Below are positions 1 to 64,000 of a stretch of 64,000 nt of DNA, in pieces (the first letter of the stretch is position 1; every line of letters starts with the position of its first letter). The notes beneath the pieces were generated by a model that worked only from the letters and a program-made list of their open reading frames with translations, did not search any database and had not been told where the DNA came from. This DNA comes from Squalus acanthias (lineage: Eukaryota). The stretch covers positions 17,546,001 through 17,610,000 of the forward strand of contig CM059435.1 in NCBI GenBank assembly GCA_030390025.1. Direction: 5' to 3'. The position numbers were made by a program, and so were the translations under genes.

Positions 1-57
1 CAGTACATTGGAGGATTGTGCCTCTGATCTCTACTTTACCTGCCATCTATTAGATCA

Positions 58-588
58 TGATGCGGAGATGCCGGTGTTGGACTGGGGTGGACAAAAATGA
101 GAAGTCGCACAACACCAGGTTATAGTCCAACAGATTTATTTGAAATCACAAGCTTTCAGAGCTGTTGCCCCTTCGTCAGGTGAAGTGAAGGAATACGAAT
201 CGGCAAAGCATATATAGACAGAGAACAATGCCTGTGTAGCGTACAATGTCAGACGACTACAGTTAATCTTTCTGACTGCCTTTTATCACACCTCGGCAGA
301 GAAACAATCAGGTCAGGAAGGCATTATATCAAAGACATAGCAAGATACAGCTAAGACAATGAGGTGGGGTCACAGGGGGTCTAATGTGTCAAATGCAGTC
401 TGTATGGAAAACCATAAACTTTAAAATTTTTACTTTTTTTTAACTGGAAATCACATCTGTGAACAAGCCAACGACGACTCGAGTCTGGATGACTCTACGT
501 CATGTAGCGTGACATGAACCCAAGATCCTGGTTGAGGCCGTCCTCATGGGTGCGGAACTTGGCTATCAGTTTCTGCTCGATGATTTTG
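58..588 (-). mobile_element. 5'-truncated Penelope-like element (family A), 3' end
   Basis: 11-bp TSD CTATTAGATCA at 47-57 and 589-599; minus strand 495-587 encodes KIIEQKLIAKFRTHEDGLNQDLGFMSRYMT*, typical of the PLE GIY-YIG C-terminus; same terminus as the element at 29801. Confidence 0.9.
146..183 (-). ncRNA. Minimal type I hammerhead ribozyme motif (PLE-associated)
   Basis: Minus strand reads TCAC-CTGACGA-A-GGGGC-AACA-GCTCT-GAAA-GC-TT-GTGA: conserved core, stem II and 4-bp stem I. Confidence 0.75.
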
Positions 589-794
589 CTATTAGATCAG
601 CATGGGTGCCACTTATGCTGTCTCACCTTGGACCTCAGAATCGGACCAAAGTGAGCCCCCAGCACCAACAGCACCAGCCACACCAGCAGAAGCAGCAGCA
701 ACCACACCAGCAGCCTTCTCACTGACCTGGTGCTCCACAGGAGAGAGGCGATCAGCACCGGGGTGCACCGCGCCAGAGGTGATACCCCCAGCAT

Positions 795-1280
795 ATGCAT
801 GTGTGCGCCAGATTCCCTGGCAGCTGTCATAACTCCTTAATGCTAAGCCAGTCCACCCTCCCTCAGCTCTTCGCACTTCCAAACAGACTTAACCAGCTGG
901 CTGCTTGGAGACCAGGGCTATCCACTGAAGACGTGGCTCATGACACCAGTGAGGAAGCCAAGCAGTGAGGCCAAGGAGCGCTATAATGACTGCCACATGT
1001 CCACCAGATGTGTCATAGAGCAAGCAATCGACATGATGAAGATGCGCTTCAGACGCCTTGGCCGATCTGGAGGAGCCCTTCAGTACGCACCGGCCAGGGT
1101 CTCCAGAATCATCACCTGCGCTGCATAACCTAGCGCAGCAGCGAGGATTGGAGCTGCAAGAGGCGAAAGGTGCTCTTCGGAGGAGGAACCGGTGGAAGAT
1201 GACGACCAACCCGAGGTGGAGATGGCACCAGCAGCAGCGCACATTGCTGCCCAGGATGGCCTCACTATGGCCCAATTTAC
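795..1280 (+). pseudogene. Harbinger (HARBI1-like) DDE transposase, C-terminal fragment with frameshifts
   Basis: [10 protein letters not shown]...[21 protein letters not shown]...[26 protein letters not shown] motifs. Confidence 0.9.
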
Positions 1281-1619
1281 TTAACTTGCACCAGTGCACC
1301 CATGTGGCTCCCAGATGCTGTACCAACTTCTGCCCCCCTGCCCCCAGCAACAACACAAAGCGGTCCTGACCAAGCCATTCCTGTCGCCCAAACCCCCATT
1401 GCTCGAGGTTAAGTAATGTCTCACCATTCACTCCAAGTGACAAAGCCACTTCCCAGGTAGCCGGCAAAAATGGACAAGACAGGAAAGTGGTGCAAAGAAA
1501 TAAATTTGTGTGGGTCATAAATAGAACTGAAACTTAACACTAACATTTTGGCAAACACCCTTGTGCATCTACAATGATGTATTTTTTCTTTTCTGCGTGC
1601 TTCTATGAGGTGCAACCCC

Positions 1620-2911
1620 TGTAGGGGGTGGTGTGTGGGGGTCAGCCTCACCTCTGACTCAGTGAGCGGTTCGAATCGCTCCCACGCCCCTGGTTCTAGA
1701 CCTTGGACTTATTTAGGGGTTGTGAATAAAGATGCAGTAGACAACAGGTTCTGATGAAATAATTTTGACTTTATTAAAAGAAAAAGGTAACAAACTTAAA
1801 ACACTCTTAATGCTTAAACACAGGTTGGGGAACACGCGGTACAGGCGAGGGAAATAACCTTAGAAGAATACTTCACCCCTCCCAATCCCACTTCACTAGG
1901 TAGGTTGGACTCTGGAGAACCAGGGACAATGCTCACCAAATGAATCCTTGACAGTTGAGAGTTAGGGTTTAGACTCTTTTGAGTAAAAGGTTTCGTAAGG
2001 CCCTTGTTGCCGCGAGGTGTCCGATGGTCACTGAGGCAGTCGCTCTGGTTTCTTCGTGCGTGTCGGTCTGCTTCTGAAGTTGTTGGCCTTCTTTGTTGAA
2101 CTTCTTGCTGTAACTCTGCCTCTGTTTAAACTGTCTTCTTCCGAGCTGTGGAACTGCCTTCTTGCAGAACTGTGGAAACTGCCTTCTGCCTGCTCGTCCT
2201 GAACTCTGTAACTCCAGCACTGACTTCTTGCTGAAAACAGGCTTTTCGATTGAACTGCAGAACTGCCTTCTGTTGAACTTGAACTGTTGTAACTGTTTGA
2301 TGGGCCTTCAATTATACTAAATTGAAGTGGCCTTGTCAAAACCAAATCAAATGCTGGTCATTGTAAGACCTCGTTAACAGTAACGACTTTACTAGCATGT
2401 TAACTGGTTTTGTAAATGTGTGAAGTGGATTCAAGATAGCTCCATCCTGTCGATCTGTTGTTTAATCGGAGTTTGCATTGTCCTCATGTTTTGGGTTTCT
2501 TGCTGGGCCTAGGACTCCTATCTTTATGCATGTCTTTAATGGGTTCTGTAAGTGTCAAATGGGGGGGGGTTTTTGGGATGGTTTGCATCCTGTCGATCTT
2601 CTTGGCTGATTGGTTTTTGATGGGATGAGACTGTCTTCTCCTAGGGTCTATTGTCAAAATGTTAATGCTTGCTGGGGCTTGAATGAGGTCATCCCGATTC
2701 CCCAGACAATGCAATTTAACTGCAATACCCAAAACTGCTTTTGCAGCCTTTTCTCCCTTACAGGTCCAGACATGTCTTTTAAAATGCCAAAACTTGGTTT
2801 TTGGTCTTAAATTCCTTATGTTAGGCCCAAATGCATTTTTATCACTTTGGGGTAGTTCCAAAGTCCTTTTCCCTTAGGTTTTGGGGATCTGCAAATTTTG
2901 GAAACCTTACA
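1620..2911 (-). mobile_element. Solo LTR (about 1.29 kb), probably Gypsy-type
   Basis: TGT...ACA termini (TGTAGG/CCTTACA) with 4-bp TSD CCCC at 1616-1619 and 2912-2915; removing it restores TGCAACCCC-TGTGGCTTCAGCAGAGGTAG, matching the uninterrupted Harbinger copy near 31411; orientation is tentative. Confidence 0.8.
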
Positions 2912-2919
2912 CCCCTGTG

Positions 2920-4717
2920 GCTTCAGCAGAGGTAGAGGCAGGCTGCTCACTCCCCTGCAGCGACTGCTTTGACACTTTTGGCAGACGTCCTCTGGTTTTG
3001 GTACCTGTGATGGCCCCGCCAAAGACTGCTTCTCCTGCAACTGTGCAGGGACCGACTCGGCCATCGGGATCCGAGGCAGCATGTGGGGCTCTGACTGAGG
3101 GGGAGGCAATGGGGGAGAAGTGGGAGTGCTTTGAGCAGAGCCCCCACTTCCATGTCCCCTCTCTCCATCGTCTCTCTCATGGGCCACCCGCACTTCCCTG
3201 CGAGCAAGGAGCTGGAGAGCACCTTGCTGCACATCAGTGGGGCAATGAACGCCCAAGTCTATGTTAGTATCCCTCCTCGAGGTCAGTGAAGAGTCTGCAG
3301 TCTGTTGTTCACAACAAACATGTTCTCGTTCGACTGGCGCTTTTGCAGCTCCATGCAGATGGCCATCCTTTCCATGGAACAGCACATCGTCGCCATCGCC
3401 TGTGACACAGTGGTGCTCATGTTGGAGATGGACTCCTCCATTCTCTGTACAGTTGCTGCAAAAGCTGCCAGAGCCTCGTGCATCTGTTGCTGCTCCTCCA
3501 AGGTTGTCCTCTTTCTCGATGGCCCCCGAGGCTCAGCAATTGCATGCAGCTGAGCAGAGCTGGGAGTATCCTGCGCCCTCTAGCGAGGACTCTCCACTGC
3601 TGTCCCTGTCTCCACATCTGCTCCTTTTCACTTGTGATGTGTGAGACACCAAGTGACAGCACTACTCTGTCTCGCTGAGGTACGCATATCTGCGCTGGTG
3701 CTGGGTGTGCATGGTTCTGGTGACGGTGCACCCTCAGAGAGTGGAGCTTCCTCTGCGGAATCGTCTTCCTCCTCTAGCTGGACAGTGTTGGGTTGGGGGT
3801 GGGGGGGAGGGCACTTGATGGACCTGTGGGAGAGTAAAGAGCTGAATTAGAAGTCTTATGATAAGAATGTGTAACATTACCATTATGCACATGATGACAT
3901 TTCACTGGCTGCTGACATCAAGTCACCATGAGTGACTGTTATATGATAAATAATTCTGTCACCAGTTTGCTGGGAGGTCCCCCTCTCTCCGTCTCCCACC
4001 GCCAGCAGCTCTACAACTCCAGAGACTTGCAGCGCCTCCTCCTCTGCTGCAGTCAAGTTTGTGAACATTGGAGGGCCACCTCTGGTTCGTTGCCTCTCCC
4101 TGTTGTTCTGGGCTCTCTTCTCCTTCAAGGAGGGAAAGAAGAGAACTTTGAGTGAGAGTGCTGGAATGAGTGTAAGGGATGGATGGGCTACATCTGTAGA
4201 GGGTGACTCTGAGGGAGTGGCATGACATTGCAAAATGGCCTCCGACTGTGGCGTTACTTCCTATGATTGCATGAGGGTGAGAGTCAGTGGTGGTTAGTCA
4301 GATGGGGATGTGAATAGGTGCATAGAGAGTGCGTGATGGGTACACCTTGCAAGGTAGGTCGGTGTGAGGATTGACATGCAGGAGTAGGCTTGGGAAGGCA
4401 GAGTGATGGGGTTGGGTGACACGCACATCAGGATGTAGTTGAATGTGGCATTGCACTCACCTTTCCAGACCTCATGAGATCATTGAATCTTTTCCGGCAC
4501 TGGATCCAGGACGGCCTCACTACATCCCTGCTGCTGACCTCCTCCGCGATCTCCAACCATGCCCTCTTGGTGTCTCTGGCAGCTCTTTTGCACCCATCCC
4601 CAGGGAACAGGACCTCCCTGCATGCTCCGACTCCCTGGACCAGGACTTCCAGGAGGCATCAGTGAATCTGGGCACGGCCTTCTGTCGGTGTGACTCCGTG
4701 TCTGCTTGGACCCACAC
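2920..4717 (-). pseudogene. Harbinger Myb/SANT-like DNA-binding protein gene, 3 exons (about 4717-4461, 4122-3963, 3823-2920), frameshifted
   Basis: PRFTDAS...WLEIAEEVSS...WIQCRKRFNDL; exon 2 EKRAQNNRERQRTRGGPP; GT/AG splice sites visible; coiled-coil-like exon 3. Confidence 0.8.
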
Positions 4718-5190
4718 AAATCTCTGCGATTCTCAAGCAATTTCCACCTCTTCCAACCACCTTTATGTCTCCTCCAACAACCTTCAACTGGGATGTGTGC
4801 AAGGCTCCTTTTAAATAGACGAGCTTAAAACGAGTCACCGGTGATGTCAGCAGACCCGCTCCATTTAATTGGGCCGGGAAACCCGCACGACTGTTTCAAT
4901 TGATGTCATTAAGTTGAACACGCAGTGCCGAACGTTCTGTTTAAAAACTTCGGGATGGCAATCCGCTACGCGGCCCGTACACACCCACCCCAACTCGCAG
5001 GTAAATTTCCGGCCTATTTTTCAGTTTTCTTACTCCATGTTGGCATCAAACACTCCGACTAAACTGCTTTTGCTGGGCAGTCGGGCTCAGTTTGAGTTTT
5101 TTAGTCTAACTGTTCGCTACTCATCATGGAGAATGGACCACAGGGCAAGTAGGTGATATTGTCGGCTGGCCATTCACTATCTGAACAATA

Positions 5191-5886
5191 GTCATTCGCC
5201 TGAGGAAGAGAGTGTTTGAAGACCAGAACCTCAGAACCAGCACTAAGCTCATGGTCTACAGAGCAGTAGTGATACCCGCCCTGCTGTATGCTTCAGAGAC
5301 ATGGACCATGTACAGCAGGCACCTCAAAGCACTGGAGAGGTACCACCAACGCTGCCTCCGCAAGATCCTGCAAATCCATTGGCAGGATAGGCGCACCAAC
5401 GTCAGTGTTCTTGCTCAGGCCAACATCCCCAGCATCGAAGCTTTGACCACGCTCGATCAGCTCCGATGGACGGGTCACATCGTCCGCATGCCCAATACGA
5501 GACTCCCAAAACAAGCGCTCTACTCGGAGCTCCGGCACGGCAAGAGAACCCCAGGTGAGCAGAGGAAACGCTTCAAGGACACCCTCAAAGCCTCCTTGGA
5601 AAAAGTGCAACATCCCCACTGACACCTGGGAATCCCTGGCCCAAGACCGCACAAAGTGGAGGAGAAGCATCCGGGAATGCGCCGAACACCTCGAGTTTCT
5701 TCCCCGGGAGCAAGCGCAAGGAGCGCACGTCAACCCAAGCACTCTGCCCACCCGCCCCTTCAACCACTGTCTGCCCCACCTGTGACAGAGACTGTAGGTC
5801 CCGCATTGGACTCATCAGTCATCTGAGAACTCATTTTTAATGTGGAAGCGAGTCATCCTTGGTTCCGAGGGACTGCCTAAGAAGAA
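5191..5886 (+). mobile_element. RTE-clade LINE, 5'-truncated
   Basis: TKLMVYRAVVIPALLYASETWT...QLRWTGHIVRMPNTRLPKQALYSEL; AAG-repeat tail; 12-bp TSD ATCTGAACAATA at 5179-5190 and 5887-5898. Confidence 0.92.
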
Positions 5887-6498
5887 ATCTGAACAATAAA
5901 TGCAGACCAATTTTACATGAGCACTTGGATCATATTGGAATAGATTGATGCCAAAAGGAGTTGAGAGAAAATTAATCACTTGATGCGAGATGTAATGAAG
6001 GACACTTTTTGATGATGTAAAGCTGCATTAGACAAGGGGATTAGAAATTGTTGTAGAAACACTGTGACGTGAGAGCACTAGAAAACCTGGGAGTGTGGGC
6101 AATTTACGATTTAAAATATATGTAATGAACAATGGATCCAAAGAATTGCAAGTCCCATGGCTACATTTCAGTAAACAAGATCATTTAGAGGTTGCCTACG
6201 TGAGTTTAAGTTACAGCAGAGGGGCTCAAATCACAGAAGGTTTGCTTCCGAGGAAAAAATTCCAATAGGGTGGTTCCTGTCTGCATGCATCTGAAGAGGT
6301 TTGTCTGGAATTGTTTGAGTTATGAGTAGTGTTGCAACTTTAATGGAGAGTGCTTTTTTCCATTGTAAGACAACTGGGAACATAGGGTCAAATGAGTCAA
6401 GATTTAGAAATGAAACAAATGGCATTGAAAAAGCATTCAATTGCAGAAACTACTACTTTCTCTATATTCAGTTGATTTTTTACTTTGCAAAATCTCCA

Positions 6499-8201
6499 GG
6501 GGAAAAATTCGGTTGGTTTGCGCCCCGGGGAAATGTGTCCGAACCAGCAACAATGGCAGCAGTCTGTGCTTGCGTGGCCTCAATCTGAGACTGCATGAGA
6601 CCAGTCTGAGATTGGATCACGGCAGCCTTGACTGAATTGCAGCACTAAGCATTTGCGTGGCATCCGCCTGTGCTACAGCGTAGTGCTCCACACTCCTTGC
6701 CAGTGTATCAATGGTTTCGGGTACCCTTCCCATTGCACCCATGAGCTGAGTGTGCATGTCCACCGCCTGGGTGTTCATTTCAGTGATGAGCCACTCCTCC
6801 TCTACGTCCAGTGCAACAGGACTCGCTGGCCTACTCTCCCTCCGGGGAGAAGGCCCCCGAGCTTCCCTATCCCCATCACGATGCTGCAGCCCGCTGGGTC
6901 CCGGAGCTTCACCCTCTTCAGACCCTTCCCCCCTGCTCCCCTCCAGGGAAGACGTGGTCCCAGTGTGGGCATGGGCTTCCTCGGGAGAGGGTGGCGCTGA
7001 TGCTCCGGCTTCCTCTTCCTCCTCGCCTGCGGCTTCGCTCCCACTGGCAGCTTGAGGGCCTGTCTCCTCAGCTGGTGAATCACCATCTGAAAGCAGGGAG
7101 GTACAAGAGTGGCTTTAGCGTGAGGACAGGGGGGCAGTAAGGGAGGAAGGAGTGGAGCGATTTAATAGTTGGATTGAAAGTGTCAAAGGCTGGTGTTGTG
7201 AGGGACAAGTGGAATGAGAGAGGAGAGAAAGCTGATGACCTTACCATTGCTGTCCTGAACAGGGTCGACCTCTCCAGGGGTGATGGGACCGATCACCTGG
7301 CTTGCCACAATCCTGTGGACACGGTCCTCAAGATCGCTGAGGGGTTGCAGCTGAGGCCGCCCTCCACCCGTCAGTTGCTGCTGTCTCCTGTTATGAGATA
7401 GCTTGGCCTGCAAGAAAAAGGACGGCGTCTGAATAAATATACATCCATGGTCTTGCCTGATGTGTCTCCCATAGTTGAATAGCACTTACTGTATGCGTGT
7501 GCGTGTGTGTTTCATGAGAGGGCCATAGGTGTTGGATGAGTGTTGGGTATTGGGGTTTTAAGACCCTCTGGCCATAGAATGAGGTTGAAATGGAGGGATG
7601 GAGAGGTTTTGAAAAAAAGCCACTCGCCCTGACGACCCGAGTGAGGTCGTTGAACTTTTTGCGACATTGAGTATCCTGGGCACCATGCTCCTGGAGGAGA
7701 TGTGCTGAGCCACCTCCCTCCACACTCTTCTGTACTCGCGTGGCAAAGGCCTCCTGCCACTCTAGGGTAGAGTATAGATCTTCTGTGCTCCACCGCGCCA
7801 ATCAGAGCCTCCAAGGCCCGTTCACTGAAGTGCTGAGCTCGTTCTCTCACCCTCTCCATGGTCCTTGGCTGGAAAATGTAGGCACAGGTCTCTCCAGGCC
7901 GAGATTCAAGGCTCCAATGAGCAGGGTGTGGCTGGAGAGCAAGATCGACCCTCCCCTTTAAGAACTGGCTGGCGCCAGTGTGTCTGTGTTCCATCGCTAA
8001 CTGACATCACCTGTGCTGCGCCCGCGCTCTGAGTTAGCGCCTAGCTCCTCGGCCTTTGCACCTTAAGACAGCTGTGCAACGCCTGATTTAGCGCTCCAAT
8101 CACCTCCAGGGGCGATAAAAGCCAAGTTTGCAGTCGGAGGCTAAACTTTGCATCCGGCTGATAATTGCGCCCCAAACGGGGCGATACCGAATTTCTCCCC
8201 C
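6499..8201 (-). mobile_element. Internally deleted Harbinger element retaining the Myb/SANT gene remnant
   Basis: TIRs GGGGAAAAATTCGG / CCGAATTTCTCCCC; minus strand MERVRERAQHFSERALEALIGAVEHRR...QCRKKFNDLTRVVR; same family as 41945-44485. Confidence 0.85.
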
Positions 8202-8708
8202 TTCCCCCCCCCCCCCACCCTTCCCCAAGCTTTTTAATGTGTATTTTCTATGGAATTGCAACACTTCTTACTAAACCTCATACAAAAAGCACTTTTTATA
8301 TAATGTACCTGCAGAGTTTTCATTGTGTTCTTCCAAGACAATAGATGCACTGGAATTATTATTTAGTGCAGAGTGGCACTCACAAGCTCAAATGTTAATG
8401 TAAAAAGTGTACATATTAGACAGCATTAAACTGGGATTGGAATTGCATTCTGTCTGATGTTTTCTTCTCTTCAGAGGGTTCAGTCATGTGGCTTTGAAAA
8501 AGTTTTGCTGCTCGAAAGCATTTTCTCACTTGGCAGAGCAGTGCAAGTATTTCCATCTGACGCGGACAGAAGAAAAACAACTGAATGTGGACCATGTGGT
8601 AGCACTGGGTATAGACAGCAGAAGAGAACATCAAAATCTCAATTTCTTCTGAAGGATTTACAGATTTATTTAGAGTTGAGGGAAATAGCAAACAAGGAAG
8701 TAAGAGGT

Positions 8709-8980
8709 AAAAACAGAAAATGCTGGCAATGCTCAGCAGGTCAGGAAGACCTTTTGTCATTTAATCTCTCCTACCTTCCACCCTTTTGTTCTTTCCTCCC
8801 CTCCCCCCTTTCCCCTGCCTCCATACTTGCTTAAAACCTGCTATATCTCTAACTTTTTCCAGTTCTGAAGACCTTTCAGAACTCTGTTCCTCTCTCCACA
8901 GATGCTGCCTGACCTGATGAGTATTTCCAGCATTTTCTGGTTTTATTTCAGACGCCCAGCAGCTGCAATATTTTGATTTT
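8709..8980. mobile_element. Penelope-like family B remnant with inverted terminal segments
   Basis: AAAACAGAAAATGCTGG...CAGGTCAGG at 8709-8745 is inverted at about 8908-8945; homologous to 10045-10176 and 40848-40994. Confidence 0.65.
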
Positions 8981-9452
8981 GTAAGTAAGTAGAGGTAATC
9001 ATCTACCTTTTGGTTTATATTTAGTATAATATAGTATATAGGCTTTTTGAAAGTAACATCCCTGTTTTAATGCAAACCATATATTGGTGCTTTGCAGCAA
9101 CAGAATCCTATTCCTAACTGTTTCACAAATTGATCTTTTCGTCATTGAATTTTCCAAATTAGAATTCTTCACTTCCATTCCTGCTAGTAACATTGCAGAG
9201 TGTGCGTGTGTGTTTTACATATTTCAAGTTAACACCAGTGTTAAAGCAGTTAGGCAGAATGTGTTGTTTGGTGTGCCTGATGCAGTATTTTGGAGAATTG
9301 AACATTTTCAAATTTACTTATCTAATTATTAACCAGCTGAAAAAGATTCTGCAAAGTTGAATATTAATTACAAAACAAATCTGTAGAGTTTCTGAGAACT
9401 CTTACAAATTATGTATTTTGGTGCAGAAATGCTGTTGCTGCTCTCCAGGTGT

Positions 9453-10240
9453 TAGGAACATCGGAATTGCTAGACGAAAAAAGACCGAGGTCCATCTAGA
9501 TCGCCTTCTACCATCCTGGTAGTCATATGTTGCAATGATAATGGAGTTTTTGACTAATCGTGGCAATCAGTCTCTATCAATTAATCTACAACAGACCCAA
9601 ACATGAGGTGAGGAAACCCACAGTGGCGGGAAGTGTTAGGAACCATAGGTCCAAAGTCACCTGTTCCCTCTCGAGCATGCTACACTTGTATATCACTTCT
9701 CAAATTGCACAGATACTGTATCCCAAAATATTTTTTTGAAAAAAATCCTTCTAATTTGCATTTGAATGTATCAATACAATTTGCTCCCACCATCTCCCTA
9801 GGGAGCCTGTTACATAGATTTACCACTCATTCCCTGAAATAATACTTTTGCAGATTAGAAATTAACCCCCCTTCAACCACAGGCTGTGTCCTCTGGTTCT
9901 ACTGTTCAGGACAAGGTGAAACAGCTTGTCATGGTCTACATTTATCTGGTCCCTTAAAATCCTAAAAAAAAGCATGTAACAAAACTTAACCTGCTCTGTT
10001 CCAGTGAGAACATGCACAATTTACATAAATGCTCATCATAATCCTGTTCTGACGAAAGGTCTTCGACCTGAAACGTTAACTCTGTTTCTCTCTCCACGGA
10101 TGCTGCCTGGCCTGCTGAGTTTTTTCAGCGTTTTCTGTTGTTATTTCGGATTTCCAGCATCCGCAGTATTTTGCTATCATCATAATCCAATCCTGGCATC
10201 TCCTCGAGTTGAACGTCAAAAACGAGATAGTGAATTATTT
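9453..10240 (-). mobile_element. Older CR1-type LINE 3' fragment, interrupted by a short Penelope-like insert
   Basis: CR1-like 3' UTR and ORF2 C-terminal sequence on the minus strand; diverged. Confidence 0.55.
10045..10176 (+). mobile_element. Short Penelope-like family B insertion carrying a hammerhead motif
   Basis: 12-bp TSD TCATCATAATCC at 10033-10044 and 10177-10188; GTT-CTGACGA-A-AGGTC-TTC-GACCT-GAAA-CG-TT-AAC at 10046-10080. Confidence 0.8.
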
Positions 10241-10616
10241 TAAAGGGGCACATCATTTTTTGCAGAAGTGTTTAGGAAACCTTTTTGTCTTTGCTAAATG
10301 CAAAATGTGTTGATAAATCATGATTTAAAAACATTATTATGGCAGCCAGTCTTTCAAGCCACACGAAAGCCCAGGTTGGAAACTCGACATGATCCTGCGA
10401 AAGCAGCAACGGTTTGCCAAACAAGTGTACTTGTCGATGGCCCCTGGAGCCTGACTATATCTAAAATGAGTATATTTATCCACAGCAATCAGTTAATTTA
10501 GTGGGGAATTAAGGACTAATTTTCAATCCGCTTGCTATCCTTGATTTCCATTGTTACTGTTTAGCCACCTTCATACTTTTCAATGGGTGACATTTTTCCG
10601 GAAGTAAGTAATACTT

Positions 10617-11450
10617 ACATGGCAGATGTAGTATAACGTGGATAAATGTGAAGTTATCCACTCCGGTAGGAAAAACAGAAAGGCAGAGTATTATTTAAAT
10701 GGTGATAGATTGGGAAATGTTGATGTACAGAGGGACTTGGGTCTCCTTGTATACCAGTCACTGAAAGCAAACATGCAGGTGCAGCAAGCAGTTAGGAAGG
10801 CAAATGGTACGTTGGCCTTCATTGCAAGAGCATTTGAGTACAGGAGCAGGGATGTCTTACTACAGTTATACAGGGCCTTGGTGAGACCACACCTGGAGTA
10901 ATGTGTGCAGTTTTGGTCTCCTTACCTAAGAAAGGATATACTTGCCATAGAGGGAGTGCAGCGAAGGTTCACCAGACTGATTCCTGGGATGGCAGGACTG
11001 TCGTATGCAGAGAGATTGGGTCGACTAGGCCTATATTCACTAGAGTTTAGAAGAATGAGAGGGGATCTCATTGAAACGTATAAAATTCTGACAGGGTTAG
11101 ACAGACTGGATGCAGGGAGGATGTTTCTCCTGGCTGGGGGCTCTAGAACGAGGGATCACAGTCTCCGGATACGGGGTAGGACATTTAGGACTGAGATGAG
11201 GAGAAATTTCTTCACTCAGAGGGTGGTGAACCTGTGGAATTCTCTACCACAGAAGGTTGTAGAGGCCAAGTCACTGAATATATTTAAGAAGGAGATAGAT
11301 GGATTTCTAGACACAAAAGGCATCAAGGGGTATGGGGAGAGAGCGGGAATATGGTATTGAGAGAGAGGATCAGCCATGATCATATTGAATGGCGGAGCAG
11401 GCTCGAATGGCCTACTCCTGCTCCAATTTTTGTATGTTCTATGTTTCTAT
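10617..11450 (+). mobile_element. CR1 LINE, 3' part
   Basis: KCEVIH.GRKN...QRDLG...LYRALVRPHLE, LEFRRMRGDLIETYKIL, FFTQRVVNLWNSLP; TATGTTTC-type tail. Confidence 0.95.
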
Positions 11451-12019
11451 ACATTTTGCACATTAATTGCTTCTGGAGATGGTAATAGTGTTCATGCTGT
11501 GAACTAACTGGGGTAGTAATTTCCATTGGGCCTTGGATATGCTTCCATGCTACTGTGTTATTTGTTAGGCTTCATTGTGCATTTTTTTTTTAAATACGTG
11601 GAGTACTTGAAATGATAAAGTGCTTCCTCCACTAATAGTGAACATTAGATATTTATTTGGTAGGTTTTGAGCAGATGGCAGTTGTATGTTCAAGTGCTAA
11701 TGTGAAGACGCACACACTAGTTTCATGGTGGGCTCCAAGAGTGTGGTAAAGTTGTTGCGTGAGGATATACCCTGCATGAGATTCCGGTTCCCAGTGATAA
11801 TCCTAATGGCATTTTGCAGGTGTATCCATAGTCTTCCCGAACAGGGATGACAGCTGGTAGAGAAATCACAGCCAATCAAAATCTATTTGGCAGTTGAGTT
11901 TTTTAAAGTTGAATTTCAAGCAGCTTTTTAAAAAAAAAATTAAGTTCTCTGAGTAGCTCCGTTTTAGTTGCTTTTGCAATTAATTTTCCATTATGTATGA
12001 CAGAAAAGTGCTGCTACTG

Positions 12020-12145
12020 AGAAAAATGTCATGATTTCCTTTCCATTTCCATGTAGGAATGTAGATAGAAAAACAATTTCCGTTGCATTTCCATGAAGGG
12101 TTTTGAATAGAAAAACCATTTCCTTTGCATTTCCACGCAGGGAAG
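12020..12145. repeat. Degenerate tandem repeat, 3 copies of about 40 bp
   Basis: Recurring AAAA..ATTTCC.TT.CATTTCCA.G.AGG core. Confidence 0.6.
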
Positions 12146-12562
12146 TATTAGCGAGGAAAACTAGCATGGACAAACAATAAAATAGGAAAAATTTATGGCT
12201 CAGATTTGGAATTTCAAGTTGTTATTTTGGCACAAATAGTATGTGGAACGAATAATTTCCAGAGCTCATAATCGTTTTAGATTTTTGGTGACAAAGTTAT
12301 CAATTCATAATTGAGCACAGATGATGTATAGTTCTAAATAAAAATTGTGAACCTGTCTTGCTGAATGGGACTTTCCTCAGTCACTTTGTCAGTTGCAAAA
12401 TATGTGGGGGTTTTTAATACAGCGTCTCCACCCTATCACAAAATTTAAAACTTTCCACGAAAACTGCTCAAATGGAGCTGAAGTAACTATCCTTTGAATA
12501 TATATTTTAACTGTTTGCTCTAATTTTTTCCGAGGAGTTACAATTTGGGGCATTTTAGGACA

Positions 12563-12973
12563 GCAAGTAACATTCGCGCCACACAAGTGCCAGGCAATGA
12601 TTATCTCCAACAAGAGAGCGTCTAACTGCCGCCCCTTGACATTCAACGGCATTACCATCACCAAATCCCCCAACATCAACATCCTGGGGGTCACCATTGA
12701 CCAGAAACTTAACTGGATCAGCCACATAAGTACTGTGACTGCAAGAGCAGGTCAGAGGCTAGGTATTCTGCAGCGAGTGTCTCACCTCCTGACTCCCCAA
12801 AGCCTTTCCACCATCTACAAGGCACAAGTCAGGAGTGTGATGGAATACTCTCCACTTGCCTGGATGAGTGCAGCTCCAACAACACTCAAGAAGCTCGACA
12901 CCATCCAGGACCAAGCAGCCTGCTTGATTGGCCCCCCATCCACCACCTTAAACATTCACTCCCTCCACCACCG
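12563..12973 (+). mobile_element. Non-LTR LINE fragment (CR1/Jockey-group family, here 'LINE-X')
   Basis: ILGVTIDQKLNW...IYKAQVRSVMEYSPLAW; inverted homolog of about 13349-13735. Confidence 0.85.
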
Positions 12974-12983
12974 TGTCTGCAGT

Positions 12984-14718
12984 GGGATGTGGGCGTCGCT
13001 GGCAAGGCCAGCATTTATTGCCCATCCCTAATTGCCCTTGAGAAGGTGGTGGTGAGCCGCCATCTTGAACCGCTGCAGTCCATGTGGTGAAGGTACTCCC
13101 ACAGTGCTGTTAGGGAGGGAGTTCCAAGATTTTGACCCAGCGACGATGAAGAAACGGCGATATATTCCCAAGTCAGGATGGTGTGTGACTTGGAGGGGAA
13201 CTTGGAGGTGGTGATGTTCCCATGCGCCTGCTGCCCTTGTCCTTCTAGGCGATAGAGGTTGCGGGTTTGGGAGGTGCTGCTGAAGAAGCCTTGGCAAGTT
13301 GCTGCAGTGCATCTTGCAGATGGTACACACTGCAGCCACGGTACGCCAGTGGTGGAGGGAGTGAATGTTTAAGGTGGTGGATGGGGTGCCAATCAAGCGG
13401 GCTGCTTTGTCTTGGATGGTGTTGAGCTTCTTGAGTGTTGTTGGAGCTGCACTCATCCAGGCAAGTGGAGAGTATTCCATCACACTCCTGACTTGTGCCT
13501 GTAGATGGAGGAAAGGCTTTGGGGAGTCAGGAGGTGAGCCACTCGCCGCAGAGTACCCAACCTCTGACCTGCTCTTGTTGCCACAATATTTATGTGGCTG
13601 GTCCAGTTAAGTTTCTGGTCAATGGTGAACCCCAGGATATTGATGGTGGGGGATTCGGCGATGGTAATGCCGTTGAATGTCATGGGACGGTGGTTAGCGT
13701 CTCGCTTTTTGGAGATAGTCATCGCAAATGTTACCTGCCACTTAACAGCCCAAGCCTGAATGTCGTCCAGGTCTTGCTGCATGCGGGCATGGACTGCTTC
13801 GTTATTTGAGGAGTTGCGAATGGCACTGAACACTGTGCAGTCATCAGCGAACATCCCCATTTCTGATCTTATGATGGAGGGAATGTCATTGATGAAGCAG
13901 CTGAAGATGGTTGGGCCTAGGACACTGCCCTGAGGAACTCCTGCAGCGATGTCCTGGGGCTGTGATGATTGACCTCCAACCACCACAACCATCTTCCTTT
14001 GTGCTAGGTATGACTCCAGCCAGTGGAGAGTCCCCCCCCCCGCCCCCCCCCCCCCCGATTCTCATTGACTTCAATTTTACTAGGGCTCCTTGATGCCACA
14101 CTCTGTCAAATGCTGCCTTGATATCCAAGGCAATCACTCTCACCTCACCTCTGGAATTCAGCTCTTTTTGTCCATGTTCGAACCAAGGCTGTAATGAGGT
14201 CTGGAGCCATGTGGTCCTGGCGGAACCCAAACTGGGGATCAGTGAGCAGGTTATTGGTGAGTTAGTGCTGCTTGATAGCACAGTTAGAAACATAGAAAAA
14301 TAGGAGCAGGAGTAGGCCATTCGGCCTTCGAGCCTGCTCCGCCATTCAATATGATCATGGCTGATCCTCTATCTCAATACCATGTTCCTGCTCTCTCCCC
14401 ATACCCCTTGATGCCTTTTGTGTCTAGAATGTGCAATAGCTAAGTTAACACAAGGAAAAAGGGGGAAAACTGGAGATGAAGAAAGGGGGGTGGAGGGGTA
14501 TTACAGGTACTGGAGGGCTGTTGACTTGCCGACACCTTCCATCACTTTGCTGATGATTGAGAGTAGACTGATGGGGTGGTAATTGGCCGGATTGGATTTT
14601 GTTATGCTTTTTGTGGACAGGACATACCTGGACAGTTTTCCACATTGTCAGATAGATGCCAGTGTTATAGCTGTACTGGAACAGCTTGGCTAGAGGCGCG
14701 GCTAGTTCTGGAGCACAA
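12984..14718 (-). mobile_element. LINE-X with RT domain; interrupted at 14282-14517
   Basis: ALDIKAAFDRVWHQ, GVPQGSVLGPTIFSCFIND, FADD motifs; 3' end shared with the copies at 15796, 19440 and 21490. Confidence 0.9.
14286..14429 (-). mobile_element. CR1 LINE extreme 3' end nested in LINE-X
   Basis: Reverse complement of the 3' UTR at about 11310-11450. Confidence 0.85.
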
Positions 14719-15795
14719 GTTAATAAATCTTGACTGCGGCACGAGTTTGCAACAAATTCTTGTCCAATCAGAAAGAGAAATTTACTGTATGGACCTACTG
14801 TGTTCCCAACATTTTCTGTATTCAGTTCAGCTCTCCAGTACCTGTAGTACCCCTCCACCCACCTTTCTTCATCTCCAGTTTTTCCCCTTTTCCTTGTGTT
14901 AACTTAGCTATTGCACATTCTTTTAATGTCTTTTCATTGCCTCATGGGATAATTTATTGTATCGATTAACAGTTCCCTGTTTCTCTTGGGTAGTTTTCAG
15001 GTCATTTCGCCCGTTAATTTGTCATCTGCACTTATGAGGAAGTGCCTGGCCATGGCTTGCTAGCTCCTTATTTGACATTTTGTTCTCGGCTGGATTTCCA
15101 AACTGTTATGAAAGGCAATCTATTTTAAACCATTGTTGCCATGGCTAGATTTGTGCCTCACATTGTGCAGAAGCTGAATATGCAGTCTTGAGCTTTAAAA
15201 TTGTAAAAAAATAGTCGGAGCCAAAAGCATATTTACTTAAAATGAAGTTATATCTAAAAGTTCAAATTTCATGTAACAGAAAATACTGCCGCCACCGAGC
15301 TGATTTAAGGCACTCTGTGAAAATGGCTCGGACACGCCCTCGATAACTGGCTGCTCCTTCCTGGATTTTCTAATCAATTAAAAGTGAAGATGACAAAATG
15401 CTGGTCGAGAAGGCTTTTAAGAAAAGGTGCTCAGCTTTGTTTTAAATTGGTGTGGCTTGTGTTAAAACTCATTCTGCAGGTTTCAGGGTGGTACAGAAAC
15501 AACTCACTGGGATCATAAGGGGCACTTTACCGAGGCAGGAGTAAAAACAGACGGTTAGAACAGTGTTGAGTGGGTGCCTGAGCCGAAACTAGACTTTGAA
15601 TTTAGAAACTGCCCCTCTTCCCCCGCCATGGCTCTATATCAATGGTGGACACCTGGTGACTCAAGTGTCCCATGGTGTCGAGCATTCCTAAGGGTGTAAA
15701 TCACCGTTGGTATGCAGTTAAGGAGCCACAAAATACACCAAATTTCTTTGGGACTTTTTAAAATAACAAATAACAATTTGTATGTTGTAGGTTTT

Positions 15796-15952
15796 AACTC
15801 TCCCTAACAGCACTGTGGGAGTTCCTTCACCAAAAGGACTGCAGCAGTTTCAGAAGGCGGCTCACCACCACCTTCTCGAGGGCAGTTAGGGATGGGTAAT
15901 AAATGCTGGCCTTGCCAGCGACGCCCATATCCCATGAACGAATAAAAAAAAA
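15796..15952 (+). mobile_element. LINE-X 3' end with poly-A
   Basis: CCACCACCTTCTC..GGGCA.TTAGGGATGGG..ATAAATGCTGGCC...GAATAAAAAA. Confidence 0.85.
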
Positions 15953-15965
15953 ACTTAAATCAGTA

Positions 15966-16330
15966 TATAGGAACAGGAGTAGGCCATTTAGCCCCTTGAG
16001 CCTGCTCCGCCATTCAATAAGATCATGGCTGATCTGTGACCTACCTCCACATACCCGCCTTTGCCCCATATCCCTTAATACCTTTAGTTAACAAAAATCT
16101 ATCAGTCTCAGATTTAAAATTAACAATTGACCCAGCATCAACTGCTGTTTGCGGAAGAGTTCCAAACTTCTACCACCTTTTGTGTGTAGAAGTATTTCCT
16201 AACTTCACTCCTGAAAGGCCTGGCTCTAATTTTTAGGCTATGCCCCTAGTCCTAGATTCCCCAACCAGCAGATATAGTTTCTCTCTATCTACCCTATCAG
16301 TTCCCCTTACTATCTTGAAAACTTAGATCA
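15966..16330 (-). mobile_element. CR1 LINE 3' fragment
   Basis: GGAGTAGGCCATT..GCCC..GAGCCTGCTCCGCCATTCAA 3' UTR plus ORF2 C-terminus. Confidence 0.85.
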
Positions 16331-16424
16331 ACTTTTTTTTCCAGCACAGAAACCGGCCATTCGGCCTATGCTGGTGTTTATGCTTCACACGAGCCTCCTC
16401 CCACTTTACTTCATCCCACCCTAA

Positions 16425-16575
16425 CTAAAGACAGCACCTCCGACAGTGCAGCACTCCCTCAGTACTGCACAGGAGTGTCAGCCTAGACTTTTGTGCTCAA
16501 GTCTCTGGAGTGGGACTGTGAACCCACAACCTTCTGACTCTGGCAAGAGTGCTACCCACTGAGACACGGCTGGCA
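16425..16575 (-). mobile_element. tRNA-derived SINE head (Deu/SacSINE-like)
   Basis: Minus strand has A/B-box-like CTCAGTGGGTAGCAC...GGGTTCACAGTCCC followed by CAGTACTGAGGGAGTGCTGCACTGTCGGAGG. Confidence 0.65.
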
Positions 16576-17456
16576 CCAGGTAGAACATTACCTGGATTCA
16601 TAATGGCTGTTGTTTTTTTCCTAAACACTAACCTTAAAGTCCGATAGCTGTACTGCGCCTGACTTAAAATTTAATCTAGCAACGTCATAACATGTAACAT
16701 CTGTTATTGGGAGAGTTCCTTTTATCCCTTACATCTGGCAATACTTAGTTACATGCCTGCAAAACAAGTTTTTGGCTTGGAAGGAGCATGAAATGTTTCG
16801 GTCTTCATCTTTGTCATTGAAATGTTACAAATTAACATCAGCACATTAACTTGCTGTAACATCATAGGAAATCTGATCATTTTGTTTGTAACTAATGAGC
16901 ACTATAAACTGCTGCAATAATCTGAAAGTAGTCAAAAGCAGAAGATAGCAGTTATGGCAATTAGACAAAATAAAATAAAACTTTGGGGGAGTTGGTCGCT
17001 ATCGTGGGGTGGCGGGGGGGGGGGGTGGAATTTGGCGATTGCAGCAGGTGCTAGAGCGATGCCATAATTGGAGAAGGGAGGCCGAAGACTTCCTTGAGGG
17101 GCCGGGGGAAACACTCTTGCTACTCTTGGCCCACAAGGAGCGTTATAAAAGGCACTTACCTCCTGGAGGCGGCAGCTCCCGCCTCTCTCTCGCTGACGGG
17201 TTTCCTGAGCCCTGGGAAACCCGCGTAGCAACAGTTAAATTTAAATCAAGCTCCCAATTGCACTGTGGAAGCCTGATTTAAATATGTTAATGAGGTGCCC
17301 TGCCTTTCCAAGACTGGACGCTCTCGCAGCACGCTACTCGTCACCGTAAAAATGACGGCAAGCGCTTACTGTTTGGGTTGGGGTTGTATTTTGCAGTGGA
17401 GGAATCCCAACCTGAGCTCGATCCTGTTCTCAACAGATTGTCTATACCCACACATT

Positions 17457-18205
17457 GGGCTGGATTTTGTCTTGGGGTCGGGTTGGGGTCGTGTCATCCG
17501 CATTTCGTGTTGCCCCCCCCCCCCGACTCCAGATTAATGTGGATGAATGATGCAATTTTCACTTAATTGGGCAATTAAGTTCCAGCATGTGGGAACCCAT
17601 GAACCAATTAGTGGTTTGAGTCTGAAAGTCGCCTCTGATGGTGTCATCATTGCAGGTCAGAGACTGACTGCCTCATCTCAGAGACTGCCTGGCCTTTGCT
17701 GTGAGTGGACCTGGATGCAAAATGAGCAGCAGCTGAGAGAGAGAGAGAGAGAAAACATTTTTTTCCATCCAGGTCCTCTCACAGCAAGGCCAGGCAGTCT
17801 CTGAAGACATTCAATGCAGCAGCATCAGAGGCGACTTTCAGACTTATATCTACTACTACTTTCATCACATCTCCGTTGTAATAGTGGACCTGCAGCTGAT
17901 AGTCAGCTATCCACTTGTGCTCCCGCCAGGTTTCACTGGAGTGTTTCACATCAGGCGTACTTCACGTCGGAAAAGGGTTAAACTAGCTAAAACGTTTCAA
18001 AATGGCATTACAGAGCCAATTTAGGGCTTGTTAAAGGCTTTAATGGCCTCTCCCGCCTCTTGGAGGCGGGATGGAGTCGGGAACCCCGCGACTGATTTTG
18101 TCAAAATTGCGTGGAGGCGGGATGGGGTCGGGACTCCCGAATCTGCAACTTTAACCCCCCACACGCCTCCAAACCCGACTCCACGGGTCATTGAAAATCC
18201 AGCCC
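17457..18205. mobile_element. Non-autonomous Harbinger-type element (MITE)
   Basis: TIRs GGGCTGGATTTT / AAAATCCAGCCC, 3-bp TSD ATT; homologous to 25458-26091. Confidence 0.85.
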
Positions 18206-18349
18206 ATTGTTTCAAGAGACATTATCAGATAATAATCAAGATTGAGAATGCTTGTTGATATTTTTAAAACAAAAATTTTCTCCTCTTTCCCCCCCCCCCC
18301 CCAAAAGAATACTTCTCATGCTTTTATATTACACTCTCCTGTGTGTATA

Positions 18350-19530
18350 TAGAGGTGAGAGTGACTGCGCTTGACATCAAGGCAGCATTTCACTGAGTGT
18401 GACTTCAATTTTACTAGGGCTCTTTGATGTCAATGGGAATCAGGGGAAAACTCTCCACTGGCTGCAGTCATGCCTAGCACAAAGGAAGATGGTTGTGGTT
18501 GTTAGAGGCCGATCATCTCAGCCCCAGGACATCGCTGCAGGAGTTCCGCAGGGCAGTGTCCTAGGCCCAACCATCTTCAGCTGCTTCATCAATGACCTTC
18601 CCTCCATCATAGGGTCAGAAGTGGGGATGTTCGCTGATGACTGCACACTGTTCAGTACCATTCGTAACTCTTCAATAATGAAGCAGTCCATGCCCACCTA
18701 CAGCAAGACCTGGGTGACATTCAGGCTTGGGCTGATAAGTGGCAAATAACTTTCACGCCACACAAGTTCCAGGCAATGACTATCTCCAACAAGAGAGCGT
18801 CTAACCACTGCCCCTTGACATTCGACGGCATTACCATCACCGACATCCCTACCATCAACATCCTGGGGGGTCACCATTGACCAGAAACTTAACTGGACCA
18901 GCCGCATAAATACTGTGGCAACAAGAGCAGGTCAGAGGCTGGGTATTCTGTGGCGAGTGTTTCACCTCCTGACTCCCCAAAGCCTTTCCACCCTTTACAA
19001 GGCACAAGTCAAGAGTGTGATGGAATACTTACCACTTGCCTAATGAGTGCAGCTCCAACAACACTCAAGAAACTCAAGACCATCCAGACAAAGCAGCCTG
19101 CTTGATTGGCACCTCATCCACCACCTTAAACATTCACTCCCTCCACCACCGGCATACCGTGGCTGCAGTGTGTACCATCTGCAAGATGCACTGCAGCAAC
19201 TCGCCAAGGCTTCTTCGACAGCACCTCCCAAACCCACGACCTCTACCACCTAGAAGGACAAGGGCAGCAGGTGCATGGGAACACCACCACCTGCAAGTTC
19301 TCCTCCAAGTCACACACCATCCTGACTTGGAAGTATATCGCCGTTCCTTCATCGTCGCTGGGTCAAAATCCTGAAACTCCCTACTTAACAGCACTGTGGG
19401 AGTACCTTCACCACACGGACTGCAGCGGTTCAAGGAAGCGGCTCACCACCACCTTCTCAAGGGCAATTAGGGATGGGCAATAAATCGTAGCCTTGCCAGT
19501 GACACCCACATCCCATGAACGAATACATTT
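18350..19530 (+). mobile_element. LINE-X, 5'-truncated, RT C-terminal half
   Basis: GVPQGSVLGPTIFSCFINDLP...FADD; frameshifts; shared 3' end. Confidence 0.9.
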
Positions 19531-19599
19531 TTTAAAATTGTGTGCCTCTCTCTTTCTTTTGTCCCATTTCTGATCTAACCCCTCCATTTATCACCTACC

Positions 19600-20650
19600 A
19601 TTGAGGTACCCCTTTACTGCCAGTCTGAATGCATTTAACCTCTACCTAATCCACCTTGTATTTTAAATATCTCCCACTGCCAGTCTATTATTTGACCTGC
19701 CAAGTTTTTTTCAAGTAATCTGGGCTGGTCCCTTTTCATGTTGATGAGATTAGCTAATTTCCAGTCCAACTCAACTGGAGCAATGTTGAATATTGACCAG
19801 AATCTCTTCCCAGTCTACTTCAGGATAGCTAACGTCGCTGTAACCATTTCAAACCATTCTAAATTGCCTCAAATCTCTTCCTCAACTCTTTCTCATCAGT
19901 CGGTCATCTTTAAACCACTCCCAATATGGGAACAGATCTATTAATATTCTATGCAGACAGCCTCTGTCTGAACACCACCATCAATTTAAAAGCTTCACCT
20001 TCTATGTCTGTAATTATACCTTTTAATTAATAAGGCGATTCCTCCCTTTTTACTTTCTCTATCTCTTCTGAAGATTTATAACTGAAATATTTAGTTCCCA
20101 GCCTTCTCTCACTGAATCAAAGTCAAGGCTACAACGTTATGTCCTTCCATTTCAAATAGGGTGTTTAGTTCCCTGACTTATTTCTCATGTTTTACCAACT
20201 CTCAAATCCTTACCCATTTGTACTTCTCTGTATCCTTTTCCTTTCTATTTTTCTTTTCTTTCTCTTTCTCCCTAACCCCTTTCCTATCTGTCCTAAGGTA
20301 AATCTGCCCACTGCCCCGCCTTGAGCTTACTATTATAGATTGTGTTTCCCATTTACTAAATTTTTAGAATCGCCCCTGTATGCTCTAGGATTTGGGTTAT
20401 CAGAGCATCTTACTTAGGTCATCTATTGGTCAACAAGCCTCCCCTTGATCAACTTCCAACCAAAATATACTTAAAAAAACCACAAGTTTAATTGTTCCCT
20501 TGCTGTTTTACTTATCCTTTCTGTGAGAACCTTAGTACTGGTTAAGCACTCATCTGTTGACATTTGCCAGAACTTGTCCCAATGTCCTACGATCTTAAAG
20601 CGTGCAGAATAGCTTAGTAACAAATGTTAGTATATTTCAAAGTCATGTGA
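19600..20650 (-). mobile_element. Highly decayed CR1-type ORF2 5' (endonuclease) region
   Basis: Weak minus-strand resemblance to APE-domain coding sequence; no open frame. Confidence 0.4.
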
Positions 20651-21487
20651 AGCACTTAGAATTCTGATCAGATGCATTATAAGTGCATTTTTTTCTAAAA
20701 AGAAGGGAGAGAATTCGAATTAGAATAAAAGTTGGGAATAATTTAAGAAAATAAGGTGGAAGGTTCTAATAAAGAGCTAAAATGAAGTAAGGTTGGATTA
20801 GTGTATATTATGTGAGAATCGACTAAAGGAATGATTCAAAAGTCAAATAATTTAATGTTTACAACTTTTTAATGTTGTAAAAGCAGGTTTTTTCATTTAA
20901 CTGAAAATGTGTGCTCCATTTAAGAATAACACCTATTCCCTACAGTATCCTCATTGAACAATCACAGATCTGTTTTTGTGCAATTTGGATACAGGATAAT
21001 GATCATTGTGTTACAGTGCCATAGTAAGTCCAGTAACTTTAACTTACTACACTATCAGTATGACGGAATTCTTCCATCAGTTACACAGTAAGATCCATTT
21101 ATTGGAGCCAAATGTCAGAGGTCAAAATGAGTTGTCTTTGAGATAATGATGTACAGTTTTTCTTTAGTACTTAAAGCATTTGTTGAAGGTTATTACATAG
21201 TGCAAATTGTGAAACTGAATTCAATAAATCTGGCAATATGTGGGCAAGTACCAGGACAAAATGACCATGAAAGCTGGCAGATTACGCCAAAAACGCACAT
21301 TGTTCACGAATGTTTTTCAGGGAAGGGAAACCGCTACCCCAACCTGGTCTGACTTGCATGTGGCTCCAGTGGTTGACTCTTATTGCCTTTAAGGCAACTA
21401 GGGCAGGGCAAATAAATGTTGCCATGCTGGTGTCGCTACATTCCAAGACCAATTTAAAAAAAAATCTATAAAGCTGGAACTTCAATT

Positions 21488-21948
21488 TTGTTTTTTATTC
21501 ATTCACAGGATGTGGGCGTCGCAGGCAAGGCCAGCATTTTTTGCCCATCCCTAATTGCCTTTGAGAAGGTGGTGGAGAGCCGTCATCTTGAACCACTGCA
21601 TTCCGTGTGGTGAAGGTGCTCCCATAGTGCTGTTAGGGAGAGAGTTCCAGGATTTTGACCAGTGAAGATGAAGGAATGGTGATATACCTCCAAGTCAGGA
21701 TGGTGTGTGACTTGGAGGGAAACTTGGAGGTGGTGGTGTTCCCATGCGCCTGCTGCCCTTGTCCTTCTAGGTGGTAGAGGTCGCGGGTTTGGGAGGTGCT
21801 GCCTGTGATGGTGAAGGGAGCACCTTCACCTCACGGACTGCAGAGGTTCAAGAAGGCGGCTCACCACCACCTTCTCAAGGGCAACTAGGGATGGGCAATA
21901 AATGCTGGCCTTAAAGCGACGCCCACATCCCATGAATGAATTAAAAAA
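21488..21948. mobile_element. Two LINE-X 3' ends in opposite orientation (about 21488-21803 minus; about 21821-21948 plus)
   Basis: Both match the LINE-X 3' terminus; T-rich left end, A-rich right end. Confidence 0.85.
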
Positions 21949-21950
21949 AA

Positions 21951-22180
21951 CACATTGCTGTGGGTCTGGAGTCACATATAGGCAGATTTTCTTTTCTAAA
22001 GGACATTAGCGAACCAGATGGGTTTTTACGACAATCCGGTAGTTTCTTGGTCACCATTACTGAAACTAGCTTTTTATTCCAGATTTATTTAATTTAAATT
22101 CCCCAGCTGCCGTGGTGGGATTTGAACTTGTGTCTCCAAATTACTGGTCCAGTAACATAACCACTATGCTACTGTTCCCT
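21951..22180 (-). mobile_element. tRNA-derived SINE
   Basis: Minus strand GTAGCATAGTGGTTATGTTACTGGAC...GTTCAAATCCCACCACGGCAG head; related copies at about 21240-21450 (+) and 56740-57135 (-). Confidence 0.7.
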
Positions 22181-23869
22181 ATTTAAATGCTACTGATGGT
22201 GTCAATATGGCAGATAAGGCAGCAGTTTATCCTCAAACACTCCAATTAGGACTTAGTTGAGGCGCGGTTCAGTGTTATTACTAGAGCTTGATTGACTATC
22301 CACTTAGAGGGATAGGTTGAGGTTTTCAGATTGCTTAGAGAGGATATTGTACAGCTGCTATGGTTTTACTTTTACTGTACAACCTGGAACTATTTTGCTT
22401 GACGGTATGAGCAATAAACCGAATTTTCACTGTCCCTTTGCATTATTATAAAGTTGCTTCAAAAAATCTATGCTCCAGTCCTCCACATGGCCATCAGTGC
22501 AGCTGGGGAAGGTTGAAGTTGCCCAGTCATGCTACTGTGGTAGTTCTACATGAAACTTCTTTCATGCTAAATGGGTCCTCCATTGTCTTTTCTACTGGTA
22601 CAGGCTTTCTGTGGATTTTTTACTAAGTAAATGGCTGAACTTTTGATGCATGTTTTTAGTTATTATTTCAATCGGACAATTTGGAGAGTTAAAGACTCCA
22701 TTTTGCTTTTGTGTTCTCTTATTGTCCTTTTTGCCCTCCACAGCCTTTCCTGCCTATACATCACACATTGCCAAGAGACGAGCGGGTAGCGGCCATAATG
22801 CTGCTGCATTTCTAAGAGGAGAGCATCCTGGTGTGATTGCCTTTTATTTGCTTTTGCTTTTCCCCTCCCTGTGGGTAATTGTCTAGCTTGTAGTATGCTG
22901 TAGGCAGCATTAGTGGGTCGCTCTCTTCAACTGGCTATTATTCTTCACTTTGGCATTCATTAAGATTCCTATTGACTGGGGAGATAAAACTATATTCAAA
23001 AAGGAATTTTCCATATCACTTACTGCTTATTTTGCATTGTAAGTAAGCTGCTCTCCTGCTGATGGTGTATTGTGTATCTATTTTTTTTGGTTGGAGGTTG
23101 CTCAGTGGGAGGCTTGTTGGCTGATAGATGGTCTAAATAGAATGTTTCTGGTACTGCTTTTCATTACTGCATACATCTGTTGCTGTTCAGTTCACAGTTC
23201 TTATAAATGACGTCATTTATAAGACCTGAACTTAAAAACAACAGAAATATAATATAGTGCAATCACTTTCTTTTTCAATGCACTGCACAGTCGTCCATTA
23301 AATGCATTGTTCAATTTCCAAAATTCCTCAACCTCTGACGTTTTTCTTAACTTTTATTTGTTGAAAGTTTTTGATTTTTTTTAAAGTATACTAAATAGAT
23401 TATTGGACGAGAAGTGGGGTCTTATTAGACTTGTGTTGTCTATAAAACAATACTGTAAGTGAAAATCCATTTGGCTTGATTACTTTAGATGCCTCCAATA
23501 ACATATGTTTTGGCTGAGTTGATAATACCAGCAGATCTCCTGTGGTATTGCTCATGGTGAATAGGAGGACCTGTTATTGTCGAATGAGCATAATGCTACA
23601 TAATATTGAAGTCCTGTGGAATTGTTCTTGGACAAAAACCATGGGTGGGAATTCAGGCTGGGAGTGAATGGAAGGGCATTCTGAGGAACCAACACAATGC
23701 TGAAATCATAGCAAAAAGAAGTATTTGAGTAATATTATTGGTTGGTTTTGTCCCATCTGCTGCTTCTTTCATTGGTAACCATTTTTACTTAGTAAGTCAT
23801 TGTTATTTTTGCTACATGTGCACTCATCTGAGGCAATCAGAATTTTTCAGTTAACTCTGATTTGCTTTA

Positions 23870-26475
23870 AGAACATAAGAAATAGGAGCAGGAGTAGGCC
23901 ATTTGGTCCCTCGAGCCTGCTCCGCCATTCAACAAGATCATGGCTGATCTTCTACCTCAACTCCACTTTCCTGCACTATGCCCATATCCCTTGATTCCCT
24001 TAATATCAAAAATCTATCGATCTCTGTCTTGAATATACTCAAAGACTGAGCCTCCACAGCCCTCTGGGGTAGAGATTTCCAAAGATTCACCACCCTCTGA
24101 ATGAAGAAATTTATCCTCATCTCAGTCCTAAATGGCCGACCCCTTTATCTGAGACTGTGACCCCTGGTTCTAGACTCCCCAGCCAAGAGAAACATCCTCC
24201 CTGCATCTACCCTGTCAAGCCCTGTAAGAATTTTGTATGTTTCAATGAGATCACCTCTCATTCTTCGAAACTCTAGAGAATATAGGCCTAGTCTACTCAA
24301 TCTCTCCTCATAGGACAATCCCCCCATCCCAGGAACCAGTCTGGTGAACCTTCATTGCACTCCCTCTATGGCAAGTATATCCTTCCTTAGGTAAGCAGAC
24401 CAAAACTGTACACAATACTCCAGGTGTGGTCTCACCAGGTCCCTATATAATTGCAGTAAGACATCTTTACTCTTATACACAAATCCTCTTGTAATAAAGG
24501 CCAACATACCACTTGCTTTCCTGCTTGCTGTACCTCCATATTAACTTTCATTGATTCGTGCACAAGGACACCCAGGTCCCTCTGAACACCAACATTTCCC
24601 AATCTCTCACCATTTAAAAAATACTCTGCTTTTCTATTTTTCCTACCAAAGTGGATAACTTCACATTTCTCCACATTATATTCAATTTGCCATGTTCTTG
24701 CCTACTCACTTAGCTTGTCTATAGCCCCTTGAAGCCTTTTGCATCCTCTTCACAACTTACATTCCCACCCAGCTTTGTATCATCAGCAAACTTGGATATA
24801 TTACATATGGTCCCCGCATCGAAATCATTGATATGGATTGTGAATAGCTGAGGCCCAAGCACTGATCCTTGCGGTACCCCACTAGTTACAACCTGCCAAC
24901 CCGAAAATGACCCGTTTATTCCAAATACACCACATCCATTGGTTCCCCCTTATCTATTCTGCTAGTTACAACCTCAAAAACTCTAACAGATTCGTTAAAC
25001 ATGATTTCCCTTTCATAAATCCATGTTGACTCTGCCCAATCCTATTATTATTTTCTAAGTGCCACGATACCACGTCCTTAATAATAGATTCTAGCATTTT
25101 CCCTACTACTGATGTCAGGCTAACTGGTCTGTAGTTCCCCGTTTTCTCTCTCCCTCCTTTCTTAAATAGTGGGGTTACATTTGCTACCTTCCAATCCACA
25201 GGAACCATTCTAGAATCTATGGAATTTTGGAAAATGACAACCAATGCATCCACTATCTCTAGCCACCTCTTTCAAAACCCTAGGATGTAGGCCATCAGGT
25301 CCAGAGAATTTATCGGCTTTCAGTCCCATTAATTTCTCCTGTACTATTTTTTTTTTACTAATACTAATTTCACTCAGTTCCTCATTCTGTTAGACCCTTG
25401 GTTCTCCACTATTTTTGGGAAGTTTTTTGCGTCTTCTTCTATAAAGACAGACACAAAGGGCTCGATTTTGTCATGGGGTGGGCTGGGGTCGTGTCATCCG
25501 CTTTTCGTGTTAGCCACCCGACTCCAATTGGATGTGGGAGAATTATTCGATTTTCCCCTAATTGGGCAATTGAGTTCCAGCAGTTTTTTCGTCTGAAAGT
25601 CGCCTCTGATGATGTCATAATTGCTGCTGCATTTAAGGTCTGCAAAGACTGGGAAGCTTTTGGCCTTTGCTGTGAGAGGGACCTGGAGGCAAAATGAGCA
25701 GCAGGAGACCTAAGTCTGCTCCCAGATTTTTTTTGCACCACCACCACCATGATGATTGATCAAATCTCCTTCTTAATGGTGGACCTGCAGCTGATAGTCA
25801 GCAATCCAAGTGTGCTACCGCCAGGTTTCACCGTCGTGTTTCAGTGGAGGCGTGCATCACGTCAGAAAAGTCTTAAAATCAGAAAGGCCTCTCGAAATGG
25901 GATTATAGAGGCAATTAAGTGGTCGTTAAGGGCCTATCCCGCCTCTTCGAGGCGGGACGGAGACAGGATCAGAAACCATGCATTTGGGAAAATTGCTTGG
26001 AGGCGGGGTCGGGCCCGCCCGCCATTTTTTGCAATTTTAACACCCCACACGCCTCCATTCCCACCTCCTCGGGCCTTGCAAAATCGAGCCCAAAGTATTT
26101 GTTTAATTTCTCCCTGCCATTTCCTTATTCCCCATTATAATTTCTCCTGTCTCCACCTATAAGGGACCCATATTTACTTTCGCTAATCTTTTCCTTTTTA
26201 CATACCTATAGAAGCTTTTACATTCTGTTCTAGCTAGTTTACTCTCATTCTATTTTCCCTTTCTTTATCATTTTCTTGGTCCTCCTTTGCTGAATTCTAA
26301 AATCCTCCCAATCCTCAGGCTTACTACTCTTTTTGGCAACATTATAAGCCTCTTTCTTTGATCTAATACTATCTTTAACTTCTCTTGTTAGCCACGGGTG
26401 GACCAGTTTTCCTGTGGGGTTTTTGTGCCTTAAAGGAATATATATTTGTTGTAAATTATGAATTAATTCTTTAAA
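23870..26475 (-). mobile_element. CR1 LINE with RT, internally deleted, interrupted by a Harbinger MITE
   Basis: VPVDWKVANVTPLFKKGGREKTGNYRPVSLTSVVGKMLE...QHGFMKGKSCLTNLLEF; CR1 3' end at about 23870. Confidence 0.93.
25458..26091. mobile_element. Harbinger-type MITE nested in CR1
   Basis: TIRs GGGCTCGATTTTG / CAAAATCGAGCCC, TSD AAA; CR1 sequence continues on both sides. Confidence 0.88.
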
Positions 26476-26962
26476 TTTACTTCAGTCAATCAAGATTTTC
26501 TGACCAGAGACACTTTTCAAGTGTGGCATTGCATGTGTGTTTTATTACTGGTTAATTTGGCACTTTGTGGTGTGACAGAAGACTTATCCAATTATATATA
26601 TCTGATATAGTGAAAAACTTTACAATAAGAGGGCACAGAGGAGTAAAGCTGAACAGTTTTGCTTTGATTACTTTACACAGAGTATGTGGAATGGATTGCA
26701 TGTGGAGTGGTAGCTATGCATTGTGCTGAGGGAGCTGGATGGATAGTTGGTCAGAAGTTATTGAGGGGTATGAGGGATAATGCTCTGATATTTCCGAGGC
26801 CTTGGGACTAGTCTACTGGATTGCAATAGTGTTATCTTTGACCTGTGGATTTCTATGATCCTTATTTCTTCCCACCACCAACCCCCCCCCCAACCCCCAA
26901 CAACCCCACTACGACAAACTGTGTGCAGTACCTGTTGGATGTGTCTAATTACCTATCACATT

Positions 26963-27727
26963 AGCCCAGAAATTAGGCTCCCTGGCTTCCCACGGGTGCA
27001 AGGATCCCGCGCGCACCTACCTACCGCGCCTGCCGTTGACCTCTGGGCCCACGGGGACTTCAGCTCCTGGGCCTCCTGCAGCTGCCGGCGCGCAGTGCTT
27101 GTGTATCCCAGGGGCGTAGTTAGTGCGATGCGTCCCCTGGGATCACATGGGCCATGGAGAGCCAATGGCAGCAGACCATCTTTCATTCATAGATTTGACA
27201 GGAAGACCTGTCAAATCTATGAATTGAAATCAGCCCCAAAACAACACCTAAACTTCAAATAAATTTAAAAAAAAAATCACATTTTTAAAATAACTATAAG
27301 TTAAATAAAGTAACTACTTTAAACAAAAATGTAAGTTTTTGACAAAATTAAAATACTTTTTAACAGTGCTAAAAATAAACTTACCTTTCTTTAAAGTATC
27401 TAAAAAAGATAAACCTGTTGAAAAACTTTTAAAATTGTAATTAATTAACCACTTACCTTGTTAAAAACGGGTCTTGCGTCTCCTTTTTAAAAGCGCAGCT
27501 TCTTCCATACTTCCCTTCCCGGAGAAACCTGAAAAAAACCCTAAGTTCGCTGCGTGCGCGCAGCCTCTCCCGCGCACGCGGTTCACCTCTCAACCCCTCC
27601 CTTCACGAGACCGGAAGTTCCGGTTTCCCGCGCATGCGCAGTGCATGCAGGAAACCGGCACTTCAGGAGTCCTTACGGGTGAGTACACAGGCGCGTACTC
27701 ACCCAGCAAGTGCCGAATTTTTGGCCC
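26963..27727. mobile_element. Harbinger-type MITE
   Basis: Imperfect TIRs (GCCCAGAAATT / AATTTTTGGCCC), GC-rich ends, AT-rich core. Confidence 0.65.
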
Positions 27728-29888
27728 AATATCAACAGTTTATGATGAAACCTTGTACTATCAGCCACTTCACAAATGGGCATGTTTACAGTATTTCGGT
27801 ATCACTTTTTCCAAAAAGAAGTTCCTGCCCCTTGGTCCTTTGGTGATATTTCTGACAATGGCCAACTCTAAGTGTAAGCACTGGCAATGACAGTACATAG
27901 TGCATGTGTGTCAAAGTGTGTGTCAAATTATAAAATTGTATCTATCATCCTGCAGATCTGACTGATCTATGCTTACCACATGAATGTTAGTCACATCGTT
28001 ACAACTTGTATCCCTAGATCCTTTTGCTCTTCTACCCCATTCAGTTTCTCATTTTCTGAGGTGTAGGTAATGTTTCTGTCTTTCCTGTCAAAGTGCAGCA
28101 GCTCACATTTATCTGTTAAAGTTCATTTGCCACCTAACTGCCAGTCTGCAGGTTTTCTGTGGTTAAACCATTCTGTCTGGAGAGGGAAAAAATGTTTTTT
28201 TTTAAGTGCTGAATGGTTTGCCAACACTGACCACAATTCTGTAAACAACCTAGAAAGGAAAATCAATGTAGTGTCCAAATTCAACACTGTCTTTGTAGTG
28301 TAGTAGAGTACTGCCTAGCCAATACTTGGCAGTGACTATAGAAGGCTAGTACCAAAATGGTTGAGTGACAGTGCTTCCGAAAAGTCATGTGCTTGACCAT
28401 GTCTATTTAAAAGACAGCAAGGTGGAATCATTACAGCTGTGACTCCTAAGCTTCCAGCAAATGTACAGCAACCTTTTGCATAGGCTCTGTGAGTAGTACC
28501 ACCAATAATTATTTTTCATATGAATGACGACTTTTGCTACTGACATTATTGTTGTGATTTTGTGTTCATCTGTATTCAATTGTGTGATTGTTTCAGTTTT
28601 AGCCGAGCAGTCTGATCTAACCCTGCTGAATTGCTATCGATTTAAGACCAGAGTGCAAGAGCTGGCCACTTCAAAAGATTTTTTTTAATTGATTTCTCTC
28701 ACTGAGATTATTTCGCGACATTCGATCTTATCCAGCTGTTTCCCATTTACCTAGTGCTGATTGTTTATAAAGTGGCTGTGTTGCAGATTTTCTGGAGAAA
28801 TATAGAAGTTCAAGATTTTGATTTTGTGGAACTTGTAAAGATCATGTTGCTTCTCGGGGGAGGGGGATGAACAATATACGTTTAAGAGAATACACAATAT
28901 TATTCTCCATCGGTATTAAATGGGCAATTTACTGAGCATGACAGGGTGCTGAAGTTTTAGCCACAGTTTAATCCTGCACGTGACCCTCAAGTCCTAGTTG
29001 GCTGCCTTGGAACAAACCAATATTGCAGCGGGGGCCTCAAGTGGGTGTTGGGCCCCTTATTTCACATGCAAATGGCCCAATGCCTGTTTTTTAGCCTTCA
29101 CCAATGTAGCAGGCGTCACATTTCCAGTTTGTCATTAGCATGCACTTCCTGCCCGCCATATTGAAAGCTTAGGAGGCCGTTTAGCGCCCTAAAAAGCAGG
29201 CTCTGTGTGGCCAAATTTCTAGGCTGTGGTTTTTAGACTTTATTTTAAAGTGAGGCAGTATATCTCTACAACATTTTGAAAACAAAAGGATAGTCCTCTT
29301 TTTTTGCTGAATTTTTCAGTCTTTTTTGAATGTTTCTGCTGTGCGATCTCAGGTTATCTTTTATAACATTGCAAATATCCCTATTTCAATCCTGGCATTC
29401 TGTAACATTCATCATTTCAGATTGTGTAGCTGGCTGCCTTTCGCCATCCCTTTTTTATAATATAATGCAGTTCTAAAGTATGAATTTGTCTTATTTCATA
29501 GGATGGCTGTTGTGAAAGGAGAGATTACGGGGGGAATTTTGATGTTGAAGAGCGCATGCGTTCAGGTGCGGGTGGAGAGTTTCGTTTTTACGAAAATGTC
29601 AGCGTGTCTGGAAGCCGGCTCCAACCTGCCATCTTCCAGGTTTAATTCAGGCCCGTTCGGCAGGTTACACATAACCCCCTTCGGGAGAGGCGGGTTACAA
29701 ATTTAAATATGTAAATAATTTCATTGCAGCGATTATTTATTTCCACATCCTTTCAAATTTAACGGTGCATGCACAGGTTTCCCGGGCTTCTTGAAAGTCA
29801 TGATGCGGAGATGCCGGTGTTGGACTGGGGTGGACAAAATTGAGAGGTCGCACAACACCAGGTTATAGTCCAACAGTTTTATTTGAAA

Positions 29889-29930
29889 TCACAAGCTTTC
29901 GGAGCTATCGATTGCTCCTTCCTCAGGTGA
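29889..29930 (-). ncRNA. Minimal hammerhead ribozyme motif (left arm)
   Basis: Reverse complement of 30346-30387. Confidence 0.78.
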
Positions 29931-30345
29931 AGTAAATTAGATACAGAATCGCCAAAGCATATATAGATAGAGAACAAAGCATGTGTACCTTACAATTGCA
30001 GACCACTAAATTAAATCATCCTGACTATCTGCCGAGGTGTGATAAAGTTAATTAAGTCAGCCAGGAAGGTACCACATCAAAGACATAGCAAGATACAACT
30101 GAGACAATGAGGTGTAGTCGCAGGGGTTCTAACGTGTGACACGTTAGAACCCCTGCGACTACACCTCGTTGTCTCAGTTGTATCTTGCTATGTCTTTGAT
30201 GTGGTACCTTCCTGGCTGACTTAATTAACTTTATCACACCTCGGCAGATAGTCAGGATGATTTAATTTAGTGGTCTGCAATTGTAAGGTACACATGCTTT
30301 GTTCTCTATCTATATATGCTTTGGCGATTCTGTATCTAATTTACT

Positions 30346-30387
30346 TCACCTGAGGAAGGAGCAATCGATAGCTCCGAAAGCTTGTGA
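30346..30387 (+). ncRNA. Minimal hammerhead ribozyme motif (right arm)
   Basis: TCAC-CTGAGGA-A-GGAGC-AATCGATA-GCTCC-GAAA-GC-TT-GTGA. Confidence 0.78.
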
Positions 30388-30585
30388 TTTCAAATAAAAC
30401 TGTTGGACTATAACCTGGTGTTGTGCGACCTCTCATTCTTGAAAGTCACCATTGAAACCAAGGCGAGAACACAAAGTAAATACATGGGGCTTATTTAACA
30501 ATCAGGCAAATGCTGCAGTGGTTTGTTCAGAGTACTTGTGGTGAGAGGTTAGTTTCTACACTTTGGACATTTTGCGACTCCGATC

Positions 30586-31193
30586 ATATGGGAGGCACCT
30601 TGGATGCCTTAGATTGGACCGCGGTCGCGGATCAAGATGGCCATCAGCAGCATCATCGATGTGCAGCTGGTGTGCAATCACATGAAAAAGTTTATGCAGG
30701 TGTGCGCCAGATTCTCTGCGAGCTGCTGTGATGCTTTCATCCTGTGGCAATCCAAGCTCCCTCTGCTCTTTGGACCTGCAAGCAGACTTAAGGGGTGGCT
30801 GCTAGGAGAAGAGAGATACCCCTTCAAGCTTGGCTGATGACGCCCATGAGCAACCCAACCAATGAAGCCCGAGAGCTGTACACAGATAGTCATATGACTA
30901 CCAGATGTGTCATTAAACAAGCGATCGGCATGCTCACGATCCGCTTCAGGTGCCTGGACAGAACTGGAGGCGCCAGCCAGGGTCTAGAGAAAGTTTGTGG
31001 TGTGTATTCGGGTTAGTACAACATTGCGCAGCAGCGAGGATTGGAGCTGAAGGAGGAACAGCAGCCATCATCTGCGGACAAATCCGAGGAGGAGGAGGAG
31101 GAGGAGGAGGAAAAGGGTGACTCCATCACAGCATCAGCTGCTCACATTGCTGCCCAGGATGCCAGGGATTCCTTTATAGCTGTAAGGTTCAGT
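30586..31193 (+). pseudogene. Harbinger transposase remnant (internally deleted, frameshifted)
   Basis: VQLVCNHMKKFMQVCARF...DAFIL...GWLLG...WLMTP...TRCVIKQAIGMLTIRFRCLD; acidic (GAG)n tail. Confidence 0.88.
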
Positions 31194-31399
31194 TATTTAC
31201 CACCACTGGATCCATGTAACAACCACATCCAACGGCCACTCTCATCCTGCACACCCCACCGCCCCCCCACAATCCCACTGACGCAAAGCAGTCCTTCACC
31301 CCCCGTGCCCCCCATTGAGAAGACATGAATTGACAGGAACCATTCATCAACAAACAACTGAAAAGGCAACTACAAAGCTTTACTCTTTATTTCCTACCG

Positions 31400-33195
31400 C
31401 TTCCACGTGGTGCAACCCCATGGCTTCAGCAGAGGTAGAAGCAGGCTGCACATATCTCTGCTCTGACTGCTGAGATGCTCTTGGCTGAGATTTGGAGCCC
31501 ATGAGGGTCCCGCCCTGCCAAAGGCTGCTCCACTTGCACCTGTGCAGGGGCAGACTCTGCTATCAGGAGAGGAGTCAGCATGTCGAGTCCTGACTGAGGG
31601 GGAATGGGTGAGAAGTGGGAGTGCCTTGAGTGGAGTCCCCACTTCCATGTCCCCTTTCGCCGTCATCCCTCTCATGGGCCAGCCGCATTTCACTCCTACC
31701 ACTCTGCTGGAGAGCAGCTTGGTGCAGATCAGTGATGTGCTGTAAAGCCAAGGCTAAGGTATCTGTCACCCTGTTTAAGGCGCCAGGCATGTTCGCATCC
31801 AGAGTCTGCACAGTCGTTGTCAAGGCCTGTATGGACGTTTTTGATTGCCGCAATTGATGTTCCACAGAGTTGGCCACTTCAGCCGTGGAAGAAGACATTG
31901 TCGCAGTGCCCTGCGACATCAGCCCACTGAGGTGGACTCCTCCATTCTCTCTGCAATCATGGACAGTGTGTGTGGACAGTACGTCGCAGATTTCCTGCTG
32001 CCCCTCCATGATTATCCTTTTCATTGATGGCCCCAGTGTTCAGCATGTCTCCCGCTGAGCAGATCTTGGAGAGGGCTGCACCCTCCGACATGGACTGTCC
32101 ACAGCTGTCCCTGCCGCCACCGTCTGCTCTTGCTCAATTGTGAAGTGTGAGTCCCCACGAGACATCCCAACTAACTTCCTAACTGGACCCACTGAAGTGT
32201 GAGTATCTGCGCTGGTGCATGGTAAGCATGAGTCCTGTGATGGTGCACCCTCAGAAGGAACAAGCTCCTCTGAGGATTCGTCATCCACGAAGTCCAGTGA
32301 ATGCTGCTGCTTGCGTGAAAGCTCTGATGGCGAGAAAAGATATGAATTATGCTGGCAAGGTAAGAATGTTGCAACTTCTCATTATGAAGATGATCATATT
32401 TCACTCGCTGCTAAAATCAAGTCAACATAACTGAGTGTTGTATGACATGTAGATCGATGATATTGAATTCTGTTACCAGGTAGCTGGGAGTTCCCCATCT
32501 CTCGTGGACAGGGATGCCGAGACACCACTGATCTCCAGCGCTTCCTCCTCTGCAGTTGTCGGCTGCGAGACCTGTGGAGGACCACCTCAGGTTCTCTCCC
32601 ACTCCCTTGTGTTTTGCGCTCTCTCCTCCTGCAACAGGGGGAAACAACAGACCTGTGAGTGACTGTAATGGCATGTGTTCACCTGATGGATGGAGTGCAT
32701 TTGGTGAGGGTGACTATCGGGGAGGCATCAAAATGCAGAAGGATGCGGGTGAGTTGTGGATGGATAAATGGGGATGTGAGGAAATACATAGAAAAAGAAG
32801 GATGGATGCGTTTGCAAGGTAAGTGAGTGTGAAGAGTGATGTGATGGAGTAGGCTTGATAAGGTAGAGTGAGGTGTGAATGGGGTGGGCGGAGGGGGAGG
32901 CGGGGTATGATGCGTGCAATAGGATGTAGGTGAATGTGCAACTGTACTCACATTTCCTGACTTGGTTAGGTCATTTTGAAGCGCTTCCTGCACTGAATCC
33001 AGGAGGGATGGCACAATAGTACTGCTGCTGTCCTCCTGGGCCACCTCCAGCCACGCCCTTCTTTGTAACAGCAGCAGGTTTCTTCCTCCTGTTGCTGGGG
33101 AAAAGTATCTCTCTCCGGCTCTTCACTGCCCCCAGCAGTACATCAAGTGAGGCGTCATTAAAGCAGGGCGTAGCCTTGGAGCGTCCTGAGCCCAT
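31400..33195 (-). pseudogene. Harbinger Myb/SANT gene remnant (exons about 33195-32952, 32628-32477, 32310-31400)
   Basis: MGSGRSKATPCFNDASLDVLLGAVKSRREILFP...; exon layout same as the 2920-4717 copy. Confidence 0.78.
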
Positions 33196-34639
33196 AATCT
33201 GGAATTGCTGTCTTTGTGCCAAACCTGCCAACACCTCCAAATTCCATCTTTTGATTAGCCCTTTAAATACTGGAGTTGAGCTCGAGTCATGCAGGTCCGC
33301 TCCACGCCCGCTGCTCCGCATTCGATCCCAAAGCCAGAAGTAAAATGATAAGGTGGCTGTGTTACAGTGCCACAGATAGACGCACTGAAATTATTTCCTG
33401 ATTTTGGATGTTGGACCCCCCGCCCCAGCTCCCAATGCGCCTCGTAGTTGATGCATCTCGAGGTAATGGAGGTTCTTCAATCGATTGTCACAGATTTAAG
33501 TTCTTTTGATGTCCCTATACCATAGATGTGGTTGGAAGATTTGTAGATGACTTGAAAGTGACAAAACATGCTATTGACAGGAGTACAGATGTTGGTAGAA
33601 TGTTTGGTTCCATTCTGCGGTTGATTCAGTTTTGAATGAGTTTTTGGGAAATCGTGAGTAATTTGCATTTTGTCATATTTTTAGATTCAGATGTTAATGG
33701 GTGGTGCTCTGGTTAAAAGCCAGACTCCATAAAAGAGGAAAAGAAATGTGGCAACATCAGGGTGTGAGGTCTGTCCTCCTGTAGGTTAGTCTGAAACATT
33801 GATAGTTGGAAAAAAAAAATCCTCTTGTGTTTCTATTTCACTCCACTGCCAGTTAACTTAACTGTTAATTGTTGTAAGTGGTACTGCTGTGCTAATAGAT
33901 GCTGCAGAATATTTTATAATATTTGGTCAGCTATAGATGAGGCTAGCAATGATGAAGGTAATGATTTAGTCCAAGGTATCTTCATGGGCCATAATGGTGC
34001 ATACCACGGAACCTTTGTGGTCAGGTATGAATTTAAATCCCTGTTCCTATTAATTTTCATACTTCAAGTTGTTGCTTTCAACTGATCTTGATGTTCTGAT
34101 TTCGGATTTATGCACCAGTGAGGGAATGGTGCTAAAAATAGCCTTTTCCAGACTTCTAGGTCTACAAAATTCAAACCTGACAAACCAGCAAAAAAAAAAG
34201 AAATATAAGCACAAATAGAATTGCTATTGTGTTTGATGGCCAGGGCCACCGGTTGGTTTAGTGTATGAATGCAAAGAAGAAAAAGTAAATCCATTGTCCA
34301 TATGCTTAGTGCATTTCTGACTAGTGTGTCGAAAGTGTCCGACATAGAATTCCAGCTGGTTGCTTTTTAGTCAATCCAATTGGCTCAAATTTCACAAATT
34401 TTCACATTTAAACATGTACCAACGTAGAAAGATTCTCATTCACAAAAAAGGAACCAATCACTTTTCTGAAAAAAATGCAAATTACAGCATTTTTCAGTAG
34501 CCATGGTGGTTTCCTAGCAATAACATTTTTTAAATGTAATATACACAACATTTTAACAGTTCAGAAAATAAATGACAAAACATACCCATCTCATCTTCCA
34601 ATAACTCCCAACAACTTCCCCCACACAGATTAATGCTTC

Positions 34640-36665
34640 ACTCCTAGATCTTCAGTCTTTTAGCTGAATCTTAGGTTCCGCACAACAGATTGTAAAGGGA
34701 TCATTGATTTCTTCATCACCAGGATAGAGACCATTTGTTCAGCTGCTTTGACTTCTCCCCTCCCCTTGCCCTTTAAGTCAAATCCCCACCCAGTCCACTT
34801 CCCAGTGTAGCCCTGAACCCCCTTTTCTCTCTAGTTTTTCTCTGATCACCGTCCCACCACTTCCAAGTTCATCTCACTCATGAGGCCTACTTCCCCAATG
34901 CTAGCTGACATGAATGGTTTGGTTTGAGTTCCTCAGGCACTCTTCCCTCTCCCTTTCAAAACCACCATCACCACCCTCCTCCTTAAAGAACCTACAGTTG
35001 TACCATCTGTCTTCACTAACTACCACCTTATCTTCAACCTCCCTGTCTTCTGCAAGGTCCTTGAACATGTCACTCTGCAGTTCCATGCTCATCTGTCTTG
35101 CAACTCCTTGTTTATATCCTCCAATCTGACTTGCACCCCTACTACAGCACCAAAATGACCCTAGCCAAAGCCACAAATGACATTCTCTGTGACTCTGGTG
35201 CATTAATCCTTCTCGTTTTCCTTGACCTCTCTTCGTCACTGTTGGCCATACCATCACACTCCAATATCTCCCCTGCATTATTCGATGACTTGTTATTGCC
35301 GTGACTTGGTTCTACTCTTGCCTATTTGATCGTAGCCAAAGCATCTCTAGCAATGGCTTCTCTTTCCAAACCTGCACCATCACCTCAGGAGACCTCCAAG
35401 GATCCATCCTTCATCCCTTCCTCTTCCACATCTACATGTTGGCTCTTGGCAACAGCTTTATATTTACATCCATGACGCCCAGCTCTACCTCACCATCTCT
35501 CTGAACTTGTCCACTGCCTCTGTGTTGTCAAACTGCTTATTTGCTATTTCATCTTGCATCAATTTTACTTTCTTCCAGCTAAATATTTAGGAAGACCAAA
35601 GCCATTGTCCTTGGCCCCCCGTGACGAGCTCTGATTGCTCACTGCGTCTCCCCTTTCCTTGATCACTGCCTCGGGCTGAACCCAGACTATTCACAACCTT
35701 AGGTGTCCTGTTCGACCCCAAGTTCAGTTTCTGAGCCTATATCCTGTCCATTGTAAAGAATGCCTACTTCCATCTCCGTAACATTAACTGCCTCTGTCTT
35801 TATCTCAGTCCGTCTGCCACCGAAGCCCTCATACATTCCTTCATTACCTCCCAGATCTGATTATTCCAATGCTCTCCTAGCCTCAATATTCCAAAAATCC
35901 TGCTCACTATCACATTGTATGTTCCCCCTATCCTGTCCTTGTTAACTTACATTGGCTCCTGGTACCCAAATCATAGAATCCTATAACACAGAAGAGGCCA
36001 TTTGGCCCATCGTGCCTGTGCCGGCTCTTTGAAAGGGCTATCCAATTTGTCCCATTCCCCTGTTCTTTCCCCATAGCCCTGTTTCTTCCCCTTCAAGTAT
36101 TTATTCAATTCCCTTTTGACAGTTACTATTGAATCTGCTTCCACCGCTCTTTCAGGCAGTGAATTCCAGATCATCATAACTCGCTACATAAAAATAATTC
36201 TCCTCATGTCCTCTCTGGTTCTTTTGCCAATTACCTTAAATCTATGTCCTGTGGTTACCTACCCTCCTGCCAGTGGGAACAGTTTCTCCCTGTGTACTCT
36301 ATCAAAACTCCATGAAATGCAATTTAAAGTTCTTGTCCTTGTCTTTAAATCTCTCCACGGCCTTGCTCCTCCCTATCTCTGTAACTTCCACCAGCCCCAC
36401 ACCAAACTCTGTTCCTCTAATTACAGCTCTTGTGCGTCTTTCTCCGTCACCCCATCATTGGTGATCATGCCTTTTAGCTGCTTAGGTCCCACTCTTTGCA
36501 CCATCCTCACTAAGTCCCTCCCTCTCATCCTTAAGACCCACCTGTTGACCAAGCTTTTAATCACAATTGCTAATCTCTCTCTGCTTCTTTGGCTCGGCAT
36601 CTGTTTTTCCTCATAACTCCGTGAAATGCCTTAGAAAGGTTTTCCACATTAAAGGTGATATATCG
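34640..36665 (+). mobile_element. Decayed L2 LINE, interrupted by a CR1 3' fragment
   Basis: GDLQGSILHPFLFHIYML, DYSNALLA, FKVLVLVFKSLHGLAPPYL; L2-type 3' end. Confidence 0.8.
35971..36315 (-). mobile_element. CR1 3' fragment nested in L2
   Basis: IWNSLPERAVEADSI...YLKGK..GYG; ATAGAATC tail. Confidence 0.8.
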
Positions 36666-38607
36666 ACGAAACTTCTTGTTCTTGTTTGTTGTTACTGCTG
36701 CTCCTCCCCCTCCTCCTCTGTGGCCCAAGAGTTCAGTGCCCCTCTCTAATGCATCTTTTGATCATTAGTGATATTGCATATGTGACAGATGTGCTGTTTT
36801 TTTGTTTTCCTAACTTTGCATGTGGGCGATTGTGTTGTTTTCCTGTGGAAAGCTTGCCTGGTGGGCGATTCACCACAATATATAAAAAGAGGTTTTTCCA
36901 TGTCTTGAAAATTGTGCCAAATAACTAGACTGCAATTAACAGGGAGAACTACATGTTCTGTTCAAAAAAGCACCGTCACTGTGAAGGTACTAGACCGAAC
37001 AGACTGAAGAGGGAGCACTCAGTAACTTTAGAGGGAAACTGAGCCTCAGCCAGTTGGCTCTGTCACAATCAATCATGCTCCAGGTTTGAATCTCCTTTGT
37101 TCCTAGGCTTGTGTCCTCCTCCCCCAGCCAGGAGTGCGTTGGAATAGTCAAGTCTAGAGGCAACAAAGGAGTATTTCCAGGAGTATTCCTTAACTATCTA
37201 TTTATCTTTGTGTACCAAGTCTTTAAAGTTCAAGTCTACCACACCTAGGAACCTCCAGTACTTTGCCCAAAGTGTGTTGGCAGACACCATATAAATTTCC
37301 AAAGGTCATTTTTATTTAAAGAAGCTGTGTGATGAGCCATGGAAGTTGTTCTTGTGAAGGAAAACTGTTGTGGATTGGACAAGAGGCCTTGCAGTTGACC
37401 AAATGCTGCCCCTTTGGGTAAATTGTCTTACCTTTCAGACAGATGACATTTCTTTAATAGGCTTTCAAAGTTTCCCAAACTAATGGAGGTAAATTATGTG
37501 ATCTGAACTGGCTGACTTGGATCTCTCATCCGGTTGTGCATTATTGCATTCTCGCATATCTGGATTTTTTTTTGTTGCAAATTGCCTTTAATGCTAGCAT
37601 GCATTGGGACAAATTAAGCTAAAAGTACTTCTTCCTGAGCTGAAAGGTTTTGAGAATGTTGTTGATCTACTGTACCTCATGAAGCAGACCTCTTTAATAC
37701 ATCAAGAAGATACAAGTGGAAAGTTTAAAATCCTCATCGAGTAATTAAGATAACTAAATGTCTATATTTGTTTTATACAATAGATTAGGTTCGATCAAAT
37801 ATCTATCTTAATTGTGTGATGTACTCGGGGTGGGGTGGAAGTACATTTATGGGACCAATTTGCTGCTTTTGACAGGTTAAGCAGCTTGGAACAACACTAG
37901 GCTGGCAGAACCAAGTTAAACTGCAGCTCTGCTTTTGTCTCTGGCCATGCAAAAGGGAGGTCCGCCCACTTGTGCGTGCACCCCCCTCGAGAGCTTTACT
38001 CAGCCGTTCAAGTGCTAGCTACATTTTTACTATAAGCAAAGTGCACTAAAATAGTTTAAAATTTGAGTTTTTAAAAAGATTGCTAAAGTGGTGTCATTAG
38101 GTGTCATTAAGATGGTGTCACACTACTTGCCAGAATTTAGTCTCGTATCATCACAAATGTGGGAGTGTTCTAACCAATTAATGTTTAAAGGTATTCCCTG
38201 TGTTGTATTGACTGTAACCTAAAACATGATCGACTAATGGTAGAAACATTCTTGGGGATAAGTGTCATTATCTGCATTAATCTGTACAGTCTTGTTTTTT
38301 GGGCGTGACAGGATTGGAAATGTTTTCTTTTAATGAAGTTTGCAAGTGGAGTGTTTTATGTTGCAACTACAGAACTTCTTTTGTTTTAGAATGGTGTTGC
38401 TCATAGATTGTGAGGATTGAATTTTTTTTTGATCAACCTGATTTTTTTTCTCCTAAATATTTATAATGTTGCTAAGAAATGCAATGCGATAATGTTAAAC
38501 AGCACAACATGTTTAACTTTCATAGTTTGAGCAAAATAATGCATATAAACTACGGAGTATGCTTCAGAAAGTGTGTGTATGGTTATAAGTGTTTGTGTGT
38601 GTGTTAT

Positions 38608-39690
38608 AACATAGAAACATAGAACATAGAAAAATAAGAGCAGGAGTAGGCCATTCGGCCCTTCGAGCCTGCTCCGCCATTCAATATGATCATGGCTGAT
38701 CCTCTATCTCAATACCATATTTCCGCTCTCTCCCCATACCCCTTGATGCCTTTCGTGTCTAGAAATCTATCTATCTCCTTCTTAAATATATTCAGTGACT
38801 TGGCCTCCACAGCTGTCTGTGGTAGAGAATTCCACAGGTTCACCACCCTCTGAGTGAAGAAATTTCTCCTCATCTAAGTCCTAAATGTCCTACCCCGTAT
38901 CCTGAGACTGTGACCCCTCGTTCTAGATCCCCCCCAGTCAGAGGAAACATCCTCCCTGCATCCAGTCTGTCTAACCCTGTCAGAATTTTATACGTTTCAA
39001 TGAGATCCCCTCTCATTCTTCTAAACTCTAGTGAATACAGGCCTAGTCGACCCAATCTCTCCTCATACGACAGTCCTGCCATCCCAGGAATCAGTCTGGT
39101 GAACCTTCGCTGCACTCCCTCTATGGCAAGTATATCCTTTCTTAGGTAAGGAGACCAAAACTGCACACATTACTCCAGGTGTGGTCTCACCAAGGCCCTG
39201 TATAACTGTAGTAAGACATCCTTGCTCCTGTACTCAAATGCTCTTGCAATGAAGGCCAACATACCATTTGCCTTCCTAACTGCTTGCTGCACCTGCATGT
39301 TTGCTTTCAGTGACTGGTGTACAAGGACACCCAGGTCCCTCTGTACATCAACATTTCCCAATCTATCACCATTTAAATAATACTCTGCCTTTCTGTTTTT
39401 CCTACCGGAGTGGATAACTTCACATTTATCCACGTTATACTACATCTGCCACTCACTCAACTTGTCTAAATCGCCTTCAAGCCTCTTTGCATCCTCCTCA
39501 CAACTCACAATCCCACCTAGTTTCGTGTCGTCAGCAAACTTGGAAATATTACATTTGGTTCCCTCATCCAAATCATTGATATATATATTGTGAATAGCTG
39601 AGGCCCAAGCACTGATCCCTGCGGTACCCCATTAGTCACCGCCTGCCACCCCAAAAAAGACCCATTTATTCCTACTCTCTGTTTTCTGTC
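38608..39690 (-). mobile_element. CR1 LINE 3' part
   Basis: Peptides nearly identical to the copy at 10617-11450. Confidence 0.95.
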
Positions 39691-39845
39691 TTTAGAATGG
39701 TGTTGTTCATAGATTGTGATGATTGAGTTTTTTTTTGATCAACCTGATTTTTTTCCTCCTAAATATTTATAATGTTGCTAAGAAATGCAATGAGATAATG
39801 TTAAACAGCACAACACGTTTAACTTTCATAGTTTGAGCAAACTAC

Positions 39846-40527
39846 AGCATAACTAAGACCGCCTATTTCCACCTCCGTAACATCTCCCGTCTCCAGCCCT
39901 GCCTCAGCTCATCCGCTGCTGAAACCCTCATCCATGCCTTTGTTCCCTCTAGACTCGACTATTCCAACGCACTCCTGGCTGGCCTCCCACATTTTACCCT
40001 CCGTAAACCCGAGGTCATCCAAAACTCTGCTGCCCGTGTCCTAACTCGCACCAAGTCCCGTTTACCCATCACCCCTTTGCTCGCTGAGCTACATTGGCTC
40101 CCGGTTAAGCAACGACTCGATTTCAAAATTCTCATCCTTGTTTTCAAATCCCTCCATGGCCTCGCCGCTCCCTATCTCTGTAATCTTCTCCAGCCCCACC
40201 ACCCCCCGAGATATCTGCGCTCCTCTAATTCTGCCCTCTTGAGCATCCCTGATTATAATCGCTCAATCATTGGTGGCCGTGCCTTCCGCTGCCTAGGCCC
40301 TAAGCGCTGGAAATCCCTCCCTAAACCTCTCCGCCTCTCTACCTCTCTTTCCTCCTTTATGACGCTCCTTAAAACCTACCTCTTTGACCAAGCTTTTGGT
40401 CACCTGCCCGAATTTCTCCTTCTGTGGCTCAGTGTCAAATTTTTTGTCTTTTAATACTCCTGTGAAGCACCTTGGGACGTTTTACTACGTTAAAGGCGCT
40501 ATATAAATACAAGTTGTTGTTGTTGTT
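39846..40527 (+). mobile_element. L2 LINE 3' part
   Basis: LHWLPVKQRLDFKILILVFKSLHGLAAPYL...GGRAF; (GTT)n tail. Confidence 0.92.
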
Positions 40528-40847
40528 TATTTCCATGAAATTGGTTGTTTTTCTCTTACAGGGTTTAATTTATAGGACATTTTTGTTCTGTCTTCCTTAC
40601 CCAGTGGTAACTAATATTTAATCCCTGGCGGGTTCGGTTCATATTTTAATGGAGCGTAAATTGGGCATTGACCCAGTCCTGCCCCCATTCCCGCCGGACA
40701 GGTTAGGTTACATTGGGAGCTTTCCATTTTCCCAGTATCAGGTGTAACCTGATTGAAACAAAACATGACATGCCAGTTCTCCAAGCTGTAATAACTAAAA
40801 TAGAAAAAACTGCTTGTATTAATGAAACACAGCAATATAATTGAAAT

Positions 40848-40994
40848 ACAAAAGCAAAATACTGCGGATGCTGGAAATCTGAAATAAAAACGGAAAATGC
40901 TGGAAATGCTCAGCAGGTCAGGCAGCATCTGTGGAGAGAGAAACAGAGTTAACGTTTCAGGTCGATGACCTTTCATCCGAACTGGTCATACTTG
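40848..40994 (-). mobile_element. Short Penelope-like family B insertion with a mutated hammerhead core
   Basis: 14-bp TSD AATATAATTGAAAT at 40834-40847 and 40995-41008; minus strand AGTT-CGGATGA-A-AGGTC-ATC-GACCT-GAAA-CG-TT-AACT. Confidence 0.8.
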
Positions 40995-41035
40995 AATATA
41001 ATTGAAATGTTGAATTTGTTTGGACGGAATTAATT

Positions 41036-41038
<3 letters not shown>

Positions 41039-41069
<31 letters not shown>
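41039..41069. repeat. (TG)n microsatellite
   Basis: Direct reading. Confidence 0.95.
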
Positions 41070-41070
<1 letters not shown>

Positions 41071-42500
41071 TCATCGGTCGGTCACCAGGCCCTGACAGTA
41101 TGCTACAAATGTTCAATGTGTGTGCCCGAAATCCACTGTACTACTTCCTGTGTAGATCGTCAGTCATTTAAAACAAGCTCGTTGACTCATCTACTAGAGT
41201 TGTTGTTTAATTGCCAAACATTCATTTCGTTTCAACTGATCTCCATGCATCGTGCATAAGAGAATGTGTGTGTGTCATGTGAGAGAGAAGACGATGGCCG
41301 TACCTAAAGGTGTATACAACCCAAGAATTAAACGCACAAGTCTGTCGATTTGACTAGATCATTCCTGGACTCCAACTTGCATTGGGAAACAGGTCAGTGA
41401 TTGAGATGGTTCTTGGATACTCAACACTGGTGCACTGACTGAGTTTGAATGGTTTAGTATCTCAAAGGATGTGGGGCGGAGTAAATCAGCATGCATCGCT
41501 TAATATCCTTTTTAGAATATTAAACCGAGCATTACATTCTGTTGAATGGTAAATTTCAGCTTGGATAACAAATCGGAGAAATCTTTTCACTGTTCCATAC
41601 AATTGTTACAGTAAGTTTCACCAAACGTTCTTGGAATTTTTTTGAATATTTGATGAATGTTACTGAATACATGCCATAAGATATTGACAGTCAGCAAAGT
41701 TCATCGCATCCTAGAGGTGAGTTCACCAGTTTGTTGTATCGGAGTATAAGCCTTACATAACTTAATTAACATCTAACAACCTTTTATGCATTAAAATTAG
41801 TTCTGCATTTCTTTTGGAAATGGATTAATCTGCCAGAACAATGGGTACTGTGAAGTTAATCTGCTGCGTGTTTCTGTATAACTAATCTACCTACAGGTAT
41901 AATTATCATACTTCTTTAGGGGTATTACCAAGCTGAAATTCCATGGGGGAGAAATTCAGTATCGCCCCATTTGGGGCGCAATTCTCGGCCGGGCGTAAAG
42001 ATTAGCGCCTGGCGCTAATTATCGCCTCCGACTGCAAACTTGACTTTTATCGCCCCTGGAGGTGATTGGAGCGCTAAATCAGGCGCTACACATCTGTCTT
42101 AAGGCGCAAAGGCCGAGGAGCAAGGCGCTAACTCAGAGTGCGGGCGCAGCGCAGGTGCTGTCAGTTAGCGATGGAACACAGACACACTGGCGCCGGACAG
42201 TTCTTAAAGGGGAGGGTCGATCTTGCACTCCAGCCACACCCTGCTCATTGGAGCCTTGAATCTCGGCCTGGAGAGACCTGTGCCTAAATCTTCCAGCCAA
42301 GGACTATGGAGAGGGTGAGAGAACGAGCTCAGCGCTTCAGCGAGTGGGCCTTGGATGCTCTGGTGGGCGCGGTGGAGCGCAGAAGATGTATACTCTTCCC
42401 TGAGAGTGGCAGGAGGCCTTTGCCGGGCGAGTACAGAAGAGTGTGGAGGGAGGTGGCTCAGAGCGTCTCCTCCAGGAGCATGGTGCACAGGACCCATATA

Positions 42501-42864
42501 CAGGAAACTCTTTATTAACCGGCACCGACGGGACCGGCGTGGTGCCAGTTAATCAAAAAGTCCGGATAACGGAGAGTTATATCTCCCAACGTACGAGAGC
42601 CCCGTACACATTGACATGCGCCTGCATTCGGAGCTCCGTCTCCCCGGGGACCGCCAGCTGACCATCTGTCGTGTCCGCTGCCTACCCGGGCTGTACATTC
42701 CCCTCCCAATCTACACGCTCCGATACAAGGCAAACGCCTCGGGGTTTTTTTTAAAGTTAATTTTAAACGAGAGATGAAGGAAAACCCCGGTTACCTACTC
42801 AAGAATTTTGCCGGTTAAGAGAGATTTCCGGATATTTGGGTGCCGGTTAAGAAAGAGTTTCCTG
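42501..42864. mobile_element. Tc1/mariner (pogo/Tigger-like) MITE
   Basis: TA TSD; about 26-bp TIRs CAGGAAACTCTTTATTAACCGGCACC / GGTGCCGGTTAAGAAAGAGTTTCCTG. Confidence 0.9.
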
Positions 42865-43049
42865 TACAATGTCAAAAAAAGTTCAATGACCTCACTTGGG
42901 TCGTCAGGGTGAGTGGCTTTTTTTCAATACCTCTCCATCCCTCCATCTCAACCTCACTCTATGGCCAGAGGGTCTTAAAACCCCAATGCCCAACACTCAT
43001 CCAACACCTATGGCCCTCTCATGAAACACAGACGCACATTCCACACTTT

Positions 43050-43481
43050 GCATACAGTAAGGGCTATTCACCTATGGGAGGCACATCAGGCAAGACCATG
43101 GCTGCATACAGTAAGGGCTATTCACCTATGGGAGGCACATCAGGCAAGACCATGGCTGCATACAGTAAGGGCTATTCACCTATGGGAGTCACATCAGGCA
43201 AGACCATGGTTGCATACAGTAAGGGCTATTCACCTATGGGAGGCACATCAGGCAAGACCATGGCTGCATACAGTAAGGGCTATTCACCTATGGGAGGCAC
43301 ATCAGGCAAGACCATGGCTGCATACAGTAAGGGCTATTCACCTATGGGAGGCACATCAGGCAAGACCATGGCTGCATACAGTAAGGGCTATTCACCTATG
43401 GGAGGCACATCAGGCAAGACCATGGCTGCATACAGTAAGGGCTATTCACCTATGCGAGGCACATCAGGCAAGACCATGGCT
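43050..43481. repeat. Minisatellite, 8 x 54 bp
   Basis: Unit GCATACAGTAAGGGCTATTCACCTATGGGAGGCACATCAGGCAAGACCATGGCT; only 3 substitutions seen; no spacers. Confidence 0.97.
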
Positions 43482-43591
43482 GTATATTTACTCCGACGCC
43501 GCCCTTTTTCTTGCAGGCCAAGCTATCTCCTAATAGGAGACAGCAGCAACGGACGGGTGGAGGGCGGCCTCAGCTGCAACCCCTCAGCGAT

Positions 43592-43963
43592 CTAGGAGAT
43601 ATTGGCGATGTCCCCAGTAGCTGATTGAAATGAGCCAGTGGCATAAAAGTTCATAGCCACTGTGATCTTCATTGCCACCGACAGAGACGTCCTGGACCTC
43701 AGTTGAGGCTGCAGATCTGGCCGCAGCAGGTGGCAGAGCTCAGTGACTACCTCCTTGCTGAAGCGCAGCCTTCGCAAACACTGCTCCTCAGACATATTAA
43801 TATATGTGAATTGTTGGCGATATACCCTGGGAGGGTAAGGTCTCCTGTACAGAGGCCTGTTGGCCCTCCTCCGTCTGGCCATGATTGCCACTCTCTCTCT
43901 GCGTCTCTGTGTCCTCCGATTCTGGTGGCGCAGGACGACGCCCCCAATCAGTGCAGTCCCCAT
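43592..43963 (-). pseudogene. Harbinger transposase N-terminal (HTH) fragment
   Basis: RPYPPRVYRQQFTYINMSEEQCLRRLRFSKEVVTELCHLL.PDLQP...LSVAMKITVAMNFYATGSFQSATGDIANIS, HARBI1-like. Confidence 0.9.
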
Positions 43964-45112
43964 AGTCTCTTGGCAATCAAAGTTATGAAGGTCAAAAACC
44001 AAAGTACCTGCAAAGTTATGATCAGTAGCCAAAACTACCTCACACAGCATTGACTCAATGCAGAAGTCGCTCTTTCTCTCTCTCCGAATCTCTCTCTCTC
44101 TCTCTCTCTCTCTCAGAACGAGAGGTGCAAAAATGTCTACCACAGAGAAAGACAGGAAGAGGCCCCCTTTAAATAGCACCCCCCCCAGCCCCACAGCGAC
44201 TGGGGAGCGTTCCAGTCTTCCGGTCGTTGGTTGCGCCAGGCGGAAAGGATGGGGGCGCCACTCAATTTCCGCTCTGGGGCACCACAAGGGCGTTGCACCC
44301 TTGTATGACGTCAAGATCTGCGTGCGCAGGAGATCATGGCGGTAAAGTTTAGCGCCGCCGCAAAATGTCTAGTTAATTTCGCGAGCGGCGCAAACATCGC
44401 TACGCCCGGGCACTAGTTGCTTTGCGCCCCATTAGCGCCCTCTTAAGGCGCTAACAGGAGGCATAACCAACTGAATTTTTCCCCCCATATCTCACATACT
44501 CTGTGCATAAAAGACATGAGATTGGTTCTGATTGCTCTTCATTGTTAACTGGAAAGGCAGAACGCACATTGTTAATAAGGTTGATATGTAAGCACCAAGA
44601 GTTTCAGCTAAAACTTGGGTAGACTGTCAGTGGGCTCCTTTTTTTTCAGGAGAGGAGGTTTCCTGAACTCAATCAGATATCAGCAGAAATTACTTCCAAC
44701 CACATGCGTGTTTTTTCAGACTGAAAATAAAGCAAACTGTTTGTAATCCAAACAGTTTTGAAAAGAACAAATAAAATACATTTAATAAATAGTGCTTTTA
44801 GCTGTCTTTGAAAGTACAATGGATCCTTGCCATCCTCTCTCCCTCAGCCTTACGCAGGATTTCTTAATGGCAGAATTACTTCCAAGCTGTTGAATTTAAT
44901 GTAGTGACTCTTGGAGCAAACACCTCCAAAACGTCTGCTACAATGTTGACATGTATTGGCTACCTTGCGTGGATCAGGATAGAGAAAGAGTGAGAGATCA
45001 AAATAGGAGTAGGCCATTTAGCCCTCGAGCAGTTTCTGCCATTCAATTAAAATTGGCTGTTCTGTATCTCAACTCCATTTAGCTGCCTTTGTTCCCTTGA
45101 TACCCTTACTAA

Positions 45113-46017
45113 TACAACAACAACTTGTATTTATATAGCGCCTTTAATGTAATAAAATGTTCCAAGGCACTTCACTAAAGCATTATCAAATAAAATTTGA
45201 CACAGCCACATAAGGAGATATTAGGGCAGATGACCAAAAGCTCAGTCAAACAGGTTTTAAAGAATGTCTTAAAGGTGGAAAGAGGGGTAGAGAGGCGGGG
45301 AGGGCATTCCAGAGCTTAGGGCCTAGGCAGCTGAAGGCACAGCCACCAATGGTGGAGCAATTAAAATTGGGGATGCAGAAGAGGCCAGAATTGGAGGAGT
45401 GCAGATATCTCTGAGGGTCGTAGGGCTGGAGGAGGTTACAGAGAATGGGAGGGGCGAGGCCATGGAGGGATTTGAAAACCAGGATGATAATTTTAAAATC
45501 AAGGCATTGTTGGACCAGGAGCCAATGTAGGTCAACAAGCACAGGGGCGATGGGTGAATGGGACTTGATGCGAGTTAGGATACAGGCAGCAGAGTTTTGG
45601 ATGACCTCAAGTTTACAGAGGGTAGAACGTGGGAAGCCGGCCAGGAGTACATTGGAATAGTCAAGTCTAAAGGTAACCAAGGCATGGATGAGGGTTTCAG
45701 TAGCAGATGAGCTGAGGCAGGGACAGAGTCTGGCAGTGTTAAGGAGGTGAAAATAGGCGGTCTTAGTGATGGCGCAGATATGTGGTCAGAAGCTTATCTC
45801 TGGGTCAGGTATGACACCATGGTTGTGAACAGTCTGGTTCAGCCTCAGACAATTGCCAGGGAGGATGGAATCGGTGGCTAGGGAATGGAGTTTGTGGCAG
45901 GGAGCAAAGACAATGGCTTCGGTCTTCCCAATATTTAGTTGGAGGAAATTTCCATTCATTCAGTACTGGATGTCAGACAAGCAGTCTGACAATTTAGAGA
46001 TAGTGGAGGGGTCGAGA
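45113..46017 (-). mobile_element. L2 LINE 3' part nested in a CR1 3' fragment (about 45003-45112 and 46018-46320, minus)
   Basis: RLDYSNVLLAG...VIQNSAACIL...LHWL...FKSLHGLAPP; (CAA)n tail. Confidence 0.88.
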
Positions 46018-47429
46018 GAAAATCTATTGCTCTCAGTCTTGAAAATTTAAATTGACCCAGCATCCACATTTTGAGGAAGCCAGTTCAAGATTTCCAATTT
46101 CCATCATTTTGCCCACACATTTAATCTGACTATGTCCCTTTCTAACTTCTTCTCCCATCCACACAACTTATTATGCCTCCTAACTTTGTGTCATCTGCAA
46201 ACTTGGATATACAACTTTCTATTCCTTCATCCAAGCTGTAAAGCTGAGGCCCACGGTACTGATCCCTGGAGATCACCACATCACCTCCTGCCAATCTCTA
46301 GAATAAACCCTTTGTCCCTACTCTCTCTCTCTCTCTCCTATCACTCAACTATTTACCGACGTACTCTGAGAAGATCACAGGGCTGCAATTGAAGGCCATA
46401 GTCACAGGACTGCTCAGCATAGGTGAACCTAGACAGGACAGACTCCTGGTCCAAGGTCTTTATAGAATTAAGTTAGATTGTTTCCCACAGCTGCACTTTA
46501 AATCTGCTGCTGCATCGGATGTTCCATTCCAAATCAAACCTATTCTCTGCATAGTGCTCAATCGTGCAAGGAATGGACCACTAATATAATAATGTGAACT
46601 TCAAGATGCCACGAGGTCCATTCCTTGTGATGACTGTGTAAGCAGTGTGCACTTTTCAGCCACTGCAATAGGACTACAAAATAGGGCCTATGAAAAGCAG
46701 ACGCTCGGTGCACAATCCATCAACTTACTTAAGAAGAAAATGTCCATTACTTGTTCTTGGAGAATAGACATATGATCAATATTCTGAATGCCTGTCATAT
46801 TTTTCATCTGTTACTTTCTGCTAATCTGAGTTTCATCCTGATTCACTGTCTCTTTTTTTATTTTATTTCCCTTTTTGTCAGTCAGTTTCGACCTGATTTA
46901 TATTCAGCTCTGCATTTTGACAAGGTCATCTACAATACGGCACTTAAAATAGGGTTTTACTATTACTCGCGTCGTTCAATGGAAATTCAGTCAACTGGAG
47001 TAATGTCTTAGAATGATGAAAACAGACACCCTTTGGATTATCTGTGTAATTTATTACATCGCGACAAAATGGGATGAGTCCTTTATGATTATACTGATCT
47101 GCCTATCATAAACTGTGTACCCAACATAATGCTGCTCTCGTATCTAAACTGCCATGTGGAATTGTTCACTTTCCAAAGCAGAATGGATTCAGCTACACCG
47201 TAAACTGCACAGAAAGAAGAAAGAAGGAACTGGCATTTATATAGCGCCTTTCAAGCTCTCGGGAGGACCCAAAGTACAGTAACAATGTCTGCAATCCATT
47301 AAAAATGGATGGTGGTTATGCGCATATTTGAGGGCTGCTCATTATGAGTAAGTGCGTTGTCTAATTATTATAGGCTGGTTGTAACAGGTCTGACCACGGG
47401 ACATGCCTTCTAGCGACTGCAAGAAATAG

Positions 47430-47860
47430 AGAAAACTTGCATTTATCCAGAGCGTTATTATGTCTCTTGGGATGTTCCAAAAATATTTGCATCCAATGAG
47501 TAATTTTGAAGTGCGGTCACTGTTATGGTGGCAAATGTACAGCCATATTATGCAAAGCAGGATCCTAGAAACTACAACGAGATGATCAGTTATTCTCGTT
47601 TTGGTGGTGGTTGAGGAAAGAATTTTAACCAGGACATCAGGAAAATTCCCTGCTGCTTTTTAGATAATGCCACGGGATCTCTTGCATCCACTTGAACCAT
47701 CAGAACAGGCAGACAGAGCCTAAAGGATAATACTTCCAAACAAGGCCGCATTCCCTCAGCACTTCACTGATGTGTCAGCCTAGCCCTAGATCATGTGCTC
47801 AAGTCCTGGAATGAGGCTTGAACCCACAATCTTCTGATTCAGTGTCGAGAGTTTTACTGG
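47430..47860 (-). mobile_element. Decayed Deu/SacSINE-like SINE
   Basis: Head homologous to 16425-16575; L2-like tail AACTTGCATTTAT. Confidence 0.55.
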
Positions 47861-47989
47861 AACCAATTGTGGCCATTGAATGTAGCACTAAATTACTTTA
47901 TGACCATTCACTCAGTTAACTGAAAGCTTAATGGAAAAGCACTGGAGTTGTATGTAGAATTTGTAAGAAATTGCATATTATTGTAGCAA

Positions 47990-48590
47990 TAACAGCACAG
48001 AAAGAGACTATTTCACCCATTGCACCTGTGCCGACTCGCGAGTATCCATTCAGGACTATTACCCTGCCCTTTTGCTGTACCCTTTAAAGTTTTTTCTTTT
48101 TTTCAAATATTTATTTACTTCCTTTTCAAAAGCTATTCTAGATTCTGCTTGCACCATTCTTTCTGGTGGAGCATTCCATATCCAAACAACCTTTTGTGTT
48201 ATTTAAAATTCTGTAAACCTCTTCCTTCATTCCATGGTGATCTTAAATTACCTCGTTACAGACTCACGACCAGTGGAAGTAGTTTCTCAAAACCCCTCAT
48301 TAATTTTAAAGAGCTAACAGATCTCCCTTTTAACATTCTCAGTTCTAATGAAAAATCCCTAGTTTCTCTAAACTGTCGACATTACCAAAGCTTTATCCCC
48401 GGTATCACTTGAGTAAATTTCTTCCATAGCCTCTTCATGACTTTGACATCCTTCCTAAAGTAGGGTGCCTGAAACTGAACAAACTATTCTAACAATGGCC
48501 TAGCCAATGATTTGTATAGATTTCGCATTCCATTTTTGTTACTGTGCTTGATGCTGCTATTTATAAAACCTAGGTACCTGTAATCTTTAT
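47990..48590 (-). mobile_element. Decayed CR1 3' fragment
   Basis: Diverged similarity to the CR1 copies in this window. Confidence 0.5.
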
Positions 48591-49098
48591 TTTTACATCT
48601 GCATAGCGTGCATCATCTGCATAGAGTACAATTTTGTGCTTGCCTGCAGCTGTATCCTTCATGCCAATGTACTATCCTGGATTCTGTACATGCTTTCGGT
48701 TTAGATCAAAAAGATAACAGGGAGTATCCTTTACTGAGTACACAAGTACAGACAGAATTTATAAGATAATTGCTCATTGTTAGTGATGGACAGATGCCCT
48801 AAACTAAAGTATCTAGACTGCACAGAACAGGTAGTTCCATTCTGCTTAGTCAATGGATTTCCCTGTAGTCAAGGAAATTATAATTCCTGACGCACCAGAT
48901 CACATGCCAGGTAAATGAGATCACTGAAATTCACATTGTGAGAAGATCACTTCTTGAGGAGAAAACACACATGGTCAGGATGTGTAATGCTACAAATGCG
49001 ACAACTTTTAGCCAGGACTTTGGCCAAAATCTACACTTAATAGAAAAATCTATCAACCTTGAATAGAAAAATTAGCTGGTAACTTCCACGTTGTTCAG

Positions 49099-49814
49099 GG
49101 GGGGGGGGAAATTCGGTTGCTTTGCGCCTCCCGTTAGCGCCCTAAGAGGGCGCTAACGGGGCGCAAAGCAACTAGCGCCCAGGCGTGACGCCGCCAACGC
49201 CTCCCACGAAATTCAGTGGAGGTTAGCGGCAGCGCTAACCATTAGCGCCCCGCGGTGCTGCGCTGCCGGTGATGACGTCATCGTTGTGCGCAGCGCCCCG
49301 GCAGCGATCTTCGGTACCGCCCCCTGACTTACCGTCGGACGTTATGTCCGACGGGGTCAGGGGGGCCTACCTGCGGCCGGGGCGGCGCTATTTAAAGGCA
49401 AGGTGCCGGGCAGCCATTTTTGTTGCTGACCGCCTGCCAGCACCTGCCTTCGCTCCCGTCCCCGGCCTCCTGACCCGCCCCCCCCCCCCCCCCCCCCGCG
49501 GAGTGCCGGCTGTGCTCCAGGAGCCCGACACTTCACTTGAGTGCCGCGCTCTTTTGCCGGTACTCTGATCCCTGGGGGCCCAGCTGGGCCCCGGGTCGCA
49601 CTGCGCAAGGCCCCTCTCCTTTAAGAAGGGGAGGAAGGCCTGCAATACCGTGGCACGTAGCGCCTCGATATTCCCTCGCAGCGCCCCAAGAGGGAGGCGG
49701 GGCGCTTCCAGTAGCGCCCGCTTCCCTCTTGGGTCGCTACCACTCAATTTCGGCCGCCGGTTAGCGCCCTGGCGAAGTTAGCACCCCAAAGGGGGCGGGA
49801 CTCAATTTCTCCCC
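49099..49814. mobile_element. GC-rich Harbinger-type MITE
   Basis: TIRs GGGGAAATT.G / CAATTTCTCCCC, TSD CAG; left end matches the right end of 41945-44485 in reverse complement. Confidence 0.85.
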
Positions 49815-50799
49815 CAGAGTCTTTACCCGTCTTGCAAAGAAAAGCAATCCGAGCTGACACATTCATCCTTCGTGCAGAGTGTCTATGATTAAAAGAATCA
49901 ACATCAAATTTATTTACAGAGACATGATATAGAAGTGTAAGATAGCATTTCAACTCTCAATTTACAAGACCCCTATGGGTCCATGCATCTCCTTATCCTT
50001 AGTACCTTTAATACAGAAGAGTTATTTTTTGTTCTGATCAGACGTACCAGCTGTTTTCATGGTATTTTTTCTCCCACTTTTAGCACATTTGTTTAGATCA
50101 GAACAATTCAAAAAGATACGTTGCTGCTCTAAGTCACCAGTCTTCTCACTTTCATTTTTTTCTTTTCTATTCTATATCTAACAAGTGCAGTAATGCATGC
50201 TCTCAGTAACCCCCTCTTGGTAACTCGTAAAGCAGTTAATGCTGATACTGAGGCCTTGTTCTGTTGTATAAGAAACTTCAATTCCCATTAACAAATTATT
50301 TTCCCATAATAGGCTAATGTCCAATCCCCAGCAAAAGGTCGTAAAGGGAAGGTGATCTAAACACGGAGAACATAACTGAAGCATGGTCAGGAATATATAA
50401 GATCTATGCATGCATCCATAACCGGTTTTATTAGTACCTTGGATATCAAGAAATAGTTGACACAATAGTACTATTCTCGATTTGGAGCGTAAAACAAATA
50501 TGCTGCCCCTGAGGTGTGCTGGAGTTGACACAAACCCACCAAGCCAAATTCTTGTTCTCTTCTGAAGGCTTTGCTACTCAAAGAAGAATGTCTTGTCTTG
50601 TTACCAGGCAACCTCAGTGCTCATTTCTACCCATGGGCCATTCATACCAAATAAATAGTCCATAATTGAAAAGAAACCTATTTGAACCTCTGTTTGAAGC
50701 TATAAATACTTCCTAGGATCCAAATTGAATGACTCACCTGACTTTTAAGTGTTGTGCTTCTCCCTCTGGCTCAGTGTGCCTAATTATAACCTTTAAAAT

Positions 50800-51557
50800 A
50801 ATTTCTCGACCTGATCCAACCCGCCCACCTCGGTTTCACCGGAGGCGAGATGGGGGGGGCGGGCGACCAACCCGCTTCCAGGGGCCATTACCTCAATTTA
50901 AATATTGTAATGAGGCTGGATGCCCTTTTTTTTTTTCCCCCTCCATTTTGTGTTTAACTGCATGGAGATGGGTTTCACACAATTCGTGAAACCCGGCAGT
51001 TAAACTGAGGCGGGGACGGCTGGATCCAGGAGGTAAGTGGCTTTATATCGACCTCCTGGATCCAGGGTCTCGACCATACCCACCCCCACCCCCACCCCCT
51101 CATGATCAGAGACCCCGCCCACCCCCCCAAACGATGACGACGACTCCCCCCCCCCCCCCCCCCACCACCGATCCCTGCCAACCCCACCCCCCCCTCCCCG
51201 AGCCCTGCCGATACTCTCCCCAACTCCGGCCGATCCTCTCTTCCTCTCCCCCTCCTATCCCCGACTCCGGCCGATCCTCTTTCTCCACCCCCCAATCCCT
51301 ACCGATTGCCGACCCCCACCCCCCCCCCCCTCTCGGCGATCCCTCTCCAGGATCGGCCCCTCGCTTCTGAGGCCTGCCCACCCGCAGCCAGCCAGCCTCT
51401 CAATCTGGCTGGCTGCGGGCGGGAATTCAAGGCCTCTCATTCAAATCAGGCCCTGCCGTTAAAGTCAGCAGGGCCTGCGGGAAACCGGCCTCCGGGTTTC
51501 CTGCCCACCTCAGAGGCCCCCTGCCCCCAACCCGCCTCCCTAGAGAAAATTCCAGCC
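50800..51557. mobile_element. Harbinger-type MITE remnant
   Basis: Right terminus AAAATTCCAGCC; C-rich CCGATC internal repeats; left end unclear. Confidence 0.6.
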
Positions 51558-51868
51558 ATTATGTCTGTCCAAGTTACCCAAGCAACTCTTTCCTCTTAAT
51601 GGCATTGCGAATGTCCCTGATATTCCCCATTATAACTTTGAAAAAGAAAAATGCAGAGCAAGAATCCCATGCAGCACAAATTCATAGTTGATGCATCCTG
51701 AAAAAAATATTGAAATGCACCATTATTTCCTTCCTCTCCTGCCATGAGAATTGGAATTTTGGGTGCAGATTGCACGTCATTTTTCAACCATTGAATAGTC
51801 CAAAAATCAAGACCATCACCTGACAAACTTCCAACATGTGCTTCTGAACTATTCTGTATAATGAACAT

Positions 51869-52604
51869 TGGCCCGGAATTTGCTGTCAGCGGCGAAGCTA
51901 AGGCGCTTGCCACTGACCTCAAAGAAAGCAGCTCACAGGGACTTCGTGATCTCTGGGGAGAAGTTTGCCTTTCTCGACGTGCAATTGATTGTAGCACAGT
52001 GTAATGGGAATCCCCAGCGAAGAGCTGTAGTGATGTCAACAAGCTGTCTAAGCAGCCAATCACATTGAAGAATTCTCACAGATAGCAAACCAGGAAATGA
52101 AAAGCAGCTTTTATCCATACTTTTTAAAAAGGTTACAGAGAGCGAAATAAAGATTGGGACGTTCACATGGGGATAAGGTAGAAACTGAAATATCATGAAC
52201 AGACTTTAAAGTTTTAAAAAAAATTGTACTTTTTAATCATCATGAAGAAATTTGGCACTCCACAAATATCAAATTTAGTTTTTCAGGGCCCAAACGTTTG
52301 TTTAGTAGTCAATACGCTGTTAAAACCCCAGTTACACCTATTCCAACAAGGTTTAACATTTAATGGGGTATTTAACAGCGGTATTGCCACGGAAAAACCC
52401 AAGTTTTCATCCGTTTCACTGATTGCCGGCTATGGGGGCGGGGGGGGGGGTGCGGTCCACAGCGCAGCCACTGTCGGTTCAGTGAACAACTGACCGCAAC
52501 TTCAGGATTTCCATGTTTAGATGCGCATGCGCTAAATCCTGAAGTTGCGGTCGATTTCGGAGGGGTAATGACAGCGAACACTGACAGTTTGCAAAACCCG
52601 AGCC
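51869..52604. mobile_element. Harbinger-type MITE
   Basis: Imperfect TIRs GGCCCGGAATTTGC / GCAAAACCCGAGCC. Confidence 0.65.
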
Positions 52605-53138
52605 GTTGTTGTTATGCTCCACCGTCCAATTCTGAATTGACTTTTTCTGAAACAACATGTGATTCAGGAGTTGTGGTTAATTTGTTTATTGACATCCCCA
52701 TTGAGTGGGGAAAGCAGAGTCCTGTACATAATCTAATGCAGAGACAAGTAGTCAATATAAACAAAATGACAACATACTGGTTGGCTGAGTATTTTTCAGT
52801 TTTTTTGCAACTGATCTGTAGCCCTGAGCCAGTACCCCAATACTTTACTATCATTAGTCAGCTCCATTCTTGAAGATTTATTCAAATATAACCCAAGAAC
52901 ATCTCAAGATAAACAGAATGTTAGGATTTCATCCATTGAAACTACTTGTTTTACTCGGGTCTCGTAGCAGTCTCATTCATCTTACACCAAATGCTGTTAT
53001 TTCCAGAATCATTGAATTCATAATGGATTAGTAACTCATGCCCCTTGAAAAAATACTCACAGAAAAGGGTATAATATGTTGTAGAAGGAGTTTGTGTTTA
53101 AAAAGGGCAATTTAATGTAGGAAAAATATTGAGACATT

Positions 53139-53287
53139 GGGGTAGATTTTCACCGTCACCGCCTTGGCAGTAATCTGGCCGAGCAGATCATTGCCCGTTC
53201 TGGAACGATACAGTGGGCAGGTGATCTGCTCCAGCAACAACTTGCATTTATATAGCACCTTTGGCAGTGAAAAGAAAAGTCTACCCC
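53139..53287. mobile_element. Short hairpin MITE
   Basis: TIRs GGGGTAGATTTT / AAAGTCTACCCC, TSD ATT; related to 56020-56120. Confidence 0.7.
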
Positions 53288-55153
53288 ATTGTTTTTATGA
53301 TCTTGTCTAATTTATTGAGAGAAAAATATTTTGGTGTTCTATGTGGGTGGGATGATTTGCAGTCGTAGTTTCCAGTACAGGTTTACTCAGGGAGCTTGAA
53401 AGGCCATTTAATAGTTCAGATGAGCGAGATCCTTTTTTTGAATAATGAAATATTAATGATGAGAAAATGTTCTCTGCTGCATTAGTTAATTATCACCGAA
53501 AGCAGAAATTCTACTTCTGTTCTTTTTTGCACACATGGTATGGTTATTAGTTGTTGGTATACAAGACTGATTTTACTGTCCATTGTCTGTGGGTGGGGAG
53601 ACAATCCTAGCCCAGACTGTGTAATTAAAAAATGTCTCGCTTATTTTTCTCATTGCTATGTGATCGTGATTATTCACAAACTGCACCCTACCTTGTCCAC
53701 TTTATTTTGTGGTTGTCAAGGTAAAGGATATTGCTGGTAATAAATGGAATATCTTTCCACTTTTGGCATCCTCCCAATACCAATATCACGCACTCCCATG
53801 TCAAATGTAGCATGGGCTATGTGCAGAGTAAAGCTCCTCCTACTGTGCTCCACAGCGCTTATAAATACAAGTATCTTTTTATTTTATTGAGTGCCCTGTT
53901 TTGTAAGTCGAAGATTAACAATCTGGCAGTTTGTTTGACTTCTTCTGATGCAGCTTTCTCTTGTAAATCTTTGACTTTTTGTAACTTACACGGTGAAATG
54001 CGTCTGTACTTGTATTTACAGTGTTCATATTTGGAAGTAAAGCTTTTCAACGTTCATTAGTCAATGGATTTGACTATTATTAACCCATCGTTCTTTGCTG
54101 CTCCACTAGATGCAGTACTTTCTCAACTGAAGCCCAAATTTATTGTTTAAAACGGAAGCTACCCGTATTGGTAAGTACGTTTATTGTGAACTACTTGACC
54201 ACTCGCATTCCATACTGTTATTTTATAACTTCTAGAGAGGCCAATATTAAAGGGGTCCTCCGTAGACTTTTTCACTGAGTAGAATAAATTTCATGATAAC
54301 GAGCTGCAGGAGCGTGTTTGTTATCTTAAAACAAAAGGCAGAAGACAAAAGGGATGATGGTGCAAGGCAAAAAAAGATGGTAATGGGACAAGTAAAGAAA
54401 CAAAAGATGAGTCGAAAAGAGGTGTTTGTTATCTGCTATAGATTCTTCTGTATGCTGCTTTGAGGAATATGTTATTATTTGAAATTTCTAAGAAAGGACT
54501 TATGAGGATCATGTATAATATTTTCAAATCCCACTTCTATGTGCGACTTACAATTTCGAATCCAGTTTTTGTAGTATGCACGTTTTCTACAGGTTTTTAA
54601 ACTCCAAGCTTGTTCTCGCCTAAACCACCAATATCTCATCTTCTCCCCTACTCTTTTTAACTTTGATGGTTTTCCATGCTATGTGTTTTTGTCGTGGTAG
54701 TCATAGATTCATTCGTCTTTGGTTGCACTTCACTTTCTTTGGGCAGATTTCAAATAGGCTTTTCTGTTATAGGATGGCTGCACCAACTCCTAACATAGAT
54801 TTCAATTTGAAGTATATTGTTTGGGGTGACTTTGTAATTTGAATCCTACAATTACTACGTTCAATCCTTGTACACAGTAATTCTGATATGAATTCCAGAG
54901 CCTCCGCTAAGTGCAACAGGAAGCATTTTGCCAACAATATTCCATTGGCAGATTCAATGCTCATGGTTAAAAAAAACAAATGAGATTTGGAGAGGCAAGT
55001 AGTGCTCCCTGTTTGTAGCATACAACTGGGGTTTTGTCATTATTGTCAAGGAGTACTGTGTATTGTACGATTTTTCACCTTAGTCCCTCCGTATCTGTCC
55101 CAAAAAAAGACTGTCAGTCATAGAAATAAGCCAATTCTCTTGGTAAAATGCAA

Positions 55154-55462
55154 CACGGTGGCATAGTGGTTAGCACTGTTGCCTCACAGCGCCAGGGACC
55201 CGGGTTCAAATCCGGCCTCGGGTAACTGTCTGTGTGGAGTTTGCACATTCTCCCCGTGTCAGCGTGGGTTTCCTCCGGGTGCTCCGGTTTCCTCCCACAG
55301 TCCAAAGATGTGCGGGTTAGGTTGATTTGGCTATGATAAAATTGACCCTTAGTGTTAGGGGGATTAAATACGTGGGGTTACGGGATAGGGTGGGATATGT
55401 GTCGGTGCAGGCTCGATGGGCCGAAATGGCCTCTATCTGCACTGTGGGGATTCTGTGATTCT
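55154..55462 (+). mobile_element. V-SINE (HE1-like)
   Basis: tRNA head GGTGGCATAGTGGTTAGCAC...GGGTTCAAATCC; V-core GTGTGGAGTTTGCACATTCTCCCCGTGTC.GCGTGGGTTTCCTCCGGGTGCTCCGGTTTCCTCCCACAGTCCAAAGA; CR1-like tail. Confidence 0.92.
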
Positions 55463-56019
55463 GTGTAAACTTTAGTAATGTTTTTATTGGCATGATTTTG
55501 GACAGCAATACAACCTTTGCATCGAGAGTTTCAGCGCTCAAGGCGGGGGGTTGATTTCTGTCATCTTAGGCGGTAGTTTCTCACCGTCGACTGCGGCCCG
55601 AGGAGGGCCAAGCAGACTCTTCATATTCACCTTTTTCTAATCTCCTTCACCTCCAATCCTAAATCCTTGTTCAGGTGCACAGTTTTTGGTGATTCGCTAA
55701 CCTTGCTTGGGGGTAGTAAATAATGAAGTGTTTTACTCCTAGCCCAGACCGTTAGTGTGGTCAGAGCCATCTGCTTTCCTCATTCCGTTATCTCCTTTGT
55801 TTCAGCTAACCCTTGGTTCCCCCATTTCCTAATCTGATAGCAACCTCATTATGCTGTTAGTTTCTTACTGATAAACCAGTTCAGAGTGCAACAGTCCTTA
55901 GTGTTAGTGACTTTATTTGTTAAGGTTCGAGCAAACTTTCTCCAATAATCCTTCAGTACATGGATTCAATGAGTGGATCAAAATAATAACTCTGCACATA
56001 AAATTCACTCCGAATCCAT

Positions 56020-56120
56020 AGGGTAGATTTTTATCTTCACTGCCTGGGCAATAATCAGGCAGTTCCTATAAATGGCCCAACTAGATTACCACCCAATTGG
56101 TGAAGATGAAAATATACCCC
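56020..56120. mobile_element. Short hairpin MITE
   Basis: GGGTAGATTTTTATCTTCAC / GTGAAGATGAAAATATACCC, TSD CAT. Confidence 0.7.
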
Positions 56121-56739
56121 CATGACTGAGGTAGTGCACTACTCTTATGGAAGAAAAGAGCATATTTCAGATGGCCAGGCAGCAAACAAAATCGACACCT
56201 AAAGTAGGAACACACAAGACAAAGTAGCAGTTCTCAACCTCTCGAGTCATCCCCCTCCTCCTTAAACCAGGACCCAATGCCGTGCTTGGTCTCAACAGCA
56301 ACTCATTCAACTTCTCCCCTGCCCCTCTTTTCCTCCCCACCCCCTACCCAAAGAGTCTCTCTAAAGTTCAAACATGGCTTTTGATCCAAAGTCTGATTCC
56401 CCTCCCTTCTGAAGGTCACCAACTGAGACCACATTTCCCCCCCCCCCCCACCCAACATACAAAAGCATCTCCAGTAACTACCCCAGAAATCATAGCAAGT
56501 ACCCAGCGCAGCGCCATCACTCAGAAGGAAATAGGACTCACGCACCCCAAATGTAACATCACCAGCCTAACCAATGGCACCAGTGAGAACAGCCCCATAA
56601 AGTGTGTTTGTGGGATTTTGACTAATTTGCACGAGTTTAACATTTATTTACCACCCTAACAATGGGTCTTGGCCCTTCACCTCGGTTTCTAAATAAAGAA
56701 AAACTGTATGCATAGATGTGCTGCTCAAAGTTTTTTTAA

Positions 56740-57135
56740 TATTCTCGGGATACGGGTGTCACTGGCAAGGCCGGCAGATATTGCTCATTTCTAGATTCCC
56801 TGAGATGGCAGTGGTGGTCCTTCTTAAACGACAGCAGTTTGATACAACTGAGTGGCCTGCTACACTACTTCAAAAAGGCAGTTCAGTGTCAACCAACGTT
56901 GGTAAGATTAGGTCAAATCCGGTAACGACAGTAGGTTTCCTTCCCTAAAGTAAACTCCATGGTCACTTTTACTGATGCCAGTTTTTTTAATTTCCGATTT
57001 TGTTTTTTTTAATAAATTTATATACAGAATTCAAGTTCTCAAAGTTCCATGATGGCATTTGAACTCTTATTCCTCTGGTTTATTAGTCCAGGCCTCTAGA
57101 TTACTAGTCTAGTAATGTAACCACTACACTGTCGT
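56740..57135 (-). mobile_element. tRNA-derived SINE with a LINE-X-like tail
   Basis: Head homologous to 21951-22180; tail resembles the LINE-X 3' end. Confidence 0.6.
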
Positions 57136-57711
57136 TCCCCTCATAATCGCTTTCTTTCTTTTCTGTTCTGTTAAGTGCAAAATATAAAATAGGGATGTGG
57201 AATATATTACAAATAAATATGTTAGATTAAAAGTTAGGGTATAATGCAAGATTTTATTAAAAGCAGTGGGGGGGGGGGGAAATGCTGTTGTCGCAATTGG
57301 GCTGTTTATTGGTGTAGGAAAAGCAATAGCAAATCTTGCATTATAGAGTTACCTTCTCTGTGATTTTGGTACCATAAACTAAACTAAGCAATTAAATTTG
57401 AACCCTGCACATTGGTGAGTGAAGTGGTGCAAATCAGACAAAGGTTGAGTTCTTCTGTCCTCATAGTGAGCAATATTGGGACTTGAGATAGTCCTACTAA
57501 TAATATGTGTAGCTGATAGTAATTGCCATGTTTCTTCTGCAGAATGAAGAAAATAAGATTCATATAAGAAAACCCTGAGGACATGACATCAGTCACCGCG
57601 ACAGACTGTTAAGTGGAATTCTGAAGGGGATCATTCTCCCACTCCTCGTCTACAAGAATCGCATATTGCGGAGAATCTTTGAAAGTGATAACCTTTGCAG
57701 TTAGATTGGAA

Positions 57712-58453
57712 ATGTCGAGCCATTTAACAGGAGATGCTTCATTCAGCTCCAGACAGGAGCTGCTGAATTTAAATGAACCATCCTCAAGTCCTAATAATTT
57801 GGACACTCTGAGTTCTTCAGAAACCAGCAAGAAAATACAATGCAATGGGACATCAAAAGTATACGATAACTCATTCCAGTTCAAATTAATCCAGAACAAA
57901 ACAGAAAATATGTGTGGCTGGGGTCTGTTGAAGCCCAAATGTTTGCAGGTTTTTAACACACCAAAAGGAGTACTCTTCTTCCTCTGCACTGCTTCCTTTC
58001 TCCAAGGAATGATAGTGAATGGATTTATAAATACTGTGATTACCTCAATCGAACGGAGATTTGACCTACGTAGTTACCACAGTGGAATGATTGCCAGCTC
58101 TTATGACATAGCAGCATGCGTCTGCCTGATTTTTGTCAGTTACTTTGGCGGCAGTGGTCACAAACCACGTTGGCTTGGCTGGGGGGTTCTAATCATGGCT
58201 TTGGGATCACTAGTGTTTACCTTGCCTCAGTTTATCTCTGGTCCTTATGAAGTGAATCTATCTGACCAGACTGGATTGTGCCACTCTAATCAGTCTACAC
58301 AGTGCAACGAAGGTTCATCAAGTTATTCCAACTACAGGTTTGTGTTTATGCTTGGACAGTTCCTCCATGGCGTAGGAGCAACTCCACTGTACACCCTGGG
58401 AGTGACCTACTTAGATGAAAATGTCAAGTCAAACTATGCTCCTGTTTACATTG
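57712..58453 (+). CDS. SLCO4A1: Solute carrier organic anion transporter 4A1 (OATP4A1), first coding exon
   Basis: [56 protein letters not shown]...[14 protein letters not shown]...[28 protein letters not shown]; ATG at 57712; phase-1 donor G|GTGAGT at 58453/58454; downstream exons not seen in the window. Confidence 0.93.
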
Positions 58454-58649
58454 GTGAGTTTTGGGAGAAACTGTGATGTGCAGTTTTACTATGCTGGAGT
58501 TGCTAATGCCTGTGTGAATCATTGATGTGATAATTGTGATAGCAAGTGGACTGGTAATGCCGTGTGCTTGTGCCTCTTGAGGTCAGGGATGTGTGACTTA
58601 ATTTATTCAAATAAAACTAATACCTGTTTGGAAAACAAAATAAACGTGT

Positions 58650-58766
58650 AGGGAATTTCCTCGGGGCTTTTCCCGCTCTGCGGCAGTAACTTCGGCGGAA
58701 GTTCGGAGAAAACGGGGTTTCTGCCGAAGTTATGGTGGCAGAGCGGGGCGAAGAGGGAATTCCTGC
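58650..58766. mobile_element. Short hairpin MITE-like element
   Basis: Inverted arms CCGCTCTGC..TAACTTCGGC.GAA / TTCTGCCGAAGTTA..GCAGAGCGG. Confidence 0.6.
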
Positions 58767-60519
58767 CGATGCTGTAAACTAAGATGTGAAAATTGTCAGC
58801 TACAGACCTTATAAACAAAATCATAAGGATCAACTTTATTACTTACTTGCGGGATACAAGGAAGCACACTGAAAACTCAAGTATAGATTCTGAGAACACT
58901 CGATGCTCGACAGCTACTTGGTGAGAATATTCAGATATTTTGCACATATTTGGGAAGATTTCCAAGTAAACACTTCAGGTCTTCCAATTTGAAAACATGT
59001 CACTTTGCCTTTAAAATGACACAGACTTTGCTTTTGAATTTTGATCTTGTGTAGCTAAACATTTTAAAATGACTGAATTCTGCTTGTTTTGCATGCATAG
59101 GAAGGCTAGTAATTTGTACAGATCATTGTGTAGATCTGTTTGACTACACATTCCCCAGTCAGAACATGTGCTTCCTTTTATTTCCCCACCCCGCAAAAAG
59201 CTGCTCTTTTTTCTGATGGAGAACCCAGCTAAAATAGATTGCTGAATCTGACGGCACTATAAAGAGTGTTAACTTTTGTGAAGACCTAGTACAGTCTTGG
59301 AAGCTCTTGTGACTTATATCATGTAACTGACTGTAAACTGTAGGCAAGACTTGTGAAAACCAAAAGTGGGATTAACTAAAAAGGGGAACGAATCATGAAT
59401 CACTGCAAAGTTACAGTGACTCACTTGGGCATTTGTGTCTTGTGCTAGAAAATGTGTCAATATTTGATGATATACCTGTTGCTAACTAAATTTGATTTAA
59501 AAAATAAAATAATGATTACCAGAATTTTAGGAATTAACCATAATGAATCAAAAGTAACATTTTCCTGGCTTTAAATGAGTTTGTTGAATCAGATATTCTT
59601 TGAGTCACAATGCCCTGTAATTCTGTACGGGATGGCTTCTACTGGATGGTTCTCAGTAACTTCAATGCTGGATGCTTTCATCGGCACTACATGCATATTT
59701 GTTCTTTTCTTGCCCAAAAGTATCTTCAGCCTTCTTTCTTAATTACAGCAAAATGCTTCTAAAACGAGCTTCTCCGTGGATGCATTTTGCTGTTAAGTAG
59801 TTGAGCTTTTGCTCCACTCAAACCTCTATTTGGCTTTAACAATCAATAGTTAACCAGTGTGTCAGTAATTGTTATAAACAGTAATCATCCATGCCCTTTT
59901 TCCAGTATTCGACAACCTGTCGTCTGTGTAGGCATCATATGACTAATGAAGGTGATTATTACTTTGCCGGCTGCAAACCTAAGCCGTACTCTACTTTCAC
60001 CCAGCATGCCTATTTGTACACCCAAAATCCTTCCCCCATCCCAAACTATTGCGAAAAAAGTGCCTTTTTTCAACCAAAAAAAATCCCAATTTTCTCCAGT
60101 GATGGGAACTAAGACGAGTAGTAATAGACATTCAGGCTATGGTTGACTGAGATTGCATTGTTAACCCCCCCCCCCCCAAAAAAAAAGTGCTTTAGCAATT
60201 GCCATCACCCTGCAAAGACTACCATGTAATGCAGAATATATTATAGTTGTGTGTCTTTAACACAAAGTCTAATTGTTGTTAAGTAAACACTGGGTGAGGT
60301 AATTGCTTCTGAGGTTTAAGGTCCTATCTCTGGCATATGAATTGGTAAGTTCAATGAGTAGTTCTGGATTCTAAGGCTCCTGTTACAAATGATTGCCTCC
60401 TGTTTATTTATGGTTTGTTTTGAAGTCTAACACCTGAAGTATGATGGACAGTAAATGTGCGCTCGACACACATTTTCATAATGGAGATGTGCTTATGTAC
60501 ATGTCTGGAAGTAGGTTAG

Positions 60520-61152
60520 GGCCTGGAATTTCCTCCGCGAGCGCAATCCGAAGTTTAGTCACGAAAATGCGGCCATTCTGCTCAAATCCCCTGCAAATCT
60601 CATTAGAATATGTACAAACATAAAATGGGGGTAAATCAGCGAAAATCGGCATAAACAATTTGGGGCCCAAGGAAAGTGCTGAACTTGCACTATATGCTTC
60701 TTAAGTATGAAAATTTAGGTTTGAACTCATTTAACCATCATTAATGCACATTAGGCACAGCTTGTTTAAGGAACTGAAATCAGTATAAGATTTTCAATTT
60801 TTAATGTGATTTATACTGTTGCCAGTTGGTGAGGATAAATTAAAAAATCAAAAGCTCAAAATTTCACTGACTTGTCGATAGCAATGACTTATTTCCTGTT
60901 GTCTGAAAATCTGGTTGGAATTTGAAGAGAGCTTCTGTGCAAACGCAATTGCAAGAAACTCGCGTATCGTGCTCTGTAACTTGGGGGCGGAGCCATTATT
61001 AATGCAGCGATCCATTCGGGCGGAGGAGTGATAGACTATCATAAAAGATCAAGGAGATAAGGCGTATTGTACTTGCATGCGTAACTCAAAATATTTGATT
61101 TGTGTCCGATTGCGTGTGTCGCGGGGCGTAAATATGCAGGAAATTCCAGGCC
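60520..61152. mobile_element. Harbinger-type MITE
   Basis: Perfect TIR GGCCTGGAATTTCCT / AGGAAATTCCAGGCC, TSD TAG. Confidence 0.88.
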
Positions 61153-61689
61153 TAGGAGTTTGCAATGTAATTTTGGACTTCCAGTGGGTATTTATTATTA
61201 TCTGAATCGCTTAATTGTGTTGCTGCTTTTTAAAATGCCCCTCAGTGTCTTCCCAAGTTTGATTCGTGCATTAGATACGAGTTCTTGTTTTTTTTTTAAT
61301 TTGTGAAGAGGTCTAACTTTTGAGTGGAAAAAACATGTCCTTGGAATGGATCCTACACTGAAAGCATTTGTGTTTTTTTTGTGGTCTGTCACGATATTAG
61401 TAAATTCAATTTTGTCTGCACAGGCAGTTGTCTGGCTAGCACCAATAATTCTGTCCAACTGCGTCCATAATTCTGGTTGGCTTCACAACGTGTTGGACCG
61501 TGTCAGTTGAAAGCTAACACCATTGACAGACCTCTAATAATGATTAACATCATGCCCTTGAATACAGGAAAGCACTTGCTTGCAATGTCATTAAGGAAAA
61601 GAGGCAAATAGAACAAAAATAATATTTTATTGTAAGAACTAGTTTATTTAGTAGATTAAAATTATATCAATACAGAGAGAAAGAAACAC

Positions 61690-64000
61690 TTACAGCTGTG
61701 AGGAGGGATGATATGTTAGAAAGATCATCAAATGAGGCCATATGGGTTGAAGTGAAGAACGAAAAAGGGGCAATCACACTGCTAGGAGTGTACTATAGAC
61801 CCCCAAATAGTCAGAGGGAGATAGAAGAGCAAATATGTAGGCAAATTTCTGAAAAGTGCAAAAACAATAGGGCAGTAATACGGGATTTCAACTACCCTAA
61901 TATTAACTGGGATAGAATCGGGTATAGAGGGCACAGAATTCTTAAAATGCATTCAGGAGAACTTTTTTAGCCAGTATGTAGCAAGTCCAACAAGAGAGGG
62001 GGCAGTTCTGGACTTAGTTTTAGGGAATGAAGCTGGGCAGGTAGAAGGGGCATCAGTGGGAGACCATTTTGGTGGTAGTAATCATAATTCAGTTAGATTA
62101 AGTGTAGTTATGGATAAGGACAAAGACAGACCAGGAGTAAAAGTTCTCAGTTGGGGAAAGGCCAATTTTACTAAGCTGAGATGCAATTTAGCAAATGTGG
62201 ACTGGGAACAGCTACTTGAAGGTAAATCAGTGTCAGAGCATTCAGGGAGGAGAGAGTGAGGGTTCACAGCAAATATGTTCCCACAAAGAAAAAGGGTGGG
62301 ACTCCCAAATCTAGAGCCCCCTGAATGTCAAGGGGCATACAGGGTAAGATAAGGCAAAAAAGGAAGCTTATGTCAGATACCGAGAGTTCAATACTGCAGA
62401 AAGCCTAGAGGAGTAAAGAAAGTGCTGGGGTGAAATTAAAAAGGAAATTAGGAAAGCAAAGAGAGGGCCTGAAAAAATACTGGCAAGTAACATTAAGGAA
62501 AACCCAAAGATGTTTTATAAATACATAAAGAGCAAGAGGATAACTAAGGAAAGAGTAGGACCTATTAGAAACCAAAAAGGTAACCTGTGTGTGGAGGCAG
62601 AAGACGTGGGTATGGTTCTCAATGAATACTTTGCGTCTGTCTTCACAAAAGAGAGGGACGATGCAGACATTGTAGTTAAGGAGGAGTGTGAAATATTAGA
62701 TGAGATAAACATAGTGGGAGAGGAAGTATTAAGGGGTTTAGCATCTTTGAAAGTAGATAAATTACCAGGCCCAGATGAAATGTATCCCAGGCTGTTAAGA
62801 GAAGCAAGGGAAGAAATAGCGGAGGCTCTGACCATCATTTTCCAATCCTCTCTGGCTACAGGTGTGGTGCCGGAGGACTGCTAACGTTGTACCATTGTTT
62901 AAGAAGGGAGAAAGGGATAGACCGAGTAATTACAGGCCAGTCAGCCTAACTTCGGTGGTGGGCAAATTATTGGAAAAAATTCTGAGGGACAGTATTAATC
63001 GTCATTTAGAAAGGCATGGATTAATCAAGGACAGTCAGCATGGATTTGTTAAGGGAAGGTAGTGTCTGACGAACTTGACTGAATTTTTTGAGGAGGTAAC
63101 AAGGAGGGTCAATGAAGGTAGTGCATTTGATGTAGTCAGCATGGATTTTAGGAAGGCTTTTGATAAGATGCCACATGATAGACTGGTCAGAAAAGTAAAA
63201 GCTCATGGGATCAAAGGGAAAGTGGCAAGTTGGATCCAAAATTGGCTCAGTGGCAAGAAGCACAGGGTAATGGTCGACGGGTGTTTTTGTGACTGGAAGG
63301 CTGTTTCCATTGGGTTCTGCAGGGCTCAGTACTAGGTCCCTTGGTTTTTGCAGTATATGTCAGTGATTTAGACCTCAATGTAGGGGATATGATTAAGAAT
63401 TTTGCAGATGATACAAAAATTGGGTATGTGGTTGATAGTGAGGAAGAAAGCTATAGACTGCAGGAAGCTATCAATGGGCTGGTCGGGTGGGCAGAAAAGT
63501 GGCAAGTGGAATTCAATCCGGAGAAGTGTGAGGTAATGCATTTGGGGAGGGCTAATAAGGCAAGGGAATACACAATAAATGGTAGGATACTGAGAAGTGT
63601 GGAGGAACAGAGAGATCTTGGAGTGCATGTCCACAGATCCCTGAAGGTAGCAGGTCAGGTAGATAAGGTGGTTAAGAAGGCATATGGGACACTTTCCTTT
63701 ATTAGCCGAGGCATAGAATATAAGAGCAGGGAGGTTATGCTTGAACTGTATAAAACACTAGTTGTGCCACAGCTAGAATACTGCGTACAGTTCTGGTCAC
63801 TACATTACAGGAAAGATGTGATTGCACTCGAGAGGGTACAGGGGAGATTTACGAGGATGTTGCCAGGACTGGAAAATTTTAGCTACGAGGAAAGATTGGA
63901 TAGACTGGGGCTGTTTTCTTTGGAACAGAGGAGGCTGAGGGGAGATTTAATTGAGGTGTATAAAACTATGAGGGGCCTAGATAGAGTGGATAGGAAGGAC
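61690..64000 (+). mobile_element. CR1 LINE ORF2 (APE + RT), disrupted; runs off the window
   Basis: LLGVYYRPPNS, DFNYPNINW, PGPDEMYPRLL, NYRPVSLTSVVGK, DFRKAFDKMPH, FADDTK. Confidence 0.95.

What the first reader, a model, noticed from the sequence alone, without database searches (positions are those of the whole stretch)
29788..30448. 595-bp near-perfect palindromic Penelope insertion with a hammerhead ribozyme on each strand
Seen: two 297-bp arms (29841-30137 and 30139-30435) separated by 1 nt, with one mismatch noticed. The 635-bp insert is bounded by a 13-bp TSD, so it arose in a single event. Each arm carries an intact minimal hammerhead motif and no coding sequence. Known: PLEs form inverted pseudo-LTR ends and carry minimal hammerheads, and long perfect palindromes are usually unstable. 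Inference: a snapshot of fold-back second-strand synthesis. Transcription in either direction would give a ~300-bp hairpin (siRNA or ADAR substrate) that would sequester the ribozyme.
Basis: partly seen in the sequence, partly recalled or inferred. Interest (0 to 1): 0.7.

Follow-up and report, generated by a model that had tools for sequence, protein, structure and literature searches.

The report
Twin-primed Penelope mirror insertion, shark
This 635-base mirror-image insert is real but is one of many left by a Penelope-type jumping gene in a shark-like genome, and 130 sister inserts indicate that both halves were likely copied from the element's RNA, starting at two cuts in a symmetric target site, rather than one half folding back to copy itself.

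Summary
In detail: 297-bp arms with one mismatch, a 1-nt centre, a 13-bp TSD, a 40-nt one-sided tail and a minimal hammerhead on each strand. Both outer junctions appear in short-read contigs; the centre was not seen. It is a 5'-truncated insertion of a young, abundant Neptune-like Penelope element, in a published layout. It is not exceptional: 14 of 130 sister insertions have arms at least as long and spacers of 10 nt or less.

Simple fold-back is not supported. Of 130 insertions, 124 have one tail arm and one tail-less arm, and the tail-less arm is the longer in 75 (tail arm in 39). Some tail stubs do not overlap the other arm. This centre cannot form a primer hairpin as it stands. Insertions sit in a two-fold symmetric site (CCCTGGS | 12-14 bp | SCCAGGG).

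Best model: both strands are nicked, both nicks prime on the element's RNA, and the two cDNAs are joined head to head by microhomology. The hammerhead is an inherited passenger, and no A-to-I scars were found. This scan noted the same layout, twin priming and symmetric target before, in this genome and others. I did not find them in print.

The parts
29788..29800 (.). Left copy of the 13-bp target-site duplication; its last 4 nt (GTCA) also match the element at the tail-side priming point
29781..29787 (.). Left half-site of the symmetric target motif (CCCGGGC against family CCCTGGS)
   Evidence: score near the median of insertion sites; 2.8% of control positions score as high
29801..29840 (-). 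40-nt PLE 'tail', present on this side only; ends at the ORF start codon (29801-29799)
   Evidence: tail described in PMC11167929, PMC3846280, PMC8557442
29841..30137 (-). Tail-side arm: 3' part of the pseudo-LTR, sense on the - strand, truncated at family position 337
29889..29930 (-). Minimal type I hammerhead motif, - strand copy
29960..29965 (-). TATA-like box facing outward (leftwards); promoter role inferred
30108..30108 (+). Only difference between the arms, a CpG C>T change
30137..30138 (.). Head-to-head junction: arms end at family positions 337 and 339 with 1 nt of microhomology
30139..30435 (+). Tail-less arm: same pseudo-LTR piece, sense on the + strand, starting at family position 41
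30311..30316 (+). TATA-like box facing outward (rightwards); inferred start site about 30340-30352
30346..30387 (+). Minimal type I hammerhead: helix I TCAC/GTGA, CTGAGGA, extra A, helix II GGAGC/GCTCC, GAAA, palindromic AAGCTT in place of helix III
   Evidence: features as in PMC4209133
30393..30398 (+). AATAAA downstream of the hammerhead (mirror copy at 29878-29883, - strand)
30436..30448 (.). Right copy of the TSD
30448..30455 (.). Right half-site of the symmetric target motif (ACCATTG against family SCCAGGG)
   Evidence: 1.5% of controls score as high in the 12-bp register, 18.5% in the 13-bp register
30792..31013 (+). Piece of the decayed Harbinger-type transposase copy that received the insertion
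   Evidence: DDE_Tnp_4, E 5.6e-4, below the curated cut-off

Best explanation
This is a dead, 5'-truncated insertion of a young Neptune-like Penelope element, whose two arms were likely made by separate reverse transcription from the two nicks of one staggered cut and then likely joined head to head.

Shown: the layout, the 12-14-bp duplication, the symmetric target motif, the one-tail rule, shared alleles between arms, and junction microhomology.

Inferred steps: (1) the GIY-YIG protein, probably as a dimer, binds CCCTGGS-N12/14-SCCAGGG and nicks each strand just 5' of SCCA, leaving 3' overhangs. (2) Each 3' end primes on the element's RNA with about 1-3 nt of pairing, one at the tail start (t about 0) and one at the internal site (t about 30-47). 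(3) Both copy the same RNA, or RNAs of one source locus, and often stop at the same place, the RNA's 5' end. (4) The two cDNA ends are joined through 0-4 nt of microhomology or a short patch, and the second strands are filled in.

Here the two cDNAs stopped 2 nt apart, giving a 1-nt centre. The hammerheads are passengers of the pseudo-LTR; one lies on each strand only because the pseudo-LTR end is inverted.
For: One tail arm plus one tail-less arm in 97 of 99 insertions and 27 of 31 new ones. Tail-less arm longer in 59 against 33 (p 0.009) and 16 against 6. Tail stubs of 7, 7 and about 35 nt (L187, L108, L192) lie opposite arms that begin at t 30-46, so they cannot be copies of the other arm. 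TSD of 12-14 bp in 86 of 99 and 25 of 31. Symmetric motif after collapsing 88 sites into 56 unrelated ones: TGG left in 29 of 56, CCA right in 30 of 56, against a control mean of 3.2. It recurs in 20 single-arm insertions (TG 18, CA 17) and in 27 new ones (TG 23, CA 19); those two sets were not collapsed for hot spots. Arms differ at 7 of 536 and 2 of 264 subfamily-diagnostic positions, against 35% between insertions. Arm ends within 3 nt of each other in 17 of 76 junctions against 5.8 expected; among junctions with an inserted patch, 4 of 17 end within 1 nt against 0.71 expected (p 0.003). 13 of 91 patch-free junctions, this one included, allow no primer hairpin. Blunt joins are 13% against 58% by chance. 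23 of 99 arms stop at t 123-136, just downstream of the TATA box (4 are tandem copies of one insertion). In vitro, a Poseidon protein cleaves and extends both strands and starts at the two tail ends; it is predicted to be a dimer (PMC11167929).
Against: 78 of 91 patch-free junctions are also compatible with a hairpin primer, and one junction (228/243, 4-bp stem, 11-nt loop) recurs in 4 independent insertions. Shared alleles do not separate 'same RNA' from 'same cDNA', 'same source locus' or later gene conversion. A 2-nt CA stutter would make this centre foldable, as it differs by just that from two sister junctions. 3 of 31 new insertions start at the tail on both sides, and 3 of 130 on neither. 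Samples were picked by exact motifs, partly for short spacers. 46 of 100 hits in the unselected sample lay outside resolved two-arm insertions. PAc prefers AT-rich ATT sites and starts without homology in vitro, unlike the pattern here. No biochemistry exists for this family in my calls.
Confidence: 0.62

Rival explanations
1. Two nicks prime, but only one long cDNA is made. It snaps back on itself through a small stem and copies itself, and the new sense strand anneals to a short cDNA from the other nick, which supplies or omits the tail.
For: Explains the one-tail rule with either arm longer, the shared alleles, the excess of near-equal arms, and the recurring 4-bp-stem junction. 78 of 91 patch-free junctions permit a stem. 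Self-annealing with small hairpins is proposed for L1-induced inverted duplications (10.1101/2024.12.14.628481, passages).
Against: 13 of 91 junctions permit no hairpin, this one included. 8 of 30 patch-bearing junctions have arms ending within 1 nt of each other across a patch of 3-48 nt, which two free ends explain and snap-back does not. Spacers reach 2.3 kb.
Confidence: 0.25
2. One reading: a single primed cDNA folds back, and second-strand synthesis returns to the target.
For: Self-priming was proposed from junction palindromes in rotifer Penelope elements (PMC3846280, passages). Arms share alleles.
Against: It predicts that the tail arm is always the longer; it is the shorter in 75 of 124 and here. 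It cannot make tail stubs that do not overlap the other arm. It does not predict a symmetric target.
Confidence: 0.04
3. The insert was copied whole from a palindromic transcript of an existing mirror-image copy, as a non-autonomous unit.
For: Two sister loci share one identical centre near this one (L032, L033). An earlier scan note reports an edited sister copy (e1-9073809; that locus was not examined here).
Against: Junctions are scattered over the element, and the recurring one occurs with the tail on either arm. This centre occurs once among the 9 in its neighbourhood. 0 of 130 insertions carry 3 or more A>G or T>C changes on one strand.
Confidence: 0.06
4. Assembly or read fold-back artefact.
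For: No listed contig crossed the centre.
Against: TSD, one-sided tail and a CpG difference between the arms. Both outer junctions are present in short-read contigs. The structure follows family-wide rules.
Confidence: 0.03

Closest known systems
EN+ Penelope-like insertion units with an inverted 5'-truncated copy and a one-sided tail (Adineta Pen2a_Av, PMC3846280; general scheme in PMC8557442; passages read)
   Same: Head-to-head pseudo-LTR ends, 30-40-bp tail at one end, TSD, junction palindromes, TATA box in the pseudo-LTR
   Different: Published TSDs there are 8-10 bp, with AT-rich or microsatellite targets, and the inversion is read as self-priming. Here the TSD is 12-14 bp inside a GC-rich symmetric motif, and the tail statistics favour priming at both nicks.
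PAc, Poseidon of Anolis carolinensis (PMC11167929; parts 1-2 of 4 read, 3 text supplements searched without hits)
   Same: Two reverse-transcription starts that bound the tail; both strands cleaved and extended; hammerhead near the ORF start
   Different: PAc prefers ATT and starts without homology in vitro; its ORF begins inside the hammerhead. In the parts read, the paper does not derive the inverted arm from the two primed ends. This family has a CX4CX2C linker, and its ATG lies at the tail end.
Minimal PLE hammerheads (PMC4209133; parts 1-2 of 4 read)
   Same: Core boxes, extra base after A9, G10.1-C11.1 pair, 4-bp helix I, palindromic 15.2-16.2; the paper already notes pairs 100-700 bp apart on opposite strands
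   Different: Helix II is 5 bp against 7-8 bp in Schistosoma; activity untested here
L1 twin priming (model recalled; named in passages of 10.1101/2024.12.14.628481)
   Same: The second nick primes on the same RNA, and two cDNAs are joined in inverted orientation
   Different: In L1 the second primer lands far upstream, so the pieces do not duplicate each other, and it is a minority outcome (recalled). Here both primers land about 38 nt apart at the RNA's 3' end, so the arms duplicate each other.

Membership tests
EN+ Penelope-like element | Single ORF with RT followed by a C-terminal GIY-YIG endonuclease | tested here: met
   Sister copies L077 and L097 carry 858- and 877-codon frames. RVT_1 E 2e-9. 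GIY-YIG E 7e-4, below the cut-off; several relatives carry PF01541. The insert itself holds only the start codon.
EN+ Penelope-like element | Pseudo-LTR formed by partial tandem, direct or inverted | tested here: met
   L097 has a 141-nt direct repeat upstream of the ORF plus an inverted copy; the insert is two inverted pseudo-LTR ends
EN+ Penelope-like element | 30-40-bp tail at one end | tested here: met
   40 nt here; 124 of 130 insertions
EN+ Penelope-like element | RT phylogeny within PLEs | not tested
   No tree built; homologues are 92% identical shark proteins and more distant animal proteins
Neptune/Nematis clade | CX2-5CxxC linker between RT and endonuclease (PMC8557442) | tested here: met
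   CHGKLCKTC in L077 and L097; Neptune against Nematis not resolved
Minimal type I hammerhead of PLEs | CUGANGA and GAAA boxes, extra base after A9, G10.1-C11.1, palindromic 15.2-16.2, short helix I | tested here: met
   core kept across older subfamilies while loop II varies
Minimal type I hammerhead of PLEs | Self-cleavage as a dimer or with protein help | not testable with these tools
   Single motifs were inactive in vitro in PMC4209133; PAc's needs the protein (PMC11167929)
Non-LTR retrozyme | Tandem head-to-tail monomers with hammerheads on one strand (abstract of 10.64898/2026.07.22.740005) | tested here: not met
   Two inverted copies, one motif per strand
Fold-back (self-primed) insertion | First-made arm longer than its copy by a stem plus a loop of 3 nt or more | tested here: not met
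   Arms end 2 nt apart with 1 nt shared, tail arm shorter; met only if a 2-nt stutter is assumed

The most novel reading that the evidence does not exclude
Penelope-like elements integrate by a symmetric, two-ended form of target-primed reverse transcription as their normal route. A GIY-YIG/RT dimer reads a bipartite palindromic site, cuts it with a 12-14-nt stagger, and primes both ends on one RNA at the two tail boundaries. The two cDNAs are then fused head to head. This single scheme would explain the inverted pseudo-LTR, the one-sided tail and the fixed TSD, and it supplies a defined target sequence for reconstitution.
Probability: 0.55. Interest if true: 0.65.

Novelty: new member of a known kind. 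Interest (0 to 1): 0.42.

Why it matters
The insert itself is ordinary: a non-coding stub inside a dead DNA transposon, one of probably hundreds of near-spacerless palindromes of its subfamily (9 among the 33 two-arm insertions holding 54 of the first 100 hits, of 4,041 hits in all). Its value is as one record in a large natural experiment. How Penelope-like elements, the sister group of telomerase, form inverted ends and tails is still described as unresolved (PMC8557442, PMC11167929). The family gives a concrete target site, nick positions and two priming sites that can go straight into the published in vitro assay. It also shows that a vertebrate genome tolerates many 0.5-1.4-kb near-perfect palindromes.

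Tried and rejected
A DNA search of the genome with one arm was empty because common words are skipped; patterns were used instead. Rfam found no family at gathering score. A search of solved structures with the endonuclease region gave nothing meaningful. Prediction of a homodimer of the N-terminal 330 residues was not available, so there is no verdict on dimerisation.

Expression: no RNA holder listed. The one guessed-RNA run laid (X7) shows only multi-copy family sequence and says nothing on this locus. The centre was not among the listed contig pieces, which proves nothing either way.

Rejected readings: two source RNAs of different subfamilies (suggested by an A/T tract in L011; only 9 of 800 diagnostic positions differ, 4 of them in that tract). 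Copying from an edited hairpin RNA (0 of 130). The hammerhead cut as the usual truncation point: the predicted cut is at t about 92; the sample cannot see ends below t 121, and only a few pair ends lie at 90-99, so this is untested rather than excluded. Homogenisation of spacerless arms: arm divergence 0.26% for spacers up to 10 nt against 0.39% for spacers over 30 nt, p 0.06, inconclusive. One search was an empty search and was not used.

Rows dropped: 3 tandem copies of one insertion (102 to 99). Of 59 loci, 50 were listed and fetched, 48 resolved and 45 entered the uniformity test. Of 37 loci, 35 were fetched, 1 was already counted, 3 were unresolved and 31 were used.

Literature: 9 searches listed no paper stating a symmetric PLE target or two-ended priming as the source of the inversion. 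Older subscription papers on Drosophila Penelope, the figure supplements of PMC11167929 and bioRxiv supplements were not seen and may bear on this.

Full report
Observation. The window lies on contig C11 of a 3.71-Gb genome; the family protein is 92% identical to shark proteins. The arms 29841-30137 and 30139-30435 pair at 296 of 297 positions around G30138, and a 13-bp TSD encloses 635 bp. The extra 40 nt on the left are the Penelope tail. In a near-complete sister copy they run into the ORF's ATG, and the TSD's last 4 nt match the element there. Short-read contigs cross the left junction in runs of two studies and the right junction in one run, each without differences; no listed contig crossed the centre. 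The insertion interrupts a decayed Harbinger-type transposase copy.

Family. A terminal 26-mer has 97,107 exact hits. Two subfamily-specific motifs have 3,889 and 4,041, many as opposite-strand pairs. Sister copies encode an RT (E 2e-9), a CX4CX2C linker and a weak GIY-YIG match: a Neptune-like element by the motif given in PMC8557442 (passages). An inverted 5'-truncated copy with a one-sided tail is the published layout (PMC8557442; PMC3846280, passages). Minimal hammerheads 100-700 bp apart on opposite strands were noted in PMC4209133 (parts 1-2 of 4).

Not exceptional. Nine loci, this one included, turn within the same 30 nt. Fifty-nine and 37 loci have both arms ending just past family positions 217 and 498. 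Of 130 resolved two-arm insertions, 25 have spacers of 3 nt or less, and 14 have spacers of 10 nt or less with both arms at least as long as here. One is 1,414 bp with no difference in 679 positions compared. These samples were partly chosen for short spacers. In the unselected sample, 9 of 33 two-arm insertions had spacers of 10 nt or less.

Two primers. 97 of 99 and 27 of 31 insertions have exactly one arm starting at the tail (t about 0) and one starting at t about 30-47. These match in kind the two initiation sites that bound the tail in vitro for the anole element, whose protein cleaves and extends both strands (PMC11167929, parts 1-2 of 4). The tail-less arm is the longer in 59 against 33 and 16 against 6 cases. 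Tail stubs of 7, 7 and about 35 nt face arms that begin further in. A single cDNA folding back cannot produce either pattern. In this insertion the family continues GTGTCAAAAG; the tail arm stops at GTGT and the tail-less arm at GTGTCA, sharing one base.

Symmetric target. TSDs are 12-14 bp in 86 of 99 and 25 of 31. After 88 sites were collapsed into 56 unrelated ones, TGG stood left of the TSD in 29 and CCA right of it in 30, against 3.2 in shifted controls, with 14-15 bp between them. The half-site profile reads CCCTGGS. The motif recurs in 20 single-arm and 27 further two-arm insertions. One site in another repeat was hit 14 times. This locus matches on both sides. The inference is two nicks, each just 5' of SCCA, leaving 3' overhangs, most simply made by a dimer; a structure prediction of the dimer was not available. 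Both outer ends share on average 1.6-1.75 nt with the target (88 sites), suggesting slight primer pairing.

One template, coupled ends. Arms of one insertion differ at 7 of 536 and 2 of 264 diagnostic positions, against 35% between insertions. Near-equal arm lengths are in excess: 4 of 17 long pairs within 20 nt against 0.64 expected, and 17 of 76 within 3 nt against 5.8. Junction microhomology is enriched (blunt 13% against 58%), and 30 of 130 junctions carry a patch of 3 nt or more. Eight of those 30 have arms ending within 1 nt of each other, and 13 of 91 patch-free junctions allow no primer hairpin. Twenty-three of 99 arms stop at t 123-136, about four times the rate of the next interval and just downstream of the TATA box. 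This fits run-off at an RNA 5' end. These points favour two cDNAs that end together and are joined. Against this, 78 of 91 junctions also allow a stem, one 4-bp-stem junction recurs four times, and a 2-nt stutter would make this centre foldable. Snap-back plus annealing therefore keeps about a quarter of the odds.

Function. The hammerhead has every feature listed for minimal PLE motifs. Such motifs were inactive as monomers (PMC4209133) or needed the protein (PMC11167929). A transcript of this insert holds only one sense copy, so the cis dimer cannot form (inference). Read-through RNA would be a 297-bp hairpin, but transcripts from the outward TATA boxes would likely start beyond most of each arm and stay single-stranded (inference). 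The single mismatch is a CpG change, and 0 of 130 insertions show an A-to-I cluster. Nothing here indicates a selected function.

Verdict. This is a real, ordinary member of a known kind. The family-level pattern is a testable account of an unresolved step, and I did not find it in nine literature searches; the older Penelope papers and figure supplements were not seen. My two-nick reading and the target motif came, before I opened the scan's notes. Those notes report the same layout 195 times, and twin priming and a symmetric target in this and other genomes; they are not counted as support. Two of them gave leads that I tested (start-site pile-up; RNA editing).

Noticed in passing
window 58-588: Older single-arm copy of the same Penelope family (about 80% identical), with an 11-bp TSD at 47-57 and 589-599. 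It also lies in a Harbinger-like copy, at the same site type as L167.
   Followed up: partly
L014, L079, L080, L146, L195, L201 and others; L023, L087, L148, L212; L104, L145, L170, L185, L193, L227: Hot spots: the same site in other repeats was hit independently 14, 8, 4 and 4 times with different junctions. The host repeats were not identified.
   Followed up: partly
L097:478-6654: 6.2-kb insertion with two inverted arms of about 2.9 kb (99.3% alike) and a near-complete ORF with a tandem junction; L070 and L078 hold 2.2- and 1.4-kb near-perfect palindromes.
   Followed up: partly
L162:408-1540: Tail-less arm followed by a direct-orientation tail piece (t 3-35) and then an inverted 13-nt tail stub before the TSD, suggesting a template jump plus a second priming.
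   Followed up: no
L233 (C1 83.40-83.41 Mb): One short palindromic insertion repeated four times within a tandem array of about 1.5-2.6-kb units.
   Followed up: no
L237, L238, L190: Arms end within 1 nt of each other across patches of 25, 48 and 36 nt. The patches appear copied from elsewhere in the element (tail-like in L237), judged by eye.
   Followed up: no
window 42941-43588: 54-bp tandem repeat inside a region that forms a long inverted pair with 7331-8158.
   Followed up: no
window 10620-11412 and 38657-39451: Inverted pair of CR1-like fragments (label recalled), 95-98% alike, 27 kb apart.
   Followed up: no
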